From sequence record PQ821640: a stretch of DNA of 64,000 bases; one strand, given 5' to 3'. Source of the stretch: Escherichia phage SD2. The notes beneath the pieces are model-generated. The model made no database searches. It was not told the origin of the DNA and saw only the letters and a list, made by a program, of their open reading frames with translations. Position 1 is the first letter of the stretch. Every line of letters starts with the position of its first letter. Positions 1 to 64,000 of the stretch are shown one piece after another. Both the position numbers and the translations under genes were made by a program.

Positions 1-1116
1 TTACTCTGCTGGTTCCCAAGTACCTGGAATCATCTTACGTACACGTACACCTGTTGGTTTAGTAGGTATTCCACCATCGGAAAACTCTTCATACTCAATC
101 TCAACAAATTTACCAATTAACATTTCGGCATTTTCTGCTTTACGATAGTTAATGGTTTCATCTGAATCCTTACGCATCAGGAATTCGACTACTTTACCAT
201 TTTCCATCTCGCCTGTCAATACCCCGTCACCATTTTTATCACGTTTTGCACTTACCACTTTAACTTCAAGCGTCTGCCGTGGTTTACGTTTAATAACATC
301 ATAAGAACGTTTATCAAACTCGTAAACACCTTGTGCATTACGATACACAACACCTTCAGCTTTCTCACGCAGAGCTTTTGCATAGAACGCATCAAACTGC
401 TCTTGGTTTTCAATGTACTCTGTATGTACTACACAAATAAGTTCATCTAAACCTTTATCTTCAACAACTTCTTTTAGAGCAGCCAAAACTTCAACCCTCT
501 TCTCAAATGGTACAGATGGCACAGGAACATCATATACATAGTATTTAAGAAGCGGAGTGTTAGCATTATGCTTTTTCCACGCACTATTGATTTGTTGAAG
601 GCTAAGGACACCCAAACCAGCAAAAACTTCACCGTCAAGAGGATGACCAACTACTTCTTTAATGAAGGTTGGAATTTCTTTCCAGTGAGGTGGAAGTTTA
701 TATACTTCCCCAGCTTTAGATAAGCATTCACCTTGCATGTTAATCATTGAACGTAGACCATTCAATTTATACTGTGCATAACCTGGGAACAAAACACGAT
801 CAGCATAATCTTTATAATCCTGACATTTCATGGGTGTGGAAGGAACATGGTTTTCAGCTTCCTCTTTTGTTTTATAATACCCATTCTTAAGTTGCTTTGT
901 CCATTTGGCAAGAGCTTCTATTTCAGCTTGTTCTTCTGCTGTTGTTTCATTTGAGCGACCAATATTTTTAGGTTCTGCTGTATAAGATTTGCTAGTAATC
1001 TTTCCACCTAATTGACCATGAGCAACAGTTACAACACTACCTTCGGTATAGACTGACCACTGTTTAATTTTACCTGTAGAAGTTTTACCATACAATGTAG
1101 GATTAGTTTGTTTCAT
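1..1116 (-). CDS. ATP-dependent DNA ligase
   Basis: Motif I KxNGxR (YKLNGLR) and motif IV EGVVYR in the translation; start chosen at ATG 1116 behind a GGAGG site rather than the upstream ATG at 1164; stop at window position 1-3. Confidence 0.8.
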   Translation of the reverse strand: MKQTNPTLYGKTSTGKIKQWSVYTEGSVVTVAHGQLGGKITSKSYTAEPKNIGRSNETTAEEQAEIEALAKWTKQLKNGYYKTKEEAENHVPSTPMKCQDYKDYADRVLFPGYAQYKLNGLRSMINMQGECLSKAGEVYKLPPHWKEIPTFIKEVVGHPLDGEVFAGLGVLSLQQINSAWKKHNANTPLLKYYVYDVPVPSVPFEKRVEVLAALKEVVEDKGLDELICVVHTEYIENQEQFDAFYAKALREKAEGVVYRNAQGVYEFDKRSYDVIKRKPRQTLEVKVVSAKRDKNGDGVLTGEMENGKVVEFLMRKDSDETINYRKAENAEMLIGKFVEIEYEEFSDGGIPTKPTGVRVRKMIPGTWEPAE

Positions 1117-1306
1117 CTTTAACCTCCAGTTGCGAAAGAACCCATTTAGCCATTTCAATTTCACCGTGTAGTCTGCCTAGTTCATAGGCATCATCAATAT
1201 TACCACCAGTGTAATCATCCACCATAAAGTAAGGATCTTCGCTACTGTTAGGTGCGTTTGCAATTCTCGTTAGTTCTTCAATAAATGTCATAGTTACCCT
1301 TACCAA
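1103..1306 (-). CDS. hypothetical protein (67 aa)
   Basis: ORF in the co-directional early operon; overlaps ligase start by a few codons. Confidence 0.4.
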   Translation of the reverse strand: MVRVTMTFIEELTRIANAPNSSEDPYFMVDDYTGGNIDDAYELGRLHGEIEMAKWVLSQLEVKDETN

Positions 1307-1524
1307 TTATACACAAGAGTTTGAATCTCTTCCATCAAATCTTCAAGATCTGTATCAACGTATTCAGAAGATGTTGCCATAAAGTATGTAATCATTGTGA
1401 ACCCTTCCGAAGAAAGGGCATCAAGGATATCATTAAACATATCTTCCATTTCAGTATTCTCACCAAATGAGAATAACATTTGTTGATCTTCGCTTACACC
1501 TTTAACATAGATAGCTGTACTCAT
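1300..1524 (-). CDS. hypothetical acidic protein (74 aa)
   Basis: Tightly packed co-directional ORF. Confidence 0.4.
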   Translation of the reverse strand: MSTAIYVKGVSEDQQMLFSFGENTEMEDMFNDILDALSSEGFTMITYFMATSSEYVDTDLEDLMEEIQTLVYNW

Positions 1525-1527
1525 ATA

Positions 1528-1848
1528 TTAATCCTTAAGACGTTCATTTAAATCTGCAATAACATCACCTAAATCTTCACATTCCAGTGTTAACTCTGAA
1601 ACTTGTCCACTCAAATAACAAACTTCTTCATTTAGATCTGAAATAATGTTTTCTAATGAATCTACTTGGTCATCATACGAACGTTTTGTTTCTTCAAGTT
1701 CTTCCGTAAGATCATTAATCAAACGGAGCAAAGATAAGATATAACCGTCTCCTGTCTCGTTCCTCCACTCACTTCCGTAGCGATAAATAATAATTTCACC
1801 ATTATCGACTACTGTAAAATACTTACCTTCACCAGAATAAATTTCCAT
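1528..1848 (-). CDS. hypothetical protein (106 aa), acidic coiled-coil-like C-terminus
   Basis: ORF with overlapping stop/start packing in the operon. Confidence 0.45.
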   Translation of the reverse strand: MEIYSGEGKYFTVVDNGEIIIYRYGSEWRNETGDGYILSLLRLINDLTEELEETKRSYDDQVDSLENIISDLNEEVCYLSGQVSELTLECEDLGDVIADLNERLKD

Positions 1849-1857
1849 ACACTCTCC

Positions 1858-2262
1858 TTATTGTAGCTTAAGTGAACTGCGAAGACGTTTCTCTTGCTGA
1901 TCACGAATATGTTGTGGAACCTCATGAATTGAGTCGTTACCGTGCCTATTTTCAACAACTAAAGAGATAACTTGATAACCAAACTCTTCAGCAAGAGTTA
2001 AATAAGGTTTAAGTTCTTTCTCTGTGGTTGAAGTGTTAGAGACAATAATCTTTTTAATATTAGATGCCATAGCATCACGAACAATACTCTGACACCATGC
2101 GTGTGCTTTACCTACATTCTCTGGCTTCCAATCGTAAACACCACTTTCTGTGTAATGATATTGATCTGCCTCACAGATAGGCCAATAACCTTCAGAAATA
2201 ATTTCTGCTACTGTAGATTTACCTGCACCTGAAACACCACGTAAAATGATAAGTTGTTTCAT
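1858..2262 (-). CDS. P-loop kinase, polynucleotide 5-prime-kinase-like
   Basis: Walker A GVSGAGKST at the N-terminus; size and layout resemble the T4 Pnk kinase domain; sits directly downstream of a ligase-like and a phosphoesterase gene. Confidence 0.6.
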   Translation of the reverse strand: MKQLIILRGVSGAGKSTVAEIISEGYWPICEADQYHYTESGVYDWKPENVGKAHAWCQSIVRDAMASNIKKIIVSNTSTTEKELKPYLTLAEEFGYQVISLVVENRHGNDSIHEVPQHIRDQQEKRLRSSLKLQ

Positions 2263-3195
2263 TTAGCCTCCAAAGAAGTTTTCTATTTCTTTACGTCGCT
2301 CTTGTGGATCTAAAGCAGCCCATTGAGTCTTAGTAAAGTTGTTTCGAAGCCATTCTAGCAAAGTATAATATTCTTCGTCAACAATTTGTTTAGCATTTTT
2401 TGGGTTGTCCCAAATCATATCCCACTTCTTATTGCCACCACGCATAAGGAATTTCTTAGCAAGATAGTATGGTGACTTAATCTTTAACAGCAAGTTAAAC
2501 GGATAGTTTGTTTCACGAACAACAAACCCTTCGTGCTTACAATGTTTAGACATTTCAACAACATCTGAAAATTTAATCATCGGATAAACTTCAGGACGTT
2601 TAAATTTTGTAATAGATGCAATCCCATCGAGCACACCTTCAGGTAACATGAAACTTGTCCCATCAAGATTTTGAATCCTTGCTCCAATTAAGTATGCGCC
2701 TGGTTCTTCTTCGACAATATGTGGATCAGAAGCATCACAGATTTCAAAAAGGAAAGTTGCTTTTGCACTTTCTGTCCACTTAATGAAATATTCTATGTCA
2801 TCACACTCTGAAACAATATGGTTCTTGGCAAGAATTGCAAAATCTGACTCTAGGCTCCCTGTTGTTGATACAATAAGTTGCCCTTTGTACACACCTACAG
2901 ATGCCATAAAACCGTTTACTTTACGGACAGCATCTACAAGTTGGTCTGCTGGAAGATCTGTACCATTCTCAAAACGATTAAAGATTTTAGTAAAAGGCCA
3001 AATAACAACATTATCTTCTGAGTCAACAACCAACCCACGACAATCTAGAAGTCGTTTGTCAACGTTCCACAAGTTATCCCAGAATACATTGTTTTTGTAT
3101 TTAAGTACAGCAAGACCAGCATACTCTCCAGATTTAACTTCTTTTTTATGTACTAAACCTTTTGCAATCAGGTCATCACAATTGAACTTAGCCAC
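2263..3195 (-). CDS. ligase-family nucleotidyltransferase, probable RNA ligase
   Basis: Covalent nucleotidyltransferase motifs: motif I KVNG, motif IV EGFVVR, motif V LLKIK; distinct from the DNA ligase at 1-1116. Confidence 0.5.
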   Translation of the reverse strand: MAKFNCDDLIAKGLVHKKEVKSGEYAGLAVLKYKNNVFWDNLWNVDKRLLDCRGLVVDSEDNVVIWPFTKIFNRFENGTDLPADQLVDAVRKVNGFMASVGVYKGQLIVSTTGSLESDFAILAKNHIVSECDDIEYFIKWTESAKATFLFEICDASDPHIVEEEPGAYLIGARIQNLDGTSFMLPEGVLDGIASITKFKRPEVYPMIKFSDVVEMSKHCKHEGFVVRETNYPFNLLLKIKSPYYLAKKFLMRGGNKKWDMIWDNPKNAKQIVDEEYYTLLEWLRNNFTKTQWAALDPQERRKEIENFFGG

Positions 3196-3196
3196 C

Positions 3197-3748
3197 TTAA
3201 TCTCCTTTGATTATCTTATGATGGTCTACAACAACAATATCACGCTTATCCATAATAGAGATGATTTCGTCAAAATGCAAGATTTTTCCGTGTGCGTCCC
3301 AACCAACATCCAACATTTTCCCATACAAATGATCAGGGAATGATCCGTGAGAGTGCCCGTGTAGCATGATTGAACCATGCCCTTGTTTATTCCAGGCAGC
3401 CATAGGATAATGACTTAAGACGAAGAACAGTTTCTGATATTTCACTTCGTCATAATACACCACCTCACCATATTCTGCAAGCACTTCTCGGTGTTTGCTG
3501 TAGTCATGGTTCCCAACACAGTAAGTAATATCCCCTTGAAGACGTGAAGCAATCTTACGGGTATCTTCTTCAGTCCCGAAACAGAAGTCGCCCAAGTGCC
3601 ACATCTTGACACCAGGACTCGTAGCACATTTATTCCATGCTTCAATCAGGGCTTCTGTCATATGATCCATATCTTCCCACTGGCGATATTCAGGAGCAAA
3701 CTCTCGAATACGTTTGTGCATAAAATGCAAATCACTTGTAATAAACAT
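3197..3748 (-). CDS. calcineurin-like metallophosphoesterase
   Basis: Motifs DLHF, GDFCFG, GNHD, HGHSHG in canonical order. Confidence 0.75.
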   Translation of the reverse strand: MFITSDLHFMHKRIREFAPEYRQWEDMDHMTEALIEAWNKCATSPGVKMWHLGDFCFGTEEDTRKIASRLQGDITYCVGNHDYSKHREVLAEYGEVVYYDEVKYQKLFFVLSHYPMAAWNKQGHGSIMLHGHSHGSFPDHLYGKMLDVGWDAHGKILHFDEIISIMDKRDIVVVDHHKIIKGD

Positions 3749-4110
3749 TAGTATAATCCCTCGCTGAATAGTTCACTGTCGTGACCATTTCTTTCATAGT
3801 TAATTTGTTTGGCGTTATCTGCAATGATATAAGCATCTTTGCGACTCCACCAGTTATAATACTGATCAATAAACCATTGATTATCAGGTAAGCAAAACAG
3901 TTTATCAATCAACCCTGCATCTTTTAAAACATTAAGTTGTGCAGATAATACAGGATTTGCATGCCTAACACAAGGAATAATTAACTCTTCGCCATTGTTG
4001 AGGATATACTTATTCGCAGCGCATACTATAACACGTTGAGCATAGTGATCCTCACCAATCCAAGTAAGAGGTTGGTAACAAATATCATGTTGATTAGTAG
4101 CGCACATCAA
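3748..4110 (-). CDS. hypothetical protein (120 aa)
   Basis: ORF with start overlapping upstream stop. Confidence 0.45.
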   Translation of the reverse strand: MMCATNQHDICYQPLTWIGEDHYAQRVIVCAANKYILNNGEELIIPCVRHANPVLSAQLNVLKDAGLIDKLFCLPDNQWFIDQYYNWWSRKDAYIIADNAKQINYERNGHDSELFSEGLY

Positions 4111-4265
4111 TTTTCTCCGTACTCTTTTAATCTATCAGCGAAAAAACTGTAATCAGGAAGTAAAAGATCATTACTCGTATCGTTACAGTTTTCTTCATCT
4201 TTATAGATAAAACGCCCTTCATCCTCTTCTTGCTCTGACCAAACTGAGTAATGCATAATACCTAC

Positions 4266-4640
4266 TTAATAGTTAACACGTTTAATTTCAACACCATAGG
4301 ATGAAATAAAATTTTCCTTAGCTAACATATATTTAGCGGCAGCAGAAGGATTTGATGTATGAACATAGATAGTTTTAAGAGCATCCCATTCACCAGCGTA
4401 CAACATACATTCTACGTCTAAGAACGCATGATATCCTTCTTGATCTTCTCCAAGATCATTATCGAAGTGTATCTCTGAGATGTTATTGAAATTATCTTCA
4501 TCTGAAACAAAAGATAACCAATCCTCAAAAGATTTTAACCAAATGGCATCCTCATAACCATAATCTTTAGGATCTCTTAAATCGTCTAACCAAAGAATTT
4601 TAGCCACTATCAACCCCCTTCCTGTTTCTCTTCTTTCCAA
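4266..4640 (-). CDS. hypothetical acidic protein (124 aa)
   Basis: ORF in early block. Confidence 0.45.
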   Translation of the reverse strand: MERRETGRGLIVAKILWLDDLRDPKDYGYEDAIWLKSFEDWLSFVSDEDNFNNISEIHFDNDLGEDQEGYHAFLDVECMLYAGEWDALKTIYVHTSNPSAAAKYMLAKENFISSYGVEIKRVNY

Positions 4641-4801
4641 GTTTTACCATTATCTACCAACTTCTTAGAAACAGCAAATCTTTCTCCATTGATATAAAAC
4701 AAATAAAGAATAAAGGATTTTCCTATAGTTACAGTATCTACTACTTTTACACGCTTCACACCTTGCATGTATTTGGCTTTACCTGAATAAATAAGGAACA
4801 T
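4610..4801 (-). CDS. hypothetical protein (63 aa)
   Basis: Short ORF, packing consistent with operon. Confidence 0.3.
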   Translation of the reverse strand: MFLIYSGKAKYMQGVKRVKVVDTVTIGKSFILYLFYINGERFAVSKKLVDNGKTWKEEKQEGG

Positions 4802-5079
4802 TACTTATTCCTTTTGTTGTTGATCACATCTAAAGCTGTGTAAGGTTTGTTTGTACCGCTGTATTCAAGAATAATTGGTACATATTCATAGATCAACTCA
4901 AAAGTACCATACATAGAATCTGCAACTGAAATAAGCATTTCAGTGCCTTTGTCGTTCTTAATTAATGAAAATCTTGCCCCTGGTTTATTGAGCACTTCAT
5001 ATTTCTTACCTGCTGTCAGCAAACCTGAATACCATTCATTTTGCACAACAGACAAACACTTCAGATAAGTTTTTCTCAT
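4801..5079 (-). CDS. hypothetical protein (92 aa)
   Basis: ORF in early block. Confidence 0.4.
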   Translation of the reverse strand: MRKTYLKCLSVVQNEWYSGLLTAGKKYEVLNKPGARFSLIKNDKGTEMLISVADSMYGTFELIYEYVPIILEYSGTNKPYTALDVINNKRNK

Positions 5080-5417
5080 TTCTTTTTGCTCCTTCTTTTA
5101 GGTTTCTCGTATAAACCTAACACAGCCGATTCTTTTGCACAAATAGGAACTGACTTCATTCCTCGTTTTTTAGCTTCTGGTAGATTCAAAACCCACCAGC
5201 CAAACCAGTACAATTCATCTTCTGTGAAAGGATCTGCCATAGGATCTGCATCACGTGCTTCAAATTTAGCAAGAGCTTCTTCTATCTTTTCTATTGGAGT
5301 ATCAAAGACAAAAGCCTCTGTGTCAAATTTTTGTTTCTTAGGAGCGGCTTTTGCCGCCCCGTCTTTAGATGCGCGCTTTGTTACGGATCGCTTCTTCGGT
5401 GTTTTCGCCATCAACAA
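5076..5417 (-). CDS. hypothetical protein with lysine-rich basic termini (113 aa)
   Basis: KKRSVTKRASK N-terminus and RRSKKK C-terminus suggest nucleic-acid binding. Confidence 0.4.
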   Translation of the reverse strand: MLMAKTPKKRSVTKRASKDGAAKAAPKKQKFDTEAFVFDTPIEKIEEALAKFEARDADPMADPFTEDELYWFGWWVLNLPEAKKRGMKSVPICAKESAVLGLYEKPKRRSKKK

Positions 5418-5604
5418 CCTCCATGCGGTGTAAGAAATCTTGCTGGAATCGCCAATACTGTTGACCAGTCCTTACATCTTCGTAGATCACAACAGGATCA
5501 AATACTTTAGATACACCCGCTGGTTTAGGAAAGCCAACTACACGATATAAACCGCCTTTGCTAATACAAGAATATGTTACATCAGTTAAAATTTCTTTTT
5601 TCAT
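5365..5604 (-). CDS. hypothetical protein (79 aa)
   Basis: ORF; overlaps neighbour so true start uncertain. Confidence 0.3.
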   Translation of the reverse strand: MKKEILTDVTYSCISKGGLYRVVGFPKPAGVSKVFDPVVIYEDVRTGQQYWRFQQDFLHRMEVVDGENTEEAIRNKARI

Positions 5605-5798
5605 TTCTTAATAAACTCCAATACAGGTACGTGATCAGCAGTTAAAGTTACACAATTGTAACTTACCTTTTCAACTTCAGAGAATGCTTCAACCCATAGC
5701 AAGAAATTCTCTTTAGCTTCTTCATAATTCAATGTTGACTTAACAACATGGAACTCACCAAGGATTACTCTGTAGATTGTTTGCATAGTTTGATTCAT
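5601..5798 (-). CDS. hypothetical protein (65 aa)
   Basis: Short ORF in early block. Confidence 0.3.
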   Translation of the reverse strand: MNQTMQTIYRVILGEFHVVKSTLNYEEAKENFLLWVEAFSEVEKVSYNCVTLTADHVPVLEFIKK

Positions 5799-5864
5799 TT
5801 ATTTTTCCTTTGTTTAAAATGTGTTAAACAATCGCAAATGCTTGTGACGCACTTTGTGATCCCA

Positions 5865-6272
5865 CTAATTAATGTCAGCACTATGATTGTTGAGAGTATA
5901 GGATACTCCATCGCCCAAGTCAACATGAATCTCAACTCCTAACTGTCTTTCTAATGGTAAACGTTTTGAGAATTGATAATTACAAAGTTTACAGTCTAAG
6001 TCAAGCAACTCATGTTTGCTTAAACCTGCAACGATAACTTTGCTTCCCACTGTCCACTCAATACCTTCAAAGTTATCTTTTCTTTTCAAAATGTCAAGTA
6101 AGAAGATGATTTGTTGCCATTCCGTAGACAAGTCTTCTTCATAGAAGGCAGAACAAAAAGTTTTATCATCGTAGAAAGCATACATTATGCCTCCATCTAT
6201 TGTTTCACTTCTAACGTAACGTGTGACCCTCATTATTCCCTCCTGTATGGCTCTGTAACGAGCTAATAGCAC
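5865..6272 (-). CDS. hypothetical protein (135 aa), first gene of leftward block
   Basis: ORF adjacent to divergent AT-rich control region. Confidence 0.45.
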   Translation of the reverse strand: MLLARYRAIQEGIMRVTRYVRSETIDGGIMYAFYDDKTFCSAFYEEDLSTEWQQIIFLLDILKRKDNFEGIEWTVGSKVIVAGLSKHELLDLDCKLCNYQFSKRLPLERQLGVEIHVDLGDGVSYTLNNHSADIN

Positions 6273-6574
6273 CTAAGATATGCAATCACCTTACCTCACA
6301 GTAAAACTCGTTACAATCGTTTTTAGGAGGTTTAGGTTGTACTTAAAAATAATCTAAAAAGGTGTTGACAAACGCAAAAAAGTATGCTACCCTAACCCAC
6401 GAAAAACGCCGAGCGCAGCGAGGGGGTGTTATCTAATCTTGTGATACATGATCTAACAGACAACTGAGTAGTCTACATATAGCACTATGTTATGTCTATA
6501 ATACTAACATACATGCTCTATACTAACAATAGATTATTTATTAATTTTATTATTAATTAAATAATAAATATCTA

Positions 6575-6603
6575 TTGACTTTAGATCTATCTGTATGTAG
6601 AGT
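6575..6603 (+). promoter_or_regulatory. sigma70-like promoter (TTGACT-N17-TAGAGT)
   Basis: -35 and -10 hexamers with 17-nt spacer about 40 nt upstream of the 6643 start. Confidence 0.45.
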
Positions 6604-6642
6604 AGAGAACATAAAGTCCTAACTCAACTAAGGAGATAAAGA

Positions 6643-7536
6643 ATGAAAGTTAGTATTCTGCATGGTGTTGACTGTTATGTTACTGATGTAGACGTTAAAG
6701 TGTTTACATTCTCTGGTGGAGAACAACATGTTCAATTAGATACGAATCTATCAGGTTTCAATCATGCTACAGACAGAATCTTACTCACTTTAGAAGTAAG
6801 ATCTGCTAAAGACTTGATGACTTTGGTTATGACTAAGAATGCATTGGACAATATGCTATATCATAAACCGTATTGTGTTGATTTACTCATGTTGTATGTG
6901 CCGTATGCACGGCAAGACAGAGTGTGTGAGCCTGGGGAAGCATTCGGAGTTAAAGCATTTGCTTCTATAATTAATTCATTAAATTTCTCACGTGTTATCG
7001 TTGCTGATCCGCATAGTGATGTTACTCCAGCAGTGTTTGACAGACTCTGTGTAATACCTCAAGAAGAGATTGCTTACGAAACTTTAAAGTGGAAGTTACG
7101 TATGGAGAATTTTGCTCTTGTTAGCCCTGATGGTGGTGCTCTTAAGAAAATATTTAAATTATCTAAGAAAATGTCTTTAGATGTGTTCTGTGCAGAGAAG
7201 GTTAGAGATACCGCAACAGGTGCTATTGTTCGTACAGACATTTCTGTACAGGATTTCAATAAGCGTAACCTGATGATCGTAGATGATATCTGTGATGGTG
7301 GTAGAACTTTTATCGAATTGGCTAAAGTGCTACGTGCTCGTAACGCAGGTAAGATTGAGCTATATGTTACGCACGGTATCTTTTCTAAAGGTCTTAAAGA
7401 GTTAAGTGAGCACTTTGACTGCATTCATTCTCTTAATGTGTGGGAAGATAACATCCAAGAAGATTCTGGTGTTCTTGTTAAGAATCAGTCAGATTTGCAA
7501 CAACAAATTGTATCTCCATACGTGTGGAATTTTTAA
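6643..7536 (+). CDS. ribose-phosphate pyrophosphokinase-like protein (PRPP synthetase family; possibly ADP-ribose pyrophosphokinase)
   Basis: PRPP-binding loop MIVDDICDGGRT and DPHS motif; AGGAG site before ATG. Confidence 0.75.
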   Translation: MKVSILHGVDCYVTDVDVKVFTFSGGEQHVQLDTNLSGFNHATDRILLTLEVRSAKDLMTLVMTKNALDNMLYHKPYCVDLLMLYVPYARQDRVCEPGEAFGVKAFASIINSLNFSRVIVADPHSDVTPAVFDRLCVIPQEEIAYETLKWKLRMENFALVSPDGGALKKIFKLSKKMSLDVFCAEKVRDTATGAIVRTDISVQDFNKRNLMIVDDICDGGRTFIELAKVLRARNAGKIELYVTHGIFSKGLKELSEHFDCIHSLNVWEDNIQEDSGVLVKNQSDLQQQIVSPYVWNF

Positions 7537-7546
7537 ATAATAAGTG

Positions 7547-7575
7547 TTGACAATAGGGAGTATGCTTAGTAAGAT
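7547..7575 (+). promoter_or_regulatory. sigma70-like promoter (TTGACA-N17-TAAGAT)
   Basis: Consensus -35 with 17-nt spacer; same motif recurs upstream of many units in this window. Confidence 0.5.
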
Positions 7576-7607
7576 ACTCCCACATTAACAAACAAGGAGA
7601 CATAACT

Positions 7608-9341
7608 ATGAATATTTTTGCACCTTTTGCTACTGATTGGTACAAACCTGGTCACAAGCAGATGTACAACCAAAATACAAAACTTATTTTCTCTAATTTA
7701 ACTCCTCGTAATGATAAAAACTTTGCACACTATGCAGATCGTGAAGCACGTGGTGTGATTGTTTTAGGTATTCGTCGAGCAGTCACTGATGCTCTTGTAA
7801 CTATGTGGGATAGCTTCTTTAAAATGTCTCGTAGTGCAGCAGTAAATAAATTTTATCGTATGTCTAAAAATGCGTTAGGTGCTTCTGCTCCTTCTGCTGA
7901 ATGTTGGGGAGAATTGCACGACTTAGGTTATCTTCCGCTGGAAGTTCGATCTCTGCCAGAGGGTGTTTTGTGTCCTATTGGTGTTCCTGTATTTACTGTG
8001 CATAATACTTTAGAAAAATTCTTTTGGTTAACTAACTATGTGGAAACACTGTTGTCAGATGAAACTTGGAAGACAATGACTAATGCCACAGCAGCTTTTC
8101 AGTATAAGCGTATCGCTATGGCATATGCGATGGCAACGTGTGATAATATTGATCACGTTAACTTCCAGTGTCATGATTTTAGCCTACGTGGTTTAAGTAA
8201 TATCGAAGATGGTTATAAGAGTGGTATTGCTCATTTAGCATCTTTCACAGGGACAGATAATATTCTGGCTATTGAAACTGTGCATGATTATTATGGTATT
8301 GATTATGATCAGTTTGTTGCAGGTTCTATTCCGGCAACAGAACATTCAGTAGCAACTACTAACATTGGAGCTATTGTTGAAGACCTGAAGAAACATTTCC
8401 CACATCTTAAAGATGATGTAGATGGTCTTCGTTATGTAGCAGAGAAAGAGTTTCTTCGTCGTTATATTGAAGAAATTGTTCCAGAAGGTTTTTGTTCATA
8501 TGTAGCAGATTCCTATGATTACTGGGCTGTCTTGACTCGAATTCTGGTAGAATTGAAAGATTCCATTATGTCACGAAATGGTCGTCTTGTTATTCGTCCA
8601 GATTCAGGAGATCCGGTTAAAGTTGTTGCAGGATACAATGTTGAATCTTTTGATAACTATGAAGACCTCTTAAATAATGGTATTGCGACAGCCACTGAAG
8701 TAGTTCATTTGGCTGATGTTAATAAGTATTACAATGTTCTTCAGGATTGCAGTGTTGCTGACTGTATTGATGAAACTTATGAGATTCCTTATTGTGAAGC
8801 AGTAGGTTCTATTCAAATCCTTTGGGAAGTGTTTGGTGGTACTATCAACCGAAAAGGCTACAAGGTTCTTGATCAGCATATCGGTATGATTTATGGTGAT
8901 TCCATTACTGTTGAACGAGAACACGAGATCTTACGCCGACTGAAGAAGAAAGGTTTTGCAGCTTCCAATATTGTATTTGGTGTTGGTAGTTATACTTATC
9001 AGTTCAATACACGAGATACTTTCGGTTTTGCTGTTAAAGCAACAGGTAGTATCATCGGTGAACACGAAATTTTGGTAAGTAAGGAGCCTAAAACTGATCC
9101 TGGTAAACGCTCTGCAAAAGGTTTTATTAAGGTTGTTAAGGATACCAATGGTAATCTTTCTCTTGTAGATAATCTTTCTTTTAAAGATATCCAGGATGAA
9201 GACAATGAGTTACAAGTTATCTTCAAGGATGGTAAGGTTATTACACCACAAGTAGAAGGCCGTGATGAAACATTCACTGATATCCGCAACCGTGTTGATG
9301 TAGAGGTTCTTCGTACTATGGGAACCATCCAGGTTGACTAA
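7608..9341 (+). CDS. nicotinamide phosphoribosyltransferase-like protein (NadV/NAMPT family)
   Basis: N-terminal DWYKPGHKQMY resembles the NAMPT start; 577 aa; immediately follows the Prs-like gene. Confidence 0.7.
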   Translation: MNIFAPFATDWYKPGHKQMYNQNTKLIFSNLTPRNDKNFAHYADREARGVIVLGIRRAVTDALVTMWDSFFKMSRSAAVNKFYRMSKNALGASAPSAECWGELHDLGYLPLEVRSLPEGVLCPIGVPVFTVHNTLEKFFWLTNYVETLLSDETWKTMTNATAAFQYKRIAMAYAMATCDNIDHVNFQCHDFSLRGLSNIEDGYKSGIAHLASFTGTDNILAIETVHDYYGIDYDQFVAGSIPATEHSVATTNIGAIVEDLKKHFPHLKDDVDGLRYVAEKEFLRRYIEEIVPEGFCSYVADSYDYWAVLTRILVELKDSIMSRNGRLVIRPDSGDPVKVVAGYNVESFDNYEDLLNNGIATATEVVHLADVNKYYNVLQDCSVADCIDETYEIPYCEAVGSIQILWEVFGGTINRKGYKVLDQHIGMIYGDSITVEREHEILRRLKKKGFAASNIVFGVGSYTYQFNTRDTFGFAVKATGSIIGEHEILVSKEPKTDPGKRSAKGFIKVVKDTNGNLSLVDNLSFKDIQDEDNELQVIFKDGKVITPQVEGRDETFTDIRNRVDVEVLRTMGTIQVD

Positions 9342-24535: not shown

Positions 24536-25942
24536 ATGGCAACTTTTCGTGATAAGGTAGTTTCCGTAACCCTTACCTACGGTGCTACTTCAATTAGTGA
24601 AACACAGTTTGATATCCCTCTAATTCTTACAGGGCATAACGTTACTGGCAATCTTGTAGATTATTTCACTTCTTCAGACGCACTTCTGCAAGCAGGTTTT
24701 GGCACTGCCGATCCAGCTTATAAAATGGCAAAACTACTATTTGACGGTCTGTTCGCACCAGAACAAGTTATCGTCGGTAAGCGTGATGTTTCTAAAACAA
24801 CTCTAACTCCAGTAGTTGAAGATAGTGCAACTTACGTTATCACTATTAAAGCAAATTCAAAAAGCAAGGACTTCAAGTTTGTTGCCGATGATACTGCAAC
24901 TGCTCAAGAGATTGTTGTTGGTTTAACAGAAATGATCAACGCAGACATGGTGTATAAAGAATTCTTCACTGTGTCAAACGATGGTAGTGTTATCACTGTA
25001 ACCCCAGTTGCAGGTAAATACGCTACTATGGATAGTTCAGGATTCACAACTAAAGTAGAATATGCAAATGATATCTTAGAAGATATTGCTAAAATTGCAG
25101 ATTATGAAAACAGTTGGTTCTGGTTACTATCTGATTCTCACGCAGAACAAGATATTATCGATCTAGCAGGTTATGTAGAAGAGCACGATAAAGTGTATTT
25201 CTTCTCTACCTCGCAACCAGGTGTTCTAACTAAACAAGAAGATAACATTCTAGAACGCTTAGGTGATATGGGCTACAATAACACTTGTATGGCATTGTGG
25301 ATGACTAACGCTGATACAGTGTTCCCAGAAGCTGCTGTAGTTGGTTCTATCTGCTCTGCAACACCAGGTACTACTACCCTGCATGGTAAAACCCTTGTTG
25401 GTATCGAGATTGAAAAACTTGGTCAGACAGCAGAAAACTTTATCGTTCAACAGAATGGTAATATTTACCGTAAAGAACACGGTGTTCTGTTCTACCGTGA
25501 TGGTTTCATGGTTAGTGGTTTTTATGTTGACTATGTGGTACACGCTCTGTGGTTCAAAGCTCGTGTAGAAGAATCTCTGTTCGCTCTATTTAAACAGCAA
25601 TCTATGCTTGGTAGTGGTGTTAGAGCAACTTCTGCTGGTCTTGCTTTGATTCGTCAGGCTGTTACTGCAAACCCAATCCAAGTAGGTATTAACAATGGTT
25701 CTATTGCCAATGAGGTAGTAACTTCAGAGGAAACAGGACTTCTGGTAAGCCTTAAACCTACTATCTATATCCCATCTCGTGCAGATATGACTGATGCTCA
25801 AATCAATGCACGTTTGGTTGATGGTATGGTTATTGAATACGTATATGCTGGATTCTTCCACTATGTTAAAGTGCAGGTAAACGTTCTGACGAACCGCACT
25901 GCAAATAGCCAGAATTCCAATAGCTCTACTGTATCTTCATAA
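24536..25942 (+). CDS. tail sheath protein (by position and size)
   Basis: 468-aa ORF behind AGGAG, hairpin after stop, followed by a tube-sized gene. Confidence 0.5.
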   Translation: MATFRDKVVSVTLTYGATSISETQFDIPLILTGHNVTGNLVDYFTSSDALLQAGFGTADPAYKMAKLLFDGLFAPEQVIVGKRDVSKTTLTPVVEDSATYVITIKANSKSKDFKFVADDTATAQEIVVGLTEMINADMVYKEFFTVSNDGSVITVTPVAGKYATMDSSGFTTKVEYANDILEDIAKIADYENSWFWLLSDSHAEQDIIDLAGYVEEHDKVYFFSTSQPGVLTKQEDNILERLGDMGYNNTCMALWMTNADTVFPEAAVVGSICSATPGTTTLHGKTLVGIEIEKLGQTAENFIVQQNGNIYRKEHGVLFYRDGFMVSGFYVDYVVHALWFKARVEESLFALFKQQSMLGSGVRATSAGLALIRQAVTANPIQVGINNGSIANEVVTSEETGLLVSLKPTIYIPSRADMTDAQINARLVDGMVIEYVYAGFFHYVKVQVNVLTNRTANSQNSNSSTVSS

Positions 25943-25950
25943 TTAAAAGC

Positions 25951-25970
25951 AGCGGGGGAAACCCCGCTTA
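25951..25970 (+). terminator. hairpin, terminator-like
   Basis: AGCGGGG-GAAA-CCCCGCT stem-loop; weak T-run. Confidence 0.4.
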
Positions 25971-26000
25971 TATGAAAAGTAGTATAAAAGGAGATCCACT

Positions 26001-26480
26001 TTGGATAAAATGCTTACTGGCGTAATGGCCTATGATCCTTCTCAAGTAATCCTATCTTTGGGTGGTTGGGAACCTTGGGGTTTCGCCGCAGATACCAAAA
26101 TTGTTATTAACAAAACTAACGATATCATCAACCCATATTCAGGTACTGATGGTGACGTTTCCTTGGCGCTTAGTCGTAACCGTTTAGGTACGCTAACAAT
26201 GTCACTGCAACGTACTTCCCCAGCAAACGAAGTTCTTGCTGCTTATGCACAAACGATGTATTCTACTCGTCAAGTAGCATTTAGCGTATATCTAGAAGAC
26301 CCTCGCGGATATTATATCAGCACAATTGGTTGGATTCAAAGCCAACCGGACGACACTATTGGTGAAACTATTCAAGAAAACCAATGGGTAATTGGTCTTA
26401 AAGATGCAAGCCTACTTCGTTCTACTGTAGGTGTTGGTGTTAACGCACTTAACTCTATTAGTGCTCTAACTATTCAGTAA
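26001..26480 (+). CDS. tail tube protein (by position and size)
   Basis: 159-aa ORF (TTG start) between sheath and chaperone genes. Confidence 0.45.
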   Translation: MDKMLTGVMAYDPSQVILSLGGWEPWGFAADTKIVINKTNDIINPYSGTDGDVSLALSRNRLGTLTMSLQRTSPANEVLAAYAQTMYSTRQVAFSVYLEDPRGYYISTIGWIQSQPDDTIGETIQENQWVIGLKDASLLRSTVGVGVNALNSISALTIQ

Positions 26481-26483
26481 TAA

Positions 26484-26509
26484 AAAGGGCAGAAATGCCC
26501 TTTATTTTT
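26484..26509 (+). terminator. rho-independent terminator
   Basis: AAAGGGCA-GAAA-TGCCCTTT hairpin plus ATTTTT. Confidence 0.6.
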
Positions 26510-26523
26510 AAAGAGAGGAAATA

Positions 26524-27006
26524 ATGGAACAACAAAAAGATAATACTATTGCAAAATTTGCTCGTCCAGAAGTAATGGTTGAAATTGATCTGGATGAAGG
26601 ACGCAGTGTAAAATTTAGAGTTCTCAAGTGGAGTCCAACTAAAGTTTTTGAAAGGATTCCAGAACTAGGTAGTGTACTGGCTGTTCCTATGACAATGTAT
26701 AATACTGCTCTTATGTCAGCAGACGAAGATCTAGAAGCTCGTATTGCTATGGCACTGATCCAATTATTCAGTGGTCTGGAAGAAAAAAACTTAGCCGCAT
26801 TCTTACGTAAAATTTTAGATGAAGTCTACACAGAAGCAGGACACAGTGTTTCCGATAATTTTGATGAATTGTTTTTTGCTCACCCAGAATTAGTTGTTGA
26901 CTTAGCTGCAAAAGTTCTTGAGGTGAACTATGCCCCTTTTTTCAAACGAGGTTTCGGAAAACTGTTGACCCAATTTCAAGGAATAGAGACTCTAGCGAAG
27001 AGTTAA
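26524..27006 (+). CDS. tail assembly chaperone (G-like)
   Basis: 160-aa acidic ORF immediately upstream of the tape measure gene. Confidence 0.45.
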   Translation: MEQQKDNTIAKFARPEVMVEIDLDEGRSVKFRVLKWSPTKVFERIPELGSVLAVPMTMYNTALMSADEDLEARIAMALIQLFSGLEEKNLAAFLRKILDEVYTEAGHSVSDNFDELFFAHPELVVDLAAKVLEVNYAPFFKRGFGKLLTQFQGIETLAKS

Positions 27007-27053
27007 GTCCGGCAATTAAATCAGCAATTGAAATTGCCTCACAAACCCTTAGC

Positions 27054-27281
27054 TTGACATGGTATGAAGTAATTCTTTGTAAGGTAATTAAGAATACCTC
27101 CGAAACCTTGTCCTCGTTAGATAATTATGGTGTAGATTATCTACTTAAAATTTATGAATATTTAACATTCGAAGACTATGTACAAGATCTTCACGTTAAA
27201 GATGCGGATATTAAACGTGGTCAACAGAGAACAATAAGAGAACTGGATACGGCTATGAAAAAATTAATTCCAGATTCATAA
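27054..27281 (+). CDS. possible chaperone extension (GT-like) or small independent ORF
   Basis: -1 frame stays open from 26970 across the end of the 26524 ORF; no canonical slippery heptamer seen. Confidence 0.3.
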   Translation: MTWYEVILCKVIKNTSETLSSLDNYGVDYLLKIYEYLTFEDYVQDLHVKDADIKRGQQRTIRELDTAMKKLIPDS

Positions 27282-27300
27282 GTAATACGGAGGATTACCC

Positions 27301-29280
27301 TTGTTAGAAATTAACACTTCCAAGATTAAGAATACAGTAACGTTTACTGTAGATAAAGACAGTTTAAAAAATACTAAAGACGCAATTAAAAACCTTAAAA
27401 CTTTTACAGAATCTATTGAACCATCTTTAAATATGACTAAAATGCGTCGTCAATTTAAAAGTATGGAAGAGTATGCTAAAAGAATAAGGCAGCAAATGTC
27501 AGGTCTTGGCGGCGGTAATCCTCCACCAATCCCACCAACCGGAGGTTCAAGAGGTGGTGGAAAAGGAGGAAGTGGTAGAGGTGGTTCTGGATCTTCTGGA
27601 GGACGTAAAACACCAGAGGAAAGAGCCGCAGAAGCCGCCGCTAAACGTGCAGCACTTGCTAATATGAAGCAAGACGATTTTAGTTTTAAAGCTATGCCTT
27701 TTACAAAAGCAGACAGCAGAATTCTAGAAAAATCTAAAAAGATTGTAGAAGAAACTGTTGAACTTTATCGTAAAGGTGTGATCACTAGCCAACAAATGAA
27801 TAATACTTTGGCTAGACAGTTAGAAGAACTACGCAGATCTCATAAAGAGAAGAATGCACAACTTCTTGATGAAGAGAGAGCTAGACGTAGAATTGCCCGT
27901 CTGCAAGAAGCAGAAGATAAAAGAAGACAGCGTATCCGAGAAAGAGAAAGAAAGGATTTCGAACGTCAGCAAAGAAGAGAGAAAGAAGCAAGACAACGCG
28001 ACAGACAACGTAAGCTATCTGGTGTAGGTAATGCTGCTATTGCTCTTAACCCTGCTATGTTTGGTGCTGCTCTTTTAGGTGCTGGTTTATATCAAGGTAT
28101 AAGCAAAATAGCTGAAAGTATCACAACTGCGGCAGAACGTATTAATATGGTTAGTAAAGGTGGTCAGAACGTACAGGTAAACCCTAATGCAATTTTAACA
28201 ATGCGTACTTGGGGTGAGATGAACGGTGTAGACTCTGCCAGCATTATTAAAGCCATTGACAATATTAAAGACGTTCGTGAACGTTTAGGTAATACTGTAC
28301 TCCACTCCGAATTTGATGAAAAATCAGGTAAATGGAAAGGTGGAGATAGTGGTATTAATGAAATCATGAACCAATTTGGTTGGTCGAAAGAAGACGTTGC
28401 TAAATTCCAGAACAGACCTTTAGATTTTGTTCAAGCACTTGTTAATGAAGGTCAAAAAAGAGGAATGAACTCCGCGCAAATTGGTCGTTTGATGGAAAAC
28501 CTTGGTGATGACTTAATGCACTACCAACGTATGTTTTTGGATAACGGTAAAGAGTACATGAAAGTCTTGGATATGTTAAAAAATTCAGGAGCAACTCTTA
28601 ACGATGAAAACATCAAAGCAGCACAAGATTTTGTTAAGCTGAGAGCACAAATTAGTGCAGCAGGAGAAGGTTTTACCAATAACTTACTTATAGGATTCAT
28701 GGATGGTTTAAAATCTGCACCAGATTTTGCAGAGAATATGAAAACTTTCCAAGAAGCTGCTCGTGGTCTTGGTGAAATGTCTGGTAGTATTGTAAGTAGC
28801 CTTGCAAAAATTGCGAAATATTTCCTTGATTTTTCAAATAAGGTTGGGCCAAAAAACAATTCTAAAGAAGCTGTAAGAGATTATTATAATGGTACGCAGT
28901 ATGGGTACGATGCACAGGTTGGTGGTAATCCTTGGGCTTATTGGCCTATTGGAAGAGATCAACATAAACCTGAAAATCAACCTTTAGGTGACTTTGATAG
29001 TAGTTTCTTAACTAGTGCCTTAAACCCAAGTGCTTCTAGTATCGGTTACAATAGACCTGATTTAACAGCATCTATGCTAACACCACGCCAAGGTGTTCCA
29101 GTACCATTAAGTGTAGAGAATACGGTTGTTATCCCAGACAACGCATTCCAGATTAATGTTATTCCAGATGGCTATGGTTTTAGTAATTATCTAGATGCGA
29201 CAATGAATACCAGTTTTAGTAACTTCTCACAAGGTTTAACTCTTCAGTTAAGCAGTGGACAATCTTCTACTGGTGGTTAA
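27301..29280 (+). CDS. tail tape measure protein
   Basis: 659 aa, glycine-rich tract, charged helical RRQR repeats, hydrophobic segment; TTG start behind GGAGGA. Confidence 0.6.
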   Translation: MLEINTSKIKNTVTFTVDKDSLKNTKDAIKNLKTFTESIEPSLNMTKMRRQFKSMEEYAKRIRQQMSGLGGGNPPPIPPTGGSRGGGKGGSGRGGSGSSGGRKTPEERAAEAAAKRAALANMKQDDFSFKAMPFTKADSRILEKSKKIVEETVELYRKGVITSQQMNNTLARQLEELRRSHKEKNAQLLDEERARRRIARLQEAEDKRRQRIRERERKDFERQQRREKEARQRDRQRKLSGVGNAAIALNPAMFGAALLGAGLYQGISKIAESITTAAERINMVSKGGQNVQVNPNAILTMRTWGEMNGVDSASIIKAIDNIKDVRERLGNTVLHSEFDEKSGKWKGGDSGINEIMNQFGWSKEDVAKFQNRPLDFVQALVNEGQKRGMNSAQIGRLMENLGDDLMHYQRMFLDNGKEYMKVLDMLKNSGATLNDENIKAAQDFVKLRAQISAAGEGFTNNLLIGFMDGLKSAPDFAENMKTFQEAARGLGEMSGSIVSSLAKIAKYFLDFSNKVGPKNNSKEAVRDYYNGTQYGYDAQVGGNPWAYWPIGRDQHKPENQPLGDFDSSFLTSALNPSASSIGYNRPDLTASMLTPRQGVPVPLSVENTVVIPDNAFQINVIPDGYGFSNYLDATMNTSFSNFSQGLTLQLSSGQSSTGG

Positions 29281-29286
29281 TGCATA

Positions 29287-29312
29287 AAGCCTCGCTTCGG
29301 CGGGGCTTTTTA
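29287..29312 (+). terminator. rho-independent terminator
   Basis: AAGCCTCGC-TTCG-GCGGGGCTT hairpin plus TTTTTA. Confidence 0.6.
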
Positions 29313-29318
29313 TTTGTC

Positions 29319-29347
29319 TTGACAAAGAGTTGTTTTTCGTGATAAAA
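29319..29347 (+). promoter_or_regulatory. sigma70-like promoter (TTGACA-N17-ATAAAA)
   Basis: Consensus -35 right after the terminator. Confidence 0.35.
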
Positions 29348-29395
29348 TGAGTGATAAGGGAGAATGTTTCTTATCACATTAAGAGGTAAAATTAT

Positions 29396-30106
29396 ATGGC
29401 AGCAAACACTCCAGAACAACACGTTCAAGCGGTTTATAAAGCGGAACAAGATATAAACTCTACAAAAAACACAAATAACTCTGCCTCTACTGTGAAAGGG
29501 GAGAATGGTTTTTGTATTTTAGCAAGCGTTTACAATAGTGCAAGTGATCAATATATTCAAAACTACCAAGCTATAGTTTTTGATGCTGTTCCAAATATCG
29601 GTGTAAAACGTCAAGCAGATGTAACTAGTTATCCTGTAGAAAATGGAGCTAACGTATCTGATCACGTTCAAGTTAAAAATAATACTTTCTCTTTATCAGG
29701 AATGATTACAGAGACACCTGTGAGATTGATGCGAGATATGCTATATAGTGCTGGTGTTAACGGTACTCGTATCAGTCAAGCAATTACTTACTTAGATAAA
29801 ATATTTGATGAAAGACAGCCTATCATTTTAATAACAGAACATAAGGTGTATGAGAATGTTATTTTGAAAGGCATATCATACGAATATCAAACAGAATATG
29901 CAATGCAATTTGACTTGGAATTTGAACAAGTAAGATTAGTTTCTTACGGAGAAACCAACGCTATTGCACTTAAGACAAAACCAAATAAGAATACAGGTGT
30001 TAAAAACAAGAAAGGTACTAGTCCAGATGCTGATTTGGATGCAAGAACAGGGAAAGCAACTGGTACAGAACATCTTAGTGATCACAGTGCAGATGGTAAA
30101 AAATAA
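29396..30106 (+). CDS. tail or baseplate structural protein
   Basis: 236-aa ORF at start of baseplate cluster. Confidence 0.35.
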   Translation: MAANTPEQHVQAVYKAEQDINSTKNTNNSASTVKGENGFCILASVYNSASDQYIQNYQAIVFDAVPNIGVKRQADVTSYPVENGANVSDHVQVKNNTFSLSGMITETPVRLMRDMLYSAGVNGTRISQAITYLDKIFDERQPIILITEHKVYENVILKGISYEYQTEYAMQFDLEFEQVRLVSYGETNAIALKTKPNKNTGVKNKKGTSPDADLDARTGKATGTEHLSDHSADGKK

Positions 30107-30117
30107 GGAGAAAATTT

Positions 30118-30537
30118 TTGGCTATTTCATCTTATTCAAAGATCAGTAGAAGCACATCTAATAGTGGCTACAATGCAGTATTTATTGATCGAAATTTAGG
30201 TTATTATTCTTGGTACTTACCTACAGAACAGTACCCAGACCAAACATATACGGTAACTCTCGATGGAGTAGATTATGATATACGTTTGAGATGGAATACA
30301 AGAGATCAAGCGTGGCAAATGCAATTAGGATTATCAGGAGACAACCCTAGTGTAACTTTTAAAGTAACCAATGGTTTAGATCTTCTAGAACCATATAAGT
30401 ATATAGAATCTGTGCCGGATGGTCAACTCTATTTGGTAGATACTGTTAAAATAAACGGTAGACCTAATTACTATGACACAGGTGTAGATAAAAGATTTGC
30501 TTTGGTTTATATCGACGCTCTTCCATATCAAGCATGA
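30118..30537 (+). CDS. tail or baseplate structural protein
   Basis: 139-aa ORF, TTG start behind AAGGAG. Confidence 0.35.
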   Translation: MAISSYSKISRSTSNSGYNAVFIDRNLGYYSWYLPTEQYPDQTYTVTLDGVDYDIRLRWNTRDQAWQMQLGLSGDNPSVTFKVTNGLDLLEPYKYIESVPDGQLYLVDTVKINGRPNYYDTGVDKRFALVYIDALPYQA

Positions 30538-30553
30538 TAAAAGGAGTTTTTAA

Positions 30554-31564
30554 ATGGCAGAAGAAAGAAATTACACAAAAGCTCCTGCACCCAATCTAAA
30601 CAGAGCATACAAACTGTTAATAGGTACAGCTACTAATACTAAAGAAAAAAGGACAAAAAATTCCTCTTTCAAATCTACAGTAGACTTAGATACTAAACTA
30701 GGGGATGCTAAAAAATCAACCCCTAATTTGTATGTTATTACGGAGCACCAAATATCTTTCACAATAAGAAAAGATAATAATAAAGATCCTAATCAAGCCG
30801 AGATAACTATTTATAACCTAAGTGATGATACTGTTAATTATATTAACAAAGGTATTCGTAACAACTTGGCTGTTGCTTTGGCAGTAGGTTATGAAGGTCA
30901 AGAGTTAATTATGATCTTTAAGGGAACGGTGCAATGGGTGAGTGATACTTTTAACAATACAGACAGACGTACAGTGTTACATTGTCTGGATGGTGGTATT
31001 AACATCTCCGAAGCAAGGACAAGCAGAAGTTATCCGAAAGGTACAAAAGTAAGTAAGGTTGTTAAAGATTTGGTTAAAGATTTAGGTACTACAGAAGGTA
31101 ATATTCACGTAGACACAGAGAAAACTTTATCATCTGCAACAGCTATGTGTGGGAACACATCACATTACTTAGAAAGTATCTGTAAAGGTATTGATCATAA
31201 TGTGTCAATACAAGACGGATCTGTTTACGTAACACCAAGATCACAAATGTCTAGTGCAAGATGCGCATATATTAGTGCAGAAACAGGTTTAATTGGTAGT
31301 CCAGAACCTTTCCACAATGATATTAAACCGACACAAAAAGTAACCAAATCTTCTAAGAAAGCTAAAAAGCCTACAGATGGTGTTAAGTTCAGATGTGAAA
31401 TGAACGGTGCTATCCTACCAGAAAAAACTGTTTGGCTCAAGAGCCATAACTACGATGGTGGTTTTAAGGTAGTATCTGTTGTTCATACAGGAGATAGGGA
31501 AGGTAAAGACTGGACAACTGAAGTAGAGTCTGTATCTGTATCTGCAATTATTAAGAAGGGCTAG
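30554..31564 (+). CDS. baseplate hub-like protein
   Basis: 336-aa ORF preceding the spike and wedge genes. Confidence 0.35.
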   Translation: MAEERNYTKAPAPNLNRAYKLLIGTATNTKEKRTKNSSFKSTVDLDTKLGDAKKSTPNLYVITEHQISFTIRKDNNKDPNQAEITIYNLSDDTVNYINKGIRNNLAVALAVGYEGQELIMIFKGTVQWVSDTFNNTDRRTVLHCLDGGINISEARTSRSYPKGTKVSKVVKDLVKDLGTTEGNIHVDTEKTLSSATAMCGNTSHYLESICKGIDHNVSIQDGSVYVTPRSQMSSARCAYISAETGLIGSPEPFHNDIKPTQKVTKSSKKAKKPTDGVKFRCEMNGAILPEKTVWLKSHNYDGGFKVVSVVHTGDREGKDWTTEVESVSVSAIIKKG

Positions 31565-31566
31565 AA

Positions 31567-32304
31567 ATGGATGCTTTAAATTTTGTAACAGCAATCCGTG
31601 GATTAATCAACGAGCAAGTTGCGGAAGTACATACATCTTTACCTGTAAGGGTAATTGGTGTAGATTATGGATCTAAGACAGTAACTTTAGAATCTATCGT
31701 AAAAAATACCAGATCTACTGAAGATGAAATAGATTACCCAACATTCCACGATGTTCCTTTTATGGTAAATGGTGGTGGTACAGGTAGAATTTCATTTCCA
31801 ATTAAAGCAGGAGATATTGGTGTTGTTGTCTTTTCAGAAAGAGATCCGTCAAACGCTTTCCAGACAGACGGGGATACAGCCAGCAGCGGAACATTAATTC
31901 AACCTTGTGGTTTGTATCCAGCCTGTTTTATTCCTAAGATAGCAACAGCTACAGATTCTTCAGAAGAAGTAGATTCTGAAAAAGTTGTTATCTCAAATAA
32001 TAAGCAAACTTACGCTTCGTTTGATCCTAACGGTAATATATCTGTGTACAACACACAAGGTATGAAAATAGATATGACACCAAACAGTATCGTTCTTACT
32101 GATGCAGGAGGAGGAAAACTTACACTGCAAGGTGGGACTATGACATATAAAGGTGGTACTGTAAATTTAAACGGTTTAACAATCACACCTGACGGTCGTA
32201 TGAAAGATAGTGGTGGCATTGGTTTACACACACATACACACCCTGTACGCGGTGTTGAAACTGGTGGTAGCACTGTTACTTCCGACAAACCAAATGGAGG
32301 TTAA
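31567..32304 (+). CDS. baseplate spike protein (gpV/gp5 N-domain-like)
   Basis: N-terminal pattern PVRVIGVDYGSKTVTLE...IKAGDIGVVVFSERD typical of gpV OB-fold; Gly-rich C-terminus. Confidence 0.5.
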   Translation: MDALNFVTAIRGLINEQVAEVHTSLPVRVIGVDYGSKTVTLESIVKNTRSTEDEIDYPTFHDVPFMVNGGGTGRISFPIKAGDIGVVVFSERDPSNAFQTDGDTASSGTLIQPCGLYPACFIPKIATATDSSEEVDSEKVVISNNKQTYASFDPNGNISVYNTQGMKIDMTPNSIVLTDAGGGKLTLQGGTMTYKGGTVNLNGLTITPDGRMKDSGGIGLHTHTHPVRGVETGGSTVTSDKPNGG

Positions 32305-32307
32305 CAG

Positions 32308-32943
32308 ATGGGAATACCATTTGATTTAAAACTTGATGGTTCTAACGATTTAGTAATGGTGGATGGTGATTTAACACTAACCACAACTAAAAGTGAAATT
32401 GCAGCACAGACGCTTGGAATAACACTTAGAACTTTCCGTGGAGAATGGTTCCTCAATTCTAATTTTGGGGTTCCATATCTGCAAGAGATTATTGGTGTTG
32501 CCAAGAAGAAAGAGATTGTTGATCGCATTTTCTTATCAACTATCGCAAGTAATGTTTATATAGATAATATTAATTCCTACACGTCCTCTTATGATAGAGA
32601 TGATAGGTATTACTCAATGAACGTTACTGTTACAGTTGGTGAACAAGTTGTTAGTGCGCTGTTCAGTACACAGCCGTCTGAAGAATATATTTATCCAGAA
32701 GCTGGTGATGATAATGCAGCAATCACTTGTGAAGCATTTGAAATTGTTGAATCTGCAAATAGACTCTATCGCTTTATTAACATTGTTGGTCTTCCTAAAG
32801 ATACTTATTCTACTTGGTGGAATGAATGGTCTAACGAGGCATTGCTTGAAAAATACCTTGTTAACGAAGCCAATAAAGGTCTTGCAACCAATTACAACTA
32901 TGCTATAACAGCAACAATGGGAGCTACAAATAATAATGGCTGA
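32308..32943 (+). CDS. baseplate wedge protein (gp25/gpW-like)
   Basis: N-terminal GIPFDLKLDG...DLVMVDGDL...EIAAQTLGITLRT pattern of gp25-like proteins. Confidence 0.45.
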   Translation: MGIPFDLKLDGSNDLVMVDGDLTLTTTKSEIAAQTLGITLRTFRGEWFLNSNFGVPYLQEIIGVAKKKEIVDRIFLSTIASNVYIDNINSYTSSYDRDDRYYSMNVTVTVGEQVVSALFSTQPSEEYIYPEAGDDNAAITCEAFEIVESANRLYRFINIVGLPKDTYSTWWNEWSNEALLEKYLVNEANKGLATNYNYAITATMGATNNNG

Positions 32944-33409
32944 TTTAACTACAATCAAGGTGTCTGATCTACCTGTAACAACATCTGTTTCAGACACAGA
33001 TTATTTTGTAACAGATCAATCAGGTATCACTAAGAAAACATCATTACGTGTTCTTCTTGCGGGTGCTGGTGTTACACGAAATCGTCTTTCTGCAAGGGGT
33101 ACTGTCACAAATACCCTAGCTTTAGATATTAGCACGGCAGAGTATTTCTCTGCCACTTTATCTAGTCCAACTTGCAGTATTTCATTTAGTAATGTTCCAG
33201 TTACAACTAACATTGTTCAAAACTTTACTCTATCCCTACGTCAAGGAAGTGGAGCAAATAAAGTAACGTGGCCTCAATCTGTTAAATGGAGTTTTGGTCG
33301 CGCTCCTGTTTTGAGTTATAAACAGGGAGCTACAGATATTTTTGAATTTGTTAGTTATGATAATGGAGCTACCTGGATAGGTAGTTTAGTGATGGCAGGA
33401 GTGATTTAA
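32936..33409 (+). CDS. small tail fibre-related protein with fibre N-terminal motif
   Basis: N-terminus TIKVSDLPVTTSVSDTDYFVTDQ parallels the N-terminus of the 38462 tailspike. Confidence 0.4.
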   Translation: MADLTTIKVSDLPVTTSVSDTDYFVTDQSGITKKTSLRVLLAGAGVTRNRLSARGTVTNTLALDISTAEYFSATLSSPTCSISFSNVPVTTNIVQNFTLSLRQGSGANKVTWPQSVKWSFGRAPVLSYKQGATDIFEFVSYDNGATWIGSLVMAGVI

Positions 33410-36285
33410 TGTCAAGAATTAAGCACAGAATTGACAATGTTTTTCAACTGATCGATGGACATATTCAGTTCTTAGATCGTAATACAGGTTTAACTGTAGA
33501 TCCTACAGTGCAACACTATGTATTAAACCCACAAAACGTTCTAGCTAATAACAGACACTTTATAAACTGGACTGCTCAAGAAGGGCAACCAAACGGGGAT
33601 GCTACAACAGAAGGTCAATCCGTGCTTATTCTTGGTTGCGCTTATGCATACCTGGCTTCCGGCGATACAAAGTATTTAGACTCTGCTAAAAAATATTGGC
33701 AAGCATATATAGATTACTTCTTTGGTGGTCAACCTATCCCAGATCCGCCAGCAAAATATCGCCCTAACTGGATTATTAACGGTAAAGAACCGCGTCTTGC
33801 ACACTATCCTCTTACAGATGATGGCTACCCTACACACGGAGGTTTTAAGGGTAGCTTAATGACGTGGACTAACGGTAGAACAGTTATTCCTCATGGTGCT
33901 CCTCATTGGGGAGAATACCTTGACAAAGCATGGTTTGCTTTTAATGGTAATCTAGGATGGAACTCTGTAAACGCTACAGTATATGCTGTTAATGCAGATG
34001 GTACAACAGATTGGTCTAAGAAGGGAGATCAATGGGATGTTGATTGGATCATTGATCGTCTAGGACGTAAAGTTGACTGGGATGGGAATATCTTAGAAGA
34101 AGGTTTTCCAACATCTCAATACGGAACAGTTCAACTAAAAAATACTTCTGTAAACGGTACATATAAATTTAACTACGCGACTTGTAACCCTGTTGAACAC
34201 GGTGGTTATTTAATGGAGCGTAACACTATGTGGCATAACAGACCAGTTAACGTTCCGGTAGAAATGGGCTTTCAGGATAATGCGTCAGATGCTGAAACTT
34301 GGTGGTGTGATGCTAATTACCTGATGTACCAAATTACAGGAGAAAGAAAATATTGGCTATGCTGGCAGTCTTCACTGTTAGTGTGTCAAGATTACTCAAA
34401 CATTGATATGTTTGATAAATTCTTCCGTAAGTCTACATATGCAACTATCCCGTTTACAGATGGCATCTCTTACGATTATTCGTATCCATCTACAGCAATA
34501 CCTAAATATTCAAGAGATACTTTAGGCTATATTGTTATTAGACAAGATGTTGCTGCTCAAACAACATTAGAACAGCAAGCCATTTGGTTTAAAGTTGATC
34601 AGAACTCTAAGTTACGAGTCCAGTTTCAAGGTGTAGATGACGCAGGACATGGTATTCTTTTCCGTCCAGAGTTGGAATTAAGTAAGACCAAAGATGAAAA
34701 TAACACAGTAACTTACCGTTGTGGCTTACCACTGGGTACAGCTCATATGACAAGCATGGATATTCCACTATCCAGCTTTATGAGAAGCACCCCTCCGAAT
34801 GGTGGAACATATATTATCGCAGACCCGCGAATTATTGTTGACTGGGGTGACAATACTGTGGTACAATATAAGTATGTAACAGGTATTGCTGGAACTAATA
34901 ATGACCAGATTGTTACTGCATCAATGGATACGGATGGTGGTATCACTGTTGGTTTTTGGTTAACTCCTACATCAAAAGCTAATGTTAAGTCTATCACATA
35001 TAGAACATATGAAGATGATTTTAACATGACTATCACGGATGCTCAAGGTTGGAGATGGTGGGCTATGCTGCCTAAAACGCAAGGAGCATGGAGTACGAAG
35101 ACTTTATCAGCTTCTGATTTTCAGTTAAGTGCTTACCAGCCTAATCATCCAGATACAGATCCTAAACCTTCGGCAATAAATCTTACTGCGGTAGATCAGG
35201 TAAATTTAGTTCTAGATACGGCTCCTGTCAATGGTTTAACAGGAACAATAGATTTCTATTGTATTAACGATGTACCTGAAAGATATTCATCATCTTCTGG
35301 TGATGATTATACCATGTACTTCCGTATCACTGTACAGGCTTCAAGTCCTCATACTGCTAAGTTAGGTGATTGTACTATTATTGACTATAAGTTAAATAGT
35401 CTTAATTACACACCAGGAATAATTCCATTCTCTAATATCAGTGACCCAAACACTGCATTATACGATGGATGGCGTGGTATTCCATACCCAGGATACCAGT
35501 ATCCTTCCTTATACTGTTTCGCAGGTAGGGATATTGATTGGACACGTTTAAACAACAGTATTGATTTCTTGTATGATGCTCAAATGTGGTTTTATAACAC
35601 GTTTGATCCTGTGATGCCTGGGCCTATGGCACAAGCATATGTGTGGGATCGTTGGGATGCAAGAAAATACGGTGAACCGAATACGTTTACAATGAAACAC
35701 TGGAATGAAAAAGCGTGGGATGGTTATGAAGCTCGTGCATTTTACTGTGCTTGCCATGCAGTATACGAACTTGTACAAAGAGGAGAAACACCTCCTGAAA
35801 AACTAGTAACAGTTTGTAAAAATTGGATCAACTATCTTAAATGGTTCCAAGACAATAATGATGGAAGAACACCAACTATCTTTAACCCAGATGGTACAGT
35901 TCTTGCACCTATAGATGACTTTACTAGTCATATGTCTGCACTGTTTATGGCGGGTTGTTCAATCATGGGTTTGGCAGGTTATGATTCACAAATTCCAAAC
36001 ATTGGTATTGTAGCAGACAGATGTTTTGATCTGATTCAGCAAAACTATATTGTGCTTTCCCCTAACCATCCGATGAATGGTTCTTGGAGTGTTGCACCGC
36101 GTCCAGATTCAGATAACGGAATGTTCTTTGGTTTCCATGCTGGAGAACTATTACGTGGTTTTGGTTTATATGCCTTGTATCGTAAACTAAACCCTCAAAA
36201 CGCTTTACCAATTTTGGACAATAGTAACATACCGACACTAACTGTTCTAACTATGAATGATATTAGTGTTGATGTAACCAAATAA
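33409..36285 (+). CDS. large tail-associated protein with alpha/alpha-barrel glycoside-hydrolase-like segments (candidate depolymerase)
   Basis: 958 aa; segments LILGCAYAYLASGDTKYLDSAKKYWQAY and WWCDANYLMYQITGERKYW resemble (alpha/alpha)6 barrel enzymes. Confidence 0.4.
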   Translation: MSRIKHRIDNVFQLIDGHIQFLDRNTGLTVDPTVQHYVLNPQNVLANNRHFINWTAQEGQPNGDATTEGQSVLILGCAYAYLASGDTKYLDSAKKYWQAYIDYFFGGQPIPDPPAKYRPNWIINGKEPRLAHYPLTDDGYPTHGGFKGSLMTWTNGRTVIPHGAPHWGEYLDKAWFAFNGNLGWNSVNATVYAVNADGTTDWSKKGDQWDVDWIIDRLGRKVDWDGNILEEGFPTSQYGTVQLKNTSVNGTYKFNYATCNPVEHGGYLMERNTMWHNRPVNVPVEMGFQDNASDAETWWCDANYLMYQITGERKYWLCWQSSLLVCQDYSNIDMFDKFFRKSTYATIPFTDGISYDYSYPSTAIPKYSRDTLGYIVIRQDVAAQTTLEQQAIWFKVDQNSKLRVQFQGVDDAGHGILFRPELELSKTKDENNTVTYRCGLPLGTAHMTSMDIPLSSFMRSTPPNGGTYIIADPRIIVDWGDNTVVQYKYVTGIAGTNNDQIVTASMDTDGGITVGFWLTPTSKANVKSITYRTYEDDFNMTITDAQGWRWWAMLPKTQGAWSTKTLSASDFQLSAYQPNHPDTDPKPSAINLTAVDQVNLVLDTAPVNGLTGTIDFYCINDVPERYSSSSGDDYTMYFRITVQASSPHTAKLGDCTIIDYKLNSLNYTPGIIPFSNISDPNTALYDGWRGIPYPGYQYPSLYCFAGRDIDWTRLNNSIDFLYDAQMWFYNTFDPVMPGPMAQAYVWDRWDARKYGEPNTFTMKHWNEKAWDGYEARAFYCACHAVYELVQRGETPPEKLVTVCKNWINYLKWFQDNNDGRTPTIFNPDGTVLAPIDDFTSHMSALFMAGCSIMGLAGYDSQIPNIGIVADRCFDLIQQNYIVLSPNHPMNGSWSVAPRPDSDNGMFFGFHAGELLRGFGLYALYRKLNPQNALPILDNSNIPTLTVLTMNDISVDVTK

Positions 36286-36293
36286 GGAAAATA

Positions 36294-38453
36294 ATGAAAC
36301 AGGCTATTTTTACTGTAACTCGAAATACGAGAGTAAATGCCAGTTCATTCAGCTATAAGACCGTCGATGGAACGGCGGTCGCTGGTAGAGATTATGTAGC
36401 TAAACAGGGAACAGTAACGTTCCCTTCTGATGCAGATTCTGCTACTGTAGTGGTTGATGTATATGAACGTCCGGCAAACTCTTTAGATCTTTATTTTACT
36501 CTTGAGATTACTAGCATAAGTCAAAATAACATGATGATCAATGAAGAAATTCGTTGTGTTATTACGACTAATCAATCGAATACAACCCCGCTAACTTGGC
36601 CTGTTGTGAAGTCTAGAATGTTTGATCCTAAGTTTTGGACAATAGATTCTCAAGCAACAGAAAGTTGTTCTATTATCTCTAATGGTGATTCTTTCACAGC
36701 AAGAATGGTTAATAGGACAGTGGCTGGTCTTGCTGGGATTATTTGGTCAACTTACGATAAATATGATCACAAAGGATTAGGCTACCAAGAACATTCTGAC
36801 TTAAGTAAAGAGAAACTTTGGTTTAAGATGGAACTTAGTCAAGGTGTTCCTGGATTAAAAGAAGAAAAATTATTGCCATCCTTAACAGTGACACTGAAGG
36901 ATGAAACAGTTCATTATGTATCTCTAAACTTTTATGCAGAAGAAGTTTCAGAGGATGGTAAAACAGCAACAATCAAATTAGATTTCTCAAACTTAAAATC
37001 GGGGCCAGAAAATAATATTGTTGTTGACACTACACAAATAGATAATATGTTCTTCTCCTTGATCTCAACGAGGTATCAAGAAATTGAAGATATTATTCCT
37101 GTGGATAATGTGGATCTTTCCTTTAAGTTTACCATACTGGAGCCTGATACTGGTTACAGTATGATGAATATGGGTAATTTAAATGTTCCAGCACACACCA
37201 TAAGAATGTGTACATCTTATGATGATATGTATAACCTGACCCCAGAGCGAGTTATTTCTAACACCTATAGATTAGGTTATAGGGATATGATTAACCACTA
37301 TAATGGTATGTCACACTATTATCAGTTTAGTTGGGATGCTGGTTCTAATAAATGGGCTTTGAATAGAACAGAATATTTAAACCCAGCAACAGAAGCATGG
37401 TTTGATAATTTCCACGCTAATGCAAAAGCTATGGGCTACACAGTAATGAATTCCTTAAGTTTTGAACTTATGAGTACAGTGTGTCCTGTAGAATGGGTAC
37501 AACATACTTGGAATGATGATCTTGCTGCTACAGGTTATGAGCCACCAAGTTATGTATTATCTCCTTCGATTGATGAAGGGATGAATTATTTACAAGGTGT
37601 GATAAATAAGATAGCCTCTATATCCGCTGCTAATGATCTTCCGGTTATTATTCAGGTTGGTGAACCGTGGTGGTGGTATAACACAGCTACCAATCTACCG
37701 TGTATTTATGATTATACAACCAAAGTTGCATTTAATAATGAAACTGGATTATATGCACAAGATGTTGGTACAGTTAAGAATTATAAAACTGGTACACCAT
37801 ATGATGAATATTATGCATTCCTATCTAAAACATTAGGACTGCGTGTTGCTAAATTTGCAACAGATACTAGATTAGCATATCCTGGAGCAAAAGTTACATT
37901 GTTACCATTTGTGCCATCCATTTTGGGTAATGGTATGATGGAGTTTGTTAACTTCCCTAAAGATTATTATATCCCAGAAAACTTTGACTTTTATTGTTCA
38001 GAATGTTATGACTGGTTGTTGGAAGGTAAGATGGAAAAATCTTTCGACGCTATCACAATACCTAATGAGCAACTAGGTTTTAGTTACGATAAGATACATT
38101 ATCTTGCAGGGTTTGTTCCAGATGCAACTCTAGCACCATTATATGGCTTTGATCCTGAATCAAACTATAGAACATATTTGTGGAAAATGATTATAGGTAA
38201 TATTGTATTGAATGACCAGAAGTTTGTTGGTTTATATCAATACATATGGGCTTACCCACAAATAATGCATGATTCAATAACTGTTCTTAATTCAAAATCC
38301 CAAGTGTTTTATATGGGTAATGTGCCTTTGAATTGCTACTTGCAAGATATCACTCTTAAACAGGTAAATGTTGAGATTGCCACTATAAGTGGAATTACAT
38401 TAGCCACTAAATCTGGAGAAGATTTAGTAACAACACAAAAATTTTATATATAG
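36294..38453 (+). CDS. large tail fibre or baseplate protein with Calx-beta-like N-terminal segment
   Basis: N-terminal DGTAVAGRDYVAKQGTVTF resembles a Calx-beta motif; 719 aa. Confidence 0.35.
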   Translation: MKQAIFTVTRNTRVNASSFSYKTVDGTAVAGRDYVAKQGTVTFPSDADSATVVVDVYERPANSLDLYFTLEITSISQNNMMINEEIRCVITTNQSNTTPLTWPVVKSRMFDPKFWTIDSQATESCSIISNGDSFTARMVNRTVAGLAGIIWSTYDKYDHKGLGYQEHSDLSKEKLWFKMELSQGVPGLKEEKLLPSLTVTLKDETVHYVSLNFYAEEVSEDGKTATIKLDFSNLKSGPENNIVVDTTQIDNMFFSLISTRYQEIEDIIPVDNVDLSFKFTILEPDTGYSMMNMGNLNVPAHTIRMCTSYDDMYNLTPERVISNTYRLGYRDMINHYNGMSHYYQFSWDAGSNKWALNRTEYLNPATEAWFDNFHANAKAMGYTVMNSLSFELMSTVCPVEWVQHTWNDDLAATGYEPPSYVLSPSIDEGMNYLQGVINKIASISAANDLPVIIQVGEPWWWYNTATNLPCIYDYTTKVAFNNETGLYAQDVGTVKNYKTGTPYDEYYAFLSKTLGLRVAKFATDTRLAYPGAKVTLLPFVPSILGNGMMEFVNFPKDYYIPENFDFYCSECYDWLLEGKMEKSFDAITIPNEQLGFSYDKIHYLAGFVPDATLAPLYGFDPESNYRTYLWKMIIGNIVLNDQKFVGLYQYIWAYPQIMHDSITVLNSKSQVFYMGNVPLNCYLQDITLKQVNVEIATISGITLATKSGEDLVTTQKFYI

Positions 38454-38461
38454 GAGTAAAA

Positions 38462-40810
38462 ATGTCAACTACAATTACTAATTTACCCGAAACATCAAAA
38501 GTTAATGATTCTGATTACCTGGTTTTAGACCAACCTGATAAGACTGTTAAAAGCACAGTTTCCAACTTTCTTACTGACACTGGGGTGGTTTTAGCCACCC
38601 AGCTAGAAGATATTTCTGGAGCTACCAAGTATCCAGAACTTCAAATGTCGCGCTGGAGAGATGAAGGTGATGTTCGTGGGTGGGGTGCAAAGGTTGATGG
38701 TGTAACAGATGACTCTGATGCATTGATTGCAGCAATTAACTCTGGTCGTTCTAAATTGATCTTACCAGCAGGACGTTGTGTTATCTCTAAAACTTTAGAG
38801 ATTCCTGCCGGGGTAACTCTTGAAGGGCAGGGTATTGATTATTGGGATACTTGGCGTCCTGATGAAACTCGTTTGTTGAAGAGTTGGGATAAAGGAACCC
38901 ATATTGTAGTAACTGGTACAGGTCTTCGTAATAAGACGTTTGGTAACTTATCTAATGAACGTCCTGTTAAAACTGTATCCGGTACTGTCTGTGAGTTTAC
39001 TAAGTTTACTAATGAAGATGCATCAGGTACTACTCCAGCCACGTTGAAGTCATTCAGTGTAGCTGTGTCTGTAACCCATGCATCCCAGTTAAAGAACTTA
39101 CGTATTCTACTCAATAATGATGGTATTGATGGATATAACGATTTTGTCTCTACAGCTTTGGGTGATGATTGGGACATTGGTCTGCATGTATATGATAGTT
39201 CAGAAGCTGTTGTTGAGAATGTTCAGGTATGCGGTTACTGGAGAGTTGCAGGTACTCTGCTAACAGAGAATGATGGTTCCTTCACTATGATAGGGAATCC
39301 AGAAAGAACTCGATTCAATCGTTTCTTTACTCAGGGTATCCGTGGTCTGTTGATTCGTAATAGTCCACAGATTGATGTAGTTAGTAATACAACTGACTCT
39401 GTTACGTTTAAGAAACAGACCTCTTTACGTATTACTGCAACTAACTCATTCAGAATCCCTGGTAGTGCAACACAATATGTATTCACCGGTTCTACTACTG
39501 ATGGTACTAACATTACTTTGACTGGAGTTACACCAGCATTGCCAGTATCTATTGGGGTTATTCGTTTCCCTAATATTGGGAATAACTTCTCTGGTACTGT
39601 GTTTGAGAATACTGTTACTACAAGTTTTGAACACTCGTCTGGTAAATCATCGGATACACTTGGTCTGCCTGTAGCATTCGCTATGGAGATTGATGGTTAT
39701 CCTATGCGTAACCTTCGCTTCGATAAGTTTAAAGCACAGACTACCTTTGATAAGGGTAATACCCTATTTGGTGATTGCCGTGACATTAAGATTACTTCTT
39801 CTGAATTTGAGAATGGTTTAGTAGTAGCTTATAGCCTTGCAGAGACTCAAGGGTATACAGGTAACCTTCGTCTGTTTGCATCTGATCTTCAGGCATCTAC
39901 TGATACAACTGGATTTAATCCAAGAGATGCATTCTTAGATAATAAACAGATTAAGACAGACTTTACCGATGGTTCCTTTATTTTGAAGAACTGGCGAGAT
40001 ACCAATACACGAATTCAGTTCTCTGATGGTAGTGATGGTATTGTCATGCGAGAAGGAGCAAGTGAAGCATCTCCTGGCGGGTACTATATGTATACCAAGG
40101 ATGGATTACGTTGGCTTTCCCTGAATGGTGTAACCAAAGGAATAGATTTCGCTGTCTCCAACGGCAGTATTAAATATGCTACTGACAACAGTGTGGTATT
40201 TAACTGGTACGGTGCATCTGGAAACATGAACTTTAAAGGTACTATTTCCCCTCTGGTAGATAATTCTAAATCATTGGGTACAGGTACATTCCGTTGGTCA
40301 CAGTTGTTTGCTGGTAGTGGTACTATCAATACATCTGATGCAAGAGAGAAAACAACTCCTCATGCTATTACGGATGATATATTAGATGCTTGGGGTGATG
40401 TATCTATTATTGCTTTCCAATGGCTTAACATGGTTAAAGCTAAAGGTGGTGATAGTGCTCGTTGGCATTTTGGCGTTATTGCTCAACAGGTCAGAGATGC
40501 ATTCAATGCGCATGGTATTGATGGAACCAGATTGGGTCTGCTTTGCTATGACGAATGGGAAGACCAATACGAACCTGTAATGGCTACTCGTGATGTTGTA
40601 ACCCGTATTGAAGTTTCTGAGGGAGTATTCGTAGAAAGAGTCACTCAAGAAGAATATGATACTGGTGAGACTAAGTTAGTTGTTGCAGCAGGTAGTCGTT
40701 GGGGTATTCGTCCAGATCAATGTGCTTGGTTAGAGGCTGCTTACCAACGTAGACGTAGTGATAGAATTGAAGAACGTTTAGCTGCTTTAGAGAAACGTTT
40801 ATCAAATTAA
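38462..40810 (+). CDS. tailspike with pectate-lyase-like beta-helix and C-terminal self-cleaving chaperone domain
   Basis: WGAKVDGVTDDSDALIAAIN motif; C-terminal SDAREK cleavage-site motif followed by a conserved chaperone-like tail ending RLAALEKRL. Confidence 0.65.
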   Translation: MSTTITNLPETSKVNDSDYLVLDQPDKTVKSTVSNFLTDTGVVLATQLEDISGATKYPELQMSRWRDEGDVRGWGAKVDGVTDDSDALIAAINSGRSKLILPAGRCVISKTLEIPAGVTLEGQGIDYWDTWRPDETRLLKSWDKGTHIVVTGTGLRNKTFGNLSNERPVKTVSGTVCEFTKFTNEDASGTTPATLKSFSVAVSVTHASQLKNLRILLNNDGIDGYNDFVSTALGDDWDIGLHVYDSSEAVVENVQVCGYWRVAGTLLTENDGSFTMIGNPERTRFNRFFTQGIRGLLIRNSPQIDVVSNTTDSVTFKKQTSLRITATNSFRIPGSATQYVFTGSTTDGTNITLTGVTPALPVSIGVIRFPNIGNNFSGTVFENTVTTSFEHSSGKSSDTLGLPVAFAMEIDGYPMRNLRFDKFKAQTTFDKGNTLFGDCRDIKITSSEFENGLVVAYSLAETQGYTGNLRLFASDLQASTDTTGFNPRDAFLDNKQIKTDFTDGSFILKNWRDTNTRIQFSDGSDGIVMREGASEASPGGYYMYTKDGLRWLSLNGVTKGIDFAVSNGSIKYATDNSVVFNWYGASGNMNFKGTISPLVDNSKSLGTGTFRWSQLFAGSGTINTSDAREKTTPHAITDDILDAWGDVSIIAFQWLNMVKAKGGDSARWHFGVIAQQVRDAFNAHGIDGTRLGLLCYDEWEDQYEPVMATRDVVTRIEVSEGVFVERVTQEEYDTGETKLVVAAGSRWGIRPDQCAWLEAAYQRRRSDRIEERLAALEKRLSN

Positions 40811-40820
40811 GCAAGCAAGG

Positions 40821-41015
40821 ATGCTTGCTCCTACTAGAAAAATAAAGAGGTACTATAAGGAGACGCAAAGGGCGTATTCCCTACCTGCTGATATTGCCCC
40901 AGGTACTACTGCCATTAGTCTTAGTGCTGCTGTACTTGTGCATTCAGCGGGTTCTGTAGACCTTGGGGAATTAGCTGTATCTCGTGATTTAAAAAGTAAT
41001 GAGAACGCATTATGA
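40821..41015 (+). CDS. hypothetical small protein (64 aa)
   Basis: Short ORF; start overlaps a hairpin. Confidence 0.25.
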   Translation: MLAPTRKIKRYYKETQRAYSLPADIAPGTTAISLSAAVLVHSAGSVDLGELAVSRDLKSNENAL

Positions 41016-41257
41016 GAAAGTTTTTAATCGGAATGTTTTGTACATATCCTGATAATAAAGTCAGCTCTACTAAAGTTTGGAATGCTATTGGTATGATTGT
41101 TATGTCCAGTATGTTTATTTATTTGGGAATTGATAAAGAAATTCCTGAATGGATGGGCTGGGCTTTTGTTTTTATGATCACACCATCCAGACTAATGAAG
41201 AATTTAATAGATTTACGTTGGGGTAGATCACCTGCCCCTGATAAGGAGGATAACTAA
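41012..41257 (+). CDS. holin-like small membrane protein (81 aa)
   Basis: Two hydrophobic segments (VWNAIGMIVMSSMFIYLGI and WMGWAFVFMITP) and charged C-terminus. Confidence 0.35.
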   Translation: MRKFLIGMFCTYPDNKVSSTKVWNAIGMIVMSSMFIYLGIDKEIPEWMGWAFVFMITPSRLMKNLIDLRWGRSPAPDKEDN

Positions 41258-42744
41258 TGGCAGATTATGGTTTAACAGATGCTGGTTTTGTCATTCCAAC
41301 GTTTGATGATATTTTAAATAATTATATGACAGCATTGAAAAACACTTTCGGTGCAGATACAGCTACATCCGAAGATACTGTCTTTGGTCAACTGTTTCGT
41401 ATTATTGCATATACAGATTACACCCTTTGGGAAGGTATGCAAGGTGTTTACAATACCCAAACCTTAGATGGTGCAGAAGGTATTTACCTTGATGAAATTT
41501 TCTCTAAAAGGGGTTTTTATCGTAAAGCTGCTTCTGCTGGTAGTGGTTATGCTTATGTTAAATCTAACAATAAGGCAGCTTGGACTTATGAACTAAGCAC
41601 AGATGTTTATTTTAATGCCGATAACGATTTGACATATTATGTCAGTGCACCAACAATGTTGAATGCTAAGATTGGAGCATATACCATTTCTAAAGCAAAC
41701 GCAACAGCTTCTGGTGAAACTTCTATTACTTTCTACATTCAAAGTGCTATTGATGGTGGTCTTAACAGTAAAACACTAAGTCCTAGCAATACAAACTTTA
41801 TTGTAGATCTCACGAATTTCATTAAAGCTAACGTATCAACAACAGATCGTGCTTTAGTATGGAATGATGCGAGTAATGTTTATATGGGTTATAATCCAGA
41901 AGATAATGTTAACCCAATAGGTCTAGTAACACCAGTGAAATTTTATGCATCCATTGCAATTGGTACAAAATGGAGTGAAATTCCAGTTACGTGTTCAGAC
42001 GTTGGTTATAATCCAGTAGGTACAGAAAGTATTACAGGTATTTCTTCAACGTTTACAGGCTTTTTAGATACAGGTAACTTCTATCCTTTCTCTCCAGGTA
42101 CAGATGTTGAAACAGATGCAGAATTCCGTTCTCGTTTCAATGATAATATGGATGAAGCTAATGCTGCTACTCGTGCTGCTATTGTTAAAGCTCTATTACT
42201 GACAGATGGTGTGACAAAGGTTAAGATTTATGATAACCCTACACTACACGATCAAGAACATGCTCCAGCTATGACATTCCAAACTATTGTGTACGGTGGT
42301 ACAGCAGAAGAAGTTGCACAGGTTATTTATAATACTAAGCCTATCAACACCTTAACTTATGGTACGACAGCAATTACTATCATAACAGAAGATGGTGGTC
42401 AAGAAGTAATTCGTTTTTCTCCTGGTGATAATGCGGAATACTCACTTAAACTGGTATATCAAACTGGTAATGGTAGTGTGTTAAGTACAACAGAAAGAGA
42501 AAATATTGTTTCTGCTCTTGCAAACTTACAGGCTTATTTTGAATTAGGGTCAACAGTAACTAACGACCAGATAAAAGGTGTAATTTATTCTGCACTTGCG
42601 TTCGGACGCTTGACTTCTCTCCGTGTTTATGTTAAACTTAATACTGAGGATGACAGTAAATATAATGAGGGAGATATCACTCCAGCGTACAATGTTGTAC
42701 CATCCTTTGACCTTGATAATATTTCCTACGAGTACGGAGTCTAA
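41257..42744 (+). CDS. baseplate J-like protein
   Basis: N-terminal pattern (GFVIPTFDDIL...LDGAEGIYLDEIFSKRGFYRKAASAGSGYAYV) typical of baseplate J family; followed by I-, H-, G-like genes. Confidence 0.5.
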   Translation: MADYGLTDAGFVIPTFDDILNNYMTALKNTFGADTATSEDTVFGQLFRIIAYTDYTLWEGMQGVYNTQTLDGAEGIYLDEIFSKRGFYRKAASAGSGYAYVKSNNKAAWTYELSTDVYFNADNDLTYYVSAPTMLNAKIGAYTISKANATASGETSITFYIQSAIDGGLNSKTLSPSNTNFIVDLTNFIKANVSTTDRALVWNDASNVYMGYNPEDNVNPIGLVTPVKFYASIAIGTKWSEIPVTCSDVGYNPVGTESITGISSTFTGFLDTGNFYPFSPGTDVETDAEFRSRFNDNMDEANAATRAAIVKALLLTDGVTKVKIYDNPTLHDQEHAPAMTFQTIVYGGTAEEVAQVIYNTKPINTLTYGTTAITIITEDGGQEVIRFSPGDNAEYSLKLVYQTGNGSVLSTTERENIVSALANLQAYFELGSTVTNDQIKGVIYSALAFGRLTSLRVYVKLNTEDDSKYNEGDITPAYNVVPSFDLDNISYEYGV

Positions 42745-42746
42745 AA

Positions 42747-43376
42747 ATGGCAGTGAGTGTTGACCATGTGACAACGTGGGATAGTATCAATGAAGATGTT
42801 AAAGACCTACTGATTGAAGATTTTAAATCTTCTCCGAACATTGTCAAACTACTCTATATCATTTCTAGCGAAAAACAAAAGATAGATCAGGCAATGATCT
42901 ATCTTGCCAAACACCGCTTAATCTCTACTGCAACTGGTAAGTATTTAGATCTTATTGGTGAAGAGATGGGGATGGAGAGAAATGGTGCTACGGATGAAGA
43001 GTATCGTACAATATTAAAAATCAGGGCTTATCGTGTTGCGTCTTCTGGTACGCGAGATGATATCATTGATATGTTCGCTCGTTTTACAGGAACAGAAAAA
43101 GAAACGATCAATACATACGTTGGATTAAATAAAACATTCGACGTATTCTTTTATAATTTGTGTCTACAATCCGATCAGGCAGTAGCACAGTTACTTAACG
43201 TTTTCCCGATCCTAAGTAGTTATCGCTTAGGTGCGAAAGCGGGTGCAGCCTTTGGTTTCACTTCCTATTATGCCACAAAGCCACCTCATGGTATAGGTGG
43301 TTTAGGTTCTCTTTACACAGAGGCTGAAGGAGATGATACAGGGCGAATGACTATGCTGATAGCTCAAATAGAATAA
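42747..43376 (+). CDS. baseplate protein I-like
   Basis: 209-aa ORF directly after the J-like gene. Confidence 0.4.
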   Translation: MAVSVDHVTTWDSINEDVKDLLIEDFKSSPNIVKLLYIISSEKQKIDQAMIYLAKHRLISTATGKYLDLIGEEMGMERNGATDEEYRTILKIRAYRVASSGTRDDIIDMFARFTGTEKETINTYVGLNKTFDVFFYNLCLQSDQAVAQLLNVFPILSSYRLGAKAGAAFGFTSYYATKPPHGIGGLGSLYTEAEGDDTGRMTMLIAQIE

Positions 43377-43389
43377 GGAGTTACTCTTA

Positions 43390-44370
43390 ATGGCAAAGCC
43401 ACAATACTACCCTGACTGGGCGACACAAACAGTAACCCTCCCAGGAACGGGAAACACAAACAAGATTAGACCAAAAGAAACCATCCGTAATGTTGGTATG
43501 GACTTTGGTCAGATTATGACTTGTGAAGAAATGAACTGGATCTTAAACAATATTGGGTCTTGGATTCGCTATATGCAAGATGAATTCTTCCCAACATTGC
43601 CTACTACATATCTTCCTATAGTCGGTACTAAAATTACAATGGCAGGTGATGCTACAGGTGAAGTTACATGGAACGGTAATGCTGCTGTAACATTGTCTAT
43701 CCAAGTCGTAGATAACAGTCATAATCACTTATCAGCTAACATTACAGACGCAACATCAAACCAAGTTGTAGGGAATGTCCTTGTTAAGCGTGATAATGGT
43801 GGTGCTATCTATGCAGGTGATATTTACACTTGTGGTACAGGTGCTACAGATCCTGCAACATTATTTTTTAGAAACTATAATGGACAAACAGTAGGCAATA
43901 TGTCTTCTGAACCAGGTGCAGGTGGTCAACTCTATATTTATAGAATAAATCCATCTACTGGAGGAACATCTTGTGGAGTCCGTTTGTATGATGCAGGTTA
44001 TGTTTTAATAGACAATCCTCGTTCTAATTCTGGTCAAGATACTGGCAATGGTAATGCTCTTGTAAGATTAGATTATCTTAACTCAAGACTAAACTCATTG
44101 CAAAGTACACTGCAAAATAATATTAACAACGTTAATAGCAACTTGCAAGGCCAAATTAATAACATTAACAATAGAGTTTCTTCTGTTGTGTCTTCTATCC
44201 GTCTAGGTACACGTATTAAAGCTGGTGTATCTGAATCTCCTTTCTATGCTGGTCACGTGATCACAGGCTGGGGTTTTGGTGATAAGAAAGAACTTCGTGG
44301 TGCTTGGTATTGGTCTGCTCCGCTACAATATTACATTAATGGTAGGTGGATAACAGTAACCAACGTTTAG
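43390..44370 (+). CDS. tail fibre protein
   Basis: Asn/Gln-rich repetitive segment NNINNVNSNLQGQINNINNRV; followed by assembly-chaperone-sized gene. Confidence 0.5.
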   Translation: MAKPQYYPDWATQTVTLPGTGNTNKIRPKETIRNVGMDFGQIMTCEEMNWILNNIGSWIRYMQDEFFPTLPTTYLPIVGTKITMAGDATGEVTWNGNAAVTLSIQVVDNSHNHLSANITDATSNQVVGNVLVKRDNGGAIYAGDIYTCGTGATDPATLFFRNYNGQTVGNMSSEPGAGGQLYIYRINPSTGGTSCGVRLYDAGYVLIDNPRSNSGQDTGNGNALVRLDYLNSRLNSLQSTLQNNINNVNSNLQGQINNINNRVSSVVSSIRLGTRIKAGVSESPFYAGHVITGWGFGDKKELRGAWYWSAPLQYYINGRWITVTNV

Positions 44371-44382
44371 TAAGGAGAACAC

Positions 44383-44934
44383 ATGAAAAAAGATGTTATT
44401 TACACTGGCTTTGAACTATATCAACCAGAATTGACAGAAGAAAATGTCATCTATCTTTCAATAGGTGCTGGTTTTCTTAAAGATAAAGATGGTAATGATT
44501 GGTACGAAATTCAGAAATATTTATCCAAAAATTACCCTGATGCCTATTTCTTAACTCTAGATCACAACAATGTAGTTGTTGCAGCTACGAAAGATGTTTC
44601 TACATATTTTCCCGCTGGTCTTACTGTTCTTGTAACATACAATGTTCCAGATAAGATAGAAGAAGAAAGCAACCTAGGATCGTGGAGATATGACAATGGT
44701 AAGTTTGTTTCTCATAATGGGTTTGCAATAGAAGATGCCAACCTTAAGATGGAAAAAGAATTAACTTGGGCCACAAATCAAATATCTGCAATTCAAGATT
44801 TAGAGGAATTACAAGGTTTATCTGAAGAACAAAAAGATTGGTTAGGAAAAGTTAAACTATATCGTGCAACACTGATTCAAATTAACGTTGAAGATGCACC
44901 TAATATAACTTGGCCTACAAGACCTAAGAAATAG
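44383..44934 (+). CDS. tail fibre assembly chaperone-like protein
   Basis: 183-aa ORF directly downstream of the fibre gene. Confidence 0.4.
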   Translation: MKKDVIYTGFELYQPELTEENVIYLSIGAGFLKDKDGNDWYEIQKYLSKNYPDAYFLTLDHNNVVVAATKDVSTYFPAGLTVLVTYNVPDKIEEESNLGSWRYDNGKFVSHNGFAIEDANLKMEKELTWATNQISAIQDLEELQGLSEEQKDWLGKVKLYRATLIQINVEDAPNITWPTRPKK

Positions 44935-44943
44935 GGGTAATGT

Positions 44944-45285
44944 ATGGAGCTAACAGAAGTATGGGATATCGCTAAAGAGGCGATTATCCCTCTTATTGGT
45001 GTAATCTGGGTGGTCTTCAAACAGAAGATAGATGATATAGCAAGTGATTTGGATAAAATGGAAGACAAATACCGTGAACTAGAAAAGAAGTTGGTGTTTG
45101 TTGAATCCACTTATGCTACCAAAGCAGAACTTGCTCAAATGCTTAACCAGATCAACTCTACATTAATGGCAAATAATACTGCCTTAGAACAGAAGATTGA
45201 AAAAATAATGGATTTAAAAAATGCTCCTGTTCAATTAATGCTAGAGGAGATTACGAAGCGCACACAAAGTAAGGACAAAAATTAA
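44944..45285 (+). CDS. hypothetical coiled-coil protein (113 aa)
   Basis: Charged helical sequence; start overlaps downstream gene. Confidence 0.35.
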   Translation: MELTEVWDIAKEAIIPLIGVIWVVFKQKIDDIASDLDKMEDKYRELEKKLVFVESTYATKAELAQMLNQINSTLMANNTALEQKIEKIMDLKNAPVQLMLEEITKRTQSKDKN

Positions 45286-47699
45286 TGGCGAATTTTCCAA
45301 CATATCCTGCTACGACACTAGAACAAGGTGTTGATCTGGTTATATTCTCGTCTAACCAGATGCATGATGTTATTAACGGGGATGCTACAGCAACTGTAGA
45401 AACCGAAACAGGTTTAATACCTACACTGCGTAAAGCACTTGTTGATAACTTCTTCTTTAAGAGTCCTGTTGCTTGGTCAGCAGGATCAACTGAAACTGTA
45501 TTTAACCAGTTACGTTATTTTGAAAACGGTATCTTGAGTGGGTACTACTATGCCCCATCTGCCACTACTGCGAACCCTGTACCTATGCAGGGTACACCTG
45601 TAGGAGATAGTAACTGGACTCTGTACGCTCTTAAAACTGAACAGTTAGCTTCAGATGTGTATCCTTGGTATTTTAAAGGTGCTACAGGATATGAAACAGA
45701 AATCAGTCCTCCTTATATCTTTGATAATGCTATTGTCACCATTAACGGTGTAATTCAGATTCAAGGTGAAGCATTTACTATCAAAGATAGTAAAATTATT
45801 CTGGCAGAACCATTAGGTTTAGATCCGTCTACTGGTCTACCTAACAAATTGTTTGCTTTTATTGGTAAAACAACAGCCTCTACTTCTTATGTAGAGAAAA
45901 ACCTTTTGTCATCTACCACTGGTGCAGCAATGGTTGGTCTTCCATCTGGAGGCAACCTGTTACAAGCTCAATACTTTGTAACGCCTGAACAGTTTGGTGC
46001 AATTGGTGATGGAGTTACCGATGATACTCAAGCAATTCTAAAAACCATTACTTTCGCTAACACGAATAACATTCAAGTACGTGCAGATAAGAATTATAGA
46101 TTCACAAGCTCAATTGCTATGTCTGGTATTCGTTGGTATGGTGGTACATTCACTGGTAACGGTGGAACAATGATTTCTACTGTGTCCTGTTGGATTGAAA
46201 ACGTTCGCTTTGAAAAATGTTATGTTAAGATGTTAGGTGGTGATTGTCGATTCTATCGTAATATCTTCTCCAACGCAACATCTACAGCAGCATTTTTAAT
46301 GCAAGCAATGACAAGTGAAGGTACGTTGGACTTCAGTTACAACGAAATGTATGGTTGTAAATATGCGATCCTGCAACAAGGTACTGGAGAAGTAATGACC
46401 TATGGGCGTTACTCTAACAACTACATTCACGATATCAAAGGTGATGCTATTGAACTTAACGTAGTTCAAAAACACTACACTGAAGGTTTGATCATCGAGA
46501 ATAACCACATTGCTAACGTAGATGCTTCTGGACAAGGGGCAAACTGGGGTATTGGTATTGGTGTAGCAGGTAGTGGCCCATATGGTGTTGATGCTCCTGA
46601 TTCACAATATGTACGTAACTTCAGTATCGTTGGGAATAGGGTTTACAATTGCCGTCAATGTTTACACGTTGAAATGGGTAAAAACTTTACGATACGTGAT
46701 AATGAAGTTTATCCTAACACAGCAGTTTCAACAGGTACAGGTTTAACTACTTGTGGTGTTGCATTATACGGATGCCAAGATTTTGAAGTTGATGGTTTAA
46801 CTGGTTATCTGCTTAATGATCCGTCTGTTTCAACACGCATGGTCTTTATTGACTGGGGTGTTAACAGTGGAAGATATGCGGGGCCACCAATTAACTTTAC
46901 AATTAAGAATTTGGATATTCCAGAATCTTCAATTGAAATTGCAACGGCTGGATCAGATGCCTGGGAAAACTCTACAATTGTTAGTAACATCAATTGTAAT
47001 GTTTTTAAATGGCGTGGACTACCATCTAGCTCTACCTTTAATAATATTCGTTGCCGTAGTATTGACTTTATTGGTCAACACGGAAGCGGAGAAGGAAGTG
47101 GTGGCGGTTTCTATACTCGCAGCCAATTCACTTATATGAAGTGGGTAGGATGTACAGCACTTAGCGGAGATGAAACAACAGTTTCTTTTGCTAAAATCTA
47201 CACGGATCGTTGCGATCAGGTTGGAAATAACTTTGGTGTTCCAACTGCTGTTGATGGTACAGGTCATCGTGGGCCAGTCTTAACCACTATTTCTGAACAA
47301 TATTTTACAGATTATGATGAATTCCCAGGTGGGCGTGACTTCCCTACTGGAACAGTTATTCATTGTGCAAGCGGTAAAAAACACGTTGTTACAGTAGGTG
47401 GTGCTTTCTTTAGTAATAATGAGAAAATAAAAGCAACTGTTACAGGTCAAACCTATCTACAGTCTAATGCTTTAAACTGGGCTAGTAATGGCTACGCTAA
47501 AGCAGCAGGTACTAAGATTGTTATTCCAGGTGCAGGTGCAAATGGCGGCGATCTTGTGACAACTATAGCACGTGCTACGTATGTGACAAATAGTTTGTAC
47601 ACAATAGATATTGCAGATCCAATTGTAACACCTACAGCAGAGAATACAAAAATTAAAGCTCTGAACCCTGTTACTTTTGTTACTGTCAATAATGCTTAA
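45285..47699 (+). CDS. tailspike with pectate-lyase-like beta-helix (candidate depolymerase)
   Basis: FGAIGDGVTDDTQAILKTITFANTNN motif; 804 aa; terminator after stop. Confidence 0.6.
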   Translation: MANFPTYPATTLEQGVDLVIFSSNQMHDVINGDATATVETETGLIPTLRKALVDNFFFKSPVAWSAGSTETVFNQLRYFENGILSGYYYAPSATTANPVPMQGTPVGDSNWTLYALKTEQLASDVYPWYFKGATGYETEISPPYIFDNAIVTINGVIQIQGEAFTIKDSKIILAEPLGLDPSTGLPNKLFAFIGKTTASTSYVEKNLLSSTTGAAMVGLPSGGNLLQAQYFVTPEQFGAIGDGVTDDTQAILKTITFANTNNIQVRADKNYRFTSSIAMSGIRWYGGTFTGNGGTMISTVSCWIENVRFEKCYVKMLGGDCRFYRNIFSNATSTAAFLMQAMTSEGTLDFSYNEMYGCKYAILQQGTGEVMTYGRYSNNYIHDIKGDAIELNVVQKHYTEGLIIENNHIANVDASGQGANWGIGIGVAGSGPYGVDAPDSQYVRNFSIVGNRVYNCRQCLHVEMGKNFTIRDNEVYPNTAVSTGTGLTTCGVALYGCQDFEVDGLTGYLLNDPSVSTRMVFIDWGVNSGRYAGPPINFTIKNLDIPESSIEIATAGSDAWENSTIVSNINCNVFKWRGLPSSSTFNNIRCRSIDFIGQHGSGEGSGGGFYTRSQFTYMKWVGCTALSGDETTVSFAKIYTDRCDQVGNNFGVPTAVDGTGHRGPVLTTISEQYFTDYDEFPGGRDFPTGTVIHCASGKKHVVTVGGAFFSNNEKIKATVTGQTYLQSNALNWASNGYAKAAGTKIVIPGAGANGGDLVTTIARATYVTNSLYTIDIADPIVTPTAENTKIKALNPVTFVTVNNA

Positions 47700-47702
47700 T
47701 TA

Positions 47703-47725
47703 AAAGGGGCGAAAGCCCCTTTATA
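47703..47725 (+). terminator. rho-independent terminator
   Basis: AAGGGGC-GAAA-GCCCCTT hairpin plus TTAT. Confidence 0.5.
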
Positions 47726-47739
47726 AAAGGAGTAGTAAA

Positions 47740-49710
47740 GTGATTTTAACACGTCCAAATAGTGCCATTGCAGACATGGTAGAGTCTCGCTATAGAAAGC
47801 GTAGAAGTTTTGCAAGTGGTTTTACCTTAAGAGATGCTCGTGAAGCATTGCTCTTTGAAGCTGACGGTAACTACTATCAGTGGAAAGGTTCTCTACCTAA
47901 AGTTGTACCTGCTAACTCTACTCCTACATCTACTGGAGGGATTTCAGATACAGCTTGGAAAAATGTGGGTAATGCAGATGACATTGCTCAAATAGAATCA
48001 GAATTAGATGCTATTGAAGCTGAAATTGAAGATCTTAGAGAATCCATCCCAGAAGCTGGTAAATCAGCTTACCAGATTGCCGTAGACAATGGTTTCCAAG
48101 GCACTGAGACACAGTGGTTGGCTTCTTTAAAAGGTGATCCAGGTGCTCCATTAAAGCTATTAGGGACACTATCTAATACCAACCAATTACCTACAAGTGG
48201 AAACAATGCAGGGGATGCATGGATTGTAGGCGAGAATATGTATGCTTGGGATGGTACTGCTTGGAGAAAAGTAAACTCACAGGGGCCAGAAGGTAAATCT
48301 GCTTATGAAGTATGGCTTGCAGCAGGAAATGAAGGTACAGAACTAGACTATCTTGCTTCAATTAAAGGTGATAAAGGGGAGCCTGGCCCAGAGGGGCCAC
48401 AAGGTGTGCCAGGTAACAATGCTAATGGTTTTGATTACCAAGGCGCAGCTAATTCCGTTTCAGATCTTCCTTCTGCATCTCATGGAAACACATCTCAAGC
48501 ATGGAGTGTTGGTACATATCTATACGTGTCAAACGGTGTAGAATGGATCAATATGGGTGCTATAGTGGGGCCAAAAGGAGATAAAGGCGACAAAGGAGAT
48601 AAGGGTAACACTGGTGATTCAGCTTATCAAGTCTGGTTAAATGCTGGTAACGTTGGTACTATTGACGAATATATTGCCTCTCTGAAAGGAGAAAAAGGTG
48701 ATAAGGGAGACAAGGGTGATCAAGGTGCACAGGGTATACAAGGCTTGACGGGGCCAACTGGTGCAGGGTTGACCATTATTGACATTCTGACTAGCACTTC
48801 TGAACTACCACAAACTGGAGAAGATGGTGATGGTTATCTGATCAATAATGAACTTTGGGTCTGGTTGCAAGGAGCCACAGAGTGGACAAATGTTGGTCGT
48901 TTAGCTGGTACTCCAATCACTGCAAAAGGACACGTTGCGTCTGCAAGTGCACTTCCTCCTACAGCCAATTACGGTGATGCTTATCTGACGGAAGATACAG
49001 GTCATCTTTACATTTACACCTATAATGAACAAACTCAAACTGCTGAATATGTAGATATGGGTAGTTTGAAAGGTGATAAGGGTGAAAAAGGTGAGAAAGG
49101 TGACGCTGGTACTAACGGTACAGACGGTGCAACTTGGATTGTTAAAACAACAGATCCAATCTCTAGTGATGGTAAACAAGGTGATTATGCCTTTAATATC
49201 TCCACTGGCGAGGTGTTCTTAAAAACATCTGCAACTGTCTGGACTTCTCAAGGTACACTACCTAGTATCACAGATGCACCTAGTGATGGTAAGACTTATG
49301 CTCGTAAAGATGGGGCATGGGAAGAACTCACTAATTCTGTAGATGGTCAAGATATAGTTCCAACAAAAGTAACAACTAATTTTATAGAGGTTACAGCATA
49401 TACCAACAATTCTGTTACAGGGGACTGGACACCTCCAGGAACACATAACATGAATGTGTTGAATCTTACTGGTAACGCTACTATAAAAGCATGGCCTGGT
49501 GTCGAAGATAGTACAAAACCTAAACCATTCTCTGCAATAGTTTATCTTATCCAAGATGCCACTGGAGGTCGTACTGTTACTTTAGATCCATCTTACAAAG
49601 TAATTGGTTCCAGTGATATTAATACAGATCCTAACGGAGTAACAATACTACAACTAACATATTGTGGTGTTGGCGATTACGTGGATGCTATTGTTGCTAA
49701 ACGCACATAA
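47740..49710 (+). CDS. collagen-like tail fibre protein
   Basis: Four Gly-X-Y tracts (GDKGEPGPEGPQGVPG, KGDKGDKGDKGNTGDS, KGEKGDKGDKGDQGAQGIQGLTGPTGAG, KGDKGEKGEKGDAGTNGTDG) and three SAYQ...WL...GTE...YLASLKG modules. Confidence 0.6.
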   Translation: MILTRPNSAIADMVESRYRKRRSFASGFTLRDAREALLFEADGNYYQWKGSLPKVVPANSTPTSTGGISDTAWKNVGNADDIAQIESELDAIEAEIEDLRESIPEAGKSAYQIAVDNGFQGTETQWLASLKGDPGAPLKLLGTLSNTNQLPTSGNNAGDAWIVGENMYAWDGTAWRKVNSQGPEGKSAYEVWLAAGNEGTELDYLASIKGDKGEPGPEGPQGVPGNNANGFDYQGAANSVSDLPSASHGNTSQAWSVGTYLYVSNGVEWINMGAIVGPKGDKGDKGDKGNTGDSAYQVWLNAGNVGTIDEYIASLKGEKGDKGDKGDQGAQGIQGLTGPTGAGLTIIDILTSTSELPQTGEDGDGYLINNELWVWLQGATEWTNVGRLAGTPITAKGHVASASALPPTANYGDAYLTEDTGHLYIYTYNEQTQTAEYVDMGSLKGDKGEKGEKGDAGTNGTDGATWIVKTTDPISSDGKQGDYAFNISTGEVFLKTSATVWTSQGTLPSITDAPSDGKTYARKDGAWEELTNSVDGQDIVPTKVTTNFIEVTAYTNNSVTGDWTPPGTHNMNVLNLTGNATIKAWPGVEDSTKPKPFSAIVYLIQDATGGRTVTLDPSYKVIGSSDINTDPNGVTILQLTYCGVGDYVDAIVAKRT

Positions 49711-49712
49711 TC

Positions 49713-49737
49713 AAAGCCCCTTCGGGGGCTTATTATT
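49713..49737 (+). terminator. rho-independent terminator
   Basis: AAGCCCC-TTCG-GGGGCTT hairpin plus ATTATTT. Confidence 0.55.
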
Positions 49738-49749
49738 TAAGGAGATTAA

Positions 49750-52569
49750 ATGTATCCTATTCCTTTATTTATGTCAACAACACCAGCTTCAGTAGTAACA
49801 GCTACATCTATAACCACTTCCTCTATTGGTATTGCAATAGTTGGTAGTAAAAAGCAACTGACATACACAGTTTCACCAGAAGATGGTGCGTTATTTGATA
49901 TAGCTTTTTCATCTTCAGATAATACCAAAATGGTTATAGATAATAACGGTATGATGGAGTTTGTTGCTGAAGGCGGTTTTGATGCAATAATGACAGCTAA
50001 AAATAATTTAGGTGCTGTCTTAACTGATCAATCTGGTGGCTATGCTTCAGAATTAAGTGTGTACACTGAAAGTCTGTCTGCTATGGATGCAGGAACTACT
50101 CAACAATTGGTTGCTACAATCAGTCCAGAAGGTGCTAAAGACCTTCCAGACATGGTAATTACGTACACCACAACAGATCCAGAAGTAGCTACTGTAAGTC
50201 CTACAGGATTAATAACTGCTCTTAAAGATGGCAGTTGCCGTATAGGTTGCACTGCAACTTATCAAGGAACAGTGGTGGCCTCTGATAGTTCTTATTTAGG
50301 TGTTAATGCTATTCCTGTTATTTCTAATGTAACAGCCGTGGCAAACAGCTATGGAGACATTCGTGTTGCTTGGGATGTAGCTGATCCGCTAGATGGTGAT
50401 ACTTATACTGTAGAAGTATTAGATTTGAGTAATAACAGTGTCCAGTGGACTACAACAACCACGAATACTTACGCTTACTTTGATATCTCTGACTCTATTC
50501 CTCTTTATGGGTTTGCTCCAACATACCTTAAAATTAGCGTTAAGAGCACCAAAGCAGCACCCGTTATCTTTAATAACTCAATAGCTACAGATGATTCATT
50601 CATTAAAGAAGTTATTGTCTTTGCTGGACAAGATAACGTAAATGCACACTTTACAGAACTATCTGGTGCAAATAAAGCAGCAATGAGTAGCACAACAGCC
50701 CGTAATGCATATGCTACGCAACGTGGTTTAGCAAATGCTGAAGTTCTTCCGTTAAATACAGCTTCTGGATCATCAGCAGCAGATAAATATGCTGACGATA
50801 AAGCCGGAACAGGTACACCAGACAACTACTGGTATGATCTGGATAACACAGCAGATGGGCCATGCTTAACTAACTTTATCACTAAAGTCACACCTTATGC
50901 AAGTAAGGTTAAAGCGATTATTTGGGGACAAGGTGAAAATGATGCTGTATCAGCATCTTCAACTGTTGCAGGTAGATACAGTAACACTACACGTTACCAT
51001 GATGCTACGATAGCCATCTTTGATAAGATGCGTACAATAGTTCCTGCTTCTCAAGCAAAAATTGTTTGGCAGATCCTAGGACGTTCTTATTTATATGGTG
51101 TAGAAGTTAATGGTGTGGATTGGCAGAAATACAGAAATGTACAAAGAACCATCTCTACAGCACGTGACGATGTTATCATTGGTTCTTGGGTGGATGGTGC
51201 TGAACGCTACAGTGGTTATGTTTATGAAGAAGGTATTGCTGGTCGTATCCATTATATTTCTTCTGTATACCAAACAGCAGCTACAAAACTTGCTAAATCA
51301 GCAGCAGACGGTACAGACTTAACATCAACACCACCTGTTTGGGTTGATATGGCTGTTCCAACTGGAGCAACAGCTACTTCCCAAGCTAATCAAGATACAA
51401 TTTTAGCATGGGATGCTCAAGGTTATAGTAAACACTACTTCCGTAATATTAACGTCTTAACAGCATCTGTATTAACTGAACAAACCCTTAATACGAACAG
51501 TTATACGTTTACCTATGCAGATCAAGTAGAACAATATGGTTTTGCAGCAGGAACTACTATATTTGATGTTGCATATTATGACGAAGCAAATGATGTGTTA
51601 TCTCCTTTAGTACGTTTTAATGTTAGCGTTACAGCAGGAAAAGTAGAAGATAAACCTGTCGTGATGGACTATGATTTGACGCAAGAAACTCTTCCATCAG
51701 ATGTTAAGGTTAATGGTGGGAACTCTTTTGCTCGTGCCTCTGGAGATAAACTTGTAGCCACTAACACCTTGGTTGCTCCGTTGGAGTATGTTGGTACTAC
51801 CCCTGTAGGTAGACGTGTAACAGCTAACACAGCTACACAAATTTTTGTCAACAACGCCTTAACAAGTGCAAGCCCGTGGGTAAAGACCAACTTAACTGTT
51901 GCAGCTTCATCTGATAACTCTCCGGCTGGAACTACTGCTAATGTATTCAAATTAACTCCGACTACAACCTCTGGTAGTCATATCTTAACTGCAACATATA
52001 CTAACGCGTACAACATATCTGCCGGACGTAACTGGTCTGCCTCTGTTTTCTTGAAAGCGAACGGGATTACTAAGGCCAAACTAAGATTAAAAGCAGGAAC
52101 TGAAGTTAATGAGGGTACTTTTGATTTAGCAGCAGGTACATTCACAGGAAGTGAAGCTAATATTATATCTATGGGCAACGGTTGGTATCGTGCTATTCTG
52201 CATAAAACAGGGATAGCCAAACAGTCCTCCATAAGTTTTGAAATAATTGCCTTGGATGCAACTGGTGCGGAGATTTTCGCTGGAGATGGTACTAGTAACC
52301 TTGCAGTTTGGTTGCCACAGCTTGAAGGTGCTTCTACAGGAGACACATCAAAAGCTGGATCGCCTTATGTCTGCACATATCCTGGAAATTTAGGAGGAGT
52401 ATCCTTCACTATACCAAGGAACGGACATACTGGTGTGGATGTTTACTATTCCAACGGAGACGTTGTTCGTGACGTATTCTCTGGTACGGCATCTACTTGG
52501 ACAATAAACTACTCCAGCTTGTACGATTGGGGATCAGTCTTTATTACAGGTTTGAAATATTACGACTAA
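49750..52569 (+). CDS. tail fibre or spike with SGNH/sialate-O-acetylesterase-like domain
   Basis: Blocks VIVFAGQDN and IIWGQGENDA match esterase blocks I and III; Ig-like N-terminal repeats; 939 aa. Confidence 0.55.
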   Translation: MYPIPLFMSTTPASVVTATSITTSSIGIAIVGSKKQLTYTVSPEDGALFDIAFSSSDNTKMVIDNNGMMEFVAEGGFDAIMTAKNNLGAVLTDQSGGYASELSVYTESLSAMDAGTTQQLVATISPEGAKDLPDMVITYTTTDPEVATVSPTGLITALKDGSCRIGCTATYQGTVVASDSSYLGVNAIPVISNVTAVANSYGDIRVAWDVADPLDGDTYTVEVLDLSNNSVQWTTTTTNTYAYFDISDSIPLYGFAPTYLKISVKSTKAAPVIFNNSIATDDSFIKEVIVFAGQDNVNAHFTELSGANKAAMSSTTARNAYATQRGLANAEVLPLNTASGSSAADKYADDKAGTGTPDNYWYDLDNTADGPCLTNFITKVTPYASKVKAIIWGQGENDAVSASSTVAGRYSNTTRYHDATIAIFDKMRTIVPASQAKIVWQILGRSYLYGVEVNGVDWQKYRNVQRTISTARDDVIIGSWVDGAERYSGYVYEEGIAGRIHYISSVYQTAATKLAKSAADGTDLTSTPPVWVDMAVPTGATATSQANQDTILAWDAQGYSKHYFRNINVLTASVLTEQTLNTNSYTFTYADQVEQYGFAAGTTIFDVAYYDEANDVLSPLVRFNVSVTAGKVEDKPVVMDYDLTQETLPSDVKVNGGNSFARASGDKLVATNTLVAPLEYVGTTPVGRRVTANTATQIFVNNALTSASPWVKTNLTVAASSDNSPAGTTANVFKLTPTTTSGSHILTATYTNAYNISAGRNWSASVFLKANGITKAKLRLKAGTEVNEGTFDLAAGTFTGSEANIISMGNGWYRAILHKTGIAKQSSISFEIIALDATGAEIFAGDGTSNLAVWLPQLEGASTGDTSKAGSPYVCTYPGNLGGVSFTIPRNGHTGVDVYYSNGDVVRDVFSGTASTWTINYSSLYDWGSVFITGLKYYD

Positions 52570-52571
52570 TA

Positions 52572-52601
52572 AAAAAGGAGCCATTAGGCTCCTTTTCTTT
52601 T
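52572..52601. terminator. bidirectional rho-independent terminator between convergent operons
   Basis: AAAGGAGCC-ATTA-GGCTCCTTT hairpin with T-runs on both strands. Confidence 0.6.
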
Positions 52602-52604
52602 ATC

Positions 52605-53036
52605 TTAATCAGTGAAAATTACGCTTACATCTTCTTTAGAAAAGAGTTTATGATTTTCACCTTTTGTCTCAAGAGTTTCATACAGGTTAAGAAGTTCTGA
52701 AACATCTTTCTCTACCAGTTTCTTCAATGTTGCAATTTTCTGTTTGCGATTCTTAATACGTTCAGCTACAACCTTACGTTGGTATCCGGCAGTACGATAA
52801 CCTGAGAAAGTTACACCAGTGAGACTTGCAGTTACAGGATCGTAATGACGTTCAATCTGAAATTTATTAAAAGGTACAGCGTCATCACGAATAATCTTAC
52901 CGCCATTACTTACTTGACGAAGACCAGTAACTTGTTCCAGTCGTGCCATAGAAATCTTTGGAGACAGACCAGAATCCAGGTTCATACCGTTGTTAATCAG
53001 TGCTTTCAGGGTGATTTTGCTGTTCAGTGTACTCAT
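52605..53036 (-). CDS. hypothetical protein (143 aa)
   Basis: ORF behind GAGGAA; overlaps 3-prime end of methyltransferase gene by 44 nt. Confidence 0.4.
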   Translation of the reverse strand: MSTLNSKITLKALINNGMNLDSGLSPKISMARLEQVTGLRQVSNGGKIIRDDAVPFNKFQIERHYDPVTASLTGVTFSGYRTAGYQRKVVAERIKNRKQKIATLKKLVEKDVSELLNLYETLETKGENHKLFSKEDVSVIFTD

Positions 53037-53724
53037 TTAGTCGTTCCTCTGCTTGCTTAAAAATATTTACATCGGCTTCACAGCCTAAGTATTCTCTACC
53101 TGTTAAAAGTGCCGCAACTTGTGTTGTTGCACTTCCAGAGAAGAAGTCTAAGACTACATCTCCTTCGTTGGTATGTATATTAATAAGGTCACAAAACAAA
53201 GTCAAGTGTTTTTGTGTCGGATGAAAACGATCTGCTCCTTGATAGATAGGATACTCAAACACACCCTTATGGTAGGAAGCATTGAAGGTTGGCTTCGAAC
53301 CTTTAACACAAACAATAGCCATCTCTTTAGCGTTACTAAGGTAGTTAACACCACTATTGATGGGTACAGGGTTTGTTTTAATCCATTCAATAGTACGGAA
53401 CATACGAAAACCAAGCGGTTCAAGGATTTCACGTAGTTCCTGGATCTTCCAGATATCATACCAAACTATGCAAGTACCACCTTTTCTAAGCACCCTATAG
53501 GCTTCTTTGAATACTTCTTTAAAGTAAGGAATATCTACAACATCCCAGTCACCAAAGTTGTAAGATACACGGAATCTATCCGTATCTTTTCCAGTAGGTT
53601 CTCCAGATTGAAAATTTGTGTCACGAGAAATAGCATATGGTGGGTCAGTAAGAATCAAATCTACACTATTGCTTTCGAGGGTTTGCAGGTAGTTTAATGC
53701 GGTGTTGTTTACAAATTCGCTCAT
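52993..53724 (-). CDS. DNA methyltransferase (beta-class amino-MTase, N6-adenine or N4-cytosine)
   Basis: Motif IV DPPY (LILTDPPYAI) N-terminal to motif I FxGxG (VLDFFSGSATT). Confidence 0.75.
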   Translation of the reverse strand: MSEFVNNTALNYLQTLESNSVDLILTDPPYAISRDTNFQSGEPTGKDTDRFRVSYNFGDWDVVDIPYFKEVFKEAYRVLRKGGTCIVWYDIWKIQELREILEPLGFRMFRTIEWIKTNPVPINSGVNYLSNAKEMAIVCVKGSKPTFNASYHKGVFEYPIYQGADRFHPTQKHLTLFCDLINIHTNEGDVVLDFFSGSATTQVAALLTGREYLGCEADVNIFKQAEERLNEYTEQQNHPESTD

Positions 53725-53733
53725 TATATCTCC

Positions 53734-53763
53734 TTCAAAGAAAAGGAGCCGTTAGGCTCCTTA
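53734..53763 (-). terminator. rho-independent terminator (minus strand)
   Basis: AAGGAGCC-TAAC-GGCTCCTT hairpin followed by TTTCTTTG on minus strand. Confidence 0.5.
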
Positions 53764-53784
53764 TATTCACACAATATTTAATTA

Positions 53785-54732
53785 TTAGAAACAGTGCAGG
53801 AAGTTTCGACCATATTGCAAACCAATAGGAGCAAACGGGATATCATCATCGAAATCTTGAACAACAGGTTCTGGTTCTTTCGGTGCTGGCTCTTTCTTCT
53901 CTACTTTTTTAGTTTCTTTCTTAACTTCTTGTACTGGAGTAGACATTCCACGGATAGCAGCAGCTACTTTATCAGACAAAGCAAGAACTTCACGAGCAGC
54001 TTCAATAATTTCTTCTGCCGTTACAGTTTTACCTGTATGATCACGACAAGCGTTAAGAATTGCGTGTCCAACTGAAGCACCAAGATCATAGTCAGTCACA
54101 TCAACGCCACGATCTTTAGCAATTTCAGCTTTCAGAGTAACAGTTGCAGATTGTACCACACCAGCCAAGTCGAAAGCATCACCTTTCACACCAGCACGTA
54201 GAAGCTCCAGAGCGCCGTTTATAGCGTGTCCTGTTTCAATCCCTACGGTATCACGTTTTTTGTAGTTAGGCTTGCTACCGTCATTATTAGAGGGCTTATT
54301 TCCACCTTTTGAAGAGGATTGCGCTTGCTGAACACCTTCTGTTGAAAGAATAGTGATTTTACCTTTAGAGGAGTTGTAGTATGTTTTGCCATTCCATTCG
54401 GAAGGTTTAACATCCATAGTTAGTTCTACACCTTTTTCGATAGTAACCCACTTATCACCATCTTTAACTTGCAGGTTTTCATGTTCTGGGTGCAGTTTAA
54501 CTTCACCTAGGCTAACCCAAACACCTTTATCATCAGCACCAGCACCTTTCTCTTTAATAAGCAGAGATGCTTTGTGAGTTGATTCAATTTTCTTATCTGG
54601 CTGACCTGCAACCTTAATATAAGAGACTTTCATTTCATCAAACTTATCTAGTTTGACATATTCGACAATACCTTCAGCCCAGAATGCTTCTTTTTTAGTA
54701 CGACGGTCGATTTCAGAATTAATTACTGGCAT
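53785..54732 (-). CDS. single-stranded DNA-binding-like protein with host-SSB C-terminal tip
   Basis: C-terminus DFDDDIPF matches the E. coli SSB tail tip; Gly/Ser/Asn-rich linker; N-terminal domain not obviously canonical. Confidence 0.5.
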   Translation of the reverse strand: MPVINSEIDRRTKKEAFWAEGIVEYVKLDKFDEMKVSYIKVAGQPDKKIESTHKASLLIKEKGAGADDKGVWVSLGEVKLHPEHENLQVKDGDKWVTIEKGVELTMDVKPSEWNGKTYYNSSKGKITILSTEGVQQAQSSSKGGNKPSNNDGSKPNYKKRDTVGIETGHAINGALELLRAGVKGDAFDLAGVVQSATVTLKAEIAKDRGVDVTDYDLGASVGHAILNACRDHTGKTVTAEEIIEAAREVLALSDKVAAAIRGMSTPVQEVKKETKKVEKKEPAPKEPEPVVQDFDDDIPFAPIGLQYGRNFLHCF

Positions 54733-54748
54733 AAATTCTCCTCTATAA

Positions 54749-55147
54749 TTACATTACTTTAACACAAAACTCTCGTAAAAGAGTAGCGTCAGTTTCTTCC
54801 AACAGGTATTTACCAAGACCAATACCAAATCCTATTTCACCACTTTCAAAATGGAGAATTTGTATCTTTTCTCCACCAAGGTTAATTACTTTTGCTTTTC
54901 CAGGATTGTCCAAAACATCTCGTATTGTGTCCTGTAGTAGCATTAGTTCACGTTTTGTGATAGTGGTTTCAGATATCTCTTTGTCTTCTACCCGCACTGT
55001 TAAACGGTTGTATCCACCAAAGAGACATAGTATTTGAATAAAAAAGGTATTATCTTGAGGTTCAACATCTTTTTTAGTTAGTTCAAGACGATTAGTTTCT
55101 CTACTATAGAACGTCTCGACTAAGATTTTAGAACGATTGTCTGTCAT
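54749..55147 (-). CDS. hypothetical protein (132 aa)
   Basis: ORF behind GAGGA. Confidence 0.45.
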   Translation of the reverse strand: MTDNRSKILVETFYSRETNRLELTKKDVEPQDNTFFIQILCLFGGYNRLTVRVEDKEISETTITKRELMLLQDTIRDVLDNPGKAKVINLGGEKIQILHFESGEIGFGIGLGKYLLEETDATLLREFCVKVM

Positions 55148-55158
55148 TCAAGTCCTCA

Positions 55159-55187
55159 TAATAACACATAATTGTAAGGTTTGTCAA
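55159..55187 (-). promoter_or_regulatory. sigma70-like promoter on minus strand (TTGACA-N17-TTATTA)
   Basis: Consensus -35 in the 43-nt gap upstream of 55147; very short leader makes it uncertain. Confidence 0.3.
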
Positions 55188-55190
55188 CAC

Positions 55191-55805
55191 TTAAATCTTA
55201 AATTCTTCGTTGTTAAACGAATCCAGTGTACGTACTTCTGGTTCTTTGGGGATGAAAACGTCTTTTACAAAGCGGAACATAGGGAAACGTTCTGCCATTT
55301 TACGGACGTGTGCTTCTTTACCTGTGTATCGGTGATTAATAGTGCAAATATTAGTTTTCAATGCAAATTCAAAATCTGGATGATATACATAATTTAGACC
55401 ATCCCAGTAACACAGGCAAATAGCTACGTCAAAATTCCATACGATTTCACTGCGTACACCTTCTTCCATGATCATAAAGTTAAACTTAAGATCTTTATAG
55501 TATGCTTCAAATACCCATTTCAGATGTGGTAGTTCGGCATAAGTATGTTCTGTTTGCTTAGTGAGTTGTTTAACATTACGTGCACCAACACCCAACATCA
55601 AAAACTTCTCTACTAGCACGAGTGTATTGTGGTTAGGCATACGCAAGTAAATGTCAATGTCTTGTGCAGGTTTCTCTAATCGCCAATCACGTACAGCACC
55701 GCCAGCTACAATTGCAAACGGATCTACCAGTTGGCACATACGTAATACTTCTAAAGCGCGTACTTTTTGATCTTCAATATTCATATTTTCTCCTATCGTG
55801 TCCAC
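55191..55805 (-). CDS. nucleotidyltransferase with CCA-adding-enzyme-like head motif
   Basis: GGAVRDWRLEKPAQDIDIY resembles the pol-beta-type GGAVRD...D.D head motif of tRNA nucleotidyltransferases; only 204 aa. Confidence 0.5.
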   Translation of the reverse strand: MDTIGENMNIEDQKVRALEVLRMCQLVDPFAIVAGGAVRDWRLEKPAQDIDIYLRMPNHNTLVLVEKFLMLGVGARNVKQLTKQTEHTYAELPHLKWVFEAYYKDLKFNFMIMEEGVRSEIVWNFDVAICLCYWDGLNYVYHPDFEFALKTNICTINHRYTGKEAHVRKMAERFPMFRFVKDVFIPKEPEVRTLDSFNNEEFKI

Positions 55806-56389
55806 TCTTTGTGTTGTTCTACATGCTCAAGCATTTCATTATACAGTGCTTTAAGATGTGGAACAACTCTTTCATCTTCAGTTTCAAAGAATTTTGTAAG
55901 CTGCTCTGCCTTAGCTTTCAACCAGCAAAGATGTGCTTCAATTTCAGTATTAAAACGTCCCAGCGTTATAACACGTCCATCGCGTTGAATATGGGCTTTA
56001 TACTTTTTACGATCTTTTTCGTAACTACAGCCTACCATAGTTCCATGAGATCTTTTACTTACTCTATAAGCTAAGAACTTGTTAAGATCTCCTGTTACTA
56101 AAAGACAGGTATCGGGAGAGTAAACTCTCCCTCCTATAATATCTTTATCAAGTTCTAAGTTTTCCCAGTTATCCCAAGTTTGCAACCAGGAGTAGAAATT
56201 GGAGAACAACTTCCATTCTTCACAAACCGTCACCCCATTATAACAAGGATCACGTTCTTGTTGGCAAGGGGAGTAACACCTCCCCAACATAGCCATCCAT
56301 TTCATATAATGCGGCGTTAGTTTCTTACTACCAGGTAGCGTACTCTCGCCTTCCAAATCATTAATACCTTCACCATATACGGTAAGCAT
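55793..56389 (-). CDS. homing endonuclease-like protein with AP2-type DNA-binding domain
   Basis: C-terminal KKYKAHIQRDGRVITLGRFNTEIEAHLCWLKA matches the AP2 pattern; wedged between polymerase and nucleotidyltransferase genes. Confidence 0.45.
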   Translation of the reverse strand: MLTVYGEGINDLEGESTLPGSKKLTPHYMKWMAMLGRCYSPCQQERDPCYNGVTVCEEWKLFSNFYSWLQTWDNWENLELDKDIIGGRVYSPDTCLLVTGDLNKFLAYRVSKRSHGTMVGCSYEKDRKKYKAHIQRDGRVITLGRFNTEIEAHLCWLKAKAEQLTKFFETEDERVVPHLKALYNEMLEHVEQHKEWTR

Positions 56390-56416
56390 AAAAACTCCTT
56401 TAAAATCAAAGAGATG

Positions 56417-59400
56417 TCAGTGACAAGACGCCCATGAATTACCAACATCGTAACCAGCAGTGAGAGGTACATTAAGATTGTAATACTCACCAGCTTTATT
56501 AACAGCGATAGATGCTAATTCTCCAGCACGACTGTAGGCTGTAAACCAACCACCTTTCGGAGATTCATGTACGTTAGCCCAAATCTTGCCAGTACGTTTC
56601 TCTTCCTCTTCTTTCCAGGCATTAACTTTATCCAAACATTCTTTATCAATTTTCTTTTGTTCTTCTGGATCATCAACTTGAGTCCAACCTAAAGATTCTT
56701 TAGAGAACCATTTAAAATGCACCAGATCACGAGTTACTTCAAGCTGTGCTTCATCGTGATATGCAATCATTTGTTGAACGAATGACTTATTTTTCCAGTC
56801 ATCAACAAAAAAGTCAACAGCTAATCCTTCTTCTTCGATAAGATCGTCGTAGATAACCATTGCTCTTTTTGCACAAATAACACCACCACTCTGGAACAGA
56901 GAGTTAAGTATTGCGTGTGCAGATCGTGTAGGTACTTTCCTACCATCAATACCCAGAATGTATTTCTTACCTGTTTTAACCCAGAAATCATGCAGACGTT
57001 CTTTAAGAAGTGCAAGAGGTTTTGCAGCTTCCCAGAAAGCATCGTATACAAGCTGTCCTGTATACATATCACTACCAATAGTTTTTGCTACTTTTGCAGC
57101 TTGAGCACCATAAGTAATACCATACTTAACAGATTTAGCAGGGCTTCGTTCAAACTTACGACCAATAGTGTCAGAAATACGTCGAGCCATCATTGTATGA
57201 ACATCATTAGGTTTTTCCAACAATAGAGCATTACAATATTCGTGTGGTTCCTGCTCGTACCGCCAACAATTCCCTGTAATCGTGATGCAGTCTTTCTGAC
57301 GCATAACCCATGTACCGAGTTCTGTTTGTGGACACCAAACATCTTCTACACCCCATTCTTCAATAGTCAGACTTTGAACAGGGATGTGAGAGCGGTTAGC
57401 CAACGTTGCCACTTTTACTTTCTGGTCTTTCGTATTGAAGGCTACAGAAATATTACCCCCATGAACCAGGTATGAGGCAGTTAAGGCTGCTTCAAAAAGT
57501 TCTCCTGGGTTCTGCGCCCAGCGCCAAACAGGTTTTTGTTTATGTTTGTGCCAGTAACCATCCGCAATCAAAAAACCTTCCAAGAAAGCCACACGCTCGG
57601 CATGAGACATATTAACTACACGTTCTACCCACGGAACATCCCATTTACCTTGTTGAACAGAAGTTAAACTATTTACTTGATCTTGTTCCATGTTAAATGG
57701 AGCATTACAAATAATGTTATCTCCTGTGCAAAGCTCGGCAGTTGTTCTGACTTTAGGCACATAAGTATTCCCTGTACTACGAGTATTAACATACCAACGG
57801 TGATCTGCTGTTGCACGATAAGTATGGGATTTTCCTTTAATCTCAAACGTCTTACTATTTTTATAGAAGACCTTACCTTTTACTTTAGTCCATTCTTTAA
57901 GTCCTGTTTCTGGGTTATATCCTAAGATTTCATCCCCTTCTTGTAGATCGTGATAACCAACCCAACCTTTACGGGTTAGTGCTTGTGCATCCATAGGTAC
58001 ACAGTAGTGTGATTCTATTTTTGCCTCAAGAGAATCAAAGTCATAACCAATTTGGAAGTATTTTGGAACTTCTACACCAAATAAGTTACGCATTTCATAT
58101 CCGTACAGAGATGTTACACGTGGGATATTTGCTACTAACCTATGTTTCATACGAGACGTAGCTGCATCGCACGTTGCAGCAGGGGTTGGTATACGACCAT
58201 CAGCCCTTACTGCCGCCAGATAACCTTTATCGTAATCCTCTTCATCCTCTTCCCAATCAGCGCCACCCCCTAGAATAGAGTTCCTACGATGTTTATACGT
58301 AAGATACTGCACAATCTGCGTAGCATAAGGAAACTTTTCACCTAGTGCTTCCAAGTTAGGACAAATATCCTTCTCTTGCCCTTTTGTAAAGGAAGGGTTA
58401 GTAAGCACTTTAACACCACGACCTTTAGCTTTAGCAATACGATCTCTTAGTTTCCATTCCAAAGTTTCTGGTGTGCACTCCAGATGATCACATCTATCCT
58501 GGCAGAAGTTAGATGCTAATGTTTGATCAACATAGTCACGAATAGCTTTCTCCATTTGTGCTTCATCTTTCTTAATCTTAGTGCCAGATTTAAGAGTGAT
58601 ATCTTTATCTTTATATTCAGATGGACTCCAACCTAAACCAACTAACCAATTTTTAATATGTGTAGTGTCGTCTAAAGTAGCAGGTACTGTAGGATCACAA
58701 ATAGGTTCTTCTGCTGGAATAGGTAGTTTAAACTCTTTACCTAATGCAAATAACCACCAACCATCTTCTTTTTGTACAAGTTCACCAGAATGTTTCTCTG
58801 CAAACTTTATCATGTTACTTGAAGGTTCACCATTCTTTTTAAACTGTAGTTTAGGTGGAATGAATGATTTCAAATAACCTTTAGTAGCAGGTTTAGGAGG
58901 TAGTACAGGTTCTGCCTCTAAACGACATGCTTCCATTCGAGCATCCAGATCACGAATATTATCTTCTGCTTGTTTCATATTGAAAGCAAAGCCACGGTGC
59001 TCTTGACGTGTAATAATATCAGCTACACGTTGTTCTAAGTTAAATGGTTCAGACCACTTATTATAATCACCCCACTCTTCCATCAAATAACGGAACACTG
59101 CGGTGTTAGCTTTGTTATCGTAAATACAGTAATACAACATATCTGCTGCAAATGTTCTAAATCTTTCAGTTTCAGGGATGTTTTTTCTAAAATCAATTTT
59201 AACATCCCCTCCAGCTTTCTTAGATAACTCTGCCAGACTATGACCACCGAAGCGATCAGGGTTTAGTGTCTTACTTAAGATCATAGTATCACAAATTTCA
59301 ATGTTACTATTACCCCAAGTATTGTACTTAATACTGTAGTTGAGTTTAAAAAATAATTTAATTGCCAGTAAGTCGAAGTTAATGATGTTGTGTCCGACTA

Positions 59401-59731
59401 CTTTGGTAATTTTATAGTTTGAATTACCTTTAAATTTACCTGTTCCATTTACAAAATCAGGAAAATCTTTAAGAGGGAAATGGGTATATTCTAAATGCTC
59501 ATATTCCTCCAGTCGGTATTCATACTTTCCGTCAGTCTCAATATACGGACGACCATCGAAAAGATATTTATCACCATCATGGAAAGCAATAATCTCTCCA
59601 GTATCATGACTTTCGCACACAATACAGTGCATTGCAAAACTATCTTTTAAACGATATGGACTTGCCAAGTAATCTACACTTTCGTCATTAAGCAAGTTGT
59701 TACTTTCAATGTCGAAAGTAAAAGCTCCCAT
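56417..59731 (-). CDS. DNA polymerase, family A, interrupted by an intein
   Basis: Exo I FDIES; motif A DFDSLEAKI; motif B RSPAKSVKYGITYGA; motif C YHDE; 1104 aa including insertion. Confidence 0.8.
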   Translation of the reverse strand: MGAFTFDIESNNLLNDESVDYLASPYRLKDSFAMHCIVCESHDTGEIIAFHDGDKYLFDGRPYIETDGKYEYRLEEYEHLEYTHFPLKDFPDFVNGTGKFKGNSNYKITKVVGHNIINFDLLAIKLFFKLNYSIKYNTWGNSNIEICDTMILSKTLNPDRFGGHSLAELSKKAGGDVKIDFRKNIPETERFRTFAADMLYYCIYDNKANTAVFRYLMEEWGDYNKWSEPFNLEQRVADIITRQEHRGFAFNMKQAEDNIRDLDARMEACRLEAEPVLPPKPATKGYLKSFIPPKLQFKKNGEPSSNMIKFAEKHSGELVQKEDGWWLFALGKEFKLPIPAEEPICDPTVPATLDDTTHIKNWLVGLGWSPSEYKDKDITLKSGTKIKKDEAQMEKAIRDYVDQTLASNFCQDRCDHLECTPETLEWKLRDRIAKAKGRGVKVLTNPSFTKGQEKDICPNLEALGEKFPYATQIVQYLTYKHRRNSILGGGADWEEDEEDYDKGYLAAVRADGRIPTPAATCDAATSRMKHRLVANIPRVTSLYGYEMRNLFGVEVPKYFQIGYDFDSLEAKIESHYCVPMDAQALTRKGWVGYHDLQEGDEILGYNPETGLKEWTKVKGKVFYKNSKTFEIKGKSHTYRATADHRWYVNTRSTGNTYVPKVRTTAELCTGDNIICNAPFNMEQDQVNSLTSVQQGKWDVPWVERVVNMSHAERVAFLEGFLIADGYWHKHKQKPVWRWAQNPGELFEAALTASYLVHGGNISVAFNTKDQKVKVATLANRSHIPVQSLTIEEWGVEDVWCPQTELGTWVMRQKDCITITGNCWRYEQEPHEYCNALLLEKPNDVHTMMARRISDTIGRKFERSPAKSVKYGITYGAQAAKVAKTIGSDMYTGQLVYDAFWEAAKPLALLKERLHDFWVKTGKKYILGIDGRKVPTRSAHAILNSLFQSGGVICAKRAMVIYDDLIEEEGLAVDFFVDDWKNKSFVQQMIAYHDEAQLEVTRDLVHFKWFSKESLGWTQVDDPEEQKKIDKECLDKVNAWKEEEEKRTGKIWANVHESPKGGWFTAYSRAGELASIAVNKAGEYYNLNVPLTAGYDVGNSWASCH
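57269..58003 (-). mobile_element. intein (245 aa) in DNA polymerase between motifs A and B, LAGLIDADG-like remnant
   Basis: Starts with Cys after ESHY (CVPMDAQALTRKGW), TADH block B-like, internal FLEGFLIADGYW, ends ITITGN followed by Cys. Confidence 0.55.
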
Positions 59732-59772
59732 TCTCCCTCCTTAAAATATTTCTAAAGTCTTAATTTGTTAAT

Positions 59773-59801
59773 ACTGTACCATAAATTAATTGTTTTGTAA
59801 A
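59773..59801 (-). promoter_or_regulatory. sigma70-like promoter on minus strand (TTTACA-N17-TACAGT)
   Basis: About 40 nt upstream of the polymerase start; overlaps a GC hairpin. Confidence 0.3.
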
Positions 59802-59816
59802 GGGGCTTTCGCCCCT
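59801..59816. terminator. GC-rich hairpin, terminator-like
   Basis: AGGGGC-TTTC-GCCCCT stem-loop between two minus-strand genes; weak T-run. Confidence 0.35.
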
Positions 59817-59821
59817 TCTTG

Positions 59822-60217
59822 TTATTTATTGTCAGCACTTAATTGTACTTTAATAAGGCAATTAGGGACACCATTGGTATTTCTCAAGCCTACACGGTCA
59901 ATTTTAACTGTTCCTGTTAAGCCACTAAAAGTGGAAACAATGTTATTAATGTTTTCATCCTTACTAGCGATATCAAGAACAACTTTATCACTAACATTTT
60001 TCAACATACGATCTACAAGCTCTCCCACAAAACCACTGGTAGTTTGAATGAGAAGGTATAGGCAACCATCCTCAAACCACAAATGTTCGCCATAAGCATA
60101 ACCGTATGGTTCTAACTCCGATCCATCTTGAAATTTAAACTTGGCAACAGTTTTCGTATAATCATACCCTAACGCAGAAGGGGATACCCCATAGAGGATA
60201 TTTTCGTTGTCTTTCAT
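59822..60217 (-). CDS. hypothetical protein (132 aa)
   Basis: Start at ATG 60217 behind AAGGAGAG; the longer ORF-track version would overlap the primase gene. Confidence 0.5.
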   Translation of the reverse strand: MKDNENILYGVSPSALGYDYTKTVAKFKFQDGSELEPYGYAYGEHLWFEDGCLYLLIQTTSGFVGELVDRMLKNVSDKVVLDIASKDENINNIVSTFSGLTGTVKIDRVGLRNTNGVPNCLIKVQLSADNK

Positions 60218-60227
60218 ATTTCTCTCC

Positions 60228-62000
60228 TTAATAAGAACCATCAGGAATATTCTCTGGGTTACTTGTGTATTGATCGTAATCGTGAAGTGTCGCTGTTTTA
60301 ATCTCATAGAAGAAACTACCTGCTGCACCAGTCTCTGAGAACTCACGGTTCTTTAGGATGTAGCAATATGTGCGGTTACGTTCCATAGGATCTTCAGCTT
60401 GTTTATCACGCTCCAGCGCAATTGTGATACCAGCACCTTTAGCAAGGAAGCTACTACCCATTGCATCATCTTCTACAATATGTTCATTACTATTGTTAGA
60501 AGACTTTTTAACGTGTGAAATTACAACAATGGTAATTGCGTACTCTTTCATAATGCGTTTGAGCCACGTCGCAAGTTCCTCTTGTTGTGACACGTCCATA
60601 CCAGAAAGCAAGTCAGAATAAGGGTCGATAACAAGAATGGTTACTCCGAAATAAATAATCATTTCCAGAACCTTCTCTTTAATCACATCTACGTTAGCTC
60701 CACGATCATCACAAACATAGAAACGTGGTGTTCCATCTTCTCGTTCGTAAAAATCACGAATCTTTTCTTCATTATCTTTTAAAATCTTTTCCTTCTCTTC
60801 TTTTGTTTTACGGTGAAGAGGGATGTGCAAGAATGAAGACAGTAAGTTACGAGAATACTTCTTATACGTTGCCTCCAAAGATAAAATACCAAGAGTATGT
60901 TCTGGGTGTGCAAGAATAATGTGCTTTGTAATCTCGTTAACCAACAGTGTTTTACCGATACTTGTTTTTGCAAGTATAACAGTAATTTCTTCTTCTACCA
61001 AGCCTCCACCTAACATATTAGAAGCAACACGCATGAATGGAGGAAGGGTGATCATTTTAGCTTCCAGGCATTCCAAGGCTGCTTCATACAGTACGTTAGA
61101 AGCATAAACACCAGCAGGTGTGTACAGTTTAGCTTTGAAAAAGCGATCAAGAAAGTGATCAATTTTTCCTTCTACTAGTGCCTGGTTAGGATCTTTAACA
61201 TCCGTTAGTTCCATCACGTAAACTTTATTACGTGGTAAGATTTTAACACATTTCTCAACTGCTGCACGTCCAGCTTCATCATTATCCATACATAGAACAA
61301 TCTTTTTAAATTGATCTAAGAATTTATAACGATGTTGAAGCTGCTTATGCAGAGATGTTTCGCCACAAGTACCAGATACTACAGCAGGAACAGGATATTT
61401 ACCGCCCTTGTTATAATCTTTTAGCATCTGTGTTGCAGCCAGCATATCGTGTTCACCACCAACAATTAGAATAGTACCGCTGTGGTTACGATATTTAAAC
61501 TCACCAAAAAGATCACAATCCTTTCCTGTTTCACCAATAGGATGCGAAAAATCTTTTGGATCGATACGTTGTTTATACCCAGCAATATTGTAATCTTTAG
61601 TTGTAGGGTATAGTGTTGAAATTACTTCGCCAGTAGCTTCATCGTACATATAGCGTACACCGAAAGGTTTAGAGATATCTTCACGAATACCGCGATAACC
61701 TTTTGGATTAGTTCCAGTGCTGGCTTTTAGTTTATCATGTACTTCTGGATTAAACTCACTACCCAAGATATCCTCCTCTTCAATTTCTTCGCCGTGTGCA
61801 TTTAACCATTTTTGATCAGGGATAGTAAAGCCACAAGAAAAACAATGTGCGCCTCGATGGTCTTCATCGGCATCTAAGCCATATACCATCAAATTGTTTT
61901 GTGATCGATCACGCCCTCCTTTCATACAACGAGGACACCCAGTATGTCCTTCTTGACTTAGGTCAATGTTATACCCATATTTATTTACAACATAAGACAC
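60228..62000 (-). CDS. DNA primase-helicase (T7 gp4-like)
   Basis: N-terminal zinc ribbon CPRC...CFSC, TOPRIM-like LCMDNDEAGRAA, helicase Walker A AKTSIGKT. Confidence 0.8.
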   Translation of the reverse strand: MSYVVNKYGYNIDLSQEGHTGCPRCMKGGRDRSQNNLMVYGLDADEDHRGAHCFSCGFTIPDQKWLNAHGEEIEEEDILGSEFNPEVHDKLKASTGTNPKGYRGIREDISKPFGVRYMYDEATGEVISTLYPTTKDYNIAGYKQRIDPKDFSHPIGETGKDCDLFGEFKYRNHSGTILIVGGEHDMLAATQMLKDYNKGGKYPVPAVVSGTCGETSLHKQLQHRYKFLDQFKKIVLCMDNDEAGRAAVEKCVKILPRNKVYVMELTDVKDPNQALVEGKIDHFLDRFFKAKLYTPAGVYASNVLYEAALECLEAKMITLPPFMRVASNMLGGGLVEEEITVILAKTSIGKTLLVNEITKHIILAHPEHTLGILSLEATYKKYSRNLLSSFLHIPLHRKTKEEKEKILKDNEEKIRDFYEREDGTPRFYVCDDRGANVDVIKEKVLEMIIYFGVTILVIDPYSDLLSGMDVSQQEELATWLKRIMKEYAITIVVISHVKKSSNNSNEHIVEDDAMGSSFLAKGAGITIALERDKQAEDPMERNRTYCYILKNREFSETGAAGSFFYEIKTATLHDYDQYTSNPENIPDGSY

Positions 62001-62012
62001 ATGATTCTCCTA

Positions 62013-62282
62013 CTAAAATGATTCGTTTGTCTCCATAATATATTGCATTTCCAAATCTTCCATATGTTTCTTAAATTGGTAAACAATTTCCGATGGGGAA
62101 ATATCTATATCAAAAAGTTCTTTTGTACCAGAATAGAACCTAATACCATCAACAATAAGGCCACCATAATAATCCCAATCACTTTCTCGTGAAAAAGGAT
62201 TAGGTTCTTCATAATAGTAATCTACTTCAACAATAATAGGTTCTTTATTATCTTGTTTATACTCAAAATCAAAAGTGTTCAT
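62013..62282 (-). CDS. hypothetical protein (89 aa)
   Basis: ORF whose stop and start abut neighbouring genes. Confidence 0.4.
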   Translation of the reverse strand: MNTFDFEYKQDNKEPIIVEVDYYYEEPNPFSRESDWDYYGGLIVDGIRFYSGTKELFDIDISPSEIVYQFKKHMEDLEMQYIMETNESF

Positions 62283-63226
62283 TATAAATCCTCGATAAGC
62301 AGTCTGCGGGTTTCATTTAAATCATCAATATTGTAGTTATCTCTTACATATTTAGCAAGAGCCAATCCTTTCTCAATACAAACATCAGGAGATTCGATTA
62401 AGTATTCTACAATATCTTTCCACTCTTTAACTGAATCAGCAAAGAAGATTAGGTCTTTAAATTCTTCAGTATAGTAGTTCTCTCGTGGAGAACAAACGAG
62501 TGGCAAACCTTTAGCACCAGCCTCAAGAATTTTTAAATTACTTTTGGCATTATTAAAATGATTATTTACTAATGGAGCTATGGAGATTTGATGACCATCG
62601 TATGCTTCCATATAACACTCATAAGGACGAATACCTTCATAAACACAATCTGGTTGAATCTCTTCTTTAATTTGCAACCATTGAGCACTACTTAACTCTT
62701 CGTGATCTCTACGAAATCCACATAAAGTTAAATCTTTACCAAAAGCAGGAAGAATTGCTAAATCATGTTTATGTGTTTCACTTCCCGCCCAAACCAGTGG
62801 GCTTTTAGAATAACGATCTTTAGTAAGAACAAACTGCCCTTCATCAAAAGGTAGTCCGTTAGGCACAATATGTACATTATCATTGTATTGGCTTAATTCA
62901 ACCTTTAATGCTGGAGTTGTTGTAGTTACAAGATCGCTTCTTTCAAGGAACCATTTTAGGTCATCTCGGATTTGATTTTCAAATAATCCTTCCAGCATAT
63001 GCCCTTCAGGAATAATTAAAGAATCATCCAGATCCATTACCAATTTAAACCCAAGTTGTTTAAGAGCCAGGAAACCTGGCTTTCCACGAGTTGGTACTCC
63101 ATTGAATACAAAAATATTATGCTTAGGATTAATAGTCAGTTTGCGTTTATATGGCAAAATGATTCTATGAAAATCACATACACTATACCTTTCATGTCCA
63201 CGTGTGTCAAGAATAATATTAGGCAT
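62282..63226 (-). CDS. glycosyltransferase-like protein (GT-B fold), paralog 1
   Basis: C-terminal SIAPLVNNHFNNAKSNLKILEAGAKGLPLVCSP resembles the GT-B sugar-donor motif; paralogous to next gene. Confidence 0.45.
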   Translation of the reverse strand: MPNIILDTRGHERYSVCDFHRIILPYKRKLTINPKHNIFVFNGVPTRGKPGFLALKQLGFKLVMDLDDSLIIPEGHMLEGLFENQIRDDLKWFLERSDLVTTTTPALKVELSQYNDNVHIVPNGLPFDEGQFVLTKDRYSKSPLVWAGSETHKHDLAILPAFGKDLTLCGFRRDHEELSSAQWLQIKEEIQPDCVYEGIRPYECYMEAYDGHQISIAPLVNNHFNNAKSNLKILEAGAKGLPLVCSPRENYYTEEFKDLIFFADSVKEWKDIVEYLIESPDVCIEKGLALAKYVRDNYNIDDLNETRRLLIEDL

Positions 63227-63237
63227 ATGGCTCCTTG

Positions 63238-64000: not shown

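Follow-up and report, generated by a model that had tools for sequence, protein, structure and literature searches.

Three consecutive minus-strand genes of Escherichia phage SD2, a phi92-like Justusliebigvirus infecting E. coli, encode a metallophosphoesterase (MPE), a T4 Rnl1-family ligase and a polynucleotide-kinase-like P-loop protein, and we regard it as likely that together they act as a split RNA repair system of the 'heal-and-seal' type. By analogy with phage T4, the cassette most likely mends tRNAs cut by bacterial defence nucleases. The window that we analysed is the whole 64,000-nt stretch of sequence record PQ821640. A first-pass annotation, made from the letters of this window alone, had proposed an RNA-repair-like cassette of phosphoesterase, ligase-like protein and kinase; the ORFs are exactly as it described them, and its reading is now supported by protein families, catalytic residues, fold, linkage in 42 phage lineages and domain fusions, as set out below. 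The computational checks suggested with it all turned out in its favour, with one qualification. The genes of the region are as follows (coordinates refer to the window).

4266..4607 (-): cREC, 113 aa, probable GTG start at 4607; Pfam PF20274
3748..4107 (-): homologue of T4 arn.3, 119 aa, between cREC and MPE; phrog_839 (E 1.5e-44)
3197..3748 (-): metallophosphoesterase (MPE), 183 aa; aq_1665 clade of the calcineurin-like superfamily
2263..3195 (-): predicted ATP-dependent RNA ligase, T4 Rnl1 family, 310 aa, starting with GTG; by Pfam (PF09511), profile and fold
1858..2262 (-): predicted stand-alone polynucleotide 5'-OH kinase, 134 aa; by AAA_33, phrog_505 and PDB profile matches
1..1164 (-): ATP-dependent DNA ligase, annotated start 1116; PF01068, phrog_114, PRK09125

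The genes are tightly packed: the start of the MPE gene is overlapped by the upstream ORF (TAATG), a single nucleotide separates its stop from the GTG start of the ligase (with AAGGAG upstream of this GTG), and the kinase start directly abuts the ligase stop (GGAGGCTAAATG). The cassette is part of a long string of early-type genes that all read leftward and adjoin one another directly, so that its genes are probably co-expressed. Scans of positions 1-6800 of the window found no excess of promoter-like sites (29 vs 24.1 +/- 4.8 in shuffles) or terminator-like sites (2 vs 2.9 in shuffles), and we therefore claim no transcription-unit boundaries. The separate DNA ligase reported in the first-pass annotation is indeed found about 700 nt downstream of the cassette, with three small ORFs between it and the kinase (PF01068, E 8.4e-11; phrog_114, 6.3e-76; NCBIfam PRK09125, 2.4e-18). 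A 15-gene tRNA cluster and a NARP1-like anti-defence pair (adjacent NAD+ reconstitution genes) lie within 10 kb of the cassette; both had been overlooked in that annotation, as had cREC. Among the ORFs at positions 1-6300 we found no methyltransferase (Hen1 partner), SIR2 or MazG.

Families, catalytic residues and folds of the encoded proteins

The ligase matches Pfam RNA_lig_T4_1 (PF09511; E 2.6e-13, 50.8 bits, gathering cut-off 28.3) and phrog_562 (E 9e-68), and the profile of its family matches T4 Rnl1 (PDB 2C5U) with an E-value of 1.1e-9; a profile was needed, as single-sequence phmmer against the PDB gave chance matches alone. The motifs by which it had been recognised as a ligase-superfamily nucleotidyltransferase, KVNG (K92), EGFVVR (E222-G223) and LLKIK (K238, K240), are present and invariant in homologues. 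Ten residues (R53, K70, F72, K92, G95, E151, E222, G223, K238 and K240), which cover nucleotidyltransferase motifs I, III, IV and V with the lysine nucleophile K92, are invariant in 26 homologues. The T4-essential residues R54, K75, F77, K99, G102, E159, E227, G228, K240 and K242, of which R54, K75, F77 and G102 are specific to Rnl1, all have invariant counterparts in the ligase; T4 Rnl1 K119 is replaced, aligning to Thr. The AlphaFold2 (AF2) model of the ligase is confident (pLDDT 90.7), and its top Foldseek matches are T4 Rnl1 (5TT6, 2C5U, 9DO4) and Trl1-LIG (E ~1e-13, TM 0.61-0.65), the fungal tRNA ligase domains matching as well as T4 Rnl1. According to the model, the nucleotidyltransferase domain is followed by a short all-helical C-terminal domain (residues 242-309, six helices), which has roughly half as many residues as the domain that confers tRNA specificity on T4 Rnl1 (T4 residues ~255-374); the sequence match of the profile to T4 Rnl1 ends by T4 residue 250, i.e., it covers the nucleotidyltransferase domain only. 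Profile and predicted fold thus make this protein an Rnl1-family RNA ligase with predicted sealing activity, not a DNA ligase, in agreement with the earlier expectation that it is unlikely to be the replicative ligase. It is contained in 664 phage records.

The kinase matches AAA_33 (E 6.9e-10), phrog_2071 (8.9e-58) and phrog_505, 'polynucleotide kinase' (5.8e-9). Its P-loop GVSGAGKST (G12, G14, K15) and D33, which aligns to the general base D35 of T4 Pnkp, are invariant in 28 homologues. Also invariant is R106, which lies in the lid segment and in the HMMER alignment corresponds to T4 R122, not R126; the position of T4 R38 is occupied by a nearly invariant His36. In T4 Pnkp, R38 and R126 are the arginines in contact with the 5' nucleotide and ATP. 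When the kinase profile was compared with the PDB, the top matches were Pnkp1 (4XRP, 6.7e-7) and the Mucorales RNA 5'-OH kinase (9D8A, 9DRZ), together with T4 Pnkp (1LTQ, 6.5e-5; residues 1-147, full length) and the CthPnkp kinase domain (4GP7, 1.2e-4); gluconate, adenylate and other kinases rank below these. The best solved relatives are exclusively polynucleotide/RNA 5'-kinases, as the first-pass label implied, and from this similarity we propose a role in 5' end healing. The protein consists of the kinase domain alone, with no fused 3'-phosphatase domain.

The MPE matches phrog_547 'phosphoesterase' (E 1.8e-54), and its match to Pfam Metallophos_2 is below cut-off (22.3 bits). The full set of metal-binding motifs, DxH / GD / GNH[DE] / H / GHxH, is present and invariant, and the predicted model is confident and has the sandwich fold, so the assignment as a calcineurin-type MPE holds. 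The clade is that of Aquifex aq_1665, not of Pnkp and lambda phosphatase. Homology to Pnkp in profile searches was seen for the kinase (Pnkp1, T4 Pnkp, CthPnkp). The same three chemistries as in Pnkp are represented by family, with the MPE drawn from another clade. We propose the MPE as the candidate enzyme for healing of 2',3'-cyclic phosphate or 3'-phosphate ends.

A fourth gene, cREC, belongs to the module. It matches Pfam PF20274, the 'cyclic-phosphate processing Receiver domain' (E 1.2e-14, 55.2 bits, cut-off 27), and the residues of its Receiver-like acidic site (D8, D9, D49-N50-D51, N86-P87 and K92) do not vary among 6 homologues. cREC is an accessory cassette member in the rV5/phi92 lineage, being found between ligase and kinase in rV5-like loci and upstream of the MPE in another locus (L165); it is predicted to act by opening 2',3'-cyclic or ADPR cyclic phosphates. 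For cREC, as for the ligase and the MPE, NCBIfam offers no model. We did not count the arn.3-like ORF as a fifth component: it shares the gene string and has tblastn matches in 1519 phage records (including T-even arn.3), but it is near the ligase in just 3 of 80 loci.

Linkage across phages and domain fusions

We surveyed 80 viral loci with a relative of the ligase (40-99% identity), of which 73 have a kinase and 65 an MPE nearby. After dereplication of the ligase loci at 70% identity, 42 lineages were left, with a kinase near the ligase in 37 and an MPE in 38. Ligase, kinase and MPE travel together across distant phages, in two opposite gene orders (MPE-Rnl1-Kin in 14 of the 42 lineages and Kin-Rnl1-MPE in 17). 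Within 6 kb of the ligase, NAD+ reconstitution genes (NAMPT) are found in 20/42 lineages, a DNA ligase in 16/42 (it is absent nearby in most), and SIR2 and cREC in 4/42 each. The rarity of SIR2 and cREC as compared to the near-constant MPE and kinase indicates that the core triad usually works without them. SIR2 lies between the kinase and the DNA ligase in rV5-, phAPEC8- and Hena1-like loci; in the 97%-identical phage JohannJBalmer (Bas62), the sirtuin (bas62_0183) is about 27 kb downstream, outside the window.

In the reciprocal survey, centred on the MPE, about a third of the loci (~29/80) have neither kinase nor ligase within 6 kb and show mixed neighbours, including NUDIX and NT5C. RNA repair is therefore not the only setting in which this MPE family occurs.

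Several loci carry fusions among these domains. Kinase-Rnl1 fusions are 421-432 aa long (e.g., 432 aa in L056, with the kinase at the N-terminus of the ligase); a Pfam search of the L056 neighbours for an alternative 3'-healing enzyme found none. One MPE (P0363), 54% identical to that of SD2, shares a polypeptide with an RNA ligase of the Rnl2 type, and its contig has the same layout of cREC, MPE, Rnl1, kinase and DNA ligase. In a second MPE (P0407), the fusion partner is the 'Swiss Army Knife' RNA-repair HAD domain (HAD_SAK_2). These two are the only informative fusions among long MPE homologues: the homologues of 494-507 aa were rejected as MPE-Rnl1 fusions, four (P0392, P0466, P0476, P0491) being MPEs split by an intein-like insert of ~270 aa and another (P0478) a tandem MPE.

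The proposed repair route and competing readings

The substrates, end chemistry and role given here are modelled on T4 Pnkp/Rnl1, which counter PrrC, and on bacterial Pnkp. On RNA cut by a defence nuclease, the aq_1665-type MPE would first strip the 2',3'-cyclic or 3'-phosphate to leave a 3'-OH, presumably with the help of two metal ions, as demonstrated for CthPnkp and lambda phosphatase, and cREC may help to open cyclic phosphates. The 134-aa kinase would then move a phosphate from an NTP onto the 5'-OH, and the Rnl1-type ligase, adenylylated at K92, would join 3'-OH to 5'-P. Three observations were counted against the repair reading, namely the MPE loci that lack both partners, the replacement of the T4 residues K119 and R38, and the half-size C-terminal domain of the ligase.

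A broader proposition, which we regard as a doubtful extension, is that aq_1665-type MPEs, as a widespread family, have the so far unrecognised function of healing RNA 3' ends (2',3'-cyclic phosphodiesterase / 3'-phosphatase) and are the standard partner of Rnl1 and a stand-alone kinase in non-T4 phages, and that the linkage between the triad and NARP1 reflects functional coupling rather than clustering in an island. In such a coupling, cREC or the MPE could process ADPR-cyclic phosphate, or both sets of genes could protect the phage from systems that combine NAD+ depletion with tRNA cleavage.

Iyer, Burroughs, Anand and Aravind (2022; PMC9503650) described in silico a sirtuin-centred RNA-repair neighbourhood of rV5 and Proteus phage Mydo, and the model published there (section 3.7.3) would keep RNA repair while changing its chemistry and the role of the MPE. 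Repair would be NAD+-dependent and Trl1-like: cREC or the MPE would turn the cyclic phosphate into a 2'-phosphate, the ligase would seal and leave a 2'-PO4 at the junction, the phage sirtuin would remove it with NAD+ in the manner of KptA/Tpt1, and the MPE, cREC and Nudix-type enzymes would clear the ADPR-cyclic phosphate by-product. The equally good fit of fungal Trl1 domains to the ligase model, the cREC gene in the cassette, the SIR2 genes placed between kinase and DNA ligase in rV5-, phAPEC8- and Hena1-like loci and the NAD+ reconstitution genes near the ligase in almost half of the lineages are all consistent with this route. We nevertheless consider it unlikely for SD2, given that SIR2 and cREC each accompany the ligase in 4 lineages as compared to 37-38 for kinase and MPE, that the sirtuin is so distant in JohannJBalmer, a phage of the same genus, and that the gene string showed neither a 2H nor a KptA gene.

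T4 Pnkp works on DNA as well as RNA. Kinase and MPE might clean 5'-OH/3'-phosphate DNA ends for the neighbouring DNA ligase in replication, recombination or repair, the Rnl1-like protein being incidental or acting on DNA/RNA hybrids; the cassette is just upstream of the DNA ligase, one is found near the Rnl1-type ligase in 16 of the lineages, and exonuclease and recombination genes come next in relatives. We judge DNA end processing quite improbable: the gene between the two healing enzymes encodes an Rnl1-family RNA ligase, the fusions (kinase-Rnl1, MPE-Rnl2, MPE-HAD_SAK) all involve RNA-repair partners, and most lineages have no DNA ligase in the neighbourhood.

It is very improbable, in our opinion, that the MPE degrades small phosphodiesters (cyclic-nucleotide immune signals, or ADPR-cyclic phosphate arising from ADPR-PP in the NARP1 pathway) and merely clusters with kinase and ligase in an anti-defence island. 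The MPE loci beside NUDIX or NT5C genes, the frequent NARP1-like neighbours and the reported spontaneous cyclisation of ADPR-PP would fit such an activity; against it, the MPE accompanies the ligase in 38 lineages as compared to 20 for NAMPT, fusions join a close homologue to an RNA ligase and a further homologue to a HAD domain of RNA repair, and the MPE and ligase genes are just 1 nt apart. Finally, the chance that the ligase is mainly a tail-fibre attachment catalyst like T4 gp63, as the label of phrog_562 and many GenBank records have it, is close to nil, as we judge this label to be annotation carry-over inherited from T4 gp63, every ligase catalytic residue is invariant, the neighbouring genes serve nucleic-acid metabolism, the ligase is linked to end-healing enzymes or fused with them, and the protein has no similarity to T4 Rnl1 outside the nucleotidyltransferase domain.

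Prior annotation, significance and comparison with known systems

The module is real and conserved, but it is already annotated and predicted in the literature: close relatives in GenBank carry the annotations 'polynucleotide kinase / RNA ligase / putative phosphoesterase', and the rV5 neighbourhood is that of PMC9503650. The first-pass annotation overrated its novelty; our finding confirms an existing prediction and reveals no new principle. Defences that cleave tRNA (PrrC, RloC, retron Eco7, PARIS, OLD and colicin-like toxins) are now viewed as common, T4 Pnkp/Rnl1 is essentially the sole phage repair pathway tested so far, and hundreds of sequenced phages, with hosts such as Escherichia, Klebsiella, Pseudomonas and Vibrio, carry the cassette. 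It would also give a first function to a very large MPE family (23,495 cluster representatives). It is directly testable, since the BASEL phages Bas60-62 infect E. coli K-12. Many of the carriers are therapeutic candidates (rV5-like, phi92-like, Pakpunavirus), and there is practical value in knowing which host defences they can overcome by repair.

Like T4 Pnkp and Rnl1, which counter the PrrC anticodon nuclease, the SD2 proteins would form a separate-protein heal-and-seal system; kinase and ligase belong to the T4 families, and the ligase shares the fold and the essential residues as well. Unlike in T4, where the 3'-phosphatase is a HAD (DxDxT) domain fused to the kinase, the SD2 kinase stands alone and healing of the 3' end would fall to a binuclear MPE encoded by its own gene. 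The SD2 ligase is also shorter than T4 Rnl1 (310 vs 374 aa), with a much shorter helical C-terminal domain, and two T4 residues, K119 of the ligase and R38 of the kinase, are replaced.

Bacterial Pnkp (Clostridium thermocellum Pnkp/Hen1; Capnocytophaga Pnkp1-Rnl-Hen1) also combines a P-loop 5'-kinase, a calcineurin-type MPE and an ATP-dependent ligase. There they form one polypeptide with a Hen1 partner, whereas SD2 has three genes and an MPE outside the CthPnkp/lambda-phosphatase clade. Aquifex aeolicus aq_1665 (PDB 1XM7, a structural-genomics entry) is a precedent for the fold and family of this MPE, not for its biochemistry.

In a sister lineage, the rV5/Mydo neighbourhood has an orthologous T4-like tRNA ligase, cREC, nucleotide kinase and calcineurin-like phosphoesterase; in SD2 these four are within 1858-4607. 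The two differ in that the sirtuin is adjacent in rV5-like loci and ~27 kb away in Bas62, that cREC has moved upstream in SD2, and that no MazG was found in the SD2 gene string. An RNA-repair reading has also been made for Pakpunavirus (PMC12846349). In our survey, the MPE accompanies the ligase almost throughout, as compared to an occasional association in PMC9503650, and the sirtuin is confined to certain lineages.

Gene layout and protein identities

The three minus-strand ORFs that the first-pass annotation had read as a split RNA-repair cassette were confirmed at exactly the positions proposed, and its separate DNA ligase also held up, being ATP-dependent (PF01068 and phrog_114) and located downstream past three small ORFs. 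The genes and their junctions are as follows.

Genes in and around the cassette
4266-4607 (-): cREC protein, 113 aa
3748-4107 (-): 119-aa homologue of T4 arn.3, between cREC and MPE
3197-3748 (-): metallophosphoesterase (MPE), 183 aa; start overlapped by the preceding ORF (TAATG)
2263-3195 (-): Rnl1-type RNA ligase, 310 aa; GTG start 1 nt from the MPE stop, AAGGAG upstream
1858-2262 (-): kinase, 134 aa; ATG abutting the ligase stop, GGAGG within the ligase 3' end
1528-1848 (-): 106-aa coiled-coil ORF immediately following the kinase; phrog_18076, whose label is 'hol-like chemotaxis'
1-1164 (-): DNA ligase

The triad is part of a long leftward gene string that begins where the genes diverge, in the intergenic region near 6300-6640. 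Scans for consensus promoters and terminators gave no excess over shuffled sequence, so we claim no transcription unit boundaries. The 106-aa ORF is kept in the closest relatives only. The arn.3 homologue, rarely linked to the ligase in other loci, belongs to a family of 1519 phage records that are often tagged 'anti-restriction nuclease' in GenBank, apparently a spill-over from the adjoining arn gene.

As a single sequence, the kinase matches AAA_33 and the PHROG annotation 'polynucleotide kinase'. The best solved relatives of its profile (28 homologues) are only polynucleotide or RNA 5'-kinases, namely Capnocytophaga Pnkp1, two Mucorales tRNA-splicing 5'-OH kinases, T4 Pnkp (whole kinase domain aligned, residues 1-147) and the Clostridium thermocellum Pnkp (CthPnkp) kinase domain; small-molecule kinases scored more poorly. 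The P-loop and D33 (D35 in T4) are invariant among the homologues, a nearly invariant His stands where T4 has R38, and the lid segment carries an invariant R106, which automatic alignment pairs with T4 R122 and not R126. The protein has no phosphatase domain.

The ligase is placed in RNA_lig_T4_1 by Pfam (score over the gathering cut-off), and its profile (26 homologues) matches T4 Rnl1 (2C5U, E 1.1e-9) over the nucleotidyltransferase domain. Columns invariant in homologues down to 50% identity align one-to-one with T4 Rnl1 residues that we take to be essential from mutational work of the Shuman laboratory: R53 with R54, K70 with K75, F72 with F77, K92 with K99, G95 with G102, E151 with E159, E222 and G223 with E227 and G228, and K238 and K240 with K240 and K242 (K119 of T4 Rnl1 is the sole listed residue that has no counterpart). 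A confident AlphaFold model built from the homologue alignment (pLDDT 90.7) has T4 Rnl1 and the ligase domain of the fungal tRNA ligase Trl1 as its best PDB matches (E ~1e-13, TM 0.61-0.65), with Rnl3, Rnl2, Rnl5 and DNA ligases ranking below them. The C-terminal region (242-309) is modelled as all-helical, as are the Rnl1 and Trl1 C-domains, but it is about half as long as that of T4 Rnl1 and no sequence alignment between the two is possible.

The five metallophosphoesterase motifs of the MPE are each invariant in two independent alignments. Its family profile has one strong solved match, aq_1665 of Aquifex, a protein of unknown function (1XM7, E 5e-23), and matches neither the CthPnkp phosphatase nor lambda phosphatase at E <= 0.1.

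Comparison of the MPE with known structures (score)
1XM7 (aq_1665): 17.7
LpxH: 11.3
YfcE: 11.0
MJ0936: 10.5
lambda phosphatase: 9.0 (rank 13)
CthPnkp phosphatase: 7.6 (rank 41)

Because of these profile results and this ranking, the MPE is a calcineurin-type analogue of the Pnkp phosphatase module and not a member of that clade; the superfamily given by the first-pass annotation was right, but the protein falls outside the clade of the module. With 23,495 cluster representatives matched at E <= 1e-3, the family is very large. Four homologues of ~500 aa (P0392, P0466, P0476, P0491) carry a ~270-aa insert starting after the GH motif, which resembles an intein or a homing endonuclease, and another (P0478) is a tandem duplication of the MPE domain.

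Linkage and fusions of the three genes

We surveyed 80 viral-contig loci centred on relatives of the ligase (40-99% identity), searching their ORFs iteratively with the window proteins. The kinase family was found in 73 and the MPE family in 65 of the 80 loci, nearly always within ~2 kb of the ligase and on the same strand. After dereplication of the ligases at 70% identity, 42 lineages remained, with the kinase near the ligase in 37, the MPE in 38 and both in 33. The opposite gene orders MPE-ligase-kinase and kinase-ligase-MPE are about equally frequent (14 and 17 lineages); linkage thus survives rearrangement, which argues for function rather than inheritance alone. Linkage is less exclusive in a reciprocal survey of 80 MPE-centred loci (31-45% identity), where the kinase was found in 45, the ligase in 39 and neither in ~29, the last having mixed neighbours (NUDIX, NT5C, DUF932).

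Kinase and ligase form one polypeptide, kinase first, in several lineages (e.g. the 432-aa protein of locus L056, which has AAA_33 at residues 16-115 and RNA_lig_T4_1 at 184-367). Fusions of 421-432 aa occur in L047, L050, L056, L058, L060, L061, L063, L064, L066 and L068, and that of L056 is flanked by homing-endonuclease-like genes. Within 6 kb of these fusions we found no MPE of the window's family, nor any other phosphatase by Pfam.

The MPE is itself found in fusions. P0363, which shares 54% identity with the window MPE over its full length (E 2e-67), ends in an RNA ligase domain (PF09414) that is closest, among solved structures, to T4 Rnl2, and P0407 joins an MPE to a 'Swiss Army Knife' RNA-repair HAD domain. 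The two fusions link the MPE family directly to RNA repair. P0363 is encoded at 5001-6575 of L165, a 58-kb metagenomic contig of a related phage (JGI Ga0066906_10000109), where the order cREC, small ORF, MPE::Rnl2, small ORF, Rnl1, AAA_33 kinase, small ORFs, DNA ligase matches the window. The L165 cassette thus includes two RNA ligases of different families: one is the fused Rnl2-type domain, the other a 371-aa Rnl1 that is encoded separately downstream, as is the kinase.

Genomic setting and the favoured repair route

A putative NAD+ gene pair and a tRNA cluster lie within 10 kb of the triad.

6643-7536 (+): Prs-like gene (PF00156/PF14572)
7608-9341 (+): NAMPT-like gene (PF04095)
10089-13525 (+): 15 tRNA genes, just past the NAD+ genes (Met x2, Leu x2, Ser x2, Lys-UUU, Tyr, Asn, Thr, Gly, Gln, Pro, Phe, Ile)

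The pair fits what has been described as the NARP1 NAD+ reconstitution operon (Adps and Namat). A 13-kb stretch thus gathers three translation-protecting functions, i.e. predicted RNA repair, putative NAD+ reconstitution and spare tRNAs, a setting consistent with a role in protecting translation. Of the 80 loci (L004-L083), 39-40 carry a NAMPT relative no more than 6 kb from the Rnl1 ligase (20 of the 42 lineages), as does Pseudomonas phage PAK_P2 (L084); gene order and orientation vary, and a sirtuin is mostly not adjacent. This proximity may reflect functional coupling or only an anti-defence island. For Pakpunavirus Adele, a role of the orthologous kinase and ligase beside NARP1 in tRNA repair was independently proposed in 2025, in a paper that noted the missing phosphatase domain and did not connect the nearby phosphoesterase (PMC12846349).

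The main rival to a simple T4-like route is an NAD+-dependent variant. The cREC protein (PF20274, 'cyclic-phosphate processing Receiver domain'), which the first-pass annotation did not mention, has invariant Receiver-like acidic residues, and in rV5-like relatives cREC lies between ligase and kinase, with a sirtuin (SIR2) gene after the kinase. Iyer et al. 2022 described this arrangement in rV5 and Proteus phage Mydo and suggested that it may be an RNA repair system dependent on NAD+ (PMC9503650); the cREC domain, defined in the same group's 2021 jumbo-phage paper, is a predicted and uncharacterised one. In the window's genus, however, the sirtuin is ~27 kb from the cassette, and SIR2 and cREC are each found in only 4 of 42 ligase lineages. 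The conserved core is therefore the triad, whereas sirtuin and cREC form a layer specific to certain lineages; for this reason we favour T4-like heal-and-seal. The relocated sirtuin of phage JohannJBalmer (MZ501084, 103889-104701; ~27 kb past the left end of the window and outside it) adjoins genes labelled 'putative aminoacyl-tRNA synthetase'.

In the T4-like route, and on the model of CthPnkp and lambda phosphatase (PMC2190708), the MPE would turn 2',3'-cyclic phosphate or 3'-phosphate termini into 3'-OH. On the model of T4 Pnkp/Rnl1, the kinase would add a phosphate to the 5'-OH and the ligase would seal the break via a K92-AMP intermediate.

Existing annotation and known repair systems

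Window positions 1-6300 share 99.2% identity with Enterobacteria phage ECGD1 and 97-98% with about fifty further phi92-like myophages of E. coli, which belong to the genus Justusliebigvirus (subfamily Stephanstirmvirinae). Five unannotated 'Campylobacter phage' records with Campylobacter jejuni as host (including MG065639, MG065645, MG065656 and MG065689) are 98% identical to the same region, so hosts may have been wrongly assigned in that data set, or coliphages may have contaminated it.

The triad genes are already labelled as such in GenBank ('polynucleotide kinase', 'RNA ligase' and 'putative phosphoesterase' in BASEL phage JohannJBalmer (Bas62); 'putative RNA ligase/RNA repair' for the ECGD1 ligase), and the neighbourhood has been published as a computational prediction. 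A literature search on phi92-, rV5- and PAK_P1-like phages found no experimental work on the cassette. Phage heal-and-seal tRNA repair is a classical kind of system, and our finding is a sound, testable confirmation and not a surprise. Compared with characterised repair systems, the cassette differs in its split architecture, its minimal stand-alone kinase, its short-tailed Rnl1 and, most significantly, the use of an aq_1665-type MPE as the likely 3' healing enzyme.

Follow-up and report, generated by a model that had tools for sequence, protein, structure and literature searches.

A conserved block of ten small genes beside predicted RNA-repair genes in a phi92-like Escherichia coli phage

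The small-gene block and its surroundings

The window, a 64-kb stretch of DNA, belongs to a phi92-like myovirus of E. coli (genus Justusliebigvirus) with 99% identity to phage ECGD1. Nine minus-strand ORFs had been flagged at positions 3748-6272 in a sequence-only reading, and all nine were present there, in one-to-one correspondence with phi92 gp098 to gp106, whose names are used below. The packing was tight, as claimed, no gap exceeding 9 nt, but there were ten genes rather than nine, the additional one being a 43-aa ORF at 5795-5926. The sizes were corrected from 63-135 aa to 43-122 aa, with gp099 at 49 aa and gp106 at 122 aa. The start of gp106 is most likely the ATG at 6233, giving 122 aa rather than 135, because AGGAGG lies upstream of this ATG and the match to PHROG 14390 leaves out the first 13 residues of the longer ORF. 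Starts were also placed at 4607 for gp100 (113 aa), at ATG 5411 for gp103 (111 aa) and at ATG 4107 for gp098 (119 aa). Most block starts had a Shine-Dalgarno-like motif on their 5' side, and several genes were joined by ATGA-type overlaps.

The block is a real, conserved set of ten small genes in the phi92-like phage. Every flagged ORF had a syntenic homologue in Phapecoctavirus iGC_PHA_EC001, with amino acid identities of 42-83%, and PHROG families were matched at 1e-32 to 1e-73. Between Justusliebigvirus and Phapecoctavirus, non-synonymous changes were far rarer than synonymous ones in each block ORF (pN 0.11-0.39 versus pS 0.55-0.88), showing that the ten genes are under purifying selection.

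The block forms the 5' end of a leftward array of 17 co-directional genes, followed on the 3' side by metallophosphoesterase, Rnl1-like RNA ligase, P-loop kinase and DNA ligase genes. The calcineurin-like metallophosphoesterase (phi92 gp097; 3197..3748, minus strand) matched Pfam Metallophos_2 at E=1.5e-4, below the gathering score; the classic DxH, GD, GNHD and GHxH motifs were legible in its translation, and relatives carry a phosphoesterase annotation. The T4 Rnl1-like RNA ligase (phi92 gp096; 2263..3195, minus strand) matched Pfam RNA_lig_T4_1 at E=2.6e-13. The kinase, an AAA_33-type candidate polynucleotide 5'-kinase (phi92 gp095; 1858..2262, minus strand; Pfam AAA_33, E=6.9e-10), abuts the ligase stop with zero gap. 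It had been claimed earlier that the block precedes the repair genes; it does, and it also runs straight into them, as a search of the minus strand from 6233 to 1 found no terminator-like site. The gp097 start and the gp098 stop overlap by 1 nt. The block is the promoter-proximal part of a long leftward operon that is probably translationally coupled, and it is not one machine.

gp106 and the NARP1 operon diverge from an intergenic region (6234..6642) that is the presumed location of the promoter(s) of the array. An alignment of the window, phi92 and Phapecoctavirus showed sequence blocks in this region that are conserved across the two genera, each found once within the window. A GC hairpin that precedes a T run at 6398-6420 on the minus strand was the sole terminator-like hairpin in the region, the sigma-70-like sites were all weak, and no Rfam family was matched at its threshold. 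Promoter-like sites were not enriched across 1-7000, with 29 sites compared to 23.3 +/- 4.3 in shuffled sequence. Early expression of the block, as supposed in the sequence-only reading, gained no support: a literature search found no transcriptome for the phi92-like phage group, and in the rV5 paper the transcription units were deduced from gene layout only. On the other side of the region, back-to-back with the block, the plus-strand genes at 6643-9341 encode NARP1, an experimentally validated anti-defence pathway; the Namat-like protein matched the solved Namat 9W5X at E=4.5e-118 and canonical NAMPT at ~1e-50. The window also holds 15 tRNA genes, including tRNA-Lys(UUU), in an array ~4 kb from the block.

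The proteins of the block

The block proteins had been described as lacking recognisable motifs apart from lysine-rich termini in one, which proved wrong for gp100 and gp098. The gp100 homologue (4266..4607, minus strand, 113 aa) has a cREC (cyclic-phosphate-processing Receiver-like) domain. It matched Pfam PF20274 (cREC_REC) at E=1.6e-14 (54.8 bits; gathering score 27) and keeps all family-invariant residues (D8, D9, R11, P13, W23, D49, D51, G58 and N86). Homologues occurred in 357 phage records, and a sequence search found no solved structure for cREC. The family was defined in PMC7824862. Its predicted role within the RNA-repair gene neighbourhood that rV5-type phages carry is the opening of 2',3'-cyclic phosphates (PMC9503650). 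From its sequence, gp100 is a predicted metal-independent cyclic phosphodiesterase. The block is thus not a set of uniform unknowns apart from the repair genes, as had been supposed, since gp100 is itself a predicted enzyme of the repair module.

The gp098 homologue (3748..4107, minus strand, 119 aa) belongs to the phage T4 Arn.3 (asiA.4) family. It was 45% identical to RB27 Arn.3 (E=4e-22), and precomputed Pfam assignments placed PF26092 on all gp098 homologues. The family shares a conserved set of polar and basic residues (invariant R26, R49, H50, Q78, Q83, R90, R107, N108, E117 and Y120), and the invariant C-terminal SEGLY is among the motifs in common with T4 Arn.3. T4-type Arn.3 proteins differ in having an extra N-terminal extension of ~35 aa (153 aa versus 119 in gp098), and T4 arn.3 lies between asiA and motA, a different gene context from that of gp098. 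Family members were found in 1517 phage records and formed 1780 clusters at 50% identity; the domain was nearly always C-terminal, with one fusion to thymidylate kinase. The family gene adjoins the phosphoesterase and cREC genes in Stephanstirmvirinae only. The AF2 model of gp098 (pLDDT 91.7) matched no fold in the PDB (best E=1.1), and its matches in BFVD were uncharacterised phage proteins only. The protein looks like an enzyme or a binder of a phosphate ligand.

The gp103 homologue (5076..5411, minus strand, 111 aa) consists of a disordered Lys/Arg-rich N-terminal tail, a conserved core of ~65 aa and a Lys-rich C-terminal tail. Lysine-rich termini had been noted for this ORF (5076-5417), and an alignment confirmed both and showed that they are conserved. 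In the AF2 model the core is beta-alpha-alpha-beta-alpha with a pLDDT of ~88-91 and the tails are disordered. The protein was found in 341 phage records, from Stephanstirmvirinae, Vequintavirinae, PVP-SE1-like, Mydo-like and Aeromonas phages, and matched neither Pfam nor any PDB fold (best E=2.7). Its charge is the only indication that it probably binds nucleic acid.

The other seven genes, all on the minus strand, were left unassigned. The first gene of the array, gp106 (5865..6233), encodes an acidic protein of 122 aa (PHROG 14390) that was found in 132 phage records, essentially in Stephanstirmvirinae alone; it shared 42% identity with the Phapecoctavirus homologue (dN/dS 0.19) and had no match in Pfam or the PDB. 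The 43-aa ORF (5795..5926), which is absent from the phi92 annotation, shares 62 nt with the 3' end of gp106, and its stop and the start of gp105 meet in an ATGA overlap. It was 97.8% conserved among phi92-like genomes, with a dN/dS of 0.36, and its counterpart at the same position in Phapecoctavirus is an annotated hydrophobic ORF of 38 aa, with a weak pairwise match (E=0.002). Composed of a hydrophobic helix and a basic C-terminal tail, it probably encodes a small membrane protein and is the weakest gene call among the ten. The gp105 protein (5601..5798, 65 aa, PHROG 15683) was 49% identical to its syntenic Phapecoctavirus homologue, and neither it nor its homologues matched Pfam. The gp104 protein (5365..5604, 79 aa, PHROG 12584; dN/dS 0.14) was found in 139 phage records, chiefly of Stephanstirmvirinae; a resemblance to DUF1653 was below threshold (13.8 bits versus 23.5) and was not seen in homologues. 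Two basic proteins, gp102 (4801..5079, 92 aa, PHROG 10169) and gp101 (4610..4801, 63 aa, PHROG 15376), were 63% and 69% identical to their syntenic homologues, the latter with a dN/dS of 0.07; gp102 had no match in Pfam or the PDB, and gp101 none in Pfam. The very acidic gp099 (4107..4256, 49 aa, pI 4.05, PHROG 18323) was 74% identical to its syntenic homologue (dN/dS 0.09), and a small acidic ORF lies 3' of cREC in two more lineages, with no detectable homology to gp099. Among the seven, the phage-record searches covered gp104 and gp106, and the others were compared in Justusliebigvirus and Phapecoctavirus.

RNA repair and alternative roles

The operon as a whole is best explained, on balance, as carrying accessory and counter-defence functions, and we slightly favour a pathway in which gp100 and the downstream gene products heal and seal RNAs, tRNAs or others, after cleavage by metal-independent ribonucleases of the host. 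In such a pathway, cREC would open the 2',3'-cyclic phosphate, the metallophosphoesterase would take off the resulting phosphate, the P-loop kinase would phosphorylate the 5'-OH and the Rnl1-like ligase would seal the break; we infer all of these enzymatic steps and the RNA substrate. The linkage of cREC to ligase, kinase and phosphoesterase genes is conserved. In 24 of 26 rV5-superfamily loci (those >4 kb, from IMG/VR and metagenomes), cREC lay within ~2.5 kb of the phosphoesterase, the distance being ~3.4 kb in the Phapecoctavirus-like L020 and L143, and RNA ligase and kinase were also present in 20 of the 26. In rV5-like, Mydo-like and PVP-SE1-like phages cREC adjoins the RNA ligase and kinase, with the gene order Rnl-cREC-Sir2-MazG in FV3 and PE...Rnl-cREC-kinase...Sir2-DNA ligase in KB57. 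This type of neighbourhood has been described for rV5 and Mydo (PMC9503650 section 3.7.3; PMC7824862). Farther away, a jumbo-phage contig (L042) carries a fusion of cREC with a nucleotidyltransferase of the CCA-adding type, which repairs tRNA 3' ends; cREC also neighboured an RlaP RNA-repair nucleotidyltransferase in L034 and was located within tRNA gene arrays in T5-like phages. Other findings count against this pathway, including the lack of a sirtuin in the window. The cREC proteins of Justusliebigvirus and Phapecoctavirus were 52% identical compared to 95% for the phosphoesterase and kinase, and therefore cREC evolves as a separate, exchangeable cassette. In addition, six related loci (L014, L020, L131, L132, L133 and L142) kept cREC and phosphoesterase while RNA ligase and kinase were both absent, suggesting that the first two function at least partly independently of phage-encoded sealing.

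The earlier suggestion of a host-takeover or anti-defence setting was supported by the neighbourhood, with RNA repair in the operon, NARP1 adjacent and 15 tRNA genes, but not by the block proteins, as none of the ten matched PADLOC, NCBIfam or a functionally annotated PHROG family; PADLOC contains defence models and not anti-defence models, so that its negative is weak both ways. For this reason we infer a takeover or inhibitor role of the remaining small proteins from position only. Judged by size and position alone, the seven unassigned proteins are most likely binders or inhibitors of host factors. It is possible, if somewhat doubtful, that gp099, gp101, gp102, gp104, gp105, gp106 and the 43-aa ORF are stand-alone early takeover or anti-defence binders that share a transcript with the repair enzymes by chance. 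At 43-122 aa they are small, several carry a strong charge (pI 4.05 to 9.7) and none matched an enzyme family, while gp104 and gp106 were lineage-restricted in wide searches. Block content also differs by genus, with two more genes in Phapecoctavirus and members lost or swapped in other lineages, as is typical of accessory arms-race loci. However, none showed homology to known anti-defence or takeover proteins in the libraries searched.

We regard it as unlikely that NARP1, instead of or besides RNA repair, is the pathway served by cREC and the metallophosphoesterase, with the Arn.3-like protein as a possible third member. They would then turn ADP-ribose derivatives unusable by NARP1 back into ADP-ribose, from which Adps and Namat would rebuild NAD+; the candidate substrates would be ADPR-1'',2''-cyclic phosphate, the spontaneous breakdown product of ADPR-PP, and ADPR-1''-phosphate from RES-type NADases. 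ADPR-cyclic phosphate is an observed by-product in NARP1-expressing infections (10.1101/2024.02.11.579819), and 1''-2'' cyclic ADPR phosphate is among the predicted cREC substrates (Iyer et al., PMC9503650). Phages of the phi92-like, PVP-SE1-like and Mydo-like groups have NARP1 divergently beside the operon, as do L014, L132 and L133, so that it is adjacent in three of the six loci without ligase and kinase. In a distant contig (L053), Adps-like and Namat-like genes begin 28 nt after cREC (PF20274, E=2.4e-23) in the same orientation, and accessory enzymes in NARP1 operons have precedent in the Adpp Macro phosphatase and the RyDEP glycosidase. However, L039, L043 and L046, which carry a cREC almost identical to the L053 one, had no NARP1 genes in the fetched flanks, and the adjacency in L053 may therefore be an incidental cassette insertion. 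Neither Adps nor Namat was found in the other ~45 distant cREC loci, and in Vequintavirus (rV5, FV3) and Phapecoctavirus the ligase, kinase and phosphoesterase accompany cREC with no adjacent NARP1. An RNA substrate is indicated both by the CCA-adding-enzyme fusion and by the position of cREC inside tRNA arrays.

The GenBank product names, used in several records and as UniRef cluster names, are very improbable and were unsupported by family and fold searches. The "anti-restriction nuclease" gp098 had no nuclease family or fold match and is a homologue of T4 arn.3; the gene arn itself, which encodes the McrBC inhibitor, is a different one that lies two genes from arn.3 at the same locus, and its locus name seems to have spilled over into the label. 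For the "transposase-like" gp103 neither a fold match nor any Pfam domain was found, be it transposase, DDE, HTH or another, and gp100, named a Nudix hydrolase, matched cREC_REC and not NUDIX, a label that probably arose because cREC is frequently fused to Nudix in other phages (Iyer et al., PMC9503650). Finally, although short ORFs are frequent in AT-rich DNA at 35-40% GC and the backing of the 43-aa ORF consists of its position, its composition and one weak match, there is next to no likelihood of chance open frames, given that every ORF was intact despite saturated synonymous divergence with pN far below pS, together with the PHROG matches, the Shine-Dalgarno-like motifs and the coupled start/stop overlaps.

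Comparison with known systems

The finding is mostly ordinary and has largely been described before. The closest system is the rV5/Mydo-type neighbourhood of the same phage superfamily (Iyer, Burroughs, Anantharaman and Aravind 2022, PMC9503650 section 3.7.3), which shares a core of T4-like RNA ligase, cREC, nucleotide kinase and calcineurin-like phosphoesterase; a MazG pyrophosphatase is found farther along the same strand in phi92. In contrast, the rV5/Mydo type is centred on a sirtuin, which was absent from the whole 64-kb window. In the window cREC has moved out of the ligase/kinase interval to a place upstream of the phosphoesterase and is separated from it by the acidic 49-aa ORF and the Arn.3-family gene. 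Some relatives of the window also differ in having lost the ligase and kinase while retaining cREC and phosphoesterase.

The NARP1 accessory enzymes Adpp (10.64898/2026.01.28.702374) and RyDEP (10.64898/2026.05.28.727677) likewise represent a small hydrolase gene beside Adps/Namat that could convert an ADPR derivative into a NARP1 substrate, and one contig has cREC directly 5' of Adps-Namat in the same manner. The cREC fold is, however, Receiver-like where theirs are Macro or RyR, and the window cREC lies ~2 kb from NARP1 on the other strand, with a predicted activity and an association that is not general.

The HD domain of bacterial CCA-adding enzymes reportedly has 2',3'-cyclic phosphodiesterase and phosphatase activity (Yakunin et al. 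2004). The L042 protein resembles these enzymes in joining cREC to a PolyA_pol head and an RNA-binding domain, but the HD and Receiver-like catalytic domains are unrelated, and the window cREC is stand-alone.

Phage T4 Pnkp and Rnl1 form a tRNA heal-and-seal pathway against the PrrC anticodon nuclease. The proposed removal of the 2',3'-cyclic phosphate, phosphorylation of the 5'-OH and sealing by an Rnl1-family ligase would parallel this pathway, and tRNAs are phage-supplied in both. In T4 the healing enzyme is a bifunctional Pnkp with a DxDxT acylphosphatase domain (mechanism in PMC3592404), whereas in the window the predicted healing is split among cREC, the metallophosphoesterase and a stand-alone kinase.

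The small-gene block and its array

Over positions 3000-7000, the window was 99.0% identical to Enterobacteria phage ECGD1 along the full length and 97.7% identical to phage phi92, which classifies the phage as a phi92-like E. coli myovirus (Stephanstirmvirinae, genus Justusliebigvirus). At least 80% of this interval was covered in 55 phage records, and a second group of 66 records matched it at 80-90% identity. The minus-strand small genes at 3748-6233 are gp098-gp106 of phi92, where they were all deposited as hypothetical proteins. Since over 100 phages of the phi92-like and phAPEC8-like groups have been sequenced with block genes under this label, the finding of the block matters little as it stands. 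Records labelled 'Campylobacter phage' (MG065639, MG065645, MG065656, MG065689 and related records, host Campylobacter jejuni) were 97.7% identical to phi92 in this region, and other records with this label matched rV5-like phages. The Campylobacter host labels look doubtful from these matches.

The series of minus-strand ORFs described in the sequence-only reading was visible in the six-frame ORF list. That observation was real but imprecise, as the nine ORFs were present but the likely starts gave block proteins, ten in all, of 43-122 aa instead of 63-135 aa. Starts were chosen from homologue alignments, the phi92 annotation and ribosome-binding sites, and the likely positions were ATG 6233 for gp106, ATG 5411 for gp103, 4607 for gp100 and ATG 4107 for gp098. 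Every block ORF had a syntenic homologue in Phapecoctavirus iGC_PHA_EC001, with 42-83% amino-acid identity. When the block ORFs of Justusliebigvirus and Phapecoctavirus were compared, pS was 0.55-0.88, at or near saturation, and pN was 0.11-0.39; for the nine annotated genes dN/dS was 0.07-0.22 where computable. A Shine-Dalgarno-like motif preceded most starts, intergenic gaps were 9 nt or less, and several junctions had ATGA or one-base overlaps. Synteny, a pN far below pS, the Shine-Dalgarno-like motifs and the tight junctions together ruled out chance open frames. gp106 and gp105 seem to be separated by 66 nt, but a tenth ORF (5795-5926) fills this space; its 43-aa product has one hydrophobic helix and a basic tail, and its stop codon overlaps the gp105 start. 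A 38-aa hydrophobic ORF is annotated at exactly this position in Phapecoctavirus, with a weak pairwise match (E=0.002). The 43-aa ORF is probably a gene, and the least certain of the ten.

Leftward from gp106 (6233), 17 co-directional genes followed one another with a largest gap of 9 nt, and no terminator-like site was found on the minus strand of the array. The ten small genes come first, followed by a putative calcineurin-like metallophosphoesterase (3197-3748), a T4 Rnl1-type RNA ligase (2263-3195), an AAA_33 P-loop kinase (1858-2262), three small ORFs and an ATP-dependent DNA ligase cut off by the window end. The block thus precedes the repair genes, as had been noted, but not as a separate unit ahead of them: with no gap above 9 nt and no terminator, it is the promoter-proximal third of one long array.

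The promoter of the array must lie within the 409-bp divergent region at 6234-6642. Sigma-70-like sites in this region gave only weak matches at background level. Three blocks, CTCGCTGCGCT, TAGGGTAGCATACTT and AGGTAAGGTGATT, are kept in Justusliebigvirus and Phapecoctavirus amid otherwise diverged sequence, and no further copies occur in the rest of the window. The minus strand has a GC hairpin with a T run after it at 6398-6420, which places it about 165 nt upstream of gp106. Phapecoctavirus does not have the 3' arm of this hairpin, so conservation is of the sequence and not of the structure. Rfam gave no family above threshold at 6234-6642 (GA-cis scored 24.2 bits against 34.7). A literature search found no expression-timing data or transcriptome for the phi92-like group, and in the rV5 genome paper transcription units were deduced from gene layout only.

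gp098, gp103 and the remaining small genes

When all ten proteins were searched against Pfam, PHROGs, NCBIfam and PADLOC, only cREC_REC, in gp100, exceeded its threshold, and every PHROG match in the block was of 'unknown function'. For gp099, gp101, gp102, gp104, gp105, gp106 and the 43-aa ORF, NCBIfam and PADLOC returned nothing. Divergent homologues of gp101, gp102, gp104, gp105 and gp106, together with two extra Phapecoctavirus genes, had no Pfam match, and sequence and profile searches of the PDB with gp098, gp100, gp102, gp103, gp104 and gp106 gave no significant match. The DUF1653 assignment of gp104 in a phi92 note was rejected, with a score of 13.8 bits against a gathering score of 23.5 and no match at E<=0.1 in two homologues of about 73% identity.

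gp098 (3748-4107, minus strand) could be placed in a family. By tblastn it matched the arn.3 locus of phage RB27 with 45.5% identity over 112 aa (E=4e-22), and homologues were found in 1517 phage records. The T4-like match is ORF arn.3 (asiA.4), located between arn.2 and arn.4 in the asiA-motA region. Precomputed PF26092 was present on all 36 database homologues, and gp098 belongs to the T4 Arn.3 family (PF26092). Invariant in the family are the motifs RH, QGF.DQ and a C-terminal SEGLY, and the polar residues R26, R49, H50, Q78, Q83, R90, Q102, R107, N108, E117 and Y120. The pattern looks like that of an enzyme or of a binder of a phosphate-bearing ligand, and the surface is conserved and rich in Arg and His. 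A profile search of 1.8 billion representative proteins gave 1780 clusters with an Arn.3-like domain, almost always at the extreme C terminus. Among the ten longest proteins, the Arn.3-like domain was preceded by a thymidylate kinase in one (P0308) and accompanied by a coiled coil in another, and the extensions of the remaining eight had no Pfam domain. A metagenomic protein of 211 aa (P0279) had two Arn.3-like domains in tandem.

The structure prediction and remote-homology searches that had been proposed for the block gave models of gp098 and gp103 but no PDB fold match for either. The AlphaFold2 model of gp098 had a pLDDT of 91.7 and a pTM of 0.81. Foldseek against the PDB returned no match (best E=1.1), and against BFVD only uncharacterised phage proteins and weak matches to 'large polyvalent protein associated' domains. 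In 75 IMG/VR Arn.3 loci, no recurrent neighbour family was found outside T4-like phages and one jumbo-phage group, and an Arn.3-family gene adjoining phosphoesterase and cREC was specific to Stephanstirmvirinae. No mention of arn.3 or PF26092 was found in the literature. With about 1500 phage genome records and a confident model that has no PDB match, the family is a good target for structure determination and biochemistry in T4, the best-studied phage.

The name 'anti-restriction nuclease', given to gp098 in some GenBank and UniRef entries, is unsupported, because Pfam, NCBIfam, PDB-sequence and Foldseek PDB searches gave no match and arn is a separate gene of the T4 locus. The name appears to have spread from the neighbouring arn, which is an inhibitor of McrBC. 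gp098 was rejected as the missing sirtuin, since it had no SIR2 match and belongs with Arn.3.

The lysine-rich termini reported for the ORF at 5076-5417 were confirmed at both ends in the homologue alignment of gp103 (5076-5411, minus strand), where a conserved core of about 65 residues lies between a variable N-terminal tail rich in Lys and Arg and a C terminus rich in Lys. gp103 was found in 341 phage records from Stephanstirmvirinae, Vequintavirinae, PVP-SE1-like, Mydo-like and some Aeromonas phages, and its gene usually precedes that for the phosphoesterase. Its model has a beta-alpha-alpha-beta-alpha core with a pLDDT of about 90 and disordered tails. There was no match in Pfam or NCBIfam and no Foldseek fold match in the PDB; the best PDB profile match, to ribosomal protein S6 (E=0.18), was judged to be noise. 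The 'transposase-like' label, first given to gp102 of PVP-SE1, is unsupported, as Pfam, NCBIfam and fold searches found no transposase, integrase or HTH domain. From its charge distribution alone, it is a reasonable guess that gp103 binds nucleic acid. Three misleading product names that are spreading in GenBank and UniRef are corrected by this analysis.

The other small genes vary between lineages. gp104 and gp106 are confined to Stephanstirmvirinae, Phapecoctavirus has two extra genes between its gp101 and cREC homologues, and in other lineages gp098 is missing or the acidic ORF is swapped. When gp099 (49 aa, pI 4.05) was compared by BLASTP with the acidic ORF found after cREC in other lineages, there was no match, and the two are related by position only. 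Such plasticity, small sizes and extreme charges are expected of accessory, conflict-related genes and make it plausible that the remaining small genes act in host takeover or anti-defence. The interpretation in the sequence-only reading was partly supported.

gp100 and possible substrates of cREC

The same reading had seen no recognisable motifs in these genes, which did not hold for gp100 (4266-4607, minus strand). gp100 matched Pfam PF20274 (cREC_REC), the 'cyclic-phosphate processing Receiver domain', with 54.8 bits against a gathering cut-off of 27 (E=1.6e-14). All residues that were invariant among 16 diverse cREC sequences collected for the comparison are retained in gp100, namely WLDDLRDP (D8, D9), DNDLG (D49, D51) and N86. 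It carries a Receiver-type acidic active site, with an Asp pair after strand 1 and a central Asp motif, and a profile search of PDB sequences with gp100 returned no Receiver domain. Iyer, Aravind and colleagues, who defined cREC, described that the domain retains the aspartates typical of Receivers, never occurs together with a histidine kinase and is associated with RNA ligases and NAD/ADPR-processing genes, and they predicted that it opens cyclic phosphates, either at RNA 3' ends or in ADP-ribose 1'',2''-cyclic phosphate (PMC7824862, PMC9503650). This activity is a prediction for the whole family, which is stated to be experimentally uncharacterised (PMC9503650). gp100 is a cREC protein and, as such, a predicted cyclic-phosphate hydrolase.

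The best-supported role for gp100, as judged from gene neighbourhoods, would be in RNA end-healing. The neighbours of gp100 are the phosphoesterase, RNA ligase, kinase and NARP1 genes, and in other loci the contexts of cREC include genes for Sir2, MazG, RlaP and Nudix and a fusion to a CCA-adding enzyme. The cREC neighbours that were scanned did not include a histidine kinase. On a 518-kb jumbo-phage contig from IMG/VR (L042:5920-7524), a single 534-aa protein joins an N-terminal cREC to a PolyA_pol-head nucleotidyltransferase of the CCA-adding type with an RNA-binding domain. In another distant locus (L034) an RlaP RNA-repair nucleotidyltransferase lies near cREC, and in T5-like phages cREC is found within arrays of 17-21 tRNA genes. 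These three contexts independently support an RNA substrate for cREC. The window has 15 tRNA genes at 10089-13525 (plus strand), about 4 kb from the block, including tRNA-Lys(UUU), tRNA-Tyr, tRNA-Asn, two tRNA-Met, two tRNA-Leu and two tRNA-Ser. In the part of the phi92 annotation that was inspected, this stretch has fewer or odd tRNA genes.

Metagenomes were searched for cREC loci with a 5-sequence alignment as the query. Among 26 rV5-superfamily loci of more than 4 kb, fetched from IMG/VR and metagenomes, cREC was linked to the phosphoesterase in all 26, and the ligase and kinase were also linked in 20. Six loci (L014, L020, L131, L132, L133 and L142) keep cREC and the phosphoesterase with both the RNA ligase and the kinase absent. 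With neither a 5'-kinase nor a ligase to follow, there is no obvious gain in taking the cyclic phosphate off a broken RNA, and at least part of the work of cREC and the phosphoesterase may therefore be something other than RNA sealing. An Arn.3-like gene is also retained in L020, L131 and L132, and in L020 a 112-aa ORF takes the position of the ligase.

An alternative substrate is suggested by the plus-strand neighbours of the array. The PRPS-like gene at 6643-7536 gave PRPS matches at about 6e-15, and the gene at 7608-9341 matched 9W5X/9W5W, identified as phage Namat by the depositing paper (PMC12774641), with E of about 5e-118 compared to about 5e-50 for canonical NAMPT. An ordinary PRPP synthetase and NAMPT were rejected for 6643-9341 because the second gene is far closer to the solved Namat, and this much better match identifies the two as the NARP1 anti-defence pair (Adps and Namat). 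NARP1 is a validated pathway in which NAD+ is regenerated from ADP-ribose and nicotinamide. The two CxxC pairs (CRACN...CSIC) of a 73-aa ORF just after Namat (9413-9634, plus strand) suggest a zinc ribbon.

Rather than, or in addition to, healing RNA, cREC and the phosphoesterase could recycle ADPR cyclic phosphate or ADPR phosphate for NARP1, which we consider unlikely. cREC would re-open ADPR-1'',2''-cyclic phosphate, a spontaneous dead-end product of the NARP1 intermediate ADPR-PP, or would process related ADPR phosphates from host NADases; the phosphoesterase would then take off the phosphate and ADP-ribose would be returned to Adps and Namat. The Arn.3-family gp098, encoded between cREC and phosphoesterase in this lineage, might be a third component. 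Three ligase-less loci, as well as phi92-like, PVP-SE1-like and Mydo-like phages, have NARP1 back-to-back with the operon, but Vequintavirus and Phapecoctavirus have cREC, ligase, kinase and phosphoesterase without an adjacent NARP1. On a distant phage contig (L053:1191-5221), a cREC gene (PF20274, E=2.4e-23) ends 28 nt before Adps-like and Namat-like genes, which share its strand; however, contigs with a nearly identical cREC had no NARP1 in the fetched flanks, and Adps or Namat was present in none of the other approximately 45 distant cREC loci. The Namat-like gene of this contig is apparently interrupted by a LAGLIDADG homing-endonuclease ORF (4170-4934), and its C-terminal piece resumes at 4949-5221.

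ADPR-cyclic phosphate is a spontaneous breakdown product of ADPR-PP in the NARP1 paper (10.1101/2024.02.11.579819), and the published family prediction counts cyclic ADPR phosphate as a cREC substrate. In two recent preprints, accessory hydrolases encoded in NARP1 operons, the Adpp Macro phosphatase (10.64898/2026.01.28.702374) and the RyDEP glycosidase (10.64898/2026.05.28.727677), were shown to turn ADPR derivatives into the substrate of NARP1. It would be a rather improbable, previously unrecognised salvage branch of NARP1 that cREC and the metallophosphoesterase form, and such a branch would explain their presence beside NARP1 without ligase and kinase, the L053 operon and the predicted ADPR substrate. 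The relatives without ligase and kinase, which are natural 'knock-outs', and the cREC-NARP1 operon raise ADPR cyclic phosphate as a specific and testable alternative substrate. Of most interest here are the evidence that cREC and the phosphoesterase can be kept without the ligase and can form part of a NARP1 operon, and the assignment of gp098 to the fold-novel Arn.3 family of T4. With phi92-like BASEL phages being tractable (Bas60 and Bas62 are named in database records), the phi92-type module is a convenient place for a first test of what the cREC domain does.

Relation to the rV5-type RNA-repair set

Iyer and colleagues report a neighbourhood, 'prototyped by Escherichia phage V5 and Proteus phage Mydo', in which genes for cREC, a sirtuin, a nucleotide kinase, a T4-like tRNA ligase and MazG occur together, in some cases with a calcineurin-like phosphoesterase (PMC9503650). 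We reproduced this neighbourhood in two comparison phages. The order was RNA ligase, cREC, Sir2 and MazG in FV3, and phosphoesterase, two small ORFs, RNA ligase, cREC, kinase, one small ORF, Sir2 and DNA ligase in KB57. gp100, the sole assignable gene of the block, thus belongs to a neighbourhood already described computationally in the literature.

The product of 3197-3748 scored 22.3 bits against Metallophos_2, under the gathering score of 27, and the DxH, GD, GNHD and GHxH motifs were visible in its translation. When Justusliebigvirus and Phapecoctavirus were compared (window 1858-4607 against the fetched locus L009), the kinase and phosphoesterase were 95% and the RNA ligase 88% identical, and gp098 82%; identity was 52% for cREC and 42% for gp106. 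The low identity of cREC relative to the repair genes shows that the block is mosaic. The pS of the kinase was only 0.15, compared to 0.41-0.88 in its neighbours, which suggests a recent exchange. In a phi92-like metagenome contig (L129:6395-7385, CYGL01000168.1) two overlapping ORFs take the place of an intact RNA ligase gene, which reflects either a frameshift pseudogene or an assembly error.

Like the rV5-type set, the window has linked genes for RNA_lig_T4_1 (E=2.6e-13), AAA_33 (E=6.9e-10) and cREC (E=1.6e-14), here in one co-directional array. MazG lies just past the DNA ligase on the same strand in phi92 and related loci, and the window ends inside the DNA ligase. Unlike the rV5-type set, a sirtuin homologue is absent from the whole 64-kb window: tblastn with the FV3 and KB57 Sir2 proteins gave no match at E<=0.01, and none is annotated between the kinase and the DNA ligase in phi92. 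The second difference is that the phi92-type cREC has shifted upstream of the phosphoesterase, with gp099 and gp098 between them. On its predicted gene content and order, the phi92-type module is a rearranged form of the rV5-type RNA-repair set that lacks the sirtuin.

Follow-up and report, generated by a model that had tools for sequence, protein, structure and literature searches.

The window, the whole stretch of 64,000 nt of Escherichia phage SD2 DNA that was analysed (record PQ821640), belongs to Justusliebigvirus (phi92-like, Stephanstirmvirinae, ~147 kb), and 55 phage records match its positions 5800-7600 at 95-99.6% identity. The locus is a gap between a leftward and a rightward gene block. 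The first leftward gene is a homolog of phi92 gp106A, with its ATG at 6233 and a ribosome-binding site (GGAGG) at ~6239-6243. The rightward unit consists of prs, nadV (nicotinamide phosphoribosyltransferase) and then 15 tRNA genes (10089-13525) on the strand shared with prs; the first convincing plus-strand terminator is found at 13639-13657. The sequence-only reading had placed a 370-bp gap here, beginning at 6273. The gap was confirmed and its left edge was moved, since 6273 rests on a GTG start whereas annotated relatives use the ATG at 6233. With this ATG and its GGAGG site, the gap spans 6234-6642 (409 bp). The following features were used in the analysis:

5865..6233, minus strand: first leftward gene, homolog of phi92 gp106A (W22 and phi92 annotations; phrog_14390, function unknown)
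6288..6316, minus strand: PL1, weak candidate promoter, TTGTAA (6316-6311), 17 nt, TAAGGT (6293-6288), score 7.3
6365..6393, plus strand: P1, predicted sigma-70-type promoter with extended -10, TTGACA (6365-6370), 17-nt spacer, TG (6385-6386), c, TACCCT (6388-6393), predicted start ~6400
6399..6406, plus strand: conserved linker ACGAAAAA between start site and hairpin (ACGAAGTT in relatives)
6407..6425, plus strand: GA hairpin, CGCC-GA-GC-GCA-GC-GA-GGGG, from covariation and folding
6450..6479, plus strand: conserved block GATCTAACAGACAACTGAGTAGTCTA with a Dam site and a short AGAC..GTCT inverted repeat
6470..6498, minus strand: PL2, candidate promoter, TAGACA-17-TAGACT, predicted start ~6463, score 10.5
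6496-6509: repeat unit CTATAATACTAACA
6501..6529, minus strand: PL3, candidate promoter, TTGTTA-17-TGtTAGTAT, predicted start ~6494, score 10.2
6518-6529: repeat unit CTATACTAACAA
6528..6573, no strand: AT tract, candidate UP element abutting the P2 -35; easily melted or bent DNA
6550-6567: A/T palindrome TTATTAATTAAATAATAA
6575..6603, plus strand: P2, predicted promoter, TTGACT-17-TAGAGT, predicted start ~6610, 33-nt leader
6631..6645, plus strand: ribosome-binding site (AGGAG, 6631-6635) and start (ATG, 6643) of prs, ribose-phosphate pyrophosphokinase

Rfam families and tRNAs were searched for within the gap, and none were found beyond a sub-threshold match to GA-cis, described below. Small ORFs of 22-25 aa that some records annotate in the gap were rejected for want of conservation: the stop at 6355 varies by isolate, and indels between lineages disrupt the frames. 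A genome end within the gap was also rejected. The record of phage ALITA breaks in the AT tract with ~20 nt missing, which suggests an artefact of assembling low-complexity DNA and not a mapped terminus. Leader pairing that would mask the prs start was considered for the inverted repeats 6500-6521 and 6636-6657 and rejected; these pair in the minimum-energy fold, but with a z of only -1.5, and the complementarity is missing in Citrobacter phage Tr1 and in the Klebsiella relatives.

More distant relatives were taken from five records whose prs product is just 63-64% identical to that of the window; they comprise Tr1 and, with one double deposit, three distinct Klebsiella phages. The first leftward gene of these relatives is a gp106A homolog (48% identity in Klebsiella, 32% in Citrobacter), and their gaps were therefore taken as orthologous. 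When aligned, the orthologous gaps are mostly diverged, and three features persist: the block of P1 and the hairpin, the AT tract and a TTGACY promoter. The first of these is a near-invariant block of ~45 nt between flanking proteins that share 32-64% identity among the lineages.

Promoters were scored with a simple matrix that gives credit for the TG of an extended -10. P1 received the highest score in the window (15.0, top 1e-5 of positions). Its -35 matches the consensus at 6/6 positions (relatives carry TTGACA or TTGACT) and its -10 at just 3/6; the Citrobacter and Klebsiella relatives all keep TATGCTACCCTAA unchanged, and the spacer of P1-type copies is 17 or 18 bp. P1 resembles extended -10 promoters in the TGn directly upstream of its -10, and differs from them in a hexamer, TACCCT, that is non-consensus yet conserved. 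P2 scored 13.2 (top 4e-5 of window positions), and its equivalents were found in Klebsiella sequence L012 (2204-2232, TTGACC-17-TACACT, 13.9) and in Tr1 (L005, 3231-3259, 12.6); in the relatives the TTGACY promoter stands right after the AT tract, ~25-33 nt ahead of the start codon of the first rightward gene. The sequence-only reading had called 6575-6603 a consensus promoter and 6365-6393 a weaker candidate, an order that is reversed here, 6365-6393 being both the best-scoring and the most conserved site.

A consensus promoter scan of the gap returned 6 sites, against 7.7 in shuffles. As the matches are not above shuffles, support for the promoters comes from positional conservation and not from the match alone, and the positions of P1 and P2 are kept in three lineages. 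P1 would be expected to start near 6400. The literature on this phage group was searched for start-site data, mapped transcripts or a transcriptome, with no result, and the sequence strings of the module were found in no paper. Between 6 and 19 kb the window carries a series of TTGACA-17/18-TGn promoters, often with AT-rich DNA upstream, so host-type early promoters are the rule in this region. In phage rV5, 33 promoters were predicted, 11 of them with an extended -10 (PMC3606486).

No other 44-mer of the 64 kb is as AT-rich as 6528-6571 (97.7%), which lies in the AT tract, as does the longest pure A/T run (6533-6571, 39 nt). The tract is kept in Tr1 and the Klebsiella relatives, with 11-12-nt duplications in phages inny, KMB37 and PD06. 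From its position the tract may act as an UP element of P2. The likeness to UP-element promoters of the rrnB P1 type lies in the A/T-only tract at ~ -38 to -82 of P2; the tract differs from these in being longer than typical (44-46 bp) and in varying by 11-12 nt between isolates. P2 is an ordinary promoter behind an AT-rich, UP-element-like tract. The palindrome at 6550-6567 (8/9 complementary) lies inside the pure A/T run, and by our estimate such near-symmetry is expected from the run; it is present as the sequence-only reading had it, at chance level, and was given no weight of its own.

All features listed in that reading were found in the sequence where it had placed them, including the direct repeats, whose significance did not hold up. 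The two repeat units have in common an exact 9-mer, ATACTAACA (6501-6509 and 6520-6528), and exact 9-mer repeats are common in shuffles: at least one non-overlapping pair was present in 902/2000 dinucleotide shuffles of the gap (45%), and in 362/2000 (18%) when the AT tract was left out. Across the window, ATACTAACA with up to one mismatch was found 26 times versus 30 expected, and a role as a dispersed regulatory word was rejected because it is not enriched. On the minus strand its copies read TGTTAGTAT, which is an extended -10, and this prediction may give the repeat a meaning.

Leftward promoters were predicted at three places. PL1, with a predicted start at ~6281, 48 nt ahead of the gp106A homolog ATG, scores poorly in this phage; its positional equivalents in the relatives are strong (Klebsiella L012 1886-1858, TTGACA-17-TATCAT, 14.5; Citrobacter L005 2867-2839, TTGACT-17-TACCAT, 12.6), each ~36 nt ahead of the orthologous gene, and PL1 may well function here too. 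PL2 is weakly supported as a leftward promoter, its -35 not being conserved in Tr1. PL3 has a counterpart in Tr1 (L005 3173-3145, TTGTAA-17-TGtTAGTAT) and, if active, faces P1. Neither PL2 nor PL3 is conserved in the Klebsiella lineage. The divergent promoter hub proposed by the sequence-only reading is nevertheless borne out by the relatives, which have orthologous flanks, kept rightward promoters and a leftward promoter in each lineage.

The predicted P1 transcript carries a hairpin that begins ~7 nt from its 5' end. Inside a four-pair outer stem lie a tandem G·A/A·G internal loop and then two G-C pairs, which carry a loop whose first base is G and whose last base is A; the copy in the window has one G·G mismatch in the outer stem, and the core GCCGAGCGMAGCGAGG occurs once in the window. 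In 15 distinct copies, 79% of the cells were paired, compared with 31-47% in slid controls, and the covariation score was 0.362, compared with 0.11-0.17 in slid controls and reached by 0/500 shuffles. One outer pair is formed in 15/15 copies and uses five pair types, including G-U; the use of G-U pairs assigns the hairpin to the sense strand only. Across 21 copies, neither the G·A pairs nor the G and A that close the loop vary.

Thermodynamic folding gave the canonical architecture in 5/6 short copies; the short segment of the window folded alone in a shifted register, and the canonical hairpin was recovered when the entire 291-nt leader was folded. The window hairpin is thermodynamically unremarkable (z = -0.26), while some other copies reach z = -3.1 and -5.2. 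Across copies the stem starts 4-13 nt past the -10, which is ~0-8 nt from the predicted 5' end. In copies L152 and L153 the covarying stem starts 4-6 nt past the -10, so that part of it would lie upstream of a canonical start site. A minus-strand terminator at 6420-6407 was rejected, since its T run is missing in Tr1 and the Klebsiella relatives and its stem is the complement of the GA hairpin.

Promoter, ACGAA linker and hairpin together form a module of ~70 nt. Its near-invariant block reads TTGAC[A/T], 17-18 nt, TATGCTACCCTAA.C.CGAA....GCCGAGCG[A/C]AGCGAGG, and the surroundings diverge. Invariance of TGCTACCCT is circular for copies that were found by pattern search and independent only for syntenic and BLAST-found copies. 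A covariance model (R1) was built from 21 distinct copies. In the window it found one copy (6359-6430, 66 bits, E = 4.5e-17), the next best hit having 13.6 bits; E-values of the module range from 1e-16 to 1e-19. Phage EC.P2, 99.6% identical to the window, contains three copies, of which site A is the copy in the window. In the rest of EC.P2, of which all but ~3.6 kb was searched, R1 found only sites B and C (74.8 and 70 bits). Site B, at 141.4 kb, lies between small ORFs on the same strand. Site C, at 20.4 kb, is opposed in orientation to the neighbouring genes, which a simple mRNA-leader role leaves unexplained.

Three copies each were also found in PD06 and in a Klebsiella-type viral contig. 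A 71-nt query from a Klebsiella copy matched phAPEC8-type phages and a second, non-syntenic place in phi92-like genomes, and the matched places share the promoter, the linker and a GAGCG-N-AGCGAG core. Pattern scans of bacterial genomes and metagenomes yielded more phage-like copies, among them loci of the site A type that precede prs (L260, L263). As a scan query, the 16-nt hairpin core by itself was dropped for being too unspecific. Many full-pattern matches in GC-rich genomes are chance or unrelated repeats, and CGAGCG(N)AGCGAG, the tip, is also found at the apex of repeats from unrelated families in other phyla, which suggests that this tip is an intrinsically favourable fold.

The module was also found in chromosomes and genome bins, in integrative elements of Citrobacter, Buttiauxella and Scandinavium. 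There a tyrosine integrase gene lies immediately 5' of the module and is co-oriented with it; on the other side of the module come 0.5-1 kb lacking any clear ORF and then genes for an endonuclease VII-like and a DUF5906 primase-like protein. Similarity between integrative elements and phages is limited to 40-45 nt, from the -10 through the hairpin. A search for proteins common to the two found none, and so gave no candidate hairpin-binding factor there; the integrative element had no match in complete E. coli genomes.

The hairpin was compared with known systems. The GA-cis motif, a candidate structured RNA, reportedly stems from a 2017 survey of 224 candidate RNAs. Its Rfam model (RF02987) gave 24.2 bits against the window, below the gathering score of 34.7 (E = 0.005 on 361 nt). 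The 3' hairpin consensus of GA-cis, GCCGCcGAgcGaAagcGAgGGGGCG, matches 6407-6427 in architecture and very nearly in sequence (outer stem mismatched at one base, tandem GA, GC pairs, GNRA-type loop), and the linker resembles the CCGACGA linker of the GA-cis consensus, the part conserved here being ACGAA. The match requires, however, a 61-nt insertion that holds the promoter itself. For the 5' helix of GA-cis (GGAG..CUCC, ~31-nt segment) the window pairs GGUU with AACC around this insertion, and no equivalent was seen in other copies; nor did the other phage and integrative-element copies give a GA-cis match at the reporting threshold. The GA-cis model does not describe coupling of the hairpin to a promoter. 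The element was therefore not filed as a GA-cis member, but we regard the hairpin as the same structural module.

In lambda, nut sites follow closely on PL and PR and consist of boxA and the boxB hairpin. Like a nut site, the module places a short hairpin, its loop purine-rich and GNRA-like, behind a short conserved linker and only a few nucleotides from the start of early transcripts, and it has few copies per genome, just past strong early promoters. It differs in that the linker has no boxA resembling CGCTCTTA, whereas boxB lacks the tandem G·A internal loop; furthermore, no N-like protein was identified here and no terminator lies ahead of prs. Stem-loops at the 5' terminus, such as that of the ompA 5' UTR, guard bacterial and phage mRNAs against 5'-end-dependent decay. 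The hairpin is like these in its distance from the predicted 5' end (~0-8 nt) and unlike them in its invariant unpaired bases, which a stabiliser does not need; here the G·A pairs and the G and A of the loop are invariant.

The gap probably serves a phi92-like phage as a divergent control region for early genes, with the P1 module as part of it. Tandem sigma-70 promoters P1 and P2 would drive prs, nadV and the tRNA array, and the gp106A homolog would be served by the weak PL1, back to back with P1, with possible contributions from PL2 and PL3. Sequence features, conservation, copy number and covariation were observed, and we propose that the hairpin would act in cis on nascent or 5'-terminal RNA and would mark three early transcripts. 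Recognition of the hairpin by a protein, for instance for antitermination or processing, is the preferred reading on account of the invariance of unpaired G and A; more simply, the hairpin might shield the 5' end from decay.

The module may instead be a regulatory RNA device in the stricter sense, acting either as a nut-like site that loads a read-through factor or through antisense or face-to-face interference (P1 RNA against PL2 and PL3; site C as antisense). Invariant unpaired bases on a covarying stem are typical of a protein-recognition hairpin, and the fixed place just past a strong promoter, with three copies per genome, would suit such a device, as would its position after the integrase gene of integrative elements, a context in which read-through under certain conditions would be useful. 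Interference would be consistent with site C, antisense to its neighbours, and with the candidate leftward promoters that face P1 at 60-95 nt in this phage and Tr1; these facing promoters are, however, weakly predicted and not conserved in the Klebsiella lineage. Read-through by a nut-like site is opposed by the linker, which has no boxA-like CGCTCTTA, and by the integrative elements, with which no protein is shared; no N-like or Q-like protein was identified, and with no terminator between P1 and prs and many internal promoters, antitermination would also be unnecessary. We judged this explanation unlikely.

The sequence-only reading had raised the possibility of a replication origin or host-factor binding site, for which no positive support was obtained: the gap lacks iterons, exact DnaA boxes and IHF consensus sites, a single DnaA box with one mismatch is present where 1.1 are expected, and the repeats are short, two-copy and at chance level, with no tandem array seen. 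An origin of another kind, made of a promoter and an unwinding element, was weighed separately. The P1 transcript would invade the AT tract ~130 nt downstream and prime DNA synthesis, the three modules would be three origins, and a stable hairpin and a non-template G run would favour an R-loop. In favour of it, the most AT-rich stretch of the window does lie downstream of a strong conserved promoter, a layout kept in three lineages; several copies have a G run after the hairpin, whose formation is limited to one strand; and the cumulative GC skew has its minimum at 6-7 kb. The sign change of the skew at the gap coincides, however, with the switch in gene orientation. For rV5, the authors drew the same conclusion, that skew switches follow transcription direction (PMC3606486). 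The AT tract, moreover, sits exactly as an UP element for P2 would, smaller AT tracts precede other promoters of the window, none was seen over the ~110 nt that follow sites B and C, and the length of the tract differs among isolates. The T7 primary origin and T4 oriF and oriG likewise have a promoter followed by an AT-rich tract; the present tract differs from theirs in lying ~130 nt from the start site, in abutting a second promoter and in not recurring at sites B and C, as far as their downstream sequence was examined. Such an origin was considered quite improbable.

That the gap is a plain spacer with chance promoter-like matches in AT-rich DNA agrees with consensus promoter matches no commoner than in shuffles and with repeats and a palindrome at chance level, and is contradicted by the ~45-nt near-invariant block, the multi-copy module and the covarying hairpin, which make it extremely improbable.

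The divergent control region remains the preferred explanation of the gap, and the gap as first noted would be an ordinary divergent promoter gap. To this the analysis adds a sharply bounded promoter-hairpin module, multi-copy and strongly constrained, found in related virulent 150-kb coliphages as well as in integrative elements. With it, early gene control becomes open to testing in phi92, phAPEC8 and their relatives, and phage-therapy collections include several of these phages. If the sub-threshold resemblance to GA-cis reflects real relatedness, a GA-cis hairpin is placed here directly behind a promoter, a context absent from the Rfam model. As a speculation with a small chance of being correct, the 70-nt module (TTGAC[A/T], 17-18 nt, TGCTACCCT, linker, GA hairpin) could be an undescribed signal that marks a few immediate-early Stephanstirmvirinae transcripts, with the hairpin read by a phage or host factor for processive antitermination, processing or R-loop priming. 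The small integrase-primase elements of Enterobacterales would then have copied the module so that their expression is switched on, or read through, upon infection, as in satellites that mimic a helper signal. Should the integrative elements respond via the module in this way, they would be a new case of a satellite mimicking the signals of its helper.

Conservation also extends downstream of the hairpin. Within 6450-6479, a 26-nt block has two differences only from Citrobacter phage Tr1, and among 8-mers downstream of the modules, GATCTAAC is shared by the most groups (7/23).

The promoter-hairpin module recurs at two more places in EC.P2 (PQ631072), a phi92-like phage closely related to SD2. 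These copies and other features were placed as follows.

EC.P2 ~141,461-141,405 (L141 41461..41405), minus strand: module site B, a promoter-hairpin copy outside the window
EC.P2 ~20,423-20,369 (L142), minus strand: module site C, a promoter-hairpin copy outside the window
Window 6450-6457; L141 41069, minus strand; leaders of L005 (Citrobacter phage Tr1), L263, L173, L273 and L139: 8-mer GATCTAAC
L171 4148..4091 (Citrobacter sp. OP27, CP191518), minus strand: module after a tyrosine integrase gene, in a small integrative element
Window 10089-13525, same strand as prs and nadV and downstream of both: array of 15 tRNA genes
Window 5895-5923, minus strand: leftward promoter-like site TTGACT-17-TATACT (score 13.8, strong)
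Window 6254-6262 and 6307-6315: perfect 9-nt inverted repeat TGTAACGAG / CTCGTTACA, arms 44 nt apart

Site C carries a weaker -35 element, TTTACT, and both ORFs beside it are oriented against the direction of the module. Among words in the 450 nt that follow the modules, the 8-mer GATCTAAC is the one shared most frequently, by 7 of 23 groups, and ~160 kb of phi92-like genome contains it just three times, two of these in module leaders.

A tyrosine integrase gene directly precedes the module in small integrative elements (L171, and also L204, L215, L169 and L150), which additionally have genes for products resembling endonuclease VII and a DUF5906 primase. Similarity between the integrative elements and the phages is confined to 40-45 nt. 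The module-bearing elements are possibly phage satellites. The hairpin tip, CGAGCG(N)AGCGAG, also caps repeated elements of unrelated bacteria (e.g. GTCATTCCGAGCGAAGCGAGGAATC), often with TGCTACCCT nearby. Such tip-capped repeats were found in L183, L203, L214, L221 (Planctomycetota genome bin), in Ga0058701 contigs (L227 and others) and in L180, L213, L216 and L234, many copies lying at contig ends in one metagenome.

Several strong TTGACA-18-TGn promoters are predicted among the genes of the window tRNA array (e.g. 10422-10451 and 11883-11912). At L153 1-2911 (minus strand), on a distant viral contig of 84 kb, at least eight tRNA genes form an array on the strand of the module, which is located ~3 kb upstream of them, a layout echoing that of the window.

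The AT tract (window 6528-6573), directly upstream of the rightward promoter P2, varies among isolates. In alignments with window 6528-6560, duplications of 11-12 nt, each approximately one helical turn, were present in inny (L002 3356-3381), KMB37 (L006) and PD06 (L008). The tract also holds the point at which the ALITA record (PP359570) is linearised, and ~20 nt are missing there.

On the leftward side, the promoter-like site at 5895-5923 lies within the first leftward gene, the gp106A homolog, in its 3' portion, and may be the main promoter for the downstream leftward genes. The inverted repeat falls within the presumed 5' leader of the same homolog.

Records MG065639, MG065645, MG065656 and MG065689 are titled 'Campylobacter phage', with C. 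jejuni entered as host. They are 98% identical to phi92-like coliphages, and these host labels look doubtful.

Follow-up and report, generated by a model that had tools for sequence, protein, structure and literature searches.

Phage genomes can pair a gene of the Prs family with one of the NAMPT family, and such a pair in a phi92-like coliphage (Justusliebigvirus) raises the question of which chemistry the two enzymes perform: classical salvage of NAD+ by way of NMN, or the direct rebuilding of NAD+ by an ADP-ribose diphosphokinase (Adps) and a nicotinamide ADP-ribose transferase (Namat), the two enzymes of the NARP1 pathway. We analysed the pair within a window of 64,000 nucleotides (the whole stretch of DNA studied), using profile searches, alignments to validated enzymes and the published features of both families. 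We conclude that the two genes are very probably the NARP1 of this phage, a counter to NAD+-depleting defence.

Organization of the gene pair

The initial annotation had described adjacent, same-strand genes of the Prs and NadV/NAMPT families, and both open reading frames were confirmed at exactly the positions given there, with family matches far beyond chance. ORF1 (adps; 6643..7536, + strand) starts with ATG and encodes a Prs-family protein of 297 aa, a predicted Adps; ORF2 (namat; 7608..9341, + strand) also starts with ATG and encodes a NAMPT-family protein of 577 aa, a predicted Namat. Each start is preceded by a Shine-Dalgarno sequence AAGGAG, as read from the sequence (6630..6635, + strand, 7 nt 5' of the ORF1 ATG; 7594..7599, + strand, 8 nt 5' of the ORF2 ATG). 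A Namat gene is found within 10 genes of adps in 97% of the Adps clade; here, ORF2 begins 71 bp after the stop codon of ORF1, on the same strand.

Promoter-like sites were present 5' of both genes. The first, TTGACT-17 nt-TAGAGT (6575..6603, + strand; 9/12, a consensus match only), sits 5' of ORF1 within a 370-bp AT-rich divergent intergenic region, and the second, TTGACA-17 nt-TAAGAT (7547..7575, + strand; 10/12), lies in the 71-bp gap between ORF1 and ORF2, in which a search for a terminator-like site found none. Consensus promoters for the pair, as the initial annotation had called them, are plausible in that sites exist in front of both genes but are not statistically established: the region held 15 promoter-like sites compared to 13.5 in shuffled sequences, a count not above the shuffled level. 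The form TTGACW-N17-TAAGAT was weakly enriched in the window (5 vs 1.65 expected, with 5 of 100 shuffles reaching 5), and this enrichment was left out of the evidence.

ORF1 resembles validated Adps enzymes

ORF1 matched phrog_619 (E = 3.8e-91) and TIGR01251 (118 bits) and was 100% identical to protein ATI15842.1 of phage PHB05. Entries for PHB05, phi92 and JohannJBalmer appear among the Adps homologs in Table S1 of Osterman et al., with 'Namat within 10 genes: Yes' (bioRxiv 10.1101/2024.02.11.579819). Identity of ORF1 to the Adps enzymes of Bas63, SPbetaL1 and DyoEdafos was 36%, 35% and 31%, respectively, compared to 28% for E. coli Prs, and blastp gave 137 bits to Bas63 Adps vs 72 bits to E. 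coli Prs.

The three profiles TIGR01251, NF002320 and phrog_619 scored ORF1 at 118, 98 and 306 bits, validated Adps controls at 82–139, 61–101 and 243–333 bits, and the E. coli Prs control at 423, 533 and 193 bits. The profile behaviour of ORF1 is that of the validated Adps type and unlike that of E. coli Prs. Moreover, ORF1 fell far short of the PRK01259 cutoff and of those of all curated Prs equivalogs in NCBIfam, scoring 98 bits on NF002320 (cutoff 297), 97.5 bits on NF002095 (cutoff 296) and still lower on the remaining Prs equivalog models. The sole Prs cutoff that it cleared, and barely, was that of the broad subfamily model TIGR01251 (118 vs 113). Judged by its sequence, ORF1 belongs to the phage Adps clade, apart from cellular Prs; published work gives no sequence signature that tells Adps from Prs, other than membership of the clade and proximity to a Namat gene.

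The PRPP-binding loop recorded in the initial annotation, MIVDDICDGGRT, was found at ORF1 residues 211–222 (7273..7308, + strand), where it forms the PRPP/ribose-phosphate binding loop, and the loop form DDICDGGRT was present in 91 of the 120 closest relatives. The active-site lysine is kept. In the alignment, ORF1 Lys186 (codon 7198..7200, + strand) corresponds to Lys162 of SPbetaL1 Adps, of which K162A is listed as an inactive mutant in supplementary Table 3 of Osterman et al. (bioRxiv 10.1101/2024.02.11.579819), and R188 corresponds to SPbetaL1 R164. ORF1 also contains DPHS and K-V-R-D-x2-TG-x-I; the corresponding motifs noted for Adps, (D/E)PHS and K-x-R-D-x2-TG-x-I, were contrasted with one Prs control only.

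ORF2 carries the selectivity-clamp helix motif of Namat enzymes

ORF2 matched phrog_448 (E = 1.5e-188), NF006629 (463 bits) and Pfam NAPRTase (E = 6e-38). PHROGs, NCBIfam and Pfam were dropped as a test of Namat versus Nampt, and the generic models were not used for ORF2, because validated Namats and NARP2-type Nampts pass the same ones. The profile searches that the initial annotation had suggested were informative for ORF1, which scored as validated Adps, but not for its partner, since generic models cannot part Namat from Nampt.

More specific comparisons were available. ORF2 was 100% identical to a protein of phage PD114 and differed at 2 of 577 residues from the PHB05 protein, and the PHB05 partner gene is labelled 'Adps-associated' in Table S2 (Namat) of Osterman et al. 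(bioRxiv 10.1101/2024.02.11.579819). A search of the PDB returned SPbetaL1 Namat as the top match (9W5X/9W5W, 399 bits), with the top NAMPT entry at 174 bits, and blastp gave 39% identity and 336–397 bits to three validated Namats vs 134+84 bits to a NARP2-type Nampt.

The selectivity-clamp helix (SCH) motif of ORF2, GSYTYQFNTRD (residues 460–470; 8985..9017, + strand), fits the published Namat signature GS-X-phi-X-phi-X-phi-TRD; the two stacking positions for adenine are taken by aromatic residues, Y462 and F466, whereas Nampt controls of the NARP2 type read GGGLLQQLDRD and GGGLLQEVTRD, with G and Q/E at these positions. ORF2 shares 16 of the 20 residues with which SPbetaL1 Namat contacts NAD+, and its changes at the other four are conservative (three as in Bas63, one still aromatic). 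The clamp itself spans the interface between the subunits of the dimer. In the selectivity-clamp loop (SCL) region, TPRNDKNFAHYADREARG (residues 32–49; 7701..7754, + strand), K37 aligned with SPbetaL1 R40 and Bas63 K42 and was followed by N38 (W43 in Bas63) and then F39. According to the published SCL rule, the loop supplies a residue that stacks on adenine and has Arg, Lys or Tyr as its third residue; where this is Lys or Tyr, stacking falls to the residue that follows (PMC12774641); the fit at K37 is thus partial, as N38 is not aromatic. The SCL is described as a variable loop in the same work (PMC12774641).

The catalytic core was also kept in ORF2, in which F191, R194, D217, H246, R330 and D332 correspond to F189, R192, D215, the catalytic His, R306 and D308 of SPbetaL1. 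The catalytic histidine H246 (codon 8343..8345, + strand; in PATEHS) was invariant in the alignment, and R330 (codon 8595..8597, + strand) is the equivalent of SPbetaL1 Namat R306, for which both R306G and R306A were published to abolish activity. ORF2 is a long form with insertions of ~30 aa and 57 aa (residues about 253–282 and 343–399; about 87 extra residues), one of which directly follows the RPDSGDP active-site strand. A phage contig of 51% identity and two bacterial genomes likewise combined Adps-Namat adjacency with the clamp motif. The initial annotation held that sequence alone cannot tell the two chemistries apart; this no longer holds, since the Namat clamp signature has been published, and the evidence here favours NARP1 over classical salvage.

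Accessory genes

When DyoEdafos RyDEP was searched against the window by tblastn, the best E was 0.51, and thus no homolog was detected. Neither a RyR Pfam domain nor a Macro domain was found in the ORFs flanking the pair, and no gene lies between ORF1 and ORF2. Macro, Nmnat, NUDIX and CTP_transf_like were absent from the matches listed (best 25 of 52 Pfam families, 63 window ORFs), and, outside the part that matches the window, the annotation of the near-identical phage PHB05 names no Macro, Nmnat or NUDIX; this absence of accessory domains rests partly on the PHB05 annotation, and a weak hit in the window could be missed. Neither phi92 nor PHB05 is in the supplementary tables of the aRES paper, which fits the absence of Adpp without proving it, and a PADLOC scan gave trivial PRTase-loop matches only. 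As Nmnat, Macro/Adpp and RyDEP were not found, these searches point to the plain two-gene form of NARP1, which, by published logic, should fail without Adpp against aRES-type defence, as this leaves ADPR-1''-phosphate.

Proposed function and alternative explanations

The initial annotation put the pair forward as a candidate NAD+ reconstitution counter-defence module, a proposal supported here by the presence of an identical ORF1 and a near-identical ORF2 in the tables of Osterman et al. and by the clamp motif. We infer the substrates, products and counter-defence phenotype of ORF1 and ORF2 from homologs at 31–39% identity. A host immune NADase of the SIR2, TIR or SEFIR type would split NAD+ into ADP-ribose and nicotinamide; ORF1, the predicted Adps, would then convert ADP-ribose and ATP to ADPR-PP, from which ORF2, the predicted Namat, would form NAD+ directly with nicotinamide, and the rebuilt NAD+ would permit phage replication despite NAD+-depleting defence. 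The conversion of ADPR and ATP to ADPR-PP and, with nicotinamide, on to NAD+, in which ADPR-PP is favoured over PRPP, has been published for homologs: in vitro for those of SPbetaL1, DyoEdafos and P. foliorum, and in vivo for Bas63. Rescue of infection from NAD+-depleting defence, such as SIR2-HerA, DSR1/2, Thoeris I or SEFIR, has been published for Bas63, Fado, an SPbetaL1 knock-in and ICP1_2001; the NARP1 family has an established function in Bas63, SPbetaL1, Fado, DyoEdafos, Gary and ICP1. Searches of the literature found no experiment on any phi92-like phage.

The SIR2-family enzyme of PHB05, the long-form Namat insertions and the atypical clamp loop K37-N38-F39 could together mean that the NARP1 of phi92-like phages serves purposes beyond countering host NADases, in that it recycles ADP-ribose and nicotinamide from a phage-encoded NAD+ consumer or that its donor specificity is altered or regulated, which we regard as quite unlikely.

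We consider it quite improbable that the pair carries out classical salvage, in which ORF1 would act as a genuine PRPP synthetase, ORF2 would be an NMN-yielding Nampt/NadV proper, host NadR or PncC would complete NAD+, and the NAD+ pool would rise with or without active defence. Every GenBank relative is named Prs/NAMPT, and the cutoffs of TIGR01251 (118 vs 113) and NF006629 were passed; however, the models passed are also passed by validated Namats and hence do not discriminate, and ORF1 scored far below every Prs equivalog cutoff and like validated Adps. Namat enzymes were published to keep about half of the PRPP-to-NMN activity of human Nampt in vitro, so that some classical salvage chemistry is possible, but SPbetaL1 Adps yielded no Prs product and Bas63 still beat defence in a host mutated in both pncC and nadR (both published), and the adenine clamp of ORF2 is absent from Nampts.

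A housekeeping role, in which the ADP-ribose and nicotinamide that the pair recycles would come mainly from a SIR2-family protein of the phage itself and not from host immunity, is very improbable. PHB05 does encode a genuine SIR2-family protein (PF02146, 81 bits; locus L012:12317-13129), and adps-namat pairs that neighbour an ADPR-sensing NrtR-type regulator occur on bacterial chromosomes, suggesting that this chemistry also has uses outside defence. Nevertheless, the PHB05 SIR2 gene is outside the window; it lies on the other strand at a distance of about 35 kb from the pair, which leaves no operon link between them, and every direct experiment published on phage NARP1 gave a counter-defence role; the two roles can, moreover, coexist. 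Least probable of all is an arrangement of the NARP2 kind, in which ORF2 would use PRPP to make NMN, for conversion to NAD+ by an Nmnat that the phage encodes at another locus: ORF2 shares its broad PHROG and NCBIfam families with NARP2 Nampts, but its clamp motif and SCL segment are unlike theirs, neither Nmnat nor CTP_transf_like was among the Pfam matches listed for the window ORFs, the annotation of near-identical PHB05 outside the window shows no Nmnat, and Osterman et al. saw no phage with both pathways and labelled the phi92 gene 'Adps-associated' (bioRxiv 10.1101/2024.02.11.579819).

Significance

The module described here is already known, being catalogued in the NARP1 discovery paper of Osterman et al., and is a copy of the same pathway rather than a new one; thus, this window adds no new biology, and the module can be detected by AntiDefenseFinder. 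NARP1 nonetheless allows one small module to defeat many unrelated NAD+-depleting immune systems, and owing to this breadth, identifying its carriers among therapeutic or model phages helps to predict host range. Public records of phi92-like phages label the two genes Prs, NAMPT or hypothetical proteins and could be re-annotated. We predict that phi92-like phages would resist SIR2, TIR and SEFIR NADase defences and, because the module lacks the phosphatase Adpp, would stay sensitive to aRES.

Comparison with known systems

A canonical class I PRPP synthetase (E. coli Prs) and NadV have the same folds as the proteins studied here, and the PRPP-binding loop and ARQDR motif are common to Prs and ORF1, but E. 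coli Prs has DLHA and the catalytic loop KRRPRANV where ORF1 has DPHS and K-V-R-D-x2-TG-x-I. NARP2 (Nampt and Nmnat of Vibrio phage KVP40) resembles the present module in the NAMPT superfamily, the catalytic core and the goal of NAD+ restoration. However, NARP2 is recognized by a clamp-less Nampt together with Nmnat, and ORF2 has the clamp, unlike the Nampts of nt-1 and Roth90. The NARP2 Nampts have GGGLLQ in place of GS-aromatic-T-Y-Q and a deleted TPR loop segment; they favour PRPP and require Nmnat, none of which was found here among the Pfam matches listed.

Two extended forms of NARP1 share the core of Adps and Namat with this module. NARP1-AP of Vibrio phage Gary adds Adpp, a Macro-domain ADPR-1''-phosphatase encoded in the NARP1 operon, whereas the pair studied here has no third gene within or next to it, and the NARP1 of Mycobacterium phage DyoEdafos is accompanied by RyDEP, a RyR-domain glycosidase encoded in or near the operon, which had no tblastn match here. 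The module is accordingly predicted to give no protection against aRES and no degradation of the cADPR signal.

NARP1 of the Bacillus phage SPbetaL1 provided the best solved-structure match for ORF2 (Namat, 9W5X/9W5W; PMC12774641), and the equivalents of its catalytic His, R306 and D308 (Namat) and K162 (Adps) are kept here. Identity was 35% for Adps and 39% for Namat; SPbetaL1 Namat is 491 aa long without the two ORF2 insertions, and its SCL residue is Arg40 vs Lys37 here.

NARP1 of Bas63/JohannRWettstein (genes 79–80; bioRxiv 10.1101/2024.02.11.579819) belongs to a Felixounavirus rather than a Justusliebigvirus, and the treatment of Bas63 as a phi92-like phage, under which the window would nearly match the tested system, was rejected given the literature and its GenBank record. 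Measured identities to tested enzymes were 31–39% (36% for Bas63 Adps, 39% for Bas63 Namat). NARP1 was knockout-tested in Bas63, whereas here it is predicted from sequence, and the SCL Lys is followed by Trp in Bas63 and by Asn in ORF2. In both modules a short gap separates Adps from the Namat that comes after it on the same strand, and both phages have E. coli as host. Bas63 Namat is also a long form (593 vs 577 aa here), its two insertions coincide in position with those of ORF2, and it shares with ORF2 the K-type SCL residue and a closely similar SCH motif (GSYTYQYMTRD in Bas63, GSYTYQFNTRD here).

Organisation of the locus

The source phage is a phi92-like coliphage (Justusliebigvirus, Stephanstirmvirinae), and the 3.1-kb region around the gene pair was matched at 97–99% identity by 55 phage records, among them W22, EC.P2, PHB05, phi92 and three BASEL phages. 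C. jejuni is given as the host in four 'Campylobacter phage' records (MG065639, MG065645, MG065656 and MG065689), which were 97.7–97.8% identical to this phi92-like region and look like mislabelled or contaminant genomes.

Both reading frames that the initial annotation had reported at 6643–9341 were confirmed at their exact positions on the + strand, with ORF1 at 6643–7536 (297 aa) and ORF2 at 7608–9341 (577 aa). A 370-bp AT-rich divergent intergenic region precedes the + strand block that they open. The gap between them is 71 bp, and each carries an AAGGAG ribosome-binding site 7–8 nt 5' of the ATG. The 71-bp gap contains a promoter-like TTGACA-17-TAAGAT site and no terminator-like hairpin, and a second promoter-like site lies at 6575–6603. 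The genes had been described as standing behind consensus promoters; such sites are present and plausible, but their number in the ORF1/ORF2 region (15, cf. 13.5 in shuffles) was not significant. The TAAGAT variant was only weakly enriched across the window.

Just 3' of ORF2, a 73-aa + strand ORF at 9413–9634 has two CxxC pairs and a weak RecR zinc-finger match (E=0.004); it is preceded by a TTGACT-17-TAAGAT site (9334–9362) and is missing from the PHB05 annotation. About 750 bp 3' of ORF2 begins an array of 15 tRNA genes (10089–13525, + strand; Met x2, Leu x2, Ser x2, Lys, Tyr, Asn, Thr, Gly, Gln, Pro, Phe, Ile).

ORF1 resembles validated Adps enzymes

Assignment of ORF1 to the Prs family and ORF2 to the NAMPT family was upheld by Pfam, TIGR/NCBIfam and PHROG profiles: ORF1 matched Pribosyltran and Pribosyl_synth, and ORF2 matched NAPRTase (E=6e-38), NF006629 (463 bits) and phrog_448 (E=1.5e-188). 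The loop quoted for the first gene, MIVDDICDGGRT, is present at ORF1 residues 211–222.

Profile searches had been proposed as a check, and we put validated Adps proteins and E. coli Prs through the same libraries as ORF1. ORF1 behaved as a validated Adps and unlike E. coli Prs with TIGR01251 (118 bits, cf. 82–139 for Adps and 423 for Prs), NF002320 (98, cf. 61–101 and 533) and phrog_619 (306 bits, E=3.8e-91, cf. 243–333 and 193). In blastp-type pairwise comparison it scored 137 bits to Bas63 Adps vs 72 bits to E. coli Prs. ORF1 K186 aligns with K162 of SPbetaL1 Adps, the active-site lysine whose K162A mutant is inactive. Two local patterns, which are our own observation against one Prs control and not a published criterion, recurred in ORF1 and in each of the three validated Adps: (D/E)PHS, found in 114 of the 120 closest relatives, and K-x-R-(D/N/E)-x2-(T/S)G-x-(I/V/L), found in 108; the corresponding segments of E. 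coli Prs read DLHA and KRRPRANV.

ORF2 carries the Namat selectivity-clamp signature

Generic NAMPT models placed ORF2 in the expected family but, when calibrated with controls, failed to separate Namat from Nampt, and were therefore not used to choose between them. In pairwise comparison ORF2 scored 336–397 bits to three validated Namats, against 134+84 bits, in two pieces, to the nt-1 Nampt. The closest solved structure was 9W5X/9W5W (399 bits), confirmed as SPbetaL1 Namat; the best NAMPT entry reached 174 bits. The selectivity clamp of SPbetaL1 Namat recognises the adenine of ADPR-PP (structural study, PMC12774641). Its signature in ORF2, GSYTYQFNTRD (residues 460–470), resembles those of Bas63 (GSYTYQYMTRD), SPbetaL1 (GSFTYQYNTRD) and DyoEdafos (GSFTYQHNTRD), whereas the stand-alone NARP2-type Nampts of Vibrio phage nt-1 and Klebsiella phage Roth90 have GGGLLQQLDRD and GGGLLQEVTRD there and are without the TPR loop segment. 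The catalytic His (H246) and R330, equivalent to SPbetaL1 R306, are present, and 16 of 20 NAD+-contacting residues of SPbetaL1 Namat are identical. Conservative changes account for the remaining four: K37, S432 and Y462 are the Bas63 residues in place of R40, A362 and F392 (S432 also that of DyoEdafos), and F466 replaces Y396 with another aromatic side chain.

Probable NAD+ reconstitution by plain two-gene NARP1

Published homolog tables contain the phi92, PHB05 and JohannJBalmer proteins as Adps with 'Namat within 10 genes: Yes', and tag their partners 'Adps-associated' (Osterman et al., bioRxiv 10.1101/2024.02.11.579819). The PHB05 Adps entry and ORF1 are the same sequence (100% identity); 2 of the 577 ORF2 residues differ from the PHB05 counterpart, and none from the PD114 protein. 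With these entries and the Namat signature, the reading as NAD+ reconstitution is supported. The initial annotation considered the chemistry indistinguishable from sequence; catalogue entries, clamp signature, contacts and scores now discriminate, and several independent lines indicate that the pair very probably encodes NARP1 (Adps + Namat) rather than Prs + Nampt salvage. Because Namat retains some PRPP-to-NMN activity in vitro, classical salvage may make a minor contribution alongside NARP1. NARP2 (Nampt + Nmnat) is argued against, as no Nmnat was found in ten flanking ORFs, among the Pfam matches listed for window ORFs (25 families) or in the PHB05 annotation; no phage with both pathways was reported by Osterman et al. 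(bioRxiv 10.1101/2024.02.11.579819).

NARP1 has known extensions: NARP1-AP adds the Macro-domain phosphatase Adpp and uses ADPR-1''-phosphate left by aRES defence, and RyDEP, a RyR-domain glycosidase, channels cyclic ADPR signals into NARP1. No third gene lies between ORF1 and ORF2, and Macro, RyR, NUDIX and adenylyltransferase domains are absent from ten flanking ORFs. RyDEP as tblastn query gave no match, Pfam profiles run on 63 window ORFs showed no accessory domain among the matches listed (25 families), although weak ones could be missed, and no Adpp, RyDEP or Nmnat is annotated in the remainder of the near-identical PHB05 genome. Since none of these three was found, the pathway is predicted to be plain two-gene NARP1.

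A cREC_REC 'cyclic-phosphate processing receiver' protein (4266–4640, minus strand, 124 aa; PF20274, E=1.6e-14) has as minus-strand neighbours (3197–3748, 2263–3195 and 1–1164) a weakly matching calcineurin-like phosphoesterase, a T4-type RNA ligase and an ATP-dependent DNA ligase; the cluster resembles an RNA-repair module. A cREC and RNA-ligase/phosphoesterase neighbourhood also adjoins the pair on the metagenomic contig L010. Any tie to ADPR-cyclic-phosphate, a by-product of NARP1, is purely speculative.

Comparison with known systems

The adps-namat pair is kept on L010, a 58-kb phage contig with a 51%-identical relative, where an HNH/NUMOD4 homing endonuclease gene (L010:5884–6462) lies between the two; the gap thus tolerates insertion and tight translational coupling is not needed. 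Chromosomal pairs in Geminocystis sp. NIES-3708 (L008:5001–8191) and Thorsellia anophelis (L011:1296–3901) show 45–46% identity to ORF1 and have a clamp-bearing partner. The next gene after the Geminocystis pair encodes an NrtR-type regulator (NUDIX + WHD_NrtR), a family that senses ADP-ribose. This suggests ADPR-responsive housekeeping use of NARP1 chemistry, in line with the authors' comment that NARP1 may have a housekeeping role in some bacteria.

The module is already known, these very proteins being in the discovery paper's tables, and NARP1 is included in AntiDefenseFinder. The systems tested by experiment are those of Bas63 (a Felixounavirus), SPbetaL1, Fado, DyoEdafos, Gary and ICP1, whose proteins share 31–39% identity with the two from the window; the Adps homolog of ICP1 reaches about 40%. 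Our literature search turned up no experimental work on phi92-like phages, and we therefore infer the probable substrates and phenotype of ORF1 and ORF2 from these tested homologs.

Only three leads are mildly novel: a co-occurring phage-encoded SIR2-family gene, an atypical clamp-loop residue and long-form Namat insertions. The genuine SIR2-family protein, PHB05 gp035 (L012:12317–13129, minus strand; PF02146, 81 bits), is encoded outside the window, about 29 kb to its left, and is a potential NAD+ consumer sharing a genome with an NAD+ rebuilding pathway. By a published rule for the clamp loop, which is described as variable, adenine stacking would fall to the residue after the loop Lys/Tyr (W43 in Bas63); ORF2 has K37-N38-F39 (7716–7724), with Asn right after Lys, then Phe, and conforms to this rule only in part. 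ORF2 is longer than the crystallised SPbetaL1 enzyme (577 vs 491 aa) through two insertions, at 8364–8453 (residues about 253–282) and at 8634–8804 (about 343–399, directly after the RPDSGDP active-site strand), and the corresponding positions also carry insertions in Bas63 Namat (593 aa) and in the L010 relative (566 aa).

Follow-up and report, generated by a model that had tools for sequence, protein, structure and literature searches.

A probable programmed -1 frameshift of the lambda G/GT type at the gene for the tail assembly chaperone in Escherichia phage SD2

Between the tail assembly chaperone (TAC) gene and the tape measure protein (TMP) gene of Escherichia phage SD2, a phi92-like coliphage (Justusliebigvirus), there is a short open reading frame (ORF) annotated as "gp133". 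Is this ORF a gene in its own right, or is it the 3' part of a longer chaperone that is made by frameshifting, as for gpG/gpGT of phage lambda? We addressed this question in a window of 64,000 nt from sequence record PQ821640. A first-pass annotation of the same window had raised the possibility of a G/GT-like frameshift, by an atypical mechanism. The G/GT-like arrangement is borne out and has strong comparative evidence behind it, whereas the mechanism need not be atypical, given that a textbook slippery decamer is present.

Locus layout and the -1 open frame

The genes at the locus are ordered sheath, tube, TAC, -1 ORF, TMP, with the following features:

26001-26480, + strand: tail tube gene (phi92 gp131; PHROG 280 at 1.8e-36; Pfam PF11681)
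26484-26503, + strand: terminator-like hairpin, then ATTTTT, in the gap between the tube and chaperone genes (consensus scan)
26524-27006, + strand: TAC-N chaperone ORF, 160 aa (phi92 gp132), made by standard decoding
26920-26925, + strand: internal Shine-Dalgarno (SD)-like GAGGTG, a possible 5' stimulator
26934-26943, + strand: slippery decamer C_CCT_TTT_TTC, two overlapping canonical heptamers in the 0-frame register
26943-27281, + strand: -1-frame extension, 112 codons and TAA, predicted linker and C-terminal domain of the fusion
27054-27056, + strand: TTG annotated as the gp133 start, the first ATG/GTG/TTG in the -1 frame
27301-29280, + strand: tape measure gene (phi92 gp134; PHROG 16051, E = 0)
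29286-29309, + strand: terminator-like hairpin directly 3' of the tape measure gene (10-bp stem, 6 of its pairs GC, followed by a T-run)

The ORF at 26524-27006, described at first pass as chaperone-like, indeed exists, and on the evidence of profile matches its product is a tail assembly chaperone: residues 29-144 match PF21822 (Phage_TAC_15) with 80.8 bits (E = 1.6e-22; the curated cut-off is 22 bits), and the 160-aa product matches PHROG 3840 (tail assembly chaperone) at 4.4e-54. The ATG of this ORF has an upstream anti-SD duplex energy of -7.8 kcal/mol. With the tube gene as its upstream neighbour, the chaperone gene is in a G/GT-like position. On the other side, the tape measure gene has a ribosome-binding site (RBS), GGAGG at 27289-27293 (-9.5 kcal/mol), and its product, gp134, is the presumed client of the chaperone. 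Both flanking assignments, gp131 as the tube protein and gp134 as the TMP, have been confirmed structurally by cryo-EM of phi92 (PMC13450770). The hairpin at 26484-26503, at a place matching an annotated terminator in phAPEC8, is a probable upstream boundary or attenuator of a chaperone-tape measure unit, and the hairpin at 29286-29309 is probably the 3' end of that unit.

The -1 frame opens at 26922, just past TGA 26919-26921, runs over the chaperone stop codon (TAA 27004-27006) and ends at TAA 27279-27281, 19 nt before the start of the tape measure gene at 27301. The first-pass annotation had correctly followed this frame across the chaperone stop codon to 27281, just before the tape measure gene; it had placed the opening at 26970 and given an overlap of 37 nt, and both values need correction. 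Because the -1 frame opens at 26922, its overlap with the chaperone ORF is 85 nt. A TGA at 26966-26968 sits in the +1 frame, and was probably given the wrong frame in the earlier analysis. The +1 frame at the overlap is closed after 7 codons. For similar arrangements we surveyed every non-overlapping ORF in the window with 100 aa or more, 58 in all. At least 60 open -1 codons follow 14 of these ORFs, mostly because the next gene occupies that frame; of the 58, the chaperone ORF alone has both such an extension and an overlap containing an in-register heptamer.

The -1 extension at 26943-27281 includes the annotated gp133 ORF (27054-27281) and matches PHROG 16039 at 3.8e-45. The predicted fusion protein, TAC-NC, is 252 aa long, with 140 aa from the chaperone followed by a linker that varies and then by a ~90-aa conserved domain, and its predicted junction sequence is ...VLEVNYAPFFQTR. 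The translation of 26943-27053 in the -1 frame contains the peptides TVDPISR and DSSEELSPAIK, and the C-terminal peptides of TAC-N, read in the 0 frame, are GFGK and LLTQFQGIETLAK.

Two overlapping heptamers and their conservation

The slippery sequence at the chaperone overlap is CCCUUUUUUC. The decamer comprises C_CCT_TTT (26934-26940) and T_TTT_TTC (26937-26943), both of which are inside the overlap, and the distance from it to the 0-frame stop codon downstream is 61 nt. The earlier report that the overlap lacks a canonical XXXYYYZ heptamer, and hence that the mechanism would be atypical, arose because the start of the -1 open frame had been misplaced. Both heptamers are H_HH.U_UU.Y motifs, a class that experiments rank with the most efficient for -1 shifting in E. 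coli, and IS elements make use of U_UU.U_UU.C (PMC4066793). A slip at either heptamer would give an identical protein, ...NYAPFF|QTRFRK..., such that C_CCU_UUU_UUC offers two consecutive chances to slip and one product. There are nine efficient-class heptamers in window ORFs of at least 150 aa, and a long -1 ORF (112-113 codons) follows only these two. The remaining efficient heptamers were considered as extra sites of programmed ribosomal frameshifting (PRF) and rejected, their -1 ORFs being at most 30 codons long.

T_TTT_TTC is found in the same codon position in all 15 GenBank relatives (Stephanstirmvirinae and Vequintavirinae, with TAC identity down to about 29%), at 46 of 46 IMG/VR loci, and in Aeromonas phage phiA009. 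The third bases of the codons NNT TTT TTC are invariant, with no synonymous change; elsewhere, third positions differ in 0.55-0.63 of pairs, and dS is about 1.8-1.9 (saturated). Among the 217 aligned codon columns, a run of three consecutive codons with invariant third bases is seen at only 10. A conserved FF dipeptide partly explains why TTT TTC is kept, and only the synonymous-site argument tells the two apart. The Vequintavirinae relatives read G CTG TTT TTT C, which contains GTTTTT. The slippery site and the arrangement are kept in diverged relatives, and in distant ones other canonical heptamers replace it: Rheinheimera phage Barba has lost the FF codons and has G_GGA_AAG in register three codons downstream, and in Vibrio phage S4-7 the heptamer is A_AAT_TTT, three codons upstream. 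In both of these phages a long -1 ORF persists, and its C-domain is still recognisably similar. All 64 relatives examined, among which TAC identity goes down to about 27-30%, have a -1 frame that stays open from 5' of the heptamer until shortly before the TMP gene.

We propose, with a probability of about 0.9, that the 252-aa fusion is made at this locus by programmed -1 ribosomal frameshifting, as in the lambda G/GT (P2 E/E+E') systems. Most ribosomes would read 26524-27006 to the TAA and produce the 160-aa TAC-N. A minority would move back by one base, at C_CCU_UUU or at U_UUU_UUC one codon further on, and would then read the -1 frame to TAA 27279-27281, producing TAC-NC. By analogy with lambda gpG/gpGT, we infer a division of labour in which the N-domain, present in both products, would coat the TMP gp134, recruitment of the tail tube protein gp131 would fall to the rarer C-domain, and both TAC-N and TAC-NC would be absent from the finished virion. 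The phi92 virion model built from cryo-EM data (PMC13450770) includes neither gp132 nor gp133, which fits a chaperone role, although a protein missing from the model may still be in the particle.

Our literature search retrieved no mass spectrometry, reporter or mutant data on the chaperone frameshift site. When we sought an in-frame fusion of the N and C parts in a collection of 5.8 billion proteins, we recovered only TAC-N proteins of 151-175 aa, and a query with the C part recovered only ORFs of 64-84 aa; since frames are not joined by gene callers, the lack of a natural in-frame fusion carries no information. The fusion models from AlphaFold2 had a pLDDT of 43 (single sequence) or 48 (47-row alignment), too poor for fold comparison, and a PDB sequence search with the TAC profile gave chance matches only, the best (E = 0.067) being to an unrelated protein.

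Alternative explanations for the downstream frame

The GenBank records inspected all treat the two ORFs as separate, the downstream one being a "hypothetical protein" or having no feature, and gp133 (75 aa) could in principle be translated on its own from TTG 27054, e.g. by re-initiation after TAA 27004-27006, with the heptamers incidental. TTG is usable as a start codon, and this one is 47 nt past the chaperone stop codon, a conceivable range for re-initiation. However, TTG 27054 has no SD; at +2.2 kcal/mol it is weaker than about 99% of random positions, compared with SD energies of -5.7 to -10 kcal/mol for ten neighbouring tail-module genes, and the phi92 record annotates an RBS for genes 130, 132 and 134, and none for 133. 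The sequence immediately upstream of the TTG also argues against initiation there. The -1 frame has no ATG, GTG or TTG between 26922 and 27054, yet the 16 codons 5' of the TTG carry the signature of -1-frame coding sequence: in the annotated intergenic segment 27006-27053, differences at the three codon positions are 0.38/0.35/0.67, i.e. biased to the third position, and dN/dS in the -1 frame is 0.32, against 0.28 for the N-domain and 0.28 for the annotated downstream ORF. Moreover, the gp133 starts annotated in relatives are at differing, non-homologous alignment columns, some of them deep in the conserved domain, and independent translation would leave unexplained both the synonymous invariance of NNT TTT TTC and the replacement of the heptamer in Barba and S4-7. 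TTG 27054 is probably not a real initiation site, the "gp133" ORF is most likely the 3' part of the fusion and not a separate gene, and we give very little credence to a two-gene arrangement.

The same fusion would be produced if RNA polymerase were to slip on the T6 run (C4T6), adding one U to some transcripts. The conserved core is a homopolymeric T6, one extra U yields ...PFFQTR..., and slippage on poly-A/T operates in some bacterial and IS genes (PMC5009743). Nonetheless, efficient slippage by bacterial RNA polymerase is documented at runs of 9 A or T, and slippage is undetectable at T5C5 without a 5' nascent hairpin (PMC5009743), whereas the run here has only 6 T and no conserved 5' hairpin, which puts it outside the criteria described for transcriptional slippage. 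Distant relatives carry G_GGA_AAG or A_AAT_TTT, which are ribosomal heptamers and not polymerase slippage runs, and the X_XXY_YYZ register, irrelevant to a polymerase, is held everywhere, although shared ancestry could also account for the register. There are also 18 further T6-7 runs on the + strand of the window. We consider polymerase slippage to be an improbable source of the fusion. As for the -1 frame being open by chance, or being a decaying remnant with no expressed fusion, ~44 stop-free off-frame codons are not extremely rare alone at 38% GC, and the 14 ORFs of our survey with at least 60 open -1 codons show that such stretches occur in this genome window. By contrast, a chance frame would not be expected to stay open in 64 of 64 relatives despite their low TAC identity, or to be under purifying selection in relatives that are not near-identical (dS about 1.8), and the chaperone ORF alone in the window has both the extension and the in-register heptamer. 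These comparative data effectively refute a chance or remnant frame, to which we assign almost no probability.

Possible stimulators, known systems and annotation

If ribosomes shift at the decamer as we propose, GAGGTG may contribute as a 5' stimulator. It lies 11 nt 5' of T_TTT_TTC and 8 nt 5' of C_CCT_TTT, inside or near the 9-14 nt spacing range of SD-like stimulators of -1 frameshifting (PMC5009743). The anti-SD duplex energy of this element is -6.9 kcal/mol, equal to that of real RBSs in the window, and its Glu codon is GAG in 13 of the 15 relatives; GAA makes up 79% of Glu codons in the window. Neither phiTE nor POP15 conserves the element, and Certrevirus lacks it. It is also confounded with a conserved peptide, LEVNY.

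We did not detect a 3' stimulatory stem-loop or pseudoknot of the dnaX, IS3/IS911 or viral type 5-9 nt past the heptamer. The fold of 26944-27010 has a minimum free energy (MFE) of -11.3 kcal/mol against a shuffle mean of -11.36 kcal/mol (z = 0.02), RNAalifold predicted 0 pairs downstream of the heptamers in 8 relatives, and MFE folds made relative by relative had no common downstream hairpin. A candidate hairpin upstream, AGTTC...GAACT (26912-26928), was rejected, with 0 pairs predicted by RNAalifold in 15 relatives, and an Rfam scan of 26300-27400 found nothing relevant, giving a sub-threshold SraG match (minus strand, over the terminator) and a chance match to CRISPR-DR35. Because no 3' stimulatory structure is predicted, the efficiency of frameshifting may be low. 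A low efficiency is what G/GT systems need.

The sequence GGTTTCG, 6-9 nt downstream of the site, is invariant; it has an in-register U_UUC tetramer, and it encodes a conserved basic R-F-R(K) motif directly past the shift. Were GGTTTCG or the nascent RFRK peptide to provide a backup slip site, or stimulation of a new kind from the 3' side or the nascent chain, several myovirus subfamilies would share a novel form of bacterial -1 PRF control. It is doubtful, in our judgement, that the site is a structure-independent signal tuned by the double heptamer, the upstream GAGGTG and the downstream GGTTTCG.

Among known systems, lambda gpG/gpGT (made at a ratio of 30:1; Levin et al., 1993; Xu et al., 2004, 2013, 2014; summarised in PMC5009743) is alike in gene position, with the major tail (tube) gene on one side and the tape measure gene on the other. 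As in SD2, both products begin with the same N-terminal part, no separate start serves the second ORF, and neither product is expected in the virion. The lambda heptamer is G_GGA_AAG, as opposed to C_CCU_UUU_UUC in SD2, although the Barbavirus relative uses G_GGA_AAG; SD2 is a large contractile-tailed myovirus, unlike lambda, and the known likeness of its TAC family, PF21822, to gpG/gpT is one of layout, not of sequence similarity. P2 E/E+E' shifts at TTTTTTG without a downstream structure (Christie et al., 2002; PMC3091744). It shares with SD2 a myovirus tail operon, a -1 shift on a T-run heptamer (T_TTT_TTG in P2, T_TTT_TTC in SD2), the lack of downstream RNA structure, and conservation of the site across relatives of low identity. 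The P2 proteins are smaller, at 91 and 142 aa versus 160 and 252 aa in SD2, and the likeness drawn here is one of locus and site; compared with P2, SD2 adds the overlapping C_CCU_UUU heptamer and the possible 5' SD-like element.

For Vandenendeviridae (Pakpunavirus Adele) and Andersonviridae, in silico work has put forward a -1 shift on poly-T between TAC-N and TAC-NC, where GTTTTT is conserved; Stephanstirmvirinae and Vequintavirinae are only named in that work as related clades, and their TAC frameshift is not reported there (PMC12846349, 2025). The Vandenendeviridae and Andersonviridae belong to the same broad Felix O1/rV5-like myovirus lineage as SD2, and resemble it in locus layout, with the downstream piece annotated as hypothetical or intergenic, and in having a poly-T slippery site and a -1 frame that is never interrupted; the likeness meant here is one of layout and site. 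Their motif has G before the T run, whereas the phi92 group has CCC, which creates the extra C_CCU_UUU heptamer. E. coli dnaX and IS elements resemble SD2 in combining a canonical heptamer with an upstream SD-like element (GAGGTG in SD2). At dnaX the shift reaches about 50%, and a strong 3' stem-loop is present; by contrast, we found no 3' structure in SD2, and the SD-like element is not universal among its relatives. Frameshifting at pheL (PMC3082878) is not relevant to this site, since it is +1 shifting at CCC_UGA.

This is most likely an ordinary G/GT-type frameshift, unannotated in every record inspected, and no new mechanism. None of the public records of 22 relatives that we inspected has a joined CDS, and three leave the downstream ORF unannotated; records of Stephanstirmvirinae, Vequintavirinae and related phages have a "tail assembly chaperone" and a "hypothetical protein", or omit the downstream ORF. 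About 360 to 500 phage records contain a TAC homologue, and these are probably similarly affected. Many of the affected phages are candidates for phage therapy. The main value of the proposed frameshift is for annotation: the 252-aa fusion would remove a spurious gene and assign one protein to the "function unknown" PHROG 16039, and the G/GT rule would reach another large lineage of contractile-tailed phages. Lastly, the relatives provide a natural series of heptamer turnover (U_UUU_UUC, G_GGA_AAG, A_AAU_UUU) without RNA structure, which could help to calibrate PRFect-like predictors.

A predicted frameshift in the tail assembly chaperone gene

Comparison with related phages makes it very likely (a probability of about 0.9) that a -1 ribosomal frameshift at 26934-26943 yields a 252-aa fusion of the tail assembly chaperone (TAC) to the product of the frame ahead of the tape measure gene. 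The region (1,400 bases) shares 99.4% identity with Escherichia phage phi92 and dozens of further Justusliebigvirus genomes (subfamily Stephanstirmvirinae). Its features, with genes in phi92 naming, are:

24536-25942, gp130, tail sheath
26001-26480, gp131, tail tube
26484-26503, terminator-like hairpin between the tube and TAC genes
26524-27006, gp132, tail assembly chaperone
26920-26925, Shine-Dalgarno-like GAGGTG, candidate 5' stimulator (anti-SD -6.9 kcal/mol)
26934-26940, heptamer C_CCT_TTT, in 0-frame register, overlapping T_TTT_TTC
26937-26943, heptamer T_TTT_TTC, in 0-frame register
27054-27281, gp133, without assigned function
27301-29280, gp134, tape measure
29286-29348, terminator-like hairpin, then a sigma-70-like promoter, right after the tape measure gene

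The 160-aa ORF, described as chaperone-like in the first-pass annotation, is indeed a tail assembly chaperone gene, matching Pfam PF21822 (Phage_TAC_15; 80.8 bits, E = 1.6e-22) and PHROG 3840 (E = 4e-54). A 2026 cryo-EM study of phi92 confirmed the roles of gp130, gp131 and gp134 as sheath, tube and tape measure; gp132 and gp133 are not listed there as virion proteins, and neither a chaperone nor a frameshift is mentioned (PMC13450770). The homologue of 26524-27006 is labelled "tail tube protein" in MZ501063 (EmilieFrey) and MZ501084 (JohannJBalmer), a label that conflicts with Pfam, PHROG and the cryo-EM identification of gp131 as the tube.

As first proposed, the -1 frame crosses the chaperone stop; it ends at TAA 27279-27281, 19 nt before the tape measure start. 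That frame had been described as open from 26970, with a 37-nt overlap. The last upstream -1 stop is TGA 26919-26921, so the frame in fact opens at 26922 and the overlap measures 85 nt; the first-pass annotation was probably misled by TGA 26966-26968, which is in the +1 frame. The true overlap includes GCC CCT TTT TTC AAA in 0-frame register, and therefore both C_CCT_TTT and T_TTT_TTC, so the statement that it holds no canonical XXXYYYZ heptamer was incorrect. The suggested joining of the chaperone to the downstream frame, on the G/GT pattern of tailed phages, stands in substance; its supposed atypicality was an artefact of the misread frame. A slip on either heptamer would give the same product (...NYAPFF/QTRFRK..., with the slash at the shift; 140 + 112 = 252 aa). 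The chaperone gene has a further canonical heptamer in register, A_AAA_AAC at 26784-26790; the -1 frame is closed there, the motif is not kept beyond KP13-26 (A_AAA_AAT), and it is probably incidental.

Both slip-site heptamers fall in the H_HH.U_UU.Y class, one of those with the highest -1 frameshifting efficiency measured in E. coli (Sharma et al., PMC4066793). U_UU.U_UU.C and C_CC.U_UU.U shift at >0.1% without any stimulator and are rarer in E. coli genes than expected; IS elements make use of U_UU.U_UU.C (PMC4066793). We detected no 3' stimulatory structure: the fold of the 67 nt downstream is no more stable than that of shuffled sequences (z = 0.02), RNAalifold predicts no pairs downstream or upstream of the slip site among the relatives, and Rfam gives nothing relevant at the locus. 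The T_TTT_TTG site of the phage P2 E/E+E' pair likewise lacks a structure (PMC3091744), and the lambda G:GT ratio is ~30:1 (PMC5009743); by analogy, a site without a 3' structure would suit a system needing just a few per cent of shifted product. On the 5' side, GAGGTG is spaced 11 nt from T_TTT_TTC and 8 nt from C_CCT_TTT; for -1 stimulators a spacing window of 9-14 nt has been published (PMC5009743). Its Glu codon is GAG in 13 of 15 relatives, and GAA makes up 79% of Glu codons here. Because GAGGTG overlaps the conserved LEVNY peptide and is degenerate in Certrevirus, we infer only a possible role as a 5' stimulator.

Conservation of the predicted slip site

We collected 14 GenBank or metagenome relatives from two subfamilies (TAC identity to the window down to ~29%), 46 IMG/VR loci, and the more distant phages Vibrio S4-7, Aeromonas phiA009 and Rheinheimera Barba4A. 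In every one of these relatives the -1 frame (102-149 codons long) is already open 5' of the slip position and stays so until just short of the tape measure gene; in phiTE it ends just short of a small inserted ORF. T_TTT_TTC is found at the same aligned codons (NY-x-x-F-F) in all 15 GenBank-type sequences, all 46 IMG/VR loci and phiA009, preceded by CCT, TGT, TCT or AGT, always a T-ending codon. When the 15 fusion proteins are aligned by codon, the third base is invariant in only 10 of 217 ungapped columns, and the consecutive slip codons account for three of these; besides two Trp codons, the only invariant codons are the slip-site TTT-TTC and one TTT just downstream. Elsewhere, third positions differ in 55-63% of pairs, and dS is saturated (~1.8-1.9).

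Two distant lineages have swapped the heptamer for another canonical one, retaining slipperiness. The FF codons are lost in Barba4A, which carries the lambda heptamer, G_GGA_AAG, a few codons away; S4-7 carries A_AAT_TTT, also a few codons from the slip-site position. Each of these replacements is in register within the overlap and is followed by a C-terminal domain that is still recognisably similar. Xu et al. (2004) are said to have made such turnover, with slipperiness kept, the classical signature defining the family.

The conservation of the locus excludes a chance ORF. Of the window's 58 non-overlapping ORFs that reach 100 aa, just one combines a -1 extension of at least 60 codons with an in-register heptamer in the overlap. 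Nine efficient-class heptamers lie inside long ORFs, and only the two at the slip site open into a long -1 ORF (112-113 codons, versus at most 30 for the others). Phe-Phe dipeptides in the window's long ORFs start with TTC in 30 of 38 cases and with TTT in eight, TTT being 61% of Phe codons. This preference fits selection against slippery T-runs in the phage's ordinary genes; outside the slip site, the genome avoids such runs.

All 15 relatives carry an invariant GGTTTCG-like element at 26950-26956 (-1 codons 26949-26960), 6-9 nt downstream of the heptamer. It includes an in-register U_UUC tetramer (U_UUA in rV5) and a TTT, one of just five codons that never vary in the alignment. The element encodes G-F in the 0 frame and the conserved basic R-F-R(K) directly after the shift in the -1 frame, and this dual coding may explain its invariance; less probably, it might serve as a backup slip site or a stimulator.

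Alternatives to ribosomal frameshifting

Independent translation of gp133, as its annotation from TTG 27054 implies, is contradicted by the synonymous conservation of the heptamer and by a coding signal upstream of the annotated start. Between the chaperone stop and the TTG (27006-27053), codon-position difference fractions in the -1 frame are 0.38/0.35/0.67, and dN/dS is 0.32, versus 0.28 for the chaperone N-domain and 0.28 for the annotated gp133 ORF. By dN/dS this "intergenic" stretch is indistinguishable from both, indicating that it is coding in the -1 frame, and its peptide, SPAIKSAIEIASQTLS, aligns with matching residues in all relatives. From its opening at 26922, the -1 frame has no ATG, GTG or TTG before 27054, so these codons are reachable only by ribosomes from the chaperone ORF. 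TTG 27054 is itself an unlikely start: it has no Shine-Dalgarno sequence (anti-SD duplex +2.2 kcal/mol, weaker than ~99% of random positions), whereas ten neighbouring tail-module genes range from -5.7 to -10 kcal/mol, the only exception being a mechanically called start at 23814. The phi92 annotation gives ribosome-binding sites for genes 130, 132 and 134 and none for 133. Nor are the annotated starts homologous among relatives; they fall at differing alignment columns, some deep in the conserved domain, and called ORFs in the protein collection vary from 64 to 84 aa. The ATG at 23814 opens a 233-aa ORF (23814-24515) without a Shine-Dalgarno sequence (+0.9 kcal/mol); phi92 gp129 is annotated as 657 nt (218 aa), and the true start is probably ~45 nt downstream.

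Transcriptional slippage on the T6 run would give an identical protein. However, efficient slippage by bacterial RNA polymerase is documented for runs of 9 A or T, and on T5C5 a 5' hairpin is needed for slippage to be detectable (PMC5009743); RNAalifold finds no conserved 5' hairpin at the slip site. Moreover, the replacement heptamers of Barba4A and S4-7 are ribosomal motifs, not polymerase motifs.

Predicted function, expression and annotation

The fusion produced by ribosomal frameshifting would have three parts, as aligned: a conserved N-domain; a short basic RFR(K) directly after the shift, then a variable-length linker (Gly/Ser-rich and longer in Vequintavirinae); and a conserved C-domain of ~90 aa, probably helical. 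Predicted models of the fusion (pLDDT 43 and 48) are too poor for fold comparison, and no relative was found in the PDB. If labour is divided as in lambda (PMC5009743), the N-domain common to both chaperone forms would bind gp134, the tape measure protein, and the less abundant C-terminal domain would bring in gp131, the tube protein; both forms would be gone by the time the tail is complete.

The chaperone-tape measure unit is bracketed by two terminator-like hairpins, with no promoter-like site ahead of the TAC start and a strong sigma-70-like promoter at 29319-29348 (TTGACA-18-TAAAAT, 11/12 match with TG). This layout suggests that both genes are expressed via terminator read-through, below the level of sheath and tube. 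On the minus strand, 26481-26606 gives a sub-threshold match to the Rfam SraG sRNA (36.3 bits versus a gathering score of 50, E = 0.0003), which overlaps the tube/TAC hairpin and the start of the TAC gene; the hairpin probably accounts for it.

The G/GT paradigm is textbook knowledge. In December 2025 an in silico case was made for the same -1 frameshift, at a GTTTTT motif, in TAC genes of Vandenendeviridae and Andersonviridae; in that paper Stephanstirmvirinae and Vequintavirinae appear solely as related clades (PMC12846349). Chaperones, tape measure and slippage all go unmentioned in the rV5 genome paper, and our literature search found no frameshift report for phi92-like or rV5-like phages. 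A joined CDS is present in none of the 22 relatives' records inspected, and the downstream ORF is unannotated in three. The predicted frameshift is therefore a new, unannotated example of a well-known kind, not a new mechanism; its value lies in putting right the annotation of several hundred phage genomes and in providing a clean structure-free case with heptamer turnover.

The phi92 RefSeq record places a "hypothetical tRNA" inside the tail sheath gene (record 987-1079, approximately window 25487-25579); this looks spurious, since ARAGORN finds no tRNA in 25300-25800. More than 20 "Campylobacter phage" records with C. jejuni as host (MG065639, MG065645, MG065656, MG065689 and others) match the locus. 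Some are 99.4% DNA-identical to phi92-like coliphages here, others have a TAC up to 100% protein-identical to that of rV5-like coliphages, and the host attribution of the series looks doubtful.
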